Below are positions 1-64,000 of a stretch of DNA of 64,000 nucleotides, piece by piece. The notes under the pieces were generated by a model. That model saw nothing but the letters and a program-made list of their open reading frames with translations. It made no database searches and was not told where the DNA came from. The number at the start of each line of letters is the position of its first letter. Within the stretch, counting starts at the first letter, position 1. Position numbers and translations under genes: made by a program. The DNA is from Eledone cirrhosa (lineage: Eukaryota), in contig OZ024753.1 of assembly GCA_964016885.1 (NCBI GenBank), forward strand, positions 40,920,001-40,984,000, read 5' to 3'.

Positions 1-32
1 ATGGCGTCCGACCCTCTAACAATACTGCTAAT
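1..32 (-). mobile_element. 5' head fragment of tRNA-derived SINE (truncated by window edge)
   Basis: ATGGCGTCCGACCCTCTAACAATACTGCTAAT matches the end of the copies at 30923-31102 and 38210-38396. Confidence 0.7.
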
Positions 33-322
33 GAAACGGGTCTGCAATATTTGAAACATGTTATAAGACTGCAGTGATTTAAATATGCCGTGGGAATATC
101 AAAACCTCTAAACCCTTCCAGCTAAATAGAAAACTTACACTGTTGATGGTTGAAAATTATCATCATTTCAACATCTTCTGTAGCCTCATAAATACGTCAT
201 TTTGCTGTATTGTTACTTAGAGAAATAACCTTAAGAATAAGTTCACAGACTTTCCTCTGCATTTTCTATAACTTCCTTTACAGCTGGTATAATAATATCC
301 ACTCTAATTGTATGTGACATTC

Positions 323-392
<70 letters not shown>

Positions 393-455
393 TATCTTTC
401 TATCTATCTATCTAACTAACGACCATAGACTGAATGACAGTAACATAGATAGAGA

Positions 456-551
<96 letters not shown>

Positions 552-574
552 GAGAGAGAGAGATAGAGAGAGAG

Positions 575-643
<69 letters not shown>

Positions 644-901
644 CATATATATCATTATTATTATTATTTTTCTTCTTCATTTTGTTTCGTTCAAGGATAT
701 ATTGCAAGAAACACTAAATGTTAAAAATGTTAGTTAAGAAACTACATTTTAGTTGGTTGGGCGTTTTCCTGTCCTTTAGTTCAATGTCCTAAAGAAGAAG
801 AAGAAGAAGAAGAAGAAGAAGAAGAAGAAGAAGAAGAAGAAGAAGAAGAAGAAGAAGAAGAAGACGACGACGACGACGACGAATAATAATAAGAATAAGA
901 A

Positions 902-932
<31 letters not shown>

Positions 933-1316
933 AAGAAGAAGAAGAAGAAGAAGAAGAAGAAGAAGAAGAAGAAGAAGAAGAAGGAGGAAATTAAAAGCAA
1001 AGTTGCCACAAATGAGATTTGAAACCCTAACACAGAGAACTGAAGCAAGTACCATAAAGCCTTATATATTTAATATTCTAACAATTCTATGAATTGGCCG
1101 CCTTGATATAATTATGAGCCGGCATTAATATAAAGATATGGAAGAATTTCAATGTAAGATTGAGGGTTCTGGGAAGGGAGACAACTGTAAAATGTCACAA
1201 AATAATGATTTATACAGCAAAATTACTTGTAACTTGTATGTCGGAGTATTGAATCTGATATACAACATATGTCGTATAATGAGAGAGTGGAATTTAATAT
1301 GGGGTTGTTGTTGTAG

Positions 1317-2066
1317 ATGGTGGTTGTGGTGGTGGTGGTTGTAGTGGTTGTGGTAGTGGTGGTAGTGGTGGTAGTGGTTGTGGTGGTGGTCGTAGTGGTG
1401 GTTGTGGTCGTGTTTGTTGTTGTGGGTGGTGGTGGTAGTGGTCGTGGTGGTTGTGGTGGTGGTCGTGGTGGTGGTCGTGGTGGTGGTCGTGGTGGTGGTT
1501 GTGGTCGTGGTTGTGGTCGTCGTGGTGGTTGTGGTGGTTGTGGTGGTGGTTGTGGTAGTGGTCGTGGTGGTGTTGGTGTTGGTGTTGGTTGTGGTGGTGG
1601 TTGTGGTCGTCGTGGTGGTTGTGGTGGTTGTGGTGGTTGTGGTGGTGGTTGTGGTAGTGGTCGTGGTGGTGTTGGTGTTGATTGTGGTGGTGTTGGTGGT
1701 GGTTGTGGTGGTGGTCGTGGTGGTGGTCGTGGTGGTGGTTGTGGTGGTGTTGGTGGTGGTTGTGGTGGTGGTCGTGGTGGTAGTGGTGATGGTTGTTGTC
1801 GTGGTGCTTGGGGTGGTAGTGGTGGTGATAGTGGTGGTTGTGGTGGTAGTAATGGTGGTGGTCGTGGTGGTTGTGGTGGTGGTAGTGATGGTGGTCGTGG
1901 TGGTTGTGGTGGTGGTTTTCGTGGTGGTCGTGGTGGTCGTGGTGGTAGTGGGGGTGGTGGTTGTGGTGGTGGCGGTCGTGCTTGTTATGGTGGTAATGGT
2001 GGTGGTTGTGGTGGTAGTGGTGGTGATCGTGGTGGTAGTGGTGGTTGTGGTGATGGTGGTGGGGGC
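1317..2066. repeat. (GGT)n-rich low-complexity tract
   Basis: Degenerate GGT/GTT/CGT triplets; poly-Val/Gly ORFs are artefacts. Confidence 0.9.
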
Positions 2067-2171
2067 TAGGTGTTGGGGTATGGTTTGGCTGGGGTTGGAT
2101 GGAGGAGATTGAACCAGCTCGAACTGGACAGAATTAGATGTAGTAATGAGCTAGAGATGATGTTTATGTTT

Positions 2172-2219
<48 letters not shown>

Positions 2220-2380
2220 GAGAGAGAGAGCGAAAGAGAAAAAGAGGCTAAGGGAGTGGGAAAGAGAAGTTGGGAGAGACAGAGACAAGGAGAGTAGGAG
2301 AGAAAGAAACGGTGATGTTAGTAGTGGAGTTGATAGTCACGTTGTTGGAATCAATAACTTCATAGAAAATATATATACAT

Positions 2381-2419
<39 letters not shown>

Positions 2420-2463
2420 TCAAATTTATTATTATTACTGTATATATATATATATATATATAT

Positions 2464-2554
2464 GATGAAATACCAATGATCGTTGGCAAATCACTGATGA
2501 GGGACTCATTTTATAACATGTAATCCATGTGCAACCATGCAGTATTCTTCTCCC
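2464..2554 (+). mobile_element. TA-flanked dispersed repeat (family D), probable PLE terminal fragment
   Basis: Homologous to 60294-60395 (minus) and 34838-34893; contains CTGATGA/CTGACGA but no downstream GAAA. Confidence 0.55.
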
Positions 2555-2624
2555 CATATTTTTCATATATATATATATATATATATAATATAAGATCAAA
2601 AGATGGTTAAAGGAGTTCCATATA

Positions 2625-2691
2625 TTTTATTATGCGCATTTCAAAAACAAACATCATCAAGCAATAATATTTGTGTTTTCATCAGATAAAA
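2625..2691 (-). ncRNA. Type I minimal hammerhead ribozyme (inverted copy)
   Basis: Reverse complement of the 2756-2820 motif, with stem I TTTTAT/ATAAAA. Confidence 0.78.
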
Positions 2692-2755
2692 CAGGAGAAC
2701 ATGATATGAAGGCTAAAAAACACTTGTGGATAGTGCAGTTTTAAATCAACATATC

Positions 2756-2820
2756 TTTATCTGATGAAAACACAAATATTATTGCTTGATGATGTTTGTT
2801 TTTGAAATGCGCATAATAAA
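2756..2820 (+). ncRNA. Type I minimal hammerhead ribozyme
   Basis: Stem I TTTAT/ATAAA; CTGATGA 2761-2767; 16-bp stem II (1 mismatch, GU pairs, loop GCTT); GAAA 2804-2807; palindromic stem III ATGCGCAT; predicted cleavage after 2815. Confidence 0.8.
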
Positions 2821-2944
2821 ATATATGGAACTCCTTTAACCATCTTTTGATCTTATATTATGCATACTCCAGTCCCACAAACTGTAGAATGCTTCTTATC
2901 CGATATCTGCATTGCTTTATTGTACTACAATAAAACTCACCTCC

Positions 2945-3072
<128 letters not shown>

Positions 3073-3480
3073 TATATATATATACGGGATGTATTTACAT
3101 CGGTTTCAACGTACGATCTCAAATCAAAACGTTTGACAAGAATGTGTGACGCCGAAATATTATAATTTTACCTATGTAAAGTTTTCACAAGAATTCTTTA
3201 AAACCTGAGCGACTCTTGATGTGAAATGGCAGAAATAGATAAGAAACAGTGATTGGATGGACATATCCGCCGTCTCAAACCTAAGCGAAGAGTATAGTGG
3301 AGATAAACTCTGTCTGTCAGGAGAATATTTTCCTACTCTATAGACCGTTAAACAAATATATATATATTCGTTATACTTTATCATGTTGCTGTGTTGATTT
3401 CGTTTTACGTTAAACACACACATATATATATACATAAATATATGTGTGTGTACGTATATATATATATATATATATATATA

Positions 3481-3672
3481 TAACAAAAGAATGGTGGTAA
3501 GGAACCAGATTGACCATAACACACCAGAGTACTCAATACTTAGGGTAGTAGAGTGGGAAATAGGAAAAAGTATGACTCCGACGGCAGAGCTCAAGCCGTT
3601 TCGAAGGCTATTTAGTCCAGAAATAGCCGTTTAAACGGCTTGAGCTCTGCCGTCGGGGTCATACTTTTTCCT

Positions 3673-3673
<1 letters not shown>
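3481..3673 (-). mobile_element. TA-anchored repeat family A with fold-back palindrome (3561-3673)
   Basis: Starts AACAAAAGAATGGTGGTAAGGAACC...GTACTCAATAC; imperfect inverted arms; about 10 copies in the window. Confidence 0.7.
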
Positions 3674-3713
<40 letters not shown>

Positions 3714-3775
3714 AGTGTGTGTGTGTGTGTGTCTTTATATATATACATATACATGTACATATATAAATATGTATG

Positions 3776-3812
<37 letters not shown>

Positions 3813-3870
3813 GTGTGTGTGTGTGACATATACACATACACTTATACATACACATATACATACACATACG

Positions 3871-3912
<42 letters not shown>

Positions 3913-4224
3913 TAATCATGTATACATAGTAAACATGGGACAGGTGGTATATGATGACGTTTTACTACTGTACATTTATTATATATAAATATCTACGTAT
4001 GCAAGCTGTGTAGATATATATATTGCAGTATTTATGAATTTGTGTATGTATATATTTGTGTATACACACACATATATATATATATATATATGCATATATA
4101 TATATATGAATGAATGTGTGTATATGTGAGGCTAGGCGTGGTTATTTTATTTGACTGTCTCTGTTTGTAATCTTAATCACTTAAAAACACAAATTTCCAT
4201 TGAGTTACGAAAATATTTATAGAC

Positions 4225-4283
<59 letters not shown>

Positions 4284-4316
4284 ATATATACATTTATACA
4301 TATATATATATATATT

Positions 4317-4448
<132 letters not shown>

Positions 4449-4475
4449 TTATATATATATATATATATATTTATA

Positions 4476-4526
<51 letters not shown>

Positions 4527-4527
4527 G

Positions 4528-4581
<54 letters not shown>

Positions 4582-5041
4582 CATGTATGTATATGTGTCC
4601 ATGTGTATGTGTTATATATATACCACGTGATCAATTATCCCTTATTGCTTATTGTAATGCTACACTCGGCTAAATAGAATCGATACGGAGGGCACACTAT
4701 ACAATAGCGCATAGTTAACAGATAAGTTACATTATATTTGCAATAAGATAATCGATTTATTGATTAAAACAATTATTTAGCCGCTGTCTAATTTAGCTCA
4801 GCTCACATCCATCATATGTCCACCTTTGATGCCATTAGACCCTGCCGCCATTTGTTTCAGACATACATCAAATCGTTTTCATTTTTACAACCTTTCATCT
4901 TGTTCTCACTCAAAACTCTCTCCTCTCGTCTGCTCAATCATTCTTTGTATATATGAATATATTGTGTGTGTATGCGTTCGAGTTCGTACGTGTCTATATG
5001 TTCTTTGTGCACACATATATATATATATGTATGTATGTATG

Positions 5042-5140
<99 letters not shown>

Positions 5141-5183
5141 GTGTATGTATGTATGTATGTATGTATGTATGTATGTATGTATG

Positions 5184-5220
<37 letters not shown>

Positions 5221-5249
5221 GTATGTATGTATATATATATATATGTATA

Positions 5250-5282
<33 letters not shown>

Positions 5283-5291
5283 CTTTGTATG

Positions 5292-5395
<104 letters not shown>

Positions 5396-5485
5396 TATAT
5401 ACACTGACATGCTCATGCATAAATGCACAGATTCATACATAGACACACATACACGTACATATACGAAACATATATACATACATTT

Positions 5486-5570
<85 letters not shown>

Positions 5571-5643
5571 CACAAATACATACATTTGCACACAGATATA
5601 TATATATATACATTCATAAATACATACATTTACATTCACACAG

Positions 5644-5695
<52 letters not shown>

Positions 5696-5871
5696 GGGCT
5701 TTTGATAGATAAATGGCTATGGACGCGCTACGGATAGATGTATAGTAAATAATGCGCCGAAACATCCGTGAGCCGTAGTTAACTACTGAGGAAGGGAGAC
5801 TGTCGACCTCTGGTTTCTGTCTCCTTACCCTCTAACACCGCTTATCAGTAACCACACAAACCCTCCTCTCA

Positions 5872-5939
<68 letters not shown>

Positions 5940-5957
5940 GATATATATATATATATA

Positions 5958-5993
<36 letters not shown>

Positions 5994-6011
5994 GATATAT
6001 ATATATATATA

Positions 6012-6286
<275 letters not shown>

Positions 6287-6364
6287 TGTTATACTTTGGG
6301 AGGGTCATGTTGCCAATAAGAATCTTGCTAAACAAATTCAGAAACGAAATATATTTATATACAT

Positions 6365-6481
<117 letters not shown>

Positions 6482-7035
6482 TGTATGAATGTATGTATAT
6501 ATGTATGTATGTAAGTATGTATGCATGCACAAAGATGTCCAACCTTACTATTGGCCTACGCTACAAATTGTATCGGCTCGTGTAAGTTTGTCTTTTTTCA
6601 CTTCATTACAAAAGCCTTTTTGCCAATTGTTTTTGTCACAAAATCTTTATAGGGTGCCTTACCTGACTCTTAATTGGCACCTTTCGTCTCCCCCAAAATT
6701 GCTGGCCTTGTCCCTTTAGTAGAAATCATTATTATAATTCTATTTTCCACATTGTAGATGATTTGTACCTACCTGTAATCCACCTCTCACACAATCTCAC
6801 TTAACACTAATATTACTGAACACGCCATATCTCTCTTACCTCCCCTTGATCCACTCTCCACACAATTTAGTTATTATTACATCTTCACTAAACCAATTCA
6901 CTATTTTGATCACTGGTCGCTGTTTTCCAACCCAAACCACGTCTCCACCTCACAGTCTTACTTCTCATCAGCTTACTGTCACTTGCTCAGTCATTTTCTC
7001 CACCTCCATCCACTCCCTCTCCATTTCTCTCTCTT

Positions 7036-7120
<85 letters not shown>

Positions 7121-8462
7121 AATGAATAATAACAGGTAGACATCATAAAAAGGTAATTTATTCCCTCTCCCCCTCATTCTCTCTTTCTCTATCTCTCACT
7201 ATTTATAAATATGTATATTCATATCCTTCTCTCTCTCTCTCTCACTCGCTCACTCGCTCTTTCACTCGCTCTCTCACTCCCTCTCTCTCTCCCTCTCTCT
7301 CCCTCTCTCTCCCTCTCTCTCCCTCTCTCTCTCATGGTGTTACAGTGCCACAAAGTCACTCTGTCACGGAACAGGTTCTGTAATCACAATTTTTTCCCCA
7401 CTTCACACCAGACTAATTTACAGTCCTTTCTCCTTCGTCTTTCTCCTCTCTCTCTCCCCCTCTCTATCCCTCACTCTCCCTTTACCTCTCTCTCCTTCTC
7501 TGCCTCTCCCTCCCTCCTCCCCTCTCTCTCTCTCACACTCCGTGATTGAACGGCGATATGTAATCTTTGACAAGGTTAACACGTCACACCATCAAAATAA
7601 TACGTTTGTGATTGCATAGATGGTTTTCGTGATGGTGTTGGTGGTGGTGATGGTGGTGGTGATGGTGGTGGTGTTGGTGGTATTGGTGGTAGTGGTGTTG
7701 GTGATGGTATTGGTGGTGGTGGTGTTGGTGATGGTATTGGTGGTGGTGGTGTTCGTGATGGTTTTGGTGGCGGTGATGGTGGTGTTGGTGATGGTGTTGG
7801 TGGTATTGGTGGTGGTGTTGGTGGTATTGGTGGTGGTGTTGGTGGTATTGGTGGTAGTGGTGTTGGTGATGGTATTGGTGGTGTTGGTGTTGGTGATGGT
7901 ATTGGTGATGGTGGTGATGGTGGTGATGGTGGTGATGGTGGTGATGTTGGTGGTGGTGTTGGTGGTATTGGTGGTGGTGTTGGTGATGGTATTGGTGGTA
8001 GTGATGTTGATAATGGTATTGGTGGTGGTGGTGGTGGTGGTGGTGTTGGTGATGGTTTTGGTGGTAGTGATGTTGATGATGGTATTGGTGGTGGTGGTGG
8101 TGGTGTTGGTGATGGTTTTGGTGGTAGTGATGTTGATGATGGTATTGGTGGTGGTGGTGGTGGTGTTGGTGATGGTTTTGGTGGTAGTGATGTTGATGGT
8201 ATTGGTGGTGGTGGTGTTGGTGACTGTATTGGTGGTAGTGGTGTTGGTGGTGGTATCGTTGGTGGAGTTGGTGTTGGTGATGGTATTGGTGGTAGTGGTG
8301 TTGGTGATGGTATTGGTGATGGTGGTGTTGGTGATGGTATTGGTAATGGTGATGTTGGTGATGATATTTGTGGTGGTGATGATGGTATTGACGATGGTAT
8401 TGCTGGTGGTGGTGTTAGTGGTGTCCTTGGTAGTGAATGGCAGTAGTGGAAATGGTGGTGAT

Positions 8463-9820
8463 AATAGTAATGCTGGTGGTATGGTGGTAGAGGTTGTAGT
8501 AGTAGAGCTTTTTGAGGTAATAGTAATGCTGGTGGTATGGTGGTAGAGGTTGTAGTAGTAGAGCTTTTTGAGGTAATAGTAATGCTGGTGGTATGGTGGT
8601 AGAGGTTGTAGTAGTAGAGCTTTTTGAGGTAATAGTAATGCTGGTGGTATGGTGGTAGAGGTTGTAGTAGTAGAGCTTTTTGAGGTAATAGTAATGCTGG
8701 TGGTATGGTGGTAGAGGTTGTAGTAGTAGAGCTTTGTGAGGTAATAGTAATGCTGGTGGTATGGTGGTAGAGGTTGTAGTAGTAGAGCTTTTTGAGGTAA
8801 TAGTAATGCTGGTGGTATGGTGGTAGAGGTTGTAGTAGTAGAGCTTTTTGAGGTAATAGTAATGCTGGTGGTATGGTGGTAGAGGTTGTAGTAGTAGAGC
8901 TTTTTGAGGTAATAGTAATGCTGGTGGTATGGTGGTAGAGGTTGTAGTAGTAGAGCTTTTTGAGGTAATAGTAATGCTGGTGGTATGGTGGTAGAGGTTG
9001 TAGTAGTAGAGCTTTTTGAGGTAATAGTAATGCTGGTGGTATGGTGGTAGAGGTTGTAGTAGTAGAGCTTTTTGAGGTAATAGTAATGCTGGTGGTATGG
9101 TGGTAGAGGTTGTAGTAGTAGAGCTTTTTGAGGTAATAGTAATGCTGGTGGTATGGTGGTAAAGGTTGTAGTAGTAGAGCTTTTTGAGGTAATAGTAATG
9201 CTGGTGGTATGGAGGTAGAGGTTGTAGTAGTAGAGCTTTTTGAGGTAATAGTAATGCTGGTGGTATGGTGGTAAAGGTTGTAGTAGTAGAGCTTTTTGAG
9301 GTAATAGTAATGCTGGTGGTATGGTGGTAGAGGTTGTAGTAGTAGAGCTTTTTGAGGTAATAGTAATGCTGGTGGTATGGTGGTAGAGGTTGTAGTAGTA
9401 GAGCTTTTTGAGGTAATAGTAATGCTGGTGGTATGGTGGTAGAGGTTGTAGTAGTAGAGCTTTTTGAGGTAATAGTAATGCTGGTGGTATGGTGGTAGAG
9501 GTTGTAGTAGTAGAGCTTTTTGAGGTAATAGTAATGCTGGTGGTATGGTGGTAAAGGTTGTAGTAGTAGAGCTTTTTGAGGTAATAGTAATGCTGGTGGT
9601 ATGGAGGTAAAGGTTGTAGTAGTAGAGCTTTGTGAGGTAATAGTAATGCTGGTGGTATGGTGGTAAAGGTTGTAGTAGTAGAGCTTTGTGAGGTAATAGT
9701 AATGCTGGTGGTATGGTGGTAAAGGTTGTAGTAGTAGAGGTAATAGTAATTGAGGTGGTATGGAGGTAAAGGTTGTAGTAGTAGAGGTAATAGTAATTAA
9801 GGTGGTATGGAGGTAAAGGT
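8463..9820. repeat. 56-bp minisatellite, about 24 copies
   Basis: Unit AATAGTAATGCTGGTGGTATGGTGGTAGAGGTTGTAGTAGTAGAGCTTTTTGAGGT; GAGC recurs at 8505, 8561 etc. Confidence 0.95.
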
Positions 9821-9860
9821 GCTGTTCTTGGAGGTTGCCGTAATGGAAGTTGTGATGGCA

Positions 9861-10047
9861 ATAATTGTTTCTACTTTAGGCACAAGGCCAGCAAATACCC
9901 CCAGTGCATTACTGGTACTTTATTTTATCGACCTCCCGTAAGGATGAAAGACAAAGTTAACCTCGGCGGGATTTGAAGTCAGTCCGTAAAGTGACGTAAC
10001 TCTGTGCTGCAAAGTATGGCGTCCAACCCTCTACCGATACTGCCAAT
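9861..10047 (-). mobile_element. tRNA-derived SINE
   Basis: Minus strand reads TTGGCAGTATCGG (A box) ... GACTTCAAATCCC (degenerate B box) ... CTTTCATCC..GGTCGATAAAATAAAGTACCAG ... GGCCTTGTGCC. Confidence 0.85.
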
Positions 10048-10087
10048 AATGAGTATGGTGGTGGTGGTGGTGGTGGTGGTGGTGGCA

Positions 10088-11220
10088 ATGGTAGTTATAA
10101 GGAGAGGTAGTAGAAGAGGTAATGGTGGGGAGGTAGTGATGGTATGGTGGTGGTGGTGGTGGTGGTGTCGATGGTAGTTATAAGGAGAAGTAGTAGAGGT
10201 AAGGGTGGGGAGGTAGTGATGGTATGGTGTGGTGGTGGTGGTGGTGTCCATGGTAGTTATAGAGGAGAGGTAGTAGTAGTGGTAATGGTGGGGAGTTAGT
10301 GATGGTATGGTGGTGGTGGTGGTGGTGGTGTCCATGGTAGTTTAAAGGAGAAGAAGTAGTAGTGGTAATGGTGAGGTAGGTAGTGAGTGGTATGGTGGTG
10401 TGTGGTGGTGGTGGTGGTGTCAATGGTGGTTTTAAAGGAGAAGTAGTAGTAGTGGTAATGGTGGGGAGGTGTGTTGGTATGGTGGTGGTGGTGGTGGTGG
10501 TGGTGGTGGTGGTGTCAATGGTAGTTATAAGGAGAAGAAGTAGTAGTGGTAATGGTGAGGAGGTAGTGATGGTATGGTGGTGGTGGTGGTGGTGGTGTCA
10601 ATGGTAGTTATAAGGAGGAAGAAGTAGTAGTGGTAATGGTGAGGAGGTAGTGATGGTATGGTGGTGGTGGTGGTGGTGGTGTCAATGGTAGTTATAAGGA
10701 GAAGAAGTAGTAGTGGTAATGGTGGGGGAGTTAGTGATGGTATGGTGGTGGTGGTGGTGGTGGTGTCAATGGTAGTTTAAAGGAGAAGTAGTAGTAGTGG
10801 TAATGGTGGGGAGGTAGTGATGGTATGGTGGTGGTGGTGGTGGTGGTGGTGTCAATGGTAGTTATAAGGAGAAGAAGTAGTAGTGGTAATGGTGGGAGGT
10901 AGTGATGGTATGGTGGTGGTGGTGGTGGTGGTGTCAATGGTAGTTATAAGGAGAAGAAGTAGTAGTGGTAATTGGTGAGGAGGGTAGTGATGGTATGGTG
11001 GTGGTGGTGGTGGTGGCCATGGTAGTTTAAAGGAGAAGAAGTAGTAGAGGTAATGGTGAGGAGGTAGTGATGGTATGGTGGGTGGTGGTGGTGGTGTCCA
11101 TGGTAGTTTAAAGGAGAAGAAGTAGTAGAGGTAATGGTGGGGAGGTTGTGATGGTATGGTGGTGGTGGTGGTGTCAATGGTAGTTATAAGGAGAAGAAGT
11201 AGTAGTGGTAATGGTGAGGA
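10088..11220. repeat. ~80-85-bp degenerate minisatellite, about 14 copies
   Basis: Unit ATGGTAGTTATAAGGAGAAGAAGTAGTAGTGGTAATGGTGAGGAGGTAGTGATGGTAT(GGT)nGTCA. Confidence 0.9.
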
Positions 11221-11558
11221 GATTACAATTATTTCGATACAGGAGATTTTATGACGAACACGATGATATGGTGTTGATGATGGTGTCGGTGGTGGTGGAG
11301 AAGGTGATTAGACTGCAGGCTGCAGAGTTGATGGCAGTTATGTTGGTGTTGCTTATGATGATGATGATGATGATGATCATGATGATGATGATGGTGATAG
11401 TTATAAGGCTTCTGTTGGTGGTTCAAGTAATGAATATGATAATTATCTATCAATCGACCTATTCCCCCCTCTCCCTCTCTCTCTCTCTGTCTCTCTATGT
11501 GTCTCTCTCTCGCTTTCTCCTTCTCTCACTCTCTCCACACAGGCACACAAACACATCA

Positions 11559-11637
<79 letters not shown>

Positions 11638-11693
11638 CTATTATATTATATATATATATATATATACTATAAATATATTATATACACAAAAGA

Positions 11694-11775
<82 letters not shown>

Positions 11776-11951
11776 TCTCTCTTTCTCCTTCTCTCACTCT
11801 CTCCACACAGGCACACAAATACATCATATTTATATATATATATAATATATATATATACTATTTATTATATATATATATACTATAAATATATATATACACA
11901 AAAGATATCTCTCTCTCTCTCTCCTCTCTCTCTATATATATTATATATATA

Positions 11952-11996
<45 letters not shown>

Positions 11997-12136
11997 AAGG
12001 CTAGATATACAAGTAAACGAGGAGCTATGCCAAGAAAGTATGAAGCTCATTGTAATTCCACAATCAGCAAGATAAGATAAACATCTCATCACTGCTATAA
12101 TCGTCAAACTATAAAATTGATGCTCCCCAGCACATA

Positions 12137-12189
<53 letters not shown>

Positions 12190-12343
12190 TATATAAATAT
12201 ATATATATATGCATATATAAATGTATATATATGTATATATATATGTATATATATATATGTATATATCTATATATATATATATATATGCATATATAAATGT
12301 ATATATATGTATATATATGTATATATATATATATGTATATATG

Positions 12344-12417
<74 letters not shown>

Positions 12418-12448
12418 GTATATGTATGTGGGGAGAGAGGAGGAAGAT

Positions 12449-12537
<89 letters not shown>

Positions 12538-13006
12538 TACTTGATAAATAGAAACAAAACTGTACAAACGATACATTCGGTGACAAAGCGGTAGGGTTTG
12601 TAGACTATTGACAATAGAGATATAAAAAAAAAAAACAAGACATTGAAATTATGTGTTTCATTAGTCCGACATTATAACAACTATTGTTGTTGTTTTTATA
12701 GAGTAAGAAATCAATAATCGACTTAAGCCAAATATATACATAGTAGATTGCAGAAAGCAAATATCAACAAAAGAAAGCTGTGGCGGTATTGCAACTAGAA
12801 AGACAAAACCCCTTGGCTAGATCTGTGAAAACGTTAATGCATATACATCAGGTTATTAAAGAGTTAGATTATTTATAAAGGAAGGCAATAAAATGATTGT
12901 CAACTATAGAAACACTACACTGTGTCTATATAACTGTGGTAATGTTGGTATTGTTTGATTTTTTTATAGCAACAGATAGTGCAGAATAGTTAGCATATTA
13001 CCTGTT

Positions 13007-13440
13007 TTCTGGTTCCCCGAGCCTAGTGGGTGAGGAAGGGCTATTTTGAAATATGAGAGCTTTATATGCTGTAAAGTGAGCTCTTTACTTGTTCCAAAGG
13101 CCTAGTGGGTGAAGAGGGGTTACTTTGAAACATGAGATCTTTATTCTACAAAGTGAGCTCTTTACTGGTTCCAAAGGCCTAGTGGGTGAAGAGGGGCTAC
13201 TTTTGAAATATGAGATCTTTATTCTACAAAGTGAGCTCTTTACTGGTTCCAAAGGCCTAGTGGGTGAAGAGGGGCTACTTTTGAAATATGAGATCTTTAC
13301 GCTGCAAAGTGAGTTCTTTTCTGGTTCCAAAGGCCTAGTGGGTGAGACCACATGGGATCTTGACCGAATGTGTCCAGCGGACTGAGCTCTTTTCTGCCTC
13401 CCAGGGTCTGTTGGTTGAGGAGGAGGTATTTTGAAACATG
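13007..13440. repeat. 78-bp tandem repeat, about 5.5 copies
   Basis: TTTACTGGTTCCAAAGGCCTAGTGGGTGAAGAGGGG at 13161 and 13239; outer copies diverged. Confidence 0.9.
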
Positions 13441-13853
13441 ACCCCTCTAATAAACATAGACATTCATATTATGAAAAACGTTAAACTAATCCAGTAGCCA
13501 TTGTTTAAGTTTTATGTGCTAAAATACCCGAAGGTGAATCATTCAGAAACTCAACAGTTCACTCTCTGCTGATTGCGCATACATATTAGATGCTTTAGTT
13601 AAGGAAGAGAAAAAGAAACTTTTAAGTATGTAATGTTATTCTATTGATCTAAAATGCACGATACAAGTGATAATTATTCTGTTAAATGTGACTGTGACTG
13701 ATATTAGCGTATACAATTTTAATGTCGAGAAAGAAAATTAATTTTAAAAAGGAAATATTTCAAATAAATATTTACAAACTTTAAAGTAATTTAAAACATC
13801 GGTTTATTTCGTACGTTTCATGAAGAATTGGTAAAACAAGCATTAAAAAAAAA

Positions 13854-13892
13854 CTAGCAGAAAAACCACCTTTCGGGTGGTTTTTCTCCTAG
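13854..13892 (-). other. Strong hairpin ending in CTAG-T, possible Helitron 3' terminus
   Basis: CTAG-C-AGAAAAACCACC-TTTCG-GGTGGTTTTTCT-C-CTAG; minus strand ends ...CTAG followed by a T run. Confidence 0.4.
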
Positions 13893-14844
13893 CATGTGTA
13901 GTGTGCATCTTGATATTATACGCACGTATATATACATGTAGATATGATACATCAAATAAAATCGTAATTGACAATATATACAGAAATTGAACACTGTCTT
14001 ATGTAATCAGTAACGTAATCCATGATAAATTTAAAAAAGACAATGTTATATATAAACTGCATTAGGAGAAAATTAGTGACAGAAATATATGAATGTTTAT
14101 TTAAGTGATCGCCACCGGAACTGTTGACATTTGAAAATTTTAAAGAAGTGAATCTTTAAATAAGCTATAAAATATATTTAATCAACAGTTACGAAATGTA
14201 GTAGATAAATTATGTAATATTCATTCATTATTTATTCAAAGTAATCCAACTTATTTTACTAACTTGATTAAAAGAAATAAACCGTACGCAGGCCCTCACT
14301 CCTTACTTTATTATAGTTTAGATATTAACATGCCATGAAATCAAATTTAAGGTTTGAGACAATACGTTACGCAAATATTTTAGCGCCTTGTCCGTATAAC
14401 ATTGCAGTCCAAATCGTAAAGGCACAGAGCTAATCTGTTCCCTATCATACGGCCGTGTGTTCGATTCTCGGCAGCACGATGTTTCCTCAAGCAAGAAAGC
14501 TTATTTTACGCTGATCCAGTCCTCTCAGCAGGCGACGTTGAACCTCACTCTTTTCATTCAATATATTCTCTTTGTCTAATCTAGTGAATGGGCCTTCTCT
14601 ATATATATCAGCCTGTAGGTTGAGGAAAAAGAGGAGGAGAGGAAAGGAGTACAACTTTTCGTACTCCTGGAGATGAGGGTTGCACATTTTTTCGGGGGGT
14701 ATGTGTTACCCATATGTAATGTCTCTCCCTGTTGGGGAAAATCGATTAACTTTTAAATTGTATTTGTAATAGTATTTTACACGTTTTTTATTGTATGTAA
14801 ACTTCCCCCTTTGTATTTGTCCCCTTCTTTTGTGCCCCTTTTCC

Positions 14845-14918
<74 letters not shown>

Positions 14919-15430
14919 TATGTGTGTGTGTATGTGTGTGTATGTGTATGTATATATCATATATATATATATATATATCATATATATATATATATATATA
15001 TACATACATACATACACGCAAAGTAAAGGTTTTATAAAATAGATGAGATAGATGCGCTGTACGTAAGAAAACATGAGTCACGGTAAAAAGACAGTTTATT
15101 GTACATAGGAAACTTCAACAGTATAAACATGAAGAACTCTTCTGTGAAAGACTCGTGGGAAATCACAATAACCCAATATGCAATTATCTGACTTTCTTAC
15201 TATTTGCCGCTGCCATATATTAATCCTAATCAAACAGTTGGATGTTTTTTGAGGTTTCACAAATTAGAAGATGGCAAAATGGCTTTGGCTGGGTTTAATT
15301 GTTGGTGTTGTTGTTGTTGTTGTTGTTGTTTTGTTTTTTTTTGTTGCTGTTTTTGTTGATTTGTTTTTAATTTTTGTCATCAGTAACAAATAATGTTGTT
15401 TGGCGCACTTGAATCTTGGTAATAACATTG

Positions 15431-15474
<44 letters not shown>

Positions 15475-15912
15475 ACTGGTAGTGATGATGTTGATGAAGA
15501 TGATGGTGGTGGTGGTGGTGGTGGTGGTAGGGATGATGAAGATGGTGATCATTATGAAGAAGAAGAAGAAGAAGAAGAAGAAGAAGAAGAAGAAGAAGAA
15601 GAAGAAGAAGAAGAAGAAGAAGAAGAAGAAGAAGCGAAAGAAAAAAAATAAATATAAGGATGAGGTAGATGTCATCCTGATGAAGATGATGATGATGATG
15701 ATGATGGTGATGGTCGTTGTGATGTTGCTGATGATGAAAATGAAGTTGATGATGACGACGGTGCTGGTGGTGGTGGAGGTGGTGGTGGTGGTGGTGGTGG
15801 TGGTGGTGGTGGTGGTGGTGGTGGTGGTGGTGGTGGTGGTGGTGGTGGCGATGACGGCAATAATGGGGAGGAGGAGGGCGATGACGATACCGATTGTGAT
15901 GATGATGATGAC

Positions 15913-15948
<36 letters not shown>

Positions 15949-16127
15949 ATCGATTATGATGATGACGATGGCGATGACAACGTTTCAAGAGAGAGAGAGA
16001 GAGTGGAATTTGAACGTAGATCTCAAGGAACCAGTACAGATAACAATACTACAAATCATGTTGTGTGCTGGCTTATAATCTATTATTGAATAACAGATTC
16101 GAGCTCAGCACACAATACGACATAAAA

Positions 16128-16171
<44 letters not shown>

Positions 16172-16544
16172 ACACACACACATGCATACACACACACACA
16201 CACACACACAAGCACACACGCACAACCTAAACAACATCCCATACAAGAAAATTGACGTCATCCTCCTGCTTCTTGTGAATAACAAAGTAAACATCGAACA
16301 ACTCTAGAAAGCCCTTTATAAAATTTAGATCTAAATTTGCCCCCAAAGAGAACAAAGCGGAACATTTTTCTTTGAGAGTTGCTTATATACTCTGAAGAAG
16401 GGGATTTAAGACCCGAAATATTAGGACGAAAGAAACAACGGCAACAACAACAAAAAACAGACAAGGATTACCAGGTTACTGATTTATTTGTTACCAACAA
16501 CTTACAGTTCATTTGGTATTGTTTAGCCTTATATCACTTTCCAC

Positions 16545-16588
<44 letters not shown>

Positions 16589-16599
16589 TACATATATAT

Positions 16600-16664
<65 letters not shown>

Positions 16665-16702
16665 ATATTAACAAATGGAAACTATATTTATAAAACCATA
16701 TT

Positions 16703-16768
16703 TATTTCATTATATATATTTCAATGGCCACCTGAGCAAACTATGGTGCGCTTTCATCAGATAAAATA
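16703..16768 (-). ncRNA. Type I minimal hammerhead ribozyme (family H; element about 16662-16860)
   Basis: Minus strand: TATTTTAT-CTGATGA-AAGCGCACC..GGTGGCCATT-GAAA-TATATA-TA-ATGAAATA; 8-bp stem I. Confidence 0.7.
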
Positions 16769-16859
16769 TAATATACCTTAGTTTTATAAATAAATATTGA
16801 CATACCCTTAAAAAATGCAACCATTCTGGTTGGAATCTCAACAAATTAAATATAACCTC

Positions 16860-16940
<81 letters not shown>

Positions 16941-17140
16941 TAATCTACAGAGGTTGGAAACTTCTTCAGCCTTTTCGGATTATTGTTGGACCAAGGATAT
17001 TGATTAGCATTGAGATTCTATAATCTTTACCAGGATATATATTGGTAAACTCTGATATAACCTAACATATACTTTATATATATATATATGTATATATGTG
17101 TGTGTGTGTATATATGTGTGTGTGTGTGTATATATATATA

Positions 17141-17187
<47 letters not shown>

Positions 17188-17228
17188 GTGCGTGTGCGTT
17201 TATATATATATATATATATGTGTATGTA

Positions 17229-17276
<48 letters not shown>

Positions 17277-17378
17277 AGGATATATATTGGTAAACTCTGA
17301 TATAACCTAACATATACTTTATATATATATATATGTATATGTGTGTGGTGTGTGTGCGTGTGTGTGCGTGTATATGTG

Positions 17379-17409
<31 letters not shown>

Positions 17410-17472
17410 ATATGTGTGTGCATATATATATATATATATGTGTGTGTGCGTTTATATATATATATATATGTG

Positions 17473-17510
<38 letters not shown>

Positions 17511-17569
17511 AATATATATATATACATATATATATGTACATATGTGTATGTATATAGTATATACATATA

Positions 17570-17628
<59 letters not shown>

Positions 17629-18063
17629 TGTGTGTGTATCTGTGTGGGTGCGTGAATGTACGTGTGTTTAAGTGTATGCGTGCGTTTGTGTGTGTGTGTG
17701 AGTAAAAGTGTGTATATTTACGTTTATATGGATTTAAGTAAGTGAAAGAAGAGGTTGTTTCTGATATGAATCTATTGAATACGGTGTAAAGCTAAAATAT
17801 GTCGTCGTTACTCTGGAGGGTTGGGAGATGATGGCATATCATAAATTATACTTTGTTATGTTCAATGAGGTAAGCCACATCATAGACATACTTATATTCT
17901 CCCTGCTCCTCCCAACTTATTCTCTCACTCTCTATCACAATCACTCACGCTCCATGTTTTTGAATATGCATGCAGACATATGTAAAAAATATGCATTATG
18001 TATATATATATATATACGACGAGTGTGTTTAACTCTAACACACTCAAGTATTTTGATCTTATA

Positions 18064-18112
<49 letters not shown>

Positions 18113-18150
18113 TACCCACATACGGACACGCACGCGCACATAACATACAT

Positions 18151-18223
<73 letters not shown>

Positions 18224-18357
18224 ACGTATGTATGTAAGTATCAATGTACGTACACTGACACACACCTAATCACATGTATGTATATATGAATGTATATTAT
18301 GTATGTTTTTGTATGTATATGTGTGTTGAGGATAATAGATATATGTTGGTATGCATT

Positions 18358-18426
<69 letters not shown>

Positions 18427-18527
18427 GAGGGGAGGGTATGTATATATGCATGTATGTAATATATTATATATTATGTATATATTAAAATATATGTATTATG
18501 TATATATTATATATTACATACACAGAA

Positions 18528-18580
<53 letters not shown>

Positions 18581-18739
18581 TATATATATATACATATATA
18601 TATAAGGAATCATGGATAAAATCGAAAGGAAATTTTACAAAAAAAAAGAGGCTTTTTTCACACAGTTAGATGTAGCAACATTAATCATTGAAGTAATAAG
18701 AACAACAACAATAACAACAACAACAACAACAACAACAAC

Positions 18740-18770
<31 letters not shown>

Positions 18771-19190
18771 GTAATAACAATAATGATAATAATAATAATA
18801 ACGGTGATCATAATGGCGATAGGAATAATGTCTTTGGGGATTTAATCAATTGAGTTTCTGCAAGAACATTAATAATCCATTTTTTACCCATCTTTGACAC
18901 ATGGAACGAATTTTATGCACATATATGAACAGACACACATATAGAGACAGGCGCACACTTATAGACGAAACACGTGTACGTAAACGCACACACAAACACA
19001 TGTATACAAATGTAGAAAGCACACAAACAAACAAACCCATTGAAAATCAAACAACATTGCATGGGTTTATTAACAGATAAGGGAATATTTAGGTTTTAAC
19101 AAGCTAAAAGCTATGTAGAACAACACTTCTAATCTAACAAGAAAAACCCAGCGGAAGCATCATATATATGCATATATATATATATATATA

Positions 19191-19516
<326 letters not shown>

Positions 19517-19723
19517 TATATATATAGAAAGAGAATTGAGGTGGTAAACAAATTAGACCATAACTCACCAGAGTACTCAATACTTGGGGTAGTAGAGTTG
19601 GTAATATGAACGATTTGGGACCCCAGCGGCTGAGCCCCGGCCGTTTCAATAGCTAGATCCGAACTTTTCATACATATATATATATGTATATATATACACA
19701 CACACACGCACACATACACACAC

Positions 19724-19809
<86 letters not shown>

Positions 19810-19914
19810 GCACATATATGCACACGTATATGCACACTTATATATAAATATATGCACATAGGCGCACACACAAATACACACACAAATATACGCGCATACA
19901 TCTTTCTCCTTCTA

Positions 19915-19950
19915 TTCTCTGATGAAGGACTAGCGTCCGAAACGTTAAGA
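19915..19950 (+). ncRNA. Minimal hammerhead ribozyme motif (short stem II family)
   Basis: CTGATGA-A-GGAC-TAGC-GTCC-GAAA-CGTT; AACGTT palindrome; homologue at 28903-28938 (minus). Confidence 0.65.
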
Positions 19951-20467
19951 CTGCTTTCCTATTTTGTATCAGTATGTATGTGTGTATATTTACACACACA
20001 CATGTACACAAGTACACATATATAGTCACACATTCACACAAACACAGACACACGTGGCATATGCGTAATATCTATCTATCTTTGTATTAATGGCCATTAG
20101 ACAAAATATTTCATACAAAATATATTTTATACAGATATATATGATATATATCGTCTCTTTCCTGCAGTACACGAAGCATGTTGATTTAATTATCAATATA
20201 TCATTTTTTTTTTTTTAGTTTCAGCAGCAGATAAACAATGAAACAAGTGATAAAAGAAACAATATCGATACAGAAATGTAAATTAGAAACTAATAGAATG
20301 TAGAAATTGCTTTTAATCTGATCCAAGGCTTTTTCCTTCTTAGGTGTTAATACTTTGATATTAATCAATGGCGCCCGTTCTTGTCAACCGAACGTTATTA
20401 ATGTATGTATGATAGATGTATGACCATAGAGTTCATCTTGTTGGCATATGATTCCACATACATAGAA

Positions 20468-20514
<47 letters not shown>

Positions 20515-20624
20515 AAAAGTTATGAAACGAAAGGAGCTGTGTGGTTACTAAAAACAAGGTTTTAGGATGACGGTTAGGACGGAACAAGAGGAGAAAGGAA
20601 GCAAGGAGTTTCCATCGTCAGCTG

Positions 20625-20673
<49 letters not shown>

Positions 20674-20674
20674 A

Positions 20675-20760
<86 letters not shown>

Positions 20761-20790
20761 ATATATATATATATATTGTTATACTTTCTA

Positions 20791-20823
<33 letters not shown>

Positions 20824-21049
20824 AGAAAGTGAGGTTTTTTTTACAAAATGTGTCCTACACGAGTGAAAGTGTAAAGAAAAAAAGATGAAATCGAAAATGC
20901 AACTGGAGTCTTATTTTAAAAAAAATATATATATTTATTTGGTTCCTTTACCGGTTTCGCATATACATACATATGTATTTTTTTATATGTCTATTTGTAT
21001 GTATATATATGCAAACATACATACATATATACGTATATATATATGTGTG

Positions 21050-21196
21050 TAACGAAGGAAGTGTGGTAAGGAAGCAGGTGGACCATAACGCACCAGAGTA
21101 CTCGATACTTTGGGTAGTAGAGTGAGTAATATGAAAAGAGTTCAGAACTAGCTGTCGAAACGGCCGGAGCTCAGCCGTCGGGGTCCTGACTCTTTT

Positions 21197-21200
<4 letters not shown>
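21050..21200 (-). mobile_element. Family A copy with inverted segment
   Basis: AACGAAGGAAGTGTGGTAAGG..., then inverted GCTGTCGAAACGGCCGG...TTTTCCTA(TA)n. Confidence 0.7.
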
Positions 21201-21268
<68 letters not shown>

Positions 21269-21273
<5 letters not shown>

Positions 21274-21350
21274 TAATATAACAGATTAAAGTTTAAGCAA
21301 AGAATCGCTGCTTTCACCCTTAACGGGATCTTCTGAAACTAACAAAGTCA
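21269..21350 (-). mobile_element. TA-flanked repeat family C with degenerate hammerhead-like core
   Basis: Also at 34438-34575, 26752-26815 and 49039-49071; minus strand CAGAAGA-TCCC-GTTAA-GGGT-GAAA. Confidence 0.55.
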
Positions 21351-21774
21351 ATCTGTAAACGCAGAACTGGATATTTCAAAGGTTATCATATACATAAAAT
21401 TAAATTAAATATATATATATATATGTGTGTGTGTGTGTATTGTGTGTCTGCATGTGTATGTATGTGTATGTGTTAACATATATGTGTAACAACAGGTAAT
21501 GTAATAACTATCTATACGTCACTCTAAAGTAACATGAATCAACATGCTAAGTCATGTATGATTCCAACTCAATAATTTTAATTGTCTCTTTTTTCATTCT
21601 TTATTTCTTCTTTATTTCTTCTTCTTGCTGTTGTTAAGGGTGTTGCTTATGATATTGTTATTGTCATTGTTGTCTTGGCTATTATTGTTGTTGTCCTAGT
21701 CTCGTTAGCTGTTTGGTATTTTTCTGACTCTATGTAAGAGAAGTCTTTTAAGTCTACTGAAGATAGATTAAGTT

Positions 21775-21925
21775 AGAGTCCTCAAACACTTTAAGATTCT
21801 CAAACACTCTACGGTCCTCAAACAAGTTAGGACTCACCAAAACGTTAAGGCTCTCAACCACGTTAGGGCTCTCAAAACACGTTAGGGCTCTGAAACATAT
21901 TAGGGTCCTCAAGCATTAAGACCCC
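21775..21925. repeat. Degenerate ~19-bp tandem repeat with TTAGGG-like cores
   Basis: About 8 units resembling CTCAAAACACGTTAGGGCT. Confidence 0.65.
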
Positions 21926-22216
21926 CACTCTGTTCGCTATGATCAGAGTAGCTATCATCGCCATAGTAGTATAGTGGCATCTATGGAAATATAATGTGGA
22001 TCTCCAATACAGTAACCCAACAAACCCAACAAGGCTTTACATTCACAAGCCTACCATTCGGGGATCGTCTGCCATTCGGGGATCGGCAACCACGTGATTT
22101 AACATCAACGTTGGATGAGTTGCATAACGTAGAGTGCTTTTTTCCTACTATTACACTATGGTTAATTAAACGGAATGACCAGTTCTATCTAGTGGTGAAC
22201 CAACAAACATAAATGA

Positions 22217-22248
<32 letters not shown>

Positions 22249-22259
22249 ATATATATATG

Positions 22260-22372
<113 letters not shown>

Positions 22373-22431
22373 GCTGACATTTATCGTAACGAAATATGCA
22401 TGGTTATTTTACTGACAATTTTGTAACATTG

Positions 22432-22534
<103 letters not shown>

Positions 22535-22536
22535 TA

Positions 22537-22587
<51 letters not shown>

Positions 22588-22950
22588 GGGGGGGTGAGCG
22601 TATGGTCCAAACTTCAACATATTAACATATTATGTATGTATGTGGCTATGAATGTAAGCGTATATGCGTATATCTGTGTGTTTTATTGTTTGAATTTTCA
22701 TGTGTTTGTGAGTGTGTATAAGTCTCTGTGCGTCTGGCTGTGTTTGTGAGTTTTCATGTATGTGTGTGTGTGTGTGAGTGTGTGTATAAGTGTGTCTGTG
22801 TGTCTGTCTGCGTGTGTGTATGGAGCTGAGAGAAAGTGAAAATGGAAGATAATACATATTTAGAATATAGAGGTAGGTGAGACTGGAATGAAAGCCGGAA
22901 AAATAACTGAGGGTAAGACTCGGAATGGAAAAGCGAGAGAGAGTATGTGT

Positions 22951-23560
22951 GTGAGAGAGGGTGCGTGTGTGAGAGAGAGGGTACGTGTGTGAGAGAGAGG
23001 GTGCGTGTGTGAGAGAGAGGGTGCGTGTGTGAGAGAGAAGGTGCGTGTGTGAGAGAGAGGGTGCGTGTGTGAGAGAGAGGGTGCGTGTGTGAGAGAGAGG
23101 GTGCGTGTGTGAGAGAGAGGGTGCGTGTGTGAGAGAGACGGTGCGTGTGTGAGAGAGGGGGTGCGTGTGTGAGAGAGAGGGTGCATGTGTGAGAGAGAGG
23201 GTGCATGTGTGAGAGAGAGGGTGCGTGTGTGAGAGAGAGGGTGCGTGTGTGAGAGAAAGGGTGCGTGTGTGAGAGAGAGGGTGCGTGTGTGAGAGAGAGG
23301 GTGCGTGTGTGACAGAGAGGGTGCGTGTGTGAGAGAGAGGGTGCGTGTGTGACAGAGAGGGTGCGTGTGTGAGAGAGAGAGTGCGTGTGTGAGAGAGAGG
23401 GTGCGTGTGTGAGAGAGAGGGTGCGTGTGTGAGAGAGAGGGTGCATGTGTAACAGAGAGGGTGCGTGTGTGAGAGGGAGGGTGCGTGTGTGAGAGAAAGT
23501 GTGCGTGTGTGAGAGAGAGGGTGCGTGTGTGAGAGAGAGGGTGCGTGTGTGAGAGAGAGA
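22951..23560. repeat. 20-bp minisatellite, about 30 copies
   Basis: Unit GAGAGAGAGGGTGCGTGTGT. Confidence 0.95.
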
Positions 23561-24571
23561 GAAGAGTGTGAGAGAGAGGAAACACATGCATATACACACA
23601 CACATACACGCGTATGTACAAGCACACATAGACACACATATGAATAGACAAATAGAGGATAAAACACACACACAAGCATGCACACACAGACACACACACA
23701 GACGCACACAGACACACCCACAGCCCCCACCACAAACACACACACAGCCACACACACACACAGCCACAGACACACAGTCACACACACACACACACAGTCA
23801 CACACACAGACACACACAGACACACACAGACCCCCCCCCCCCACACACACAGCCACTCACACACACACACACAGCCACACACACACAGTCACACACACAC
23901 ACATACACACACACAGCCACACACACACACACAGTCACACACACAGACACACACACAGCCCCCCCATACACACACACAGCCACACACACACACACACACA
24001 CACAGCCACACAGCCATACACACACATACAGCCACACACACACACACACACACACACACAGTCACACACTGCCACACACACACACACAGACACACACACA
24101 GCCAAGAGAGCATAGAAGGAAGAAAGAAGGTGTGTGCACATTTCCTTATCTGTGTGTTCGAGTATAAATATATTTATACATGTATGTATGTGATGGTCTT
24201 CTTTTACGTTAGAGCTTCGGAATATCAGACAAGTGTTAAAGGAAAGAGGGAGAAAGGGGGGGTGAGGGATGGAGGGAGGAGAGGTGTTATGGTAGTAGCT
24301 GTAGCACCAATGCAGTGGCATTACATAGCAGTGTATGCAGAGAAAGTAAGGAAGCAAGAGGGTGGGATTTGTGGGTGTGGATTACAAGATGTCGTGTCAC
24401 GATGAAAATTTTAGCCACGCCCACCTTTTATCACCGACCTAGCTCTGTTACATTCCACGAATGTAATCCATATGGAAAGAAGCTCCGGTCTTCCAGCATC
24501 GGTGGTTTCTTCATATACATCTACATAGAAATATGTATATGTTTACTTATGTATATATATATATAGATATG

Positions 24572-24608
<37 letters not shown>

Positions 24609-24631
24609 GTATGTATATATATATATATATG

Positions 24632-24667
<36 letters not shown>

Positions 24668-24772
24668 TATCTATAGTGTGTATCTATATATATATATGTA
24701 TATATACATACATATACATACATATATATATATATTTATATATATATATATTTATATATATATATATTTATA

Positions 24773-24845
<73 letters not shown>

Positions 24846-25032
24846 TTGCTTATATATATATATATATATATATACACAATCACACACATGTACACATATA
24901 TATATATACCTATATATATATATGTGTGTGTGTATAAAGAAAAATATTTATATATCTGCGTGTATGTGTGCCTCTCTCTCTACATATATATATATATCTC
25001 TCTCTATATATATATATATATATATGTGTGTG

Positions 25033-25102
<70 letters not shown>

Positions 25103-25105
25103 TAC

Positions 25106-25136
<31 letters not shown>

Positions 25137-25145
25137 CATACATAA

Positions 25146-25226
<81 letters not shown>

Positions 25227-25239
25227 CATATATACATAT

Positions 25240-25348
<109 letters not shown>

Positions 25349-25830
25349 CAGACAGGGTGAGATAGAAGAGAGACGGAGAGAAAAAGAAACAGAGAGATCG
25401 TTGCACGCACATAAACACATAAACACATAAACACATATACACATAAACACATATACACATATACACATATACACATATATACATATACACATATGCAAAC
25501 ATACATACATACATACATCAATCCATCCATCAACTAACGCCTCCATACACACACATAAATCCATACATATATACCTACATATATACACACATATATACAT
25601 ATATACATACATATATATGTATATATATACATATGTACATGCAATAGTGTATATTACTACTACCTGCCTACAATACTGGACTTACAGACGACCTATATAC
25701 TTCATTTAACTTTCCATTGTAGAAACATGTAGAGTGATAATCAATATATCTCTAGCGTAGATCTATATATACATCATATATATACATATACATACATACA
25801 TATATATATATAATATATGATTTATATATA

Positions 25831-25870
<40 letters not shown>

Positions 25871-25874
<4 letters not shown>

Positions 25875-26051
25875 AAAAAATATGAGCCCGACGGCAGAGC
25901 TCAAGCCGTTTCGACGTTTCCAGAAATAGCCGTCGAAACGGCTTGAGCTCTGCCGTCGGGGTCATACCTTTTCCTAATTCCCACTCTACTATCCTAAGTA
26001 TTGAGTAGTCTGGTGCGTTATGGTCCATCTTGTTCCTTACCACAATTCCTT

Positions 26052-26058
<7 letters not shown>
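25871..26058 (+). mobile_element. Family A copy with fold-back
   Basis: (TA)nGGAAAA...GCCGTTTCGAC / AATAGCCGTCGAAACGGC...CCTTACCAC...(TA)n. Confidence 0.7.
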
Positions 26059-26120
<62 letters not shown>

Positions 26121-26274
26121 GATATATACATTCATATATATATATATATATATATATATACTAGTATATATATACATAATTGTAGGTGTGCATACATGTA
26201 GATGTGTATATATATGTCTATAAAGAACATGTATGTATATATATATGTGTGTGTATATATATATGTGTGTGTGA

Positions 26275-26336
<62 letters not shown>

Positions 26337-26590
26337 ACATATGTATAGGCTTATATGTACATCTGTGCATGTAGGGATTCATATTTATATTTACAAATAT
26401 ACATACATGCTTACATTTATATATTCATACAGATATATATCCCTCCATATATATACAAGTCTCCTTACTATAAAAACATGGATTTGTAGTTTTGTGTGTA
26501 AATTATATGATGTATATATTTCCACGAAGCGTGAAACTAATATAACTGTGTAAAAATTGCGTTATCTGTTTTGTTTGTCCAATTTTCAAC

Positions 26591-26707
<117 letters not shown>

Positions 26708-26713
26708 ATAATA

Positions 26714-26746
<33 letters not shown>

Positions 26747-27089
26747 ATAATAATAATAAATTTGAAGACTAAAATCCAAAGCGATTCTTTGCTTAAACTT
26801 TAATCTGTAATTTTTATATATATATATATATATATATACACATGCAAGAGTATTAAATCCCAACATTCTACTCCGTACTTAAAGAAGGTGATATGTAGAT
26901 ATTATAAAATATGTGAGCTACATAACATATATATAGTAATAATATATGAGTTGCATAACATATATACATATATACATATATACATATATAATATATATAA
27001 TGGAAAAATTTGAATAGGAACAAAACAGAGAGGCAGTACAACGAATGTTTATTAATTTCACGCTCTGGAGAGTGGGGTGGTGGTGGGGA

Positions 27090-27121
27090 ACGACGTTTCG
27101 GGCATAAGCCCTTCCTCAGGT
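27090..27121 (-). ncRNA. Minimal hammerhead ribozyme in a PLE-like terminal repeat (element about 26998-27215)
   Basis: Minus strand: CTGAGGA-A-GGGC-TTAT-GCCC-GAAA-CG-TC; GUC cleavage triplet; stem I only 2 bp; downstream tail recurs at 51355-51422. Confidence 0.65.
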
Positions 27122-27690
27122 GAGAAGTGTGTGGGAACAGAGTTCAAAGGGTGTGTAGGGGAGTGGTGGAGAGACATATAGCGAAAGGAAACGGTGCGAA
27201 TGAAATTAAAAATAAAAATAAAAATAAAGCATGATCAAAATAAAAGGAATGAAATAAAAATAAATATAAAATATATATACATATATATATAAATATATAC
27301 ATATAAGTGTGCATATGCATTGAATTAAATTAATATCTTTTCCCATATTTTTCACTACAGAAAATAGTTTTATAGATATTAGCTTCTATCTTTTCCATTC
27401 TAGCGGGCTAGAGATCTCGTTATTGTGACACTATTCACTGTAATCCACGGTAAGTTTCTAATACATTTCAAATATATATATTTCACCATCGCATTTTAAC
27501 TTGATTTAAACATGTCATAAAACTAAAAACAGAAACACTAGCTGGCAGGAAATACGGTACAAACCTGATATATAACAAACCCCTATTGGTACACAAACCC
27601 CTATGCCCACAAATGTTCACCATCAATCTAATAAACCTACGGATATATCTGGCCCACTAACCAACCACCATGTTATCCTCAGTGTATACT

Positions 27691-28232
27691 GATTTAGGCA
27701 CAAATAGCAATTTTTTTTTGCGGGGGGGGGGGGTAAGCAAATCGATTAAATCGATCCCAGTATGTGATTGGTTCCTTTATTTTATCGACCCTTGTAAGGA
27801 TGAAAAGCAAAGCTAACCTCGACTGTATTTGAACTCAGAACGTAAAAGACATAGCTATATGCTGCAAAGCATATTGTCCGACACTCAACCGATGCTGCTA
27901 ATCTACCGCCATACTTGCATCCTAAATAATTGTTTCTACTTTAGGCACAAGGCCAGCAATTACCCAGTGCATTACTGGTACTTTATTTTATCGACCCAGT
28001 AAGGATGAAACTAAATAATGGGATCTGATTCAGGCACAAGGCCAGTAATGTTTGAGGGGATGAGAAAATCGATTAAATCGATCGCAGTGGGTGATTGGCT
28101 CCTTTATTTTATCGACCCCGTATGGATGAAAGGCAAACCCCAGCTGGATTTGAATTCAGGACGTTAAGGACAGTACTCTATGTCTGGAAGGATAACGTGC
28201 GAAGTCTACCTATTACTGCCAATCCACCGCAT
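27691..28232 (-). mobile_element. Cluster of three tRNA-SINE copies (27691-27911, 27927-28010 partial, 28030-28232)
   Basis: Repeated TTTATTTTATCGACCC..GGATGAAA core and ATTTGAACTC (B box, minus). Confidence 0.8.
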
Positions 28233-28473
28233 GCTAAATATTAGATGATATCAATATTAGGATGAAAGAAAGAGGAACAATACCTTGATCGATTGATACA
28301 AGGATAGACACGCAATCCTGTGATTATTGATTTACTACTGATAAAATATATCTTTCCTCTTCCTCTTGTATCGTTCTGGATTTTTAAGTCGCATGCCCGC
28401 CTTTTGTTTCTTCTTCTGAATACTGTATAGAGTATGTAGCTGTATGTGTGTGTGTTTGTGTGTGGGGAGGGGT

Positions 28474-28581
28474 ATCCCGGGTTCAATCGGGGGTAACCAC
28501 AGTAAGTAATGTACTCAATACATGATGATTTCTCCAGAATGAAACAGTTCTAGTCCTGTAGAAGCCATTTCTATATCAAAT
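28474..28581. mobile_element. TA-flanked repeat family B, two segments in opposite orientation
   Basis: Homologous to 60060-60169 and 60832-61014. Confidence 0.65.
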
Positions 28582-28661
28582 AGATATATATATATATATA
28601 TATATATATAGTAATATTTATATGACTAGGATTCTAGTTACACGTTTTCGACATTCCTTAT

Positions 28662-28706
28662 GCTCCGATGATTCCAGACTTCGCTCTGGAAGAAACAATT
28701 GTCAGT
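28662..28706 (+). ncRNA. Hammerhead ribozyme variant (CCGAUGA core)
   Basis: GCT-CCGATGA-TTCCAGA-CTTCGC-TCTGGAA-GAAA-CAATTG-TC-AGT; perfect 7-bp stem II, palindromic ACAATTGT stem III, GUC site. Confidence 0.65.
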
Positions 28707-28741
28707 TAATAAATGTTCTAAACTAAAATTTGATCGTTTTA

Positions 28742-28856
<115 letters not shown>

Positions 28857-28902
28857 GAATAAGAAATACATTAGTTTAACGCTTGCAATAGCAGGAAGGG
28901 AG

Positions 28903-28938
28903 TCTTAATGTTTCGGACACTAATCCTTCATCAGAAGA
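28903..28938 (-). ncRNA. Minimal hammerhead ribozyme motif
   Basis: Minus strand: TCTT-CTGATGA-A-GGAT-TAGT-GTCC-GAAA-CATT-AAGA; 4-bp stem I. Confidence 0.62.
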
Positions 28939-29278
28939 TAGAGTCAGAAATAGAAGATAAATAGAAAGTAAAGAGTGATGAAAGGAAGGAACGCGGGAAA
29001 TGTATGTATACATACATACAGACAGACAGACACACAGACATATATACATACAGACAAACAGACATATCTGTATATATTAAGTATGGGTGATGTTCCAGTA
29101 CAGAAAAGCAAACGGGGAGCCCATTTCTACAGTCTTAATCGATCCAAATTTTTAGGCAATGCCCTGGAGGTTTCTTTTATGCTACATCATGTCTGATAAA
29201 TACATACATATATATATATATATATATGCTTATATATATATAATATATATATTATATATATATATATGTATATATATG

Positions 29279-29355
<77 letters not shown>

Positions 29356-29357
29356 GC

Positions 29358-29391
<34 letters not shown>

Positions 29392-29467
29392 ATATATATA
29401 TATGCGTACATATACATATACATGCATATATATATATATGTGTGCGTTATTGCATACATATACATAT

Positions 29468-29512
<45 letters not shown>

Positions 29513-29514
29513 TG

Positions 29515-29582
<68 letters not shown>

Positions 29583-29681
29583 CATACATATACACACATA
29601 TATATGTGTGTGTGTGTATATATATATGGTATTATGTGTATACATTCCCGCTTCTTCACACATTACATCTAGTATGTATGT

Positions 29682-29783
29682 ATAATTGTTTCTACTTTAG
29701 GCACAAGGCCAGCATTTATCCCAGTACATTACTGGTACTTTATTTTATCGACCCCGTAAGAATGAAAGCCAAAGTTAACCTCG
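29682..29783 (-). mobile_element. tRNA-SINE, 5'-truncated
   Basis: Same core and tail as 9861-10047. Confidence 0.8.
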
Positions 29784-44409: not shown

Positions 44410-45272
44410 ATATATATATATATACCTATTTATGTATCTATCTATCTATCTATCTACCTACCTACCTACCTACCTACCTACCTACCTACCTACCTACCTA
44501 CCTACCTATATATCTCTCTCTCTTTCTCTCTCTCTCCCTCTCTATCTATCTATCTATCTATCTACCTATCTATATATCTCTCTCTCTTTCTCTCTCTCTC
44601 CCTCTCTCTCTATCTATCTATCTATATCTCTCTCTCTCTCTTTCTCTCTCTCCCTCTCTCTCTATCTATCTATCTATCTACCTATCTACCTATATCTCTC
44701 TCTCTTTCTCTCTCTCTCTCCCTCTCTATCTATCTATCTATCTATCTACCTACCTACCTACCTATATATATCTCTCTCTTTCTCTCTTTCTTTCTCTCTC
44801 TCTCTCCCTCCCTCTCTATCTATCTATCTATCTATCCACACCTAATATATTCATGTATCAATCAGTTTATGAATATTTCTGTCTGTCTGTCTGACTATCT
44901 AACTCTCTCCACCTTCACCCACCCTCACCCCACCATCACTCCACCCTCACCCCACCATCACTCCACCCTCATCCCACCATCACTCTACCCTCACACCACA
45001 CCACATTTCCATCGGGTAACTTCCTTCGGTCTATCTGTCTGTCTGTCGCCTTCTCACTCCCTCAGGATTTCTTTCTTTCTCATTCTTTCTCTCCCTTTCA
45101 CCCCCCCCCCTCTCTCTCTCTCTCTTCTCAATCCCTCCCATGTAAATATATATTGATGTGTCAGTCTGTCTGTCTCTCTGTCAGTCTATCTGTCTATCTA
45201 TTAGTTCTCCCTATATCTCTTAGCAAACTTAACTCACTCTTTCCCTCCCTCCTTGTATCTTATTCATTATCA

Positions 45273-45307
<35 letters not shown>

Positions 45308-46298
45308 TCATCTTCATCTCTCCCTTCATCTTTCTCTCTCTTCCTCTCTCCTTCATCTCTCTCTCTCCTTTACTCTCTCCCTCTCTCCTTCATCTCTCTC
45401 TCTCTCCTTTACTCTCTCTCCCTTCATCTTTCTCTCTCTTCCTCTCTCCTTCATCTCTCTCTCTCCTTTACTCTCTCCCTCTCTCCTTCATCTCTCTCTC
45501 TCTCCTTTACTCTCTCTCCCTCTCTACTTTATCTCCCTCTCTCCTTCCCTCCCTCCGTCTACCTCATTCGTTCTCAATCTCTCTCCTTCATTCTATTCAC
45601 CTCTCACGTTCTTTATCTCTCTCTATCACCCATCCTCTCTCCACTCTCTCTACCTCTCTATTCCTCTGACTCTCCCTCTATCTCCCTTTACTCCCCTCTC
45701 TCTACCTCTCTATTCCCCACTCTCTACCTCTCTATCCCCCTCTCTCTATTCGTCTCTCTCTCTATCTCCCTTTACTCCCCCTCTCTCTACCTCTCTATAC
45801 TCCTCTCTCTACCTCTCTATCCCCCTCGCTCTACCTCTCTCTTCCCCACACTCTACTTCTCTACCCCCTCTCTCTACCTCTCTATCCACTCTCCTTACCT
45901 CTCTCTCCCTCTCTCTACCTCTCTATCCCCCTCTCTCTACCTCTCTATTCCCGACTCTCTACCTCTCTATCCCCCTCTCTCTACCTCTCTATCCCCCTCT
46001 CTCTACCTCTCTATCACTCTCCCTCTCTCTACCTCTCTCTCTACCTCTATCCCCCCCTCTCATGTCTAACTCTCTCACTCTCTCTCCTGTTCAATATATT
46101 AATATATTGATGTGTCTATCTGCCTATTACCTCCCACCCCACCCCACCTAACACATCACCCTCTCTCTCTCTTTATACCTCTTACTACTATTCAGCCCCT
46201 CTATCCATATTCCTCCCACTCTGTCTCTTTCTCTCTATCTCTCTCTGCATATACATACATATATATATATATATACATACATATATATATATATATAT

Positions 46299-46365
<67 letters not shown>

Positions 46366-46494
46366 TATATAAAGATATATTTATATATATATATGTGTAT
46401 ATATTATATATATATACACATATATATATAAACATATTTATATATATATATGTGTATATATATATATATACACATATATATATAAACATATATT

Positions 46495-46542
<48 letters not shown>

Positions 46543-46568
46543 AACATATATTTATAAATATATATATG

Positions 46569-46631
<63 letters not shown>

Positions 46632-46774
46632 GTGTGTGTGTATATATATATATATATATCTTTTCTTACCAATAAACTGATGTACTATTTCCTTTGATCC
46701 CCATCCCCTTCACTTCCAGAGACCCCCCTCAACTCACTTTCTGCCTCATATCATTTCTCATGTACACACACACA

Positions 46775-46814
<40 letters not shown>

Positions 46815-46868
46815 CTCTCTTCCTCCCTCTCTCTTTCTCTCATTCACCATTTCCTTCTCTGTATTTCA

Positions 46869-46901
<33 letters not shown>

Positions 46902-46904
46902 AAT

Positions 46905-47611
46905 GTCTCAGTGTGAGTGGGGGGTGTATATGTATATATATGTGAGTGTGAGTCCGTGTATGTGTGTATGTGTGTATGTGTGTGTGTGTCAGTGTGAGTA
47001 TGTGTATGTGTGTGTATGTGTGTGTCAGTGTGTGTGTGTGTGTGTGTATGTCTCAGTGTGAGTGGGTGTATATGTATATATATGTGAGTGTGAGTCCGTG
47101 TAGGTGTGTATGTGTGTATGTGTGTGTGTCAGTGTGAGTATGTGTATGTGTTTGTATATGTGTGTCAGTGTATGTCAGTGCGTGTGTGTGTGTGTGTATG
47201 TCTCAGTGTGAGTGGGTGTATATGTATATATATGTGAGTGTGAGTCCGTGTATGTGTGTGTGTGTGTGTGTGTGTCAGTGTGTGTGTCAGTGTGAGTATG
47301 TGTACGTGTGTGTATGTGTGTGTCAGTGTGCGTGTGTGTGTGTGTGTGTGTGTATGCCTCAGTGTGAGTGGGTGTATATGTATATATATGTGAGTGTGAG
47401 TCCGTGTAATGTGTGTATGTGTGTGTATGTCAGTGTGAGTATGTGTATGTGTGTGTACGTGTGTGTGTCAGTGTATGTGAGTGTGAGTATGTGTGTGTGT
47501 CAGTGTATGTGAGTGTGAGTCCGTGTATGTGTGTCAGTGTGAGTATGTGTATGTGTCTGTGTGTCAGTGTGAGTATGTGTATGTGTGTGTATGTGTGTGT
47601 CAGTGTATGTC

Positions 47612-47630
<19 letters not shown>
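46905..47630. repeat. ~150-bp higher-order (TG)-rich repeat
   Basis: CTCAGTGTGAGTGGGTGTATATG...GAGTCCGTGTA recurs near 46906, 47051, 47201 and 47357. Confidence 0.75.
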
Positions 47631-47674
<44 letters not shown>

Positions 47675-48080
47675 ATATAGTATTATATTAGTAATACGTG
47701 TGATGTGTCAATCAGCCAGTCAACCAAACCTCTACATATGACCCCCCTCCCTCCCCCACTGCTCTGCAGTCAACACATCAATATACGTCATTCTACCTTC
47801 ATTCAGTCACCCTACCCCTCACTCACTCTCTCACACCCTACCGTCACACACTGGCACACACACACACACACACTCACACACACACACTGGCACACACACA
47901 CACATACTCACATTCAAACATACATGTACACACACATACATACATATGCAGTATTGTGACCCAACGCACATACACTGGTACACACACACACACACACTGG
48001 CATACACACACACACACACTCACACTCACACATTCGCACATACATACATACATACATACATACATACATACATACATACA

Positions 48081-48111
<31 letters not shown>

Positions 48112-48215
48112 GCAGTATTGCTCCAGTTTAACAATATAATAGTGATGTGTGACTATGTATATCTGTCTAACTATCGTTCCCTTCTGCCAGACTCTGAATA
48201 ATCTCTCTCTCTCTC

Positions 48216-48282
<67 letters not shown>

Positions 48283-48367
48283 TTCTCTCTTTAAATATTT
48301 ACACATTAACACATTAACACACTCAACACCACAAACAATAATACATGTCTCACTCTCAAATATATAT

Positions 48368-48500
48368 CTAGCTGTCGAAACGGCCGGAGCTCAGCCGTCG
48401 GGGTTCTGACTTTTTTCCTATTGTCCACTCTACTGCCCAAAGTATCGAGTACTCTGGTGCGTTATGGTCCACCTGGTTCCTTACCACACTTCCTTCGTTA
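48368..48500 (+). mobile_element. Family A copy
   Basis: GCTGTCGAAACGGCCGGAGC...CCTTCGTTA(TA)n. Confidence 0.75.
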
Positions 48501-48507
48501 TATATAT

Positions 48508-48627
<120 letters not shown>

Positions 48628-48690
48628 GAGAGGAAATAGTATATATTTTATCTTGTGATTCTATAGACATGTTTTATGATATATATATGG

Positions 48691-48749
<59 letters not shown>

Positions 48750-48821
48750 GGAGCTTCCAACAGTAATGGTTGCATTCTTTAAGGGTATGTCAATATTTAT
48801 TTATAAAACTGATCTATATTA

Positions 48822-48886
48822 TATTTTATCTGATGAAAGCACACCATAATTTAACTTGGTGTCCTTGAAATATGTATAATGAAATA
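48822..48886 (+). ncRNA. Type I minimal hammerhead ribozyme (family H; element about 48747-49017)
   Basis: TATTTTAT-CTGATGA-AAGCACACCA-loop10-TGGTGTCCTT-GAAA-TATGTA-TA-ATGAAATA. Confidence 0.8.
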
Positions 48887-49212
48887 AATATGGTTTTATA
48901 AATATAGTTTCCATTTGTTAATATCGTATTTTTACTCCAAATATTTGTTGAGTGCTTTCTATCAGTTATAAAAATATTTGCTTGTTGTATCCCCAATAAT
49001 TTAAATAGAACTTTTACATATATATATATATATATATATTTATTAAAATAACAGATTAAAGTTTAAGCAAGAATATATATATATATATATCGTTTTTCTT
49101 TATATATCTGTGTGTGTACGTAGGATTATATAATCTTATACATATATAAATTTATATACAACACTTCCTAACAGAGGAAACAAACGTTAAATAAAGATAA
49201 TATGTGTGCGTG

Positions 49213-49260
<48 letters not shown>

Positions 49261-49852
49261 TGTGTGTGTGTGTGTGCGTGCGCGTGTGTGTGTGTGTGTG
49301 TGTGGTCAATATATCGACTTCATTAAAATGAGAAGTATTAGCAGCAGTCTTCGTAATTATTCATTACATATCAATACTCAGTTATGCACCATTCTATAAA
49401 GAGCCATATATATATATATATGGAACAGTACAAACGGCGTGCTGCACTTAAATCAGCCTTAATTGATTATTGTGATGCAAGCCCCATGCTATGACATAAT
49501 TAGTTATTTAATTGACATTTCTTTCGGGTTCTATATTCTGTAGAGAATTTGGGGAAAGTTTATTCCACTGACCTTCAGTGCCAGTTAAATACTGAGGTCG
49601 ATTTAAGGGGTAAACACGCAATTATAACGGGGGAAAATGTTTAATAAATAAGAAAATATACATATATATATATATGTATAGATAGATAGATAGATACATA
49701 GAAGAATGGATGGATGGAAGGCTAGCTAGGTAGGCAGATAGATAAACAGACAGATAGCAAAATTGCAAAACTTGTGCTTAAACGAGAAACCTTTGATTGA
49801 CTCTCTATGGAGAATTTGGGCAAGGCTTTTTCGACAGACTTTCAGCAAATGA

Positions 49853-49914
49853 GCATGGCAGCATGGCAGCATGGCAGCATGGCAGCATGACAGCATGGCA
49901 GCATGGCAGCATGG
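49853..49914. repeat. (GCATGGCA)n 8-bp tandem repeat
   Basis: About 7.5 copies. Confidence 0.9.
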
Positions 49915-50426
49915 TAGTTAATACCAACAAATATAGACAGATGTGTGGAGTTTCGTGTTCCTCTATTGACGAGATAATGCATTTTTGGTAAGCCTAAATG
50001 ATAACAAACAAGACATTTTCCCCCCGAGCGCTTGACATATGGACGGAGCAAGACTTCACTTGTATGCCATTTGAAGAAGTTTCTCAATTTAATAGTGAAT
50101 TCGCAATAATGCTGTTTGACACAAACACGAATAGTGTTGATAACCATGACAACGACGATGATGATGATTGTAATCATATTTTTTTTCATTTCATTCTACC
50201 AATCAATCTATCTGTATAAAACCCCCCTCTCTATCTCTCTATCTCTATCTATCTATCTTCTTCTTCTTCTTCTTCTTCTTCTTCTTCTTCTTCTTCTTCT
50301 TCTTCTTCTTCTTCTTCTTCTTCTTCTTCTTCTTCTTCTTCTTCTTCTTCTTCTTCTTCTTCTTCTTCTTCTTCTTCTTCTTCTTTTACTTCATCATCAT
50401 CATCCTCAACATCATCAGTATCGTCG

Positions 50427-50460
<34 letters not shown>

Positions 50461-51242
50461 TTTTTCTTCTTCTTCTCCTTCTCCTTCTCTTTCTTCTTCT
50501 TCTCCTTCTCTTTCTTCTTCTTCTTCTTCTTCTTCTTCTTCTTCTCCTTCTTCTTCATCTTCTACTTCATCATCATCATCTTCTTCTCCTTCTCTTTCTT
50601 CGTCTCCTTCTTCTTCTTCTTCTTCTTCTTCTTCTTCTTCTTCTTCTTCTTCTTCTTCTTCTTCTTCTTCTTCTTCTTCTTCTTCTTTTTCTTCATCTTC
50701 TTCATCTTCCACTTCATCATCATCATCATCGTCTACTTCTGTTTCACTATCATATGTGTTATTCTCTCATCACTTCTAGACTCTTCTTGACAAGAGAATC
50801 ACCTAGCTGATAATTCCCTGCTCGTGCCATACAAACCAACATCAAAGACACGGTTATCGATAAGACGAGAGTTCCTATTTAGTTTTCCTCTTTCATATAT
50901 ATATATATATATAGCTGTGTGTCTATCTATCTATCTTTCTATCTACCCATTTATATATCTATCTATATTTATTCATTTATTCATGTCTCGTTCTTTCACT
51001 CTTTATATCTTTCTACATTTTCTTGTTTTTTTTCCCTTTTTCTGCTCCTCCTTATCCTTCTCCTCTCCATTGTCATTTTCCTTCCATTTCAACAAACTAT
51101 TAACTATCATGCAATCCTCTCCAAGACTTCTGAAGAAATAGAGTAAGACTTCTGTTTATATCCTTGTAATATCATTTTGGTTTTGACTTTATATGTGATT
51201 CAACAAAAATCGATTTTGGTTTTGACAAAAGTAACCTTAGTG

Positions 51243-51355
<113 letters not shown>

Positions 51356-51422
51356 AGAGCGTGAAATTAATAAACATTCGTTGTACTGCCTCTCTGTTTT
51401 GTCCCTGTTCAAATTGTTCCAT

Positions 51423-51457
<35 letters not shown>

Positions 51458-51485
51458 ATTTCTACCTATCTATCTAGCTCTCCAT

Positions 51486-51523
<38 letters not shown>

Positions 51524-51600
51524 GTCTGTCTATCTCTCTCTCTCTATATATATATATATATTTCCATCTAATTTCTACCTATCTATCTATCCATCCATCC

Positions 51601-51646
<46 letters not shown>

Positions 51647-51661
51647 ATATCTATCTATCTA

Positions 51662-51771
<110 letters not shown>

Positions 51772-52123
51772 CTTATTTATTTTCTTATTTATTAAACATT
51801 TTTCCCCATTATAATTGCGTGTTTGCCCCTGCCTGGCCTTAGAGATGGAAGGAGATAACTTTCTCAGTTTAAACGTTATAACAGAATAAAGAGATAAAAA
51901 ATCTAAATCGAAATAAATTTTTGATAAAAATAAAATATATTTTGTGCCTAGTAAAATATCAATGGAATAAAGAAGAGTTTTGAGGACGATAATAAATAAA
52001 GAACATTAGATGAATATAAATCAAAAAGATAAAGAAAGGGAAATGGGATAAGGCAAAGAAATGATCGGCAAATGGAATAGAATTAAAAGTGAATGTAATT
52101 TTTATACAAAAAAAGAAACGTTT

Positions 52124-52174
<51 letters not shown>

Positions 52175-52184
52175 ATGTGTGTGT

Positions 52185-52232
<48 letters not shown>

Positions 52233-52266
52233 ATATATATATATATATGTATTTTAGATTATATAC

Positions 52267-52300
<34 letters not shown>

Positions 52301-52363
52301 TATATATATAGATATATAGATATATAGATATAGATATTTGTATATATATATATACATGAAATG

Positions 52364-52414
<51 letters not shown>

Positions 52415-53489
52415 ATTACAAAGAGGGAGAAAGAGGGAGAAACCGAACAGCAAATTTGAAAAAAAAAAAAACGAAAAAAAAACAAGGAAATAATATTACG
52501 ATAGCACCGAAAAGAAAAAAAATGAATTAAAACTGCAGAAAAAATATGGATGACCAAACGAAGAGGAATGAAGATTAAATGTGATAAAATAGACAAATGG
52601 GGAGAAGAAGAAAATATGTGAGATAGAAGAATGTTCTAGGAATGAAATAAAGTACTTAGTGGATGAAAGAGAATTGATAGGAAGGGCTGTGGTGGTGGTG
52701 GTGCGGTGGTGGTGGTGATGTTGGTGGTTATGGTGCTGAGGAAGTGTTGGTGGTGGAGGTGCTTGGTGTGGTGGTGGTGGTGGTGGTGGTGGTGGTGGTG
52801 GTGGTGGTGGTTGTGGTGGAGATGGTGGTGGTAGTGGTGGTGGTGGAGGTGGTGGTGGAGTTGGTGGAGGTGGTGGTGGTGGTGGTGGTGGTGGTGGTGG
52901 TGGTGATGGTGCTGAGGAAGTGTTGGTGGTGGAGGTGCTGGGTGTGGTGGTGGTGGTGGTGGCGGTGATGGTGGTGAAGAAGTGTTGGTGGTGGAGGTGC
53001 TGGGGGGGGAGGTGATGGTGGTGAGGAGGTGTTGGTGGTGGAGGTGCAGGGTGTGGTGGTGGTGGTGGTGGTGGTGGTGTTGGTGGTGAGGAAGTGTTGG
53101 TGGTGGAGGTGCTGGGTGTGGTGGTGGTGGTGGTGGTGGTGATGGTGTTGATATGGTGAAGGTGCCGGTGGTGAGGGTGGTGCTGGTGGTGGTGGTGGTG
53201 GTGTTAGTGTGGTGGAGGTCGCGATGGTGCTGGTGTTGCTGGTGGTATTGTGTTGGGAACTGTCGATATAACATTTAGATAAACTGGACGAAGATCTAAT
53301 GAATTATGGGAAATCTGATGATATCGAAAATGAAAGAGGATAAGAGGATAAGTCAATGTGAAGTTGCTGAGGTGGTGGTGAGGGTGTTGTATTGTTGTTT
53401 TTTGGTGGTGGTGGTGGTGGCGGTGGTGGTTGTAGTGGCAATGATGTTGTGGGTAATCTTCCTGTCGTTGGTGGTAGTTTTGAGTGTAG

Positions 53490-54680
53490 TGTTGTTGTTG
53501 ATGTTGATCGTCATGTAAACGATGGTGTTGGTGGTGAGGGTAGTGATGGTGGTAAGTGGCGTATTTTTTGGTGTTGCTAAATGTCTCTGATGGCGGTCAT
53601 TATAGAGATGATGGTGATGGTAGTGAAGGTAGTGTTGTTGTTCATGTTGATTGTCATGTAAGCGATGGCGGTGGTGACTGTGTTGGTGGTGAGGGTAGTG
53701 ATGGTGGTAAGTGGCGTATTTTTGGTGTTGCTAAATGTCTCTGATGGCGGTCATTATAGAGATGATGGTGATGGTAGTGAAGGTAGTGTTGTTGTTCATG
53801 TTGATTGTCATGTAAGCGATGGCGGTGGTGACTGTGTTGGTGGTGAGGGTAGTGATGGTGGTAAGTGGCGTATTTTTGGTGTTGCTAAATGTCTCTGATG
53901 GCGGTCATTATAGAGATGATGGTGATGGTAGTGAAGGTAGTGTTGTTGTTCATGTTGATTGTCATGTAAGCGATGGCGGTGGTGACTGTGTTGGTGGTAA
54001 GCGTAGTGATGGTGGTAAGTGGCGTATTTTTGGTGTTGTTAAATGTCTTTGGTGGCGGTTATTATAGAGATGATGGTGATGGTAGTGAAGGTGGTGTTGT
54101 TGTTCATGTTGATGGTCATGTAAGCGATGGTGATGGTGACTGTGTTGGTGGTGAGGGTAGTGATGGTGGTAACTGGCGTATTTTTGGTGTTGTTAAATGT
54201 CTTTGGTGGCGGTTATTATAGAGATGATGGTGATGGTAGTGAAGGTAGTAGTGTTGTGGTTCATGTTGATCGTCATGTAAGCGATGGTGGTGGTGACTGT
54301 GTTGGTGATGAGGGTAGTGATGGTGGTAACTAGCGTATTTTGGTGTTGTTAAATGTCTTTGGTGGCGGTTATTATAGTGATCATGGTGGTGGTAGTGAAG
54401 GTAGTGTTGTTGATTTTGTTGTTATTGTTGGGTGGTTTTGAGGGTAGTATTACTGTTGTTAATGGTGTTGATGGTAGTGTTGGCTGTTACTGTTGTTGAT
54501 GATGGTCGTCATGTAAGCGATGGTGGTGGTGAGTGTGTTGGCGGTGAGTGTAGTGATGATGGTACGTGGAGTATTTTTGGTGTTGTTAAATGTCTTTGAT
54601 GGCGGTCATTATAGTGATGATGGTGATGGTACTGAGGGTAATGTTGTTGTTGATTTTGTTGTTGTTATTGGTGGTGGTGA
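53490..54680. repeat. 154-bp minisatellite, about 7 copies
   Basis: GGTAAGTGGCG at 53706, 53860 and 54014; right-hand copies diverge. Confidence 0.92.
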
Positions 54681-55618
54681 CTATGCAGGTGTTGGTGGTG
54701 GTGGTGGGGTACTGGTAGTAGTGGTGTAGGGTGACTATCATGGTGTTGGTGGTGGTGAGGGTCATGGTAGTTGGTGGAGGTGATGGGGTGCGAAGATGGA
54801 GGTAGGGAGGGGTTACCCTTAGCAAAACAAGAACTAAATGAGCAAATAACGACGGGGTTGAAACATAAATTAACATTGCCGACAGTATATGGTATAGAAA
54901 CCGAGGGTAGAAGACAGAGAGAGGGGGAGGTGGTAAATAAATAGAGGGAGGAAGTCATGTACAGAATGGCGGGGTACATTGATGAGAGATGGTGACGGAG
55001 AGACGGGGAGATACTAGAGAAGGGTCTAGGCTATTTTCATCAGTACCGATTGAGTGAATGTCACTGGTGAGAGATTAACGAATCTTGAAACAACTGTCTG
55101 GCGCTCTCAATGGCTACTGAGATGTCTGTGACATGTTCACAGAGAAAAAAAGAGAAAATTACTTTTTTCCTAACGAAGAATGTGCGTGCGTGCGTGAGTG
55201 TGTGTGTATGCTTGCGTGAGTGTATGTGTGTGTGTCTGTCTGTATGCGTGTGTGTGTGTTTATTTGTGTGAATGCGTGTATGTTTATGTGTGTGTGTATG
55301 CGTGTTTGTGCGTGTATATATGTGCGCATGTTTGTGGGTATGCGTGCATGTGTGAATGTATGTGTGTGTGTATGCATGTGTATGTATGTATGTGTGTATG
55401 TATGTGTGTGTATGTATGTGTGTTTATGTGTGGGGGTGGGCATAAGCTCTCACTCACATTCAACCATTCAATCACACACTATCTCCATGTTAAAACTACC
55501 ATGACAACCAAAATCCAATGCTATTAAAGCTGGCAGTTAGCTCCCATCAAAAATCCTAACTGGAAACCCTGCCAATCTGTCACGCTTCTCCCCCTTTTCC
55601 TTCTCTCTTTCTCCTTTT

Positions 55619-55688
<70 letters not shown>

Positions 55689-58070
55689 CATACTCACTCT
55701 CTCTCTCACTCACTGAACACCTCACCTTAGCTTCTTCATCATCCATCAGTAACATTTATCCTCCCCCATCCCACTTCTTTTTAAAGTCCATCTCACTTCT
55801 GTTTCATTCTACTCTTCATCTCCCTTCCCCTTCTCCTCCCCCCTTCCCCTTCTCCCTTCCCCTTTCTCTTCGTTTCTATCCTCATTATTTCCCCCGCTAT
55901 TTTCCACCATCACCATCATCATCACCATCAGCCTCAACAGAACAATTTTCACCATCATCATCACCATCATCATCATCACCATCATCATCATCACCATCAT
56001 CATCACCACCATTACCATCTCCTTCAGCAGCGTCATTAAGCCATCACCATCATCATCACCAACACCATCGCCATCACCACCATCATCGCCATCACCACCA
56101 TCATCGCCATCACCAACACCATCGCCATCACCACCATCATCATCACCATCTCCTTCACCCTCAACAGCATCAGTAGAACAATTTTCACCATCACCAGCAT
56201 CATTTAACCATCACCAGTTAGTCTCCTCCTCCTCCTCCCCTAACCTTCCCCCCCCCCCCCTTCATCTTACTCTTGCACCATTATCCCACTTCATCACTTG
56301 CAGGTACCAGTCACCCAAGCAGGCAGACAGCCATACAGACATGCAGGCGGACAGACGTGCAGACAGACATACACAGACTTGGAGACACACAGACAAATAT
56401 GTAGACTGACAGACAGGCAGACAGACAAGCTGGCAGAGAATCGGGGAGTTAACTTCGGCCATGAACATCACTACCACCAACCACCACCAACACCACCATC
56501 AAACACTACCACCGCCACCACCACTACCACTACCACCACCAACACCAACCACCACTACCACCATCAACACCACCATCAACACCACCACCACCGCCACCAC
56601 CACTAACCACTACCGCCACCACCCTCTACCACCACCACCACTATTAGGTTCTACTATTATACTATTACCATAACCGACCCCTCGACCAATACCCACAACA
56701 ATAACAACACCAACACCACCAACAACAACAACAACACCATCACCAACACTACAATTATGATCCCCACCAGCGCCACTACCACAACACCACCAGCAGCACC
56801 AGCACCACCACCACCACCACAAATAAGATCCCTCACCACCACCACCACCACCATCACCACCACCACCAGCACAGCACCAGCACCCACCACCACCACCACC
56901 ACCACCACCACCACCAGCATCACCACCCCACCAGCGCTACCACTACCACCACCACCACCACCACCAGTACCACCACCAGCACCACCACCCCGCCAGCGCT
57001 ACCACCACCACCACCACCACCACAAATAAGATCCTTCCAACCACCACCACCACCACTACCATCACCAGCACCACCACCACACCAGCGCTACCACTACCAC
57101 CACCATCATCACCACCACCACCACAAATAAGATCCTTACCACCACCACCACCACCACCACTACCATCACCAGCACTACCACCCAATCAGCGCTACCACTA
57201 CCACCACCATCATCACCACCAACACCACCATTCTGACAATCATCGCTAATTCAACCAACTTTGCTTGCTCTCTAAGCCTGCCAACAAGCTTGCCGTTTCA
57301 GTCAGCACGCCCGCTTGCTTTGTCACGCATCATCAGTCAGTCTTTGCTTTAGGTTTAGCATAGCACTGTTCCTTCATCATCCTTCACCCATCACACACAT
57401 ACACACACACACATACATACACACACACACAGAGACACACACACACACTGACACCACTGACACATACACACACATACAAAATACACAGAGACATACACAA
57501 TCATACATACACACATACAGACACACGCACGTAAAATACACAAGCACGTGCCAGCGAGCGAGTCTATATGTAGTCAATTGATCTGCTAGACATAGCAGTC
57601 GAACTTGCCACAAATCACATTTTACTATAGTAAGATTTAAAAAAGACACATTGTGCCACAGAAAGTCCTAACTGATCTCAACTGGAACGTGTTTGATCGT
57701 ATCTGATGACAAGCAATCATACAACAACACTAACGATCAACCATACACAAACTCAATTACATACACATACACACACACAAAAACATACACATACACACAT
57801 ACACACATACACACTCTGCTTAAATACAAAACGCTGTCTGAAGATGTCATGCCAGCCTAAATTTCGATTATGTAACAACGACGTGGTGGCGTTACAGAAA
57901 TGTGCATAACAAAAATAAGTTTAATTATGTAATAACACTATCCTTTCTGAACATTCATTCGTATATACACTGGAGCGGTGCTGTACAATTTATTTCCATC
58001 TCCGGTGTGTATATGACCAACTTATTATTCATAGTCAATCAACGCTGATGCTTCTCAGTTTCAAATGCAA

Positions 58071-58110
<40 letters not shown>

Positions 58111-58235
58111 CAGTGTGTGCGAGAGAGAGAGGGGGGAGAGGAAGAAAGAAAGAAGGGGATATATATCGACAATTGATCGATTTTCGTCAAATCGGACCGA
58201 GGTTTCAATGTTTCCGTCGGAACTCCAGGTATAAG

Positions 58236-58353
58236 GAGCAACGTGAAATAGAGTGTTTTCCTCAAGGACATAACATATTACCCGGTCCAGGAATCGAACT
58301 CACAACCTCACGATTTCAAATCAAATTCTCTTACCACTCAGCCACGCGCCTTC

Positions 58354-58355
<2 letters not shown>
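58236..58355 (-). mobile_element. Second tRNA-derived SINE family (CORE-like), 5' part
   Basis: Minus strand: GGCGCGTGGCTGAGTGG (A box)..GAGTTCGATTCC (B box)..TGTCCTTGAGGAAAACACT. Confidence 0.75.
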
Positions 58356-58395
<40 letters not shown>

Positions 58396-58602
58396 TTTTA
58401 ATTATATAATATATATATATGTATATATTTATATATATATATATATATATAATATATATATGTATATATTTATATATATATACATTTAACTATATAATAT
58501 ATATATATATATATATATATTTGTGAGTCTGTGTGTATATATATATATATATATATAATCACACATATTAAACACGCACACATTATATGCACATAAACAC
58601 CA

Positions 58603-58684
<82 letters not shown>

Positions 58685-58758
58685 TATATATATAATAAAT
58701 GTATATATATATATATGTATGTATATATATATATATATGTATATAATAAATGTATATA

Positions 58759-58862
<104 letters not shown>

Positions 58863-59002
58863 ACCAGCCAGGTGATCAAGTAATTAATAGTTATTCACGT
58901 AAGATTTATGGCAGCTTTATAGGAACATTTGGTTTTGATCTTGTATTGTTACAGTCTAAACTGACAGTTAAAATAACACGTTTTGTTGTTAGTCTTTTTA
59001 CT

Positions 59003-59101
<99 letters not shown>

Positions 59102-59316
59102 GTGCGTGTGAGTACGTGTGTGTGTGTGTTTAAGTGGTTAAATGTGTATGTGTGTGAGAGAAAGAGAGAATGAGTTTTTTATATATATATATATTTAAAA
59201 GAATAGAGGTGTATATATATATATATGTTTGTGTATGTATGTATCTATGTGTACGTGTGTGTTTAAGTGTGTATGTGTATGTGTGTGTGAGAGAGGGAGA
59301 ATGAGTTTTCTTTTTA

Positions 59317-59351
<35 letters not shown>

Positions 59352-59421
59352 CTGTGTATGTATCTATGTGTGTGTTAAGTGTATGTGTGAGAGAGAGAGA
59401 ATGAGTGAGTTTTTTTTAGTC

Positions 59422-59487
<66 letters not shown>

Positions 59488-60177
59488 ACATATGTGTATG
59501 TGTAAGAGAAAGAAAAAGAGTGACTATTCATTTTTACTCATATATATATGTGTGTGTGTGTGTGCATATGTGTGTGTTCATATGTGCGTGTGTGTATGTG
59601 TGAGAGACAGATAGTGAATGAAAGAGAGAGAGAGCGAGAGAGAGAGAGAGAGAGAGAGAGAGTGAGAGAGAGAGAGAGAGGGGGTGTGAGAGAGAGAACA
59701 GAAAATTCACATTTATAGATTTATATTCATTTTTTTATTCTCTATTATCAATTTATTATATATTTATTTTAGATTTTCTCTCACTCTATTTTAATATTAT
59801 TCCTAAGTAGGTTTATAATTTCTAAAAACACCTCTGGTCACTTCGAGGTTACAGTTACACAATTCACTAGTTTTTTTCCTGGCGTTAAGCCGCCCACCAC
59901 CACCACCACCACCTCCACCTTCTGATGTCCATTACTTCAAAAGACTCGCGTCACCCCCACCTCTACTTACTAATTGCAGCCTGTCTATATAAACAGTGTT
60001 AGTTACCTGAGAATATTGATTAATTTTGGATTATCTTTCAGCCAACTATTTAGCTACATACAGTTCTAGACCTGTAGAAGTCATTTCTATAATAAATCTG
60101 TTGTTTACACTCTACTAATGTATTGAGTACCTCACCTACTGTGGTTACCCCCGATTGAACCCGGGATTCATATCTCT

Positions 60178-60271
<94 letters not shown>

Positions 60272-60633
60272 TACATATATATATATTAAAAAAACATGAG
60301 AAGAAAGAAGAATACTGCGTGGTTGCACATGGGTTACATATGATAAAATTAGTCCTTCGTCAGTGATTTGCCAACCATCATTGATATTTCATCGCATTAA
60401 AAATCATATACCTCAGGTTGGTGCGAGCAATAACTAAAAAAAGCTATTGGGACAAGTAAATCGCGTAAAGCGAGGGGGACAAGTAAACAACATAGAAGGA
60501 AGAAAGCAACGCAAAGATGGGAATAAACAATATATATAAATGACGTATTTCCGTAGGAAAGGTAAAGGAAAAGAGAGTGCTCTATGTAGGCTACAGAGCT
60601 TTTTAGTTATGTAATAAACAACATAAGAGAATT

Positions 60634-60697
60634 ATTTCATTTACCAGTGGTTTCTTGAAGACAGATATTTATGTCTGTCTTCATTCATCAGAAAAAT
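60634..60697 (-). ncRNA. Hammerhead ribozyme motif (family E)
   Basis: Minus strand: CTGATGA-A-TGAAGACAGA-CATAAATA-TCTGTCTTCA-A-GAAA-CCACTGG-TA; perfect 10-bp stem II, stem III ACC/GGT; stem I weak. Confidence 0.65.
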
Positions 60698-60790
60698 ATG
60701 TTGTTTATTACATAACTATATATATATATATCTTATGTTGTTTATTACATAACTATATATATATATATCTTATGTTGTTTATTACATAAC

Positions 60791-60827
<37 letters not shown>

Positions 60828-60831
60828 GTAG

Positions 60832-61014
60832 GTCCCGGGTTGAGTCGGGGATAACCACAGTAAGTAAGGTACTCAATACATGGCAGAGTAAAATCTTTTT
60901 ATTTTATAGAAGGAGCTTCTACAGGACTAGTACTGTTTCATTCAGATGAAATCTTCCTGAAGATTTCATCTGAATGAAACAGTACTAGTCCTGTAGAAGC
61001 TCCTTCTATAAAAT
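60832..61014. mobile_element. Family B element with perfect 56-bp-arm palindrome (60901-61014)
   Basis: Arms 60901-60956 and 60959-61014, centre CT; CTGAAGA (60957)...GAAA (60976) hammerhead-like core starts at the axis. Confidence 0.8.
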
Positions 61015-61022
61015 TAAAATAA

Positions 61023-61085
<63 letters not shown>

Positions 61086-61210
61086 CCTGCCTATATATTA
61101 CCCATATGACTGCCAAGACTGGAATTGAGCCATTAGCACAGTTGAGTTATGTCAGAAATCAGAGATTTTTCGGACCCATGGTTTTTACATATTCCTTTGT
61201 TATATTTCGA

Positions 61211-61272
61211 ATACCTGATGATATCACCTGATGATATCATATGGAACTCGGTCATTGAAATGATCATAGTAT
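61211..61272 (+). ncRNA. Degenerate hammerhead (family F; element about 61085-61466)
   Basis: ATAC-CTGATGA (duplicated 13 nt later)...GAAA-TGATCA-TA-GTAT; palindromic ATGATCAT, 4-bp stem I, poor stem II; tail homologous to about 22110-22212. Confidence 0.55.
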
Positions 61273-61464
61273 AATAAACCTTTCAAGGATTTACACCAGT
61301 CCAGCCTCCTGTTATTTTATTTATAATTAACTCCGTATTCGCACCACCAACTACACAAATGAAGACGGGTGAACTGGACTACGTTGAGTAATCTCCACAA
61401 TATTACACCAAGATTGACCATACGGAATGACCAATTCTCTCCAGTGGTGAACCAACAAACCTAA

Positions 61465-61506
<42 letters not shown>

Positions 61507-61509
<3 letters not shown>

Positions 61510-61640
61510 TTAGCCGTCGAAACGGCTTGAGCTCAGCCGTCGGGGTCTTACTGGTTCCTATTACGCACTCTACTACCCTAAGTATTGAGTACTTTGGTGC
61601 GTTATGGTCCACCTGGTTCCTTACCACATTTCCTTCGTTA
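61507..61640 (+). mobile_element. Family A copy
   Basis: GAATTAGCCGTCGAAACGGC...CCTTCGTTA(TA)n. Confidence 0.75.
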
Positions 61641-61702
61641 TATATATATATAAAATAAAGTTAAATAAAAAGTCAAATGTTTAAAATTTACCTTCGTTTA
61701 CT

Positions 61703-61757
61703 ACTGCTATATATATTTCAGTAACAGCCATCTTTGGCTGTGACCTCTTCAGGCAGT
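61703..61757 (-). ncRNA. Type I minimal hammerhead ribozyme (family G, copy 1)
   Basis: Minus strand: ACTGC-CTGAAGA-GGTCACAGCCA-AAGA-TGGCTGTTACT-GAAA-TATATA-TA-GCAGT; perfect 5-bp stem I, 10/11-bp stem II. Confidence 0.85.
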
Positions 61758-61867
61758 CCGAATTAGTGTGGTATAGACAAGTACATATGTTGTTGAGGTG
61801 TATAATTTTGTCAATACTCTGATATGTCCAGTTCCTGGTTAGGTTGTTATTTCTCTGAGGAACTGGA

Positions 61868-61924
<57 letters not shown>

Positions 61925-61969
61925 AAGTTAAATAAAAAGTCAAATGTTTAAAATTTAGCTTCGTTTACT

Positions 61970-62024
61970 ACTGCTATATATATTTCAGTAACAGCCATCT
62001 TTGGCTGTGACCTCTTCAGGCAGT
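61970..62024 (-). ncRNA. Type I minimal hammerhead ribozyme (family G, copy 2)
   Basis: Identical to 61703-61757. Confidence 0.85.
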
Positions 62025-62134
62025 CCGAATTAGTGTGGTATAGACAAGTACATATGTTGTTGAGGTGTATAATTTTGTCAATACTCTGATATGTCCAGTT
62101 CCTGGTTAGGTTGTTATTTCTCTGAGGAACTGGA

Positions 62135-62194
<60 letters not shown>

Positions 62195-62365
62195 AAAGTT
62201 CTATTTAAATTGTTTGGATACAACAAGTAAATATTTTTATAACTGATATAAAGCACTCGACAAGTATTTGGAGTAGATATACGATATTAATAAATGGAAA
62301 CTATATTTATAAAACCATATTTATTTCATTATTTCAAAGCTTATTTGTAAAACTGTTATATATTG

Positions 62366-62430
62366 TATTTTGTCTGATGAAGGCATACCATAATTTAATT
62401 TGGTATCCCTGAAATATGTATAATGAAATA
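62366..62430 (+). ncRNA. Type I minimal hammerhead ribozyme (family H; element 62194-62471 with inverted left arm)
   Basis: TATTTTGT-CTGATGA-AGGCATACCA-loop10-TGGTATCCCT-GAAA-TATGTA-TA-ATGAAATA. Confidence 0.8.
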
Positions 62431-62469
62431 AATATGGTTTTATAAATATAGTTACCATTTATTAATATC

Positions 62470-62522
<53 letters not shown>

Positions 62523-62534
62523 CATATATATATG

Positions 62535-62586
<52 letters not shown>

Positions 62587-62938
62587 AAAAGAGTCAGGAC
62601 CCCGACGGCTTGTGTTTCAGTTTATGGTAGTATGACTTGCTGATTAGTGTTAGTGGTGTTGGAGGTGGTAGAGTTGGTATGGCAGGGGTGGTGGTTAGGG
62701 GATGTGATCAGCTGGGAAAAGGACTGTGGTAGATGATGGTGGAGGTTATGCAGGTGGGATAGAAATGAAGATGAAGTGAGTGTGCGGTGATGGACACAAA
62801 GTCATGTACACTCCCCCTCCATTATTCCCTTTTACAAATCCCCATTCAATTCATTTCTTCTGCTAAGAGTGATTTTATTGTTTTTGTTCTTCCAAAATGC
62901 AAATGGAAAAAACGGAACGAAAGAGAGTGAGAGAGCGT

Positions 62939-63006
<68 letters not shown>

Positions 63007-63013
63007 TAGAGAA

Positions 63014-63055
<42 letters not shown>

Positions 63056-63274
63056 TGTGTGTGTGTGTATGTCTGTGTCTGTCAGTGTGTGTGTTTGTGT
63101 GTGTGTGTGTAGAGGCGATAGAGGGGGAGAAATAGAGAGATAGGGAAAGGAAGGGAGCAAAAAAGAAAAGAAAAGAAAGTGTGTGTCGAGAGAGAGAGAG
63201 TGAGGGTGTGTGTAGCGAGAGAGAGGGGGAGTGAGGGTAGAGAGAGAGAGAGAGCGAGAGAGAGTGAGGGTCTA

Positions 63275-63317
<43 letters not shown>

Positions 63318-64000
63318 TGAGGGTCTAAAAAGAGAGAGAGAGAGAGAGAGAGTGAGGGTCTAAAAAGAGAGAGAGAGAGGGGGATAGGAGAGGGGGAGGG
63401 GGAAAATAGAGAGCAAAAAAGGCAAAGGAAGGGAGCAAGAAAGAAAGAAGGAAAGAAAGAAGCTGTGTGCAAGGACGACTGCGGTATATATCGACCAGAA
63501 CTCGAACAAACGGCGAACCCGTGGCGTGTCGGACTCCACTTAATGTACGTCTCAGTGCATCCGACTGCATGCGTCACCGGCTGCAACACGTGTTGGATAG
63601 AATAAATAAATGAATATATAAATAAATCATATAAATATAAAATTAAGAAAGCCCAAGTTGTGACGGACTCTCTGACACGTGTTCCCACCACCATCATTGC
63701 CCCAGCACCTCCACCACCACCACCACCATCTCCAACAACACCACCAACACCACCACCTCCATCGCCATCACCACCATCTCCTTCGTCCCCCACCACCACC
63801 TCTACCACCACTACCACCACTACCACCACCAACACCATCACCATTACCATCACCATCACCACCAACACCACCAGCTACCACCAGTACCACCATTACCAGC
63901 ACCACCACCACCAACACGACCTCCATCACCGCCACCACTATCACCATGACCACCATCACTACCACCACCTCCATCACCACCACCACCACAACCACCACCA

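Follow-up and report, generated by a model that had tools for sequence, protein, structure and literature searches.

Two hammerhead motifs that stand in tandem on the minus strand of a 64,000-nucleotide stretch of Eledone cirrhosa DNA (the whole stretch is what we call the window) are probably the trace of one insertion. In the reading that we favour, the locus is what a 5' truncation left of the 3' end of a high-copy repeat; the repeat is likely a Penelope-like element (PLE) that inserts at (TA)n, and its tail was set into TA once and probably doubled later at the DNA level by exchange between TA tracts. Most likely the pair is a PLE-type hammerhead tail, of which the window has many others, that has been doubled in place; such a pattern is known and ordinary.

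The window is AT-rich and laden with microsatellites. At 61639-62186 TRF, with its settings taken from Li et al. 2026, finds a single array (period 267, 2.1 copies, 99% match, 0 indels). The 220-bp non-microsatellite parts of the two units, 61651-61870 and 61918-62137, are one base apart, C at 61691 against G at 61958; at this pair unit A has the letter of the repeat family, and the change is private to unit B. The parts of the array are the following:

61918..62137, minus strand: unit A, the upstream copy, by its sequence the 3' end, truncated on the 5' side, of a hammerhead-bearing repeat with many copies, likely a PLE
61651..61870, minus strand: unit B, the downstream copy, whose sole difference from A by sequence comparison is at 61691
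61970..62024, minus strand: type I hammerhead A, with C3 at 62019, N17 at 61975 and an 8-nt palindromic helix III
61703..61757, minus strand: type I hammerhead B, with C3 at 61752 and N17 at 61708
62138..62191, no strand: TA tract of 54 bp on the 5' side of the element
61871..61919, no strand: TA tract of 49 bp between the units
61639..61652, no strand: TA tract of 14 bp on the 3' side of the element, common, tail to tail, with the neighbouring repeat
61869..61874, minus strand: 5' truncation point, CATATG, of which four letters match both the element and the TA tract
61708..61974, minus strand: 267-nt product of double cleavage, 28% GC, including a (UA)n tract, purely as predicted

An earlier note on this DNA had described two nearly identical minus-strand hammerhead units, and the TRF array, the comparison of the units and a stem-checked scan of the assembled sequence all bear this out. 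It had also put the two cut sites 267 nt apart; ours (N17 at 61975 and 61708) match its positions exactly, and from this geometry a transcript cut at both sites would be expected to release a 267-nt product.

Each unit carries, on the minus strand, a 5-bp stem I (ACUGC/GCAGU), the core CUGAAGA, GAAA and a cleavage site after AUA. The helix II arm is 26 nt long, with 9 pairs, one C-U mismatch and an outer G.U pair; helix III, AUAUAUAU, is a perfect 8-nt palindrome without a loop; and the cut site lies ~55 nt from the 3' TA tract. Positions are given in the usual hammerhead numbering, in which G12 has a recognised role. The motif is not there by chance, since the stem-checked scan for type I hammerheads finds 6 motifs in the 64-kb window against a mean of 0.02 (maximum 1) in 100 block shuffles. 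At the gathering score Rfam gives no match over the whole window, and the 15 weak matches that it gives in 61600-62500 are mostly driven by TA, with no hammerhead family among them. The unit's one long open frame, of 63 amino acids, has no Pfam match.

Hammerheads are common in this window, as judged from 17 matches to the hammerhead core (not all intact, many beside TA tracts, and one inverted pair at 2685/2761) and from the two neighbours of the tandem, both of them truncated, (TA)n-flanked repeats that have hammerhead parts:

61507..61638, plus strand: a 5'-truncated, (TA)n-flanked repeat of another family with the 3' half of a hammerhead-like motif, outside the tandem
62194..62473, no strand: a remnant that includes a hammerhead (C3 at 62374, plus strand) and an inverted piece, from a family found also at 16.7 and 48.8 kb, outside the tandem

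The family of the first neighbour has further copies near 3483, 6062, 19193, 19517, 21050, 25870, 42188 and 48360; judged by eye, it is abundant and has a fixed 3' end of GAAA, a long hairpin and UC, with an inverted 5' piece in 5 of the 9 printed copies. We tabulated ten hammerheads of the window, hand-picked from the 17 cores and one other, with C3 at 2685(-), 2761(+), 16760(-), 34699(+), 48830(+), 61228(+), 61752/62019(-) and 62374(+) among those located. In eight of these ten the fourth pair of helix II is a C-C or C-U mismatch, and in the same eight helix III is 8 nt long, palindromic or nearly so, and varied in sequence (AUAUAUAU, AUAUGUAU, AUGCGCAU, AUGAUCAU); the pyrimidine mismatch may serve PLE hammerheads with a long helix II as a conserved site of tertiary contact. 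Four further cores, at 16392(+), 19919(+), 27119(-) and 28934(-), have the short helix II of the classic minimal PLE type (an extra A after CUGANGA, G-C, CGAAA); those at 19919 and 28934 are related to each other, and all four failed the filter on helices I and III.

Other repeats of the window are described here in their own right. On the minus strand of 60598-60805 there is a hammerhead-like core at 60691, with a helix III, ACCA-C-UGGU, that resembles the one of Hydra-1_Obim; ahead of it stand three inverted copies of a 21-23-nt stretch of its own tail, spaced by TA with a period of 37. The span 60900-61010 folds back almost perfectly, in arms of ~55 bp around a truncated hammerhead core at 60957, and a related piece lies at 60060-60166. 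A ~190-bp abundant family (9860-10047, 27750-28230, 29682-29783, 30919-31102, 37614-37814 and 38210-38406) is presumably an octopus SINE-type repeat. Homogeneous minisatellites occur at 8462-9739 (period 56, 22.8 copies, 99%), 13021-13345 (period 78, 4.2 copies) and 53525-54412 (period 154, 5.7 copies). The 64-kb window holds no tRNA genes. Between TA tracts on the minus strand of 36626-37356 lies a broken remnant that resembles a reverse transcriptase (RT), a 91-aa part of which is 78-80% identical to two hypothetical proteins of Octopus vulgaris; neither of its two frames (36.6-37.4 kb) matches a Pfam family. We dropped the idea that it is a Naiad element, as the published Hydra-1_Obim protein (PMC8557442) fits it by eye.

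To see how the unit stands within its family, we turn to public sequencing runs, namely X1, X4, X5 and X14 out of 16 found, with X7-X10 (small share) and the rest left out. The target was unit B with short flanks (61605-61880) at 85% likeness, in which 61605-61665 was skipped. These runs are perhaps from another species or individual than the window, the best of them containing 0.67 of the window's words, and among the runs found to hold the window's words there was no RNA run. Copies of the family appear in 1878 contigs of X1, 23 of X5 and 2 of X4, and in 5997 of 12.5 million reads of X14, which is a restriction library, so that its reads give no copy number. The largest identity band is 90-95% in X1, X5 and X14.

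In all four runs the loose ends at 61874 lead into one common sequence that is not TA (23 contigs of X1, one each of X4 and X5, and 565 reads of X14), and the depth at the TA letters 61875-61880 is 4% of that in the previous bin in X1 (4,944/112,198) and 17% in X14 (186/1,122). From this shared continuation and the drop in depth, we conclude that a longer element has lost its 5' part to give the unit, and most family copies do extend beyond the unit's 5' end. A minority stop at the same point in TA repeats, and thus the short form recurs. The upstream continuation of the family, of which 30 letters are visible, was not found in the 64-kb window.

At the same place the family also folds back on itself: a joint of 61870 to 61874 on opposite strands occurs in 4 contigs of X1 and 11 reads of X14, and X5 has an inverted loose end. 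This fold-back copy is absent from the window's own copy of the unit. Each unit has, on the minus strand, a 9-bp hairpin right at its 5' end (61828-61867 and 62095-62134); lying beside this recurrent point of truncation and fold-back, the hairpin might stall reverse transcription there. Other joints near 61874 in X14 may be ligation products of the restriction library, and these and other ends are possibly library-made because they are located at AATT sites. For the same reasons (a DNA restriction library, AATT sites) we ruled out the X14 read ends at 61685, 61761 and 61764 as ends made by ribozyme cleavage.

Searches further afield gave matches that we attribute to chance. With a 17-letter motif, a scan of IMG/VR hit 19 loci, none of which extends into the hammerhead. 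One metagenome scan gave 0 matches, and a second gave three 20-letter matches, all inside bacterial genes and none aligning further to the unit, in frames that by eye are ribonucleotide reductase-like and ClpX-like.

Among the family variants listed (40 of 45 rows), the core, helix I and helix III of hammerhead B have none, that is 0 of 29 positions against 33 of 145 outside. Fisher's test gives p = 0.002 on these 40 rows, 0.07 if two of the remaining five fall inside and 0.63 if all five do, and many of the variants are linked subfamily markers, which bears on these p values. Such a variant-poor core, with its helices I and III, hints from sequence that the ribozyme has been retained by selection in the parent family. 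Position 11.1 is U or C in the family, either of which pairs with G10.1; U is the majority letter (57-66%), and G-C closes helix II in 34-43% of family depth. The outer G.U pair of the window's units is therefore not a defect specific to this locus, an idea that we ruled out on finding it to be the family's majority letter.

The parent element is likely a PLE, an identity that we take from its anatomy; a parent of this class would be expected to encode an RT and a GIY-YIG endonuclease. There is a type I hammerhead with a palindromic helix III near the 3' end; the family is high-copy and dispersed, with 5'-truncated members; TA tracts lie on both sides of the element, as for a (TA)n target, and no target-site duplication is discernible. 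The fold-back joints between 61870 and 61874 give the family an adjacent inverted 5'-truncated copy, which is a described hallmark of PLEs (PMC8557442). In octopus, Naiad and Hydra PLE families, including the hammerhead-bearing Hydra-1_Obim, prefer (TA)n (PMC8557442), and recently active Penelope-like families are described for O. vulgaris (PMC13282606). We rejected identity with Hydra-1_Obim itself: none of five unit motifs of 10-14 nt occurs in the searched text of the supplement to PMC8557442, in which line breaks can conceal a match, and helices I, II and III differ.

How, then, did one tail become two? Both units share four letters that are unlike the family majority, at 61701, 61723, 61827 and 61841. 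The window's letter at 61701 makes up at most 0.05% of X1 depth and 37 of 3046 X14 reads, and that at 61723 at most 0.11% and 85 of 3997 reads; the letter at 61827 is less rare (435 of 1585 X14 reads). Two independent insertions are unlikely because both units have these rare letters in common and only one private difference, and the proportion of four shared to one private suggests one insertion that was doubled later. As the runs are perhaps from another species, letters that look rare in them could instead be the sign of a subfamily that has multiplied in the genome of the window itself.

The history that we propose has four steps. First, the parent, presumably a PLE, which bore a type I hammerhead some 55 nt before its 3' end, spread to many loci, as the runs show. 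Second, its reverse transcriptase may have primed at a nicked (TA)n tract and stopped after ~220 nt at a 4-letter TA match, a mechanism borrowed from the PLE literature. Third, this single copy would have been doubled to give unit-(TA)n-unit, probably through misaligned exchange between TA tracts. Fourth, in a transcript that runs across both units, the hammerheads could pair via their palindromic helices III, with weak cutting predicted. For the third step there is a local precedent: at 60697-60805, 1 kb from the hammerhead pair, TRF reports a 37-bp x 2.9 tandem with TA spacing, and so TA-spaced doubling occurs nearby.

An unlikely alternative is that the tandem was made at insertion, when a PLE RT copied the 3' end of one RNA twice and met the same truncation hotspot both times, by a template jump or by re-priming on TA, much as partial tandems arise that form pseudo-LTRs. 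Partial tandems are the normal PLE product (PMC8557442, PMC4209133); the break point is recurrent in the family, as seen in the fold-back joints and the copies ending in TA; and the shared rare letters are explicable by one template RNA. The described partial tandems are, however, unequal in length, whereas here both copies end at the same base with 49 bp of TA between them, and with four differences in common to the units and a single private one, the doubling seems to have come after the insertion.

That the tandem is an artefact of assembly, in which two alleles of a single-unit locus with unlike TA lengths and one SNP were set one after the other, strikes us as distinctly unlikely. In its favour, the units are nearly identical (1 difference in 220), there are long TA tracts at every boundary, 13.7% of the window consists of TA tracts of at least 10 bases, and the read placement skipped 61605-61665, the tandem junction being known from the assembly only. 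On the other side, the doubling is confined to the unit while the flanks are not doubled, the three TA tracts are unequal (54, 49 and 14), and another TA-spaced tandem of other sequence lies 1 kb away, each of which is suggestive only.

Would such a pair of ribozymes cut? In ViennaRNA predictions for a transcript of both units, the palindromic helices III pair with each other with probability 1.0. The active double hammerhead nevertheless carries a predicted cost of 14.5 kcal/mol (16.2 by a stricter MFE constraint) because a competing inactive helix captures G12; with the family's majority letters the cost is 12.1, and in the C11.1 form, which uses the family's alternative letters, it is 3.5, all within an energy model that leaves out tertiary contacts of the core. 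U11.1 is the letter behind most of the predicted misfold. In many published Hydra hammerheads a U precedes GAA (PMC8557442), and with U11.1 being also the family majority, this letter need not be a defect, which weakens the argument from misfolding. The predicted 267-nt monomer folds better than its shuffles, with a z of -6.5 as a circle and -3.6 without the UA tract. PLE hammerheads that cleave as dimers are reportedly the subject of work by Lunse and colleagues from 2016. The earlier note had taken it as established that minimal hammerheads with a palindromic stem III cut efficiently as dimers, and this has to be narrowed: efficient dimer cleavage is documented for the canonical hammerheads of axolotl (PMC7229834), PLE-type minimal hammerheads have low activity as dimers and trimers (PMC4209133; review PMC6765202), and of nine predicted Xenopus retrozyme dimers one was cleaved in vitro and eight gave no product (bioRxiv 10.64898/2026.07.22.740005). 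With weak cutting predicted, we regard the locus as most likely passive, a remnant that does not yield circular RNA in abundance.

The earlier note had gone further and called the unit retrozyme-like. Animal non-LTR retrozymes measure 150-450 bp with GC below 50% (PMC7229834), and a non-coding unit of 267 nt with 28% GC agrees with them in size and composition. Li et al. 2026 define a retrozyme by two or more units in succession, every one of which has a complete type I hammerhead, and an MFE below -5 kcal/mol (bioRxiv 10.64898/2026.07.22.740005); here the period is 267 with 2.1 copies, two complete motifs and an MFE of -15.7, the motifs having been found by our own stem-checked scan in place of their rnabob descriptors. 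What is not supported is a unit of fixed length, as the unit is the truncated 3' end of a longer repeat. It was also said that the (UA)n tract would be complementary to its own target, which is true, but every TA repeat would show the same and the point does not count as evidence on its own. The hammerhead is, moreover, not of the canonical type: with 9 pairs and a mismatch in helix II and 5 bp in helix I it is PLE-type, whereas the canonical type I motifs of coral and axolotl retrozymes have a helix II of ~4 bp and contacts between loops 1 and 2 (PMC7229834, PMC4209133). This feature is not absolute, since the mussel retrozyme is also without most of the contact nucleotides (PMC7229834).

An active non-LTR retrozyme, in which the dimer is transcribed and cleaved by a domain swap, a host ligase closes the 267-nt monomer into a circle and a PLE RT copies it into TA tracts, with re-insertion primed on the internal (UA)n, is in our view improbable. 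The computational definition, size and GC all fit it, as do the predicted pairing of helices III between units at probability 1.0, the better-than-shuffled fold of the monomer even without its UA tract, the minority of family copies that end at the same point in TA, and the catalytic core kept in the family among the 40 of 45 variant rows listed. Set against these are only two units, a long PLE-type helix II unlike the canonical one of the characterised coral retrozymes, PLE-type dimers that are weak in vitro (with one of nine Xenopus dimers cleaved) and the predicted competing helix. The runs also lean against the unit itself being what is amplified: most copies are longer, a minority end in TA, and window-type letters are rare, two of them at ~0.1% or less of X1 depth, in runs that are perhaps from other species. 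More improbable still is a retrozyme caught at birth, in which microsatellite-driven doubling of a truncated PLE tail has yielded a working double hammerhead that makes a 267-nt circle with a (UA)n primer.

Taking the locus as a doubled PLE-type tail that is probably passive, we file it, on its anatomy, under an arrangement that Li et al. give as the origin of non-LTR retrozymes, which they derive from PLE ends by local amplification (bioRxiv 10.64898/2026.07.22.740005); it is a tidy example of the step they propose for animals. If the dimer were cut and circularised in vivo, the locus would offer a direct view of a retrozyme's origin, as well as a small natural construct with which to ask if an internal (UA)n can prime re-insertion. 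A retrozyme at birth, if true, would mean that TA-rich cephalopod genomes have a simple way of turning dead PLE tails into new mobile elements based on circular RNA. In other animals the kind is well documented. Our literature search, which took in few subscription journals, returned no paper on an octopus retrozyme; supplements of PMC7229834, PMC4209133, PMC13282606 and the bioRxiv preprint may name cephalopod cases.

Among known systems, the closest are the hammerheads at the 3' ends and in the pseudo-LTRs of metazoan PLEs (Cervera and De la Pena 2014, PMC4209133). As described there, these share with our units a short helix I, a long helix II and a palindromic helix III that needs a partner, and they occur in thousands of mostly truncated copies per genome, in close opposite-strand pairs and in head-to-tail tandems. 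The present motif differs from that description in an 8-nt palindromic helix III, which is not minimal, in having no unpaired base between 9 and 10.1, and in a helix II closed by G.U (G-C in 34-43% of family depth); the present locus differs in its two copies of equal length with a long TA spacer and no ORF seen. With PLEs of the Hydra clade, represented by Hydra-1_Obim of Octopus bimaculoides (Craig et al. 2021, PMC8557442), it has in common the (TA)n target, a hammerhead near the 3' end, a pyrimidine before GAA and a 4-bp helix III arm, and with Hydra-1_Obim in particular the CUGAAGAG core; 5'-truncated inverted copies are also described for this clade. The Hydra helices III in the published table of that paper have a loop of 1-3 nt, whereas the present unit has none.

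Animal non-LTR retrozymes (PMC7229834; Li, Clavereau and Pollet 2026) are likewise short, non-coding, AT-rich tandems with a type I hammerhead per copy, and the present locus resembles the two-copy stage of the amplification of PLE ends in Li et al. 2026. The retrozymes of coral, mussel and axolotl, as characterised in these sources, are multi-copy, with linear and circular RNA demonstrated and mostly canonical hammerheads. The present unit, known from DNA sequence, differs from them in being a truncation and, as far as seen, a lone dimer that carries a microsatellite within its period.
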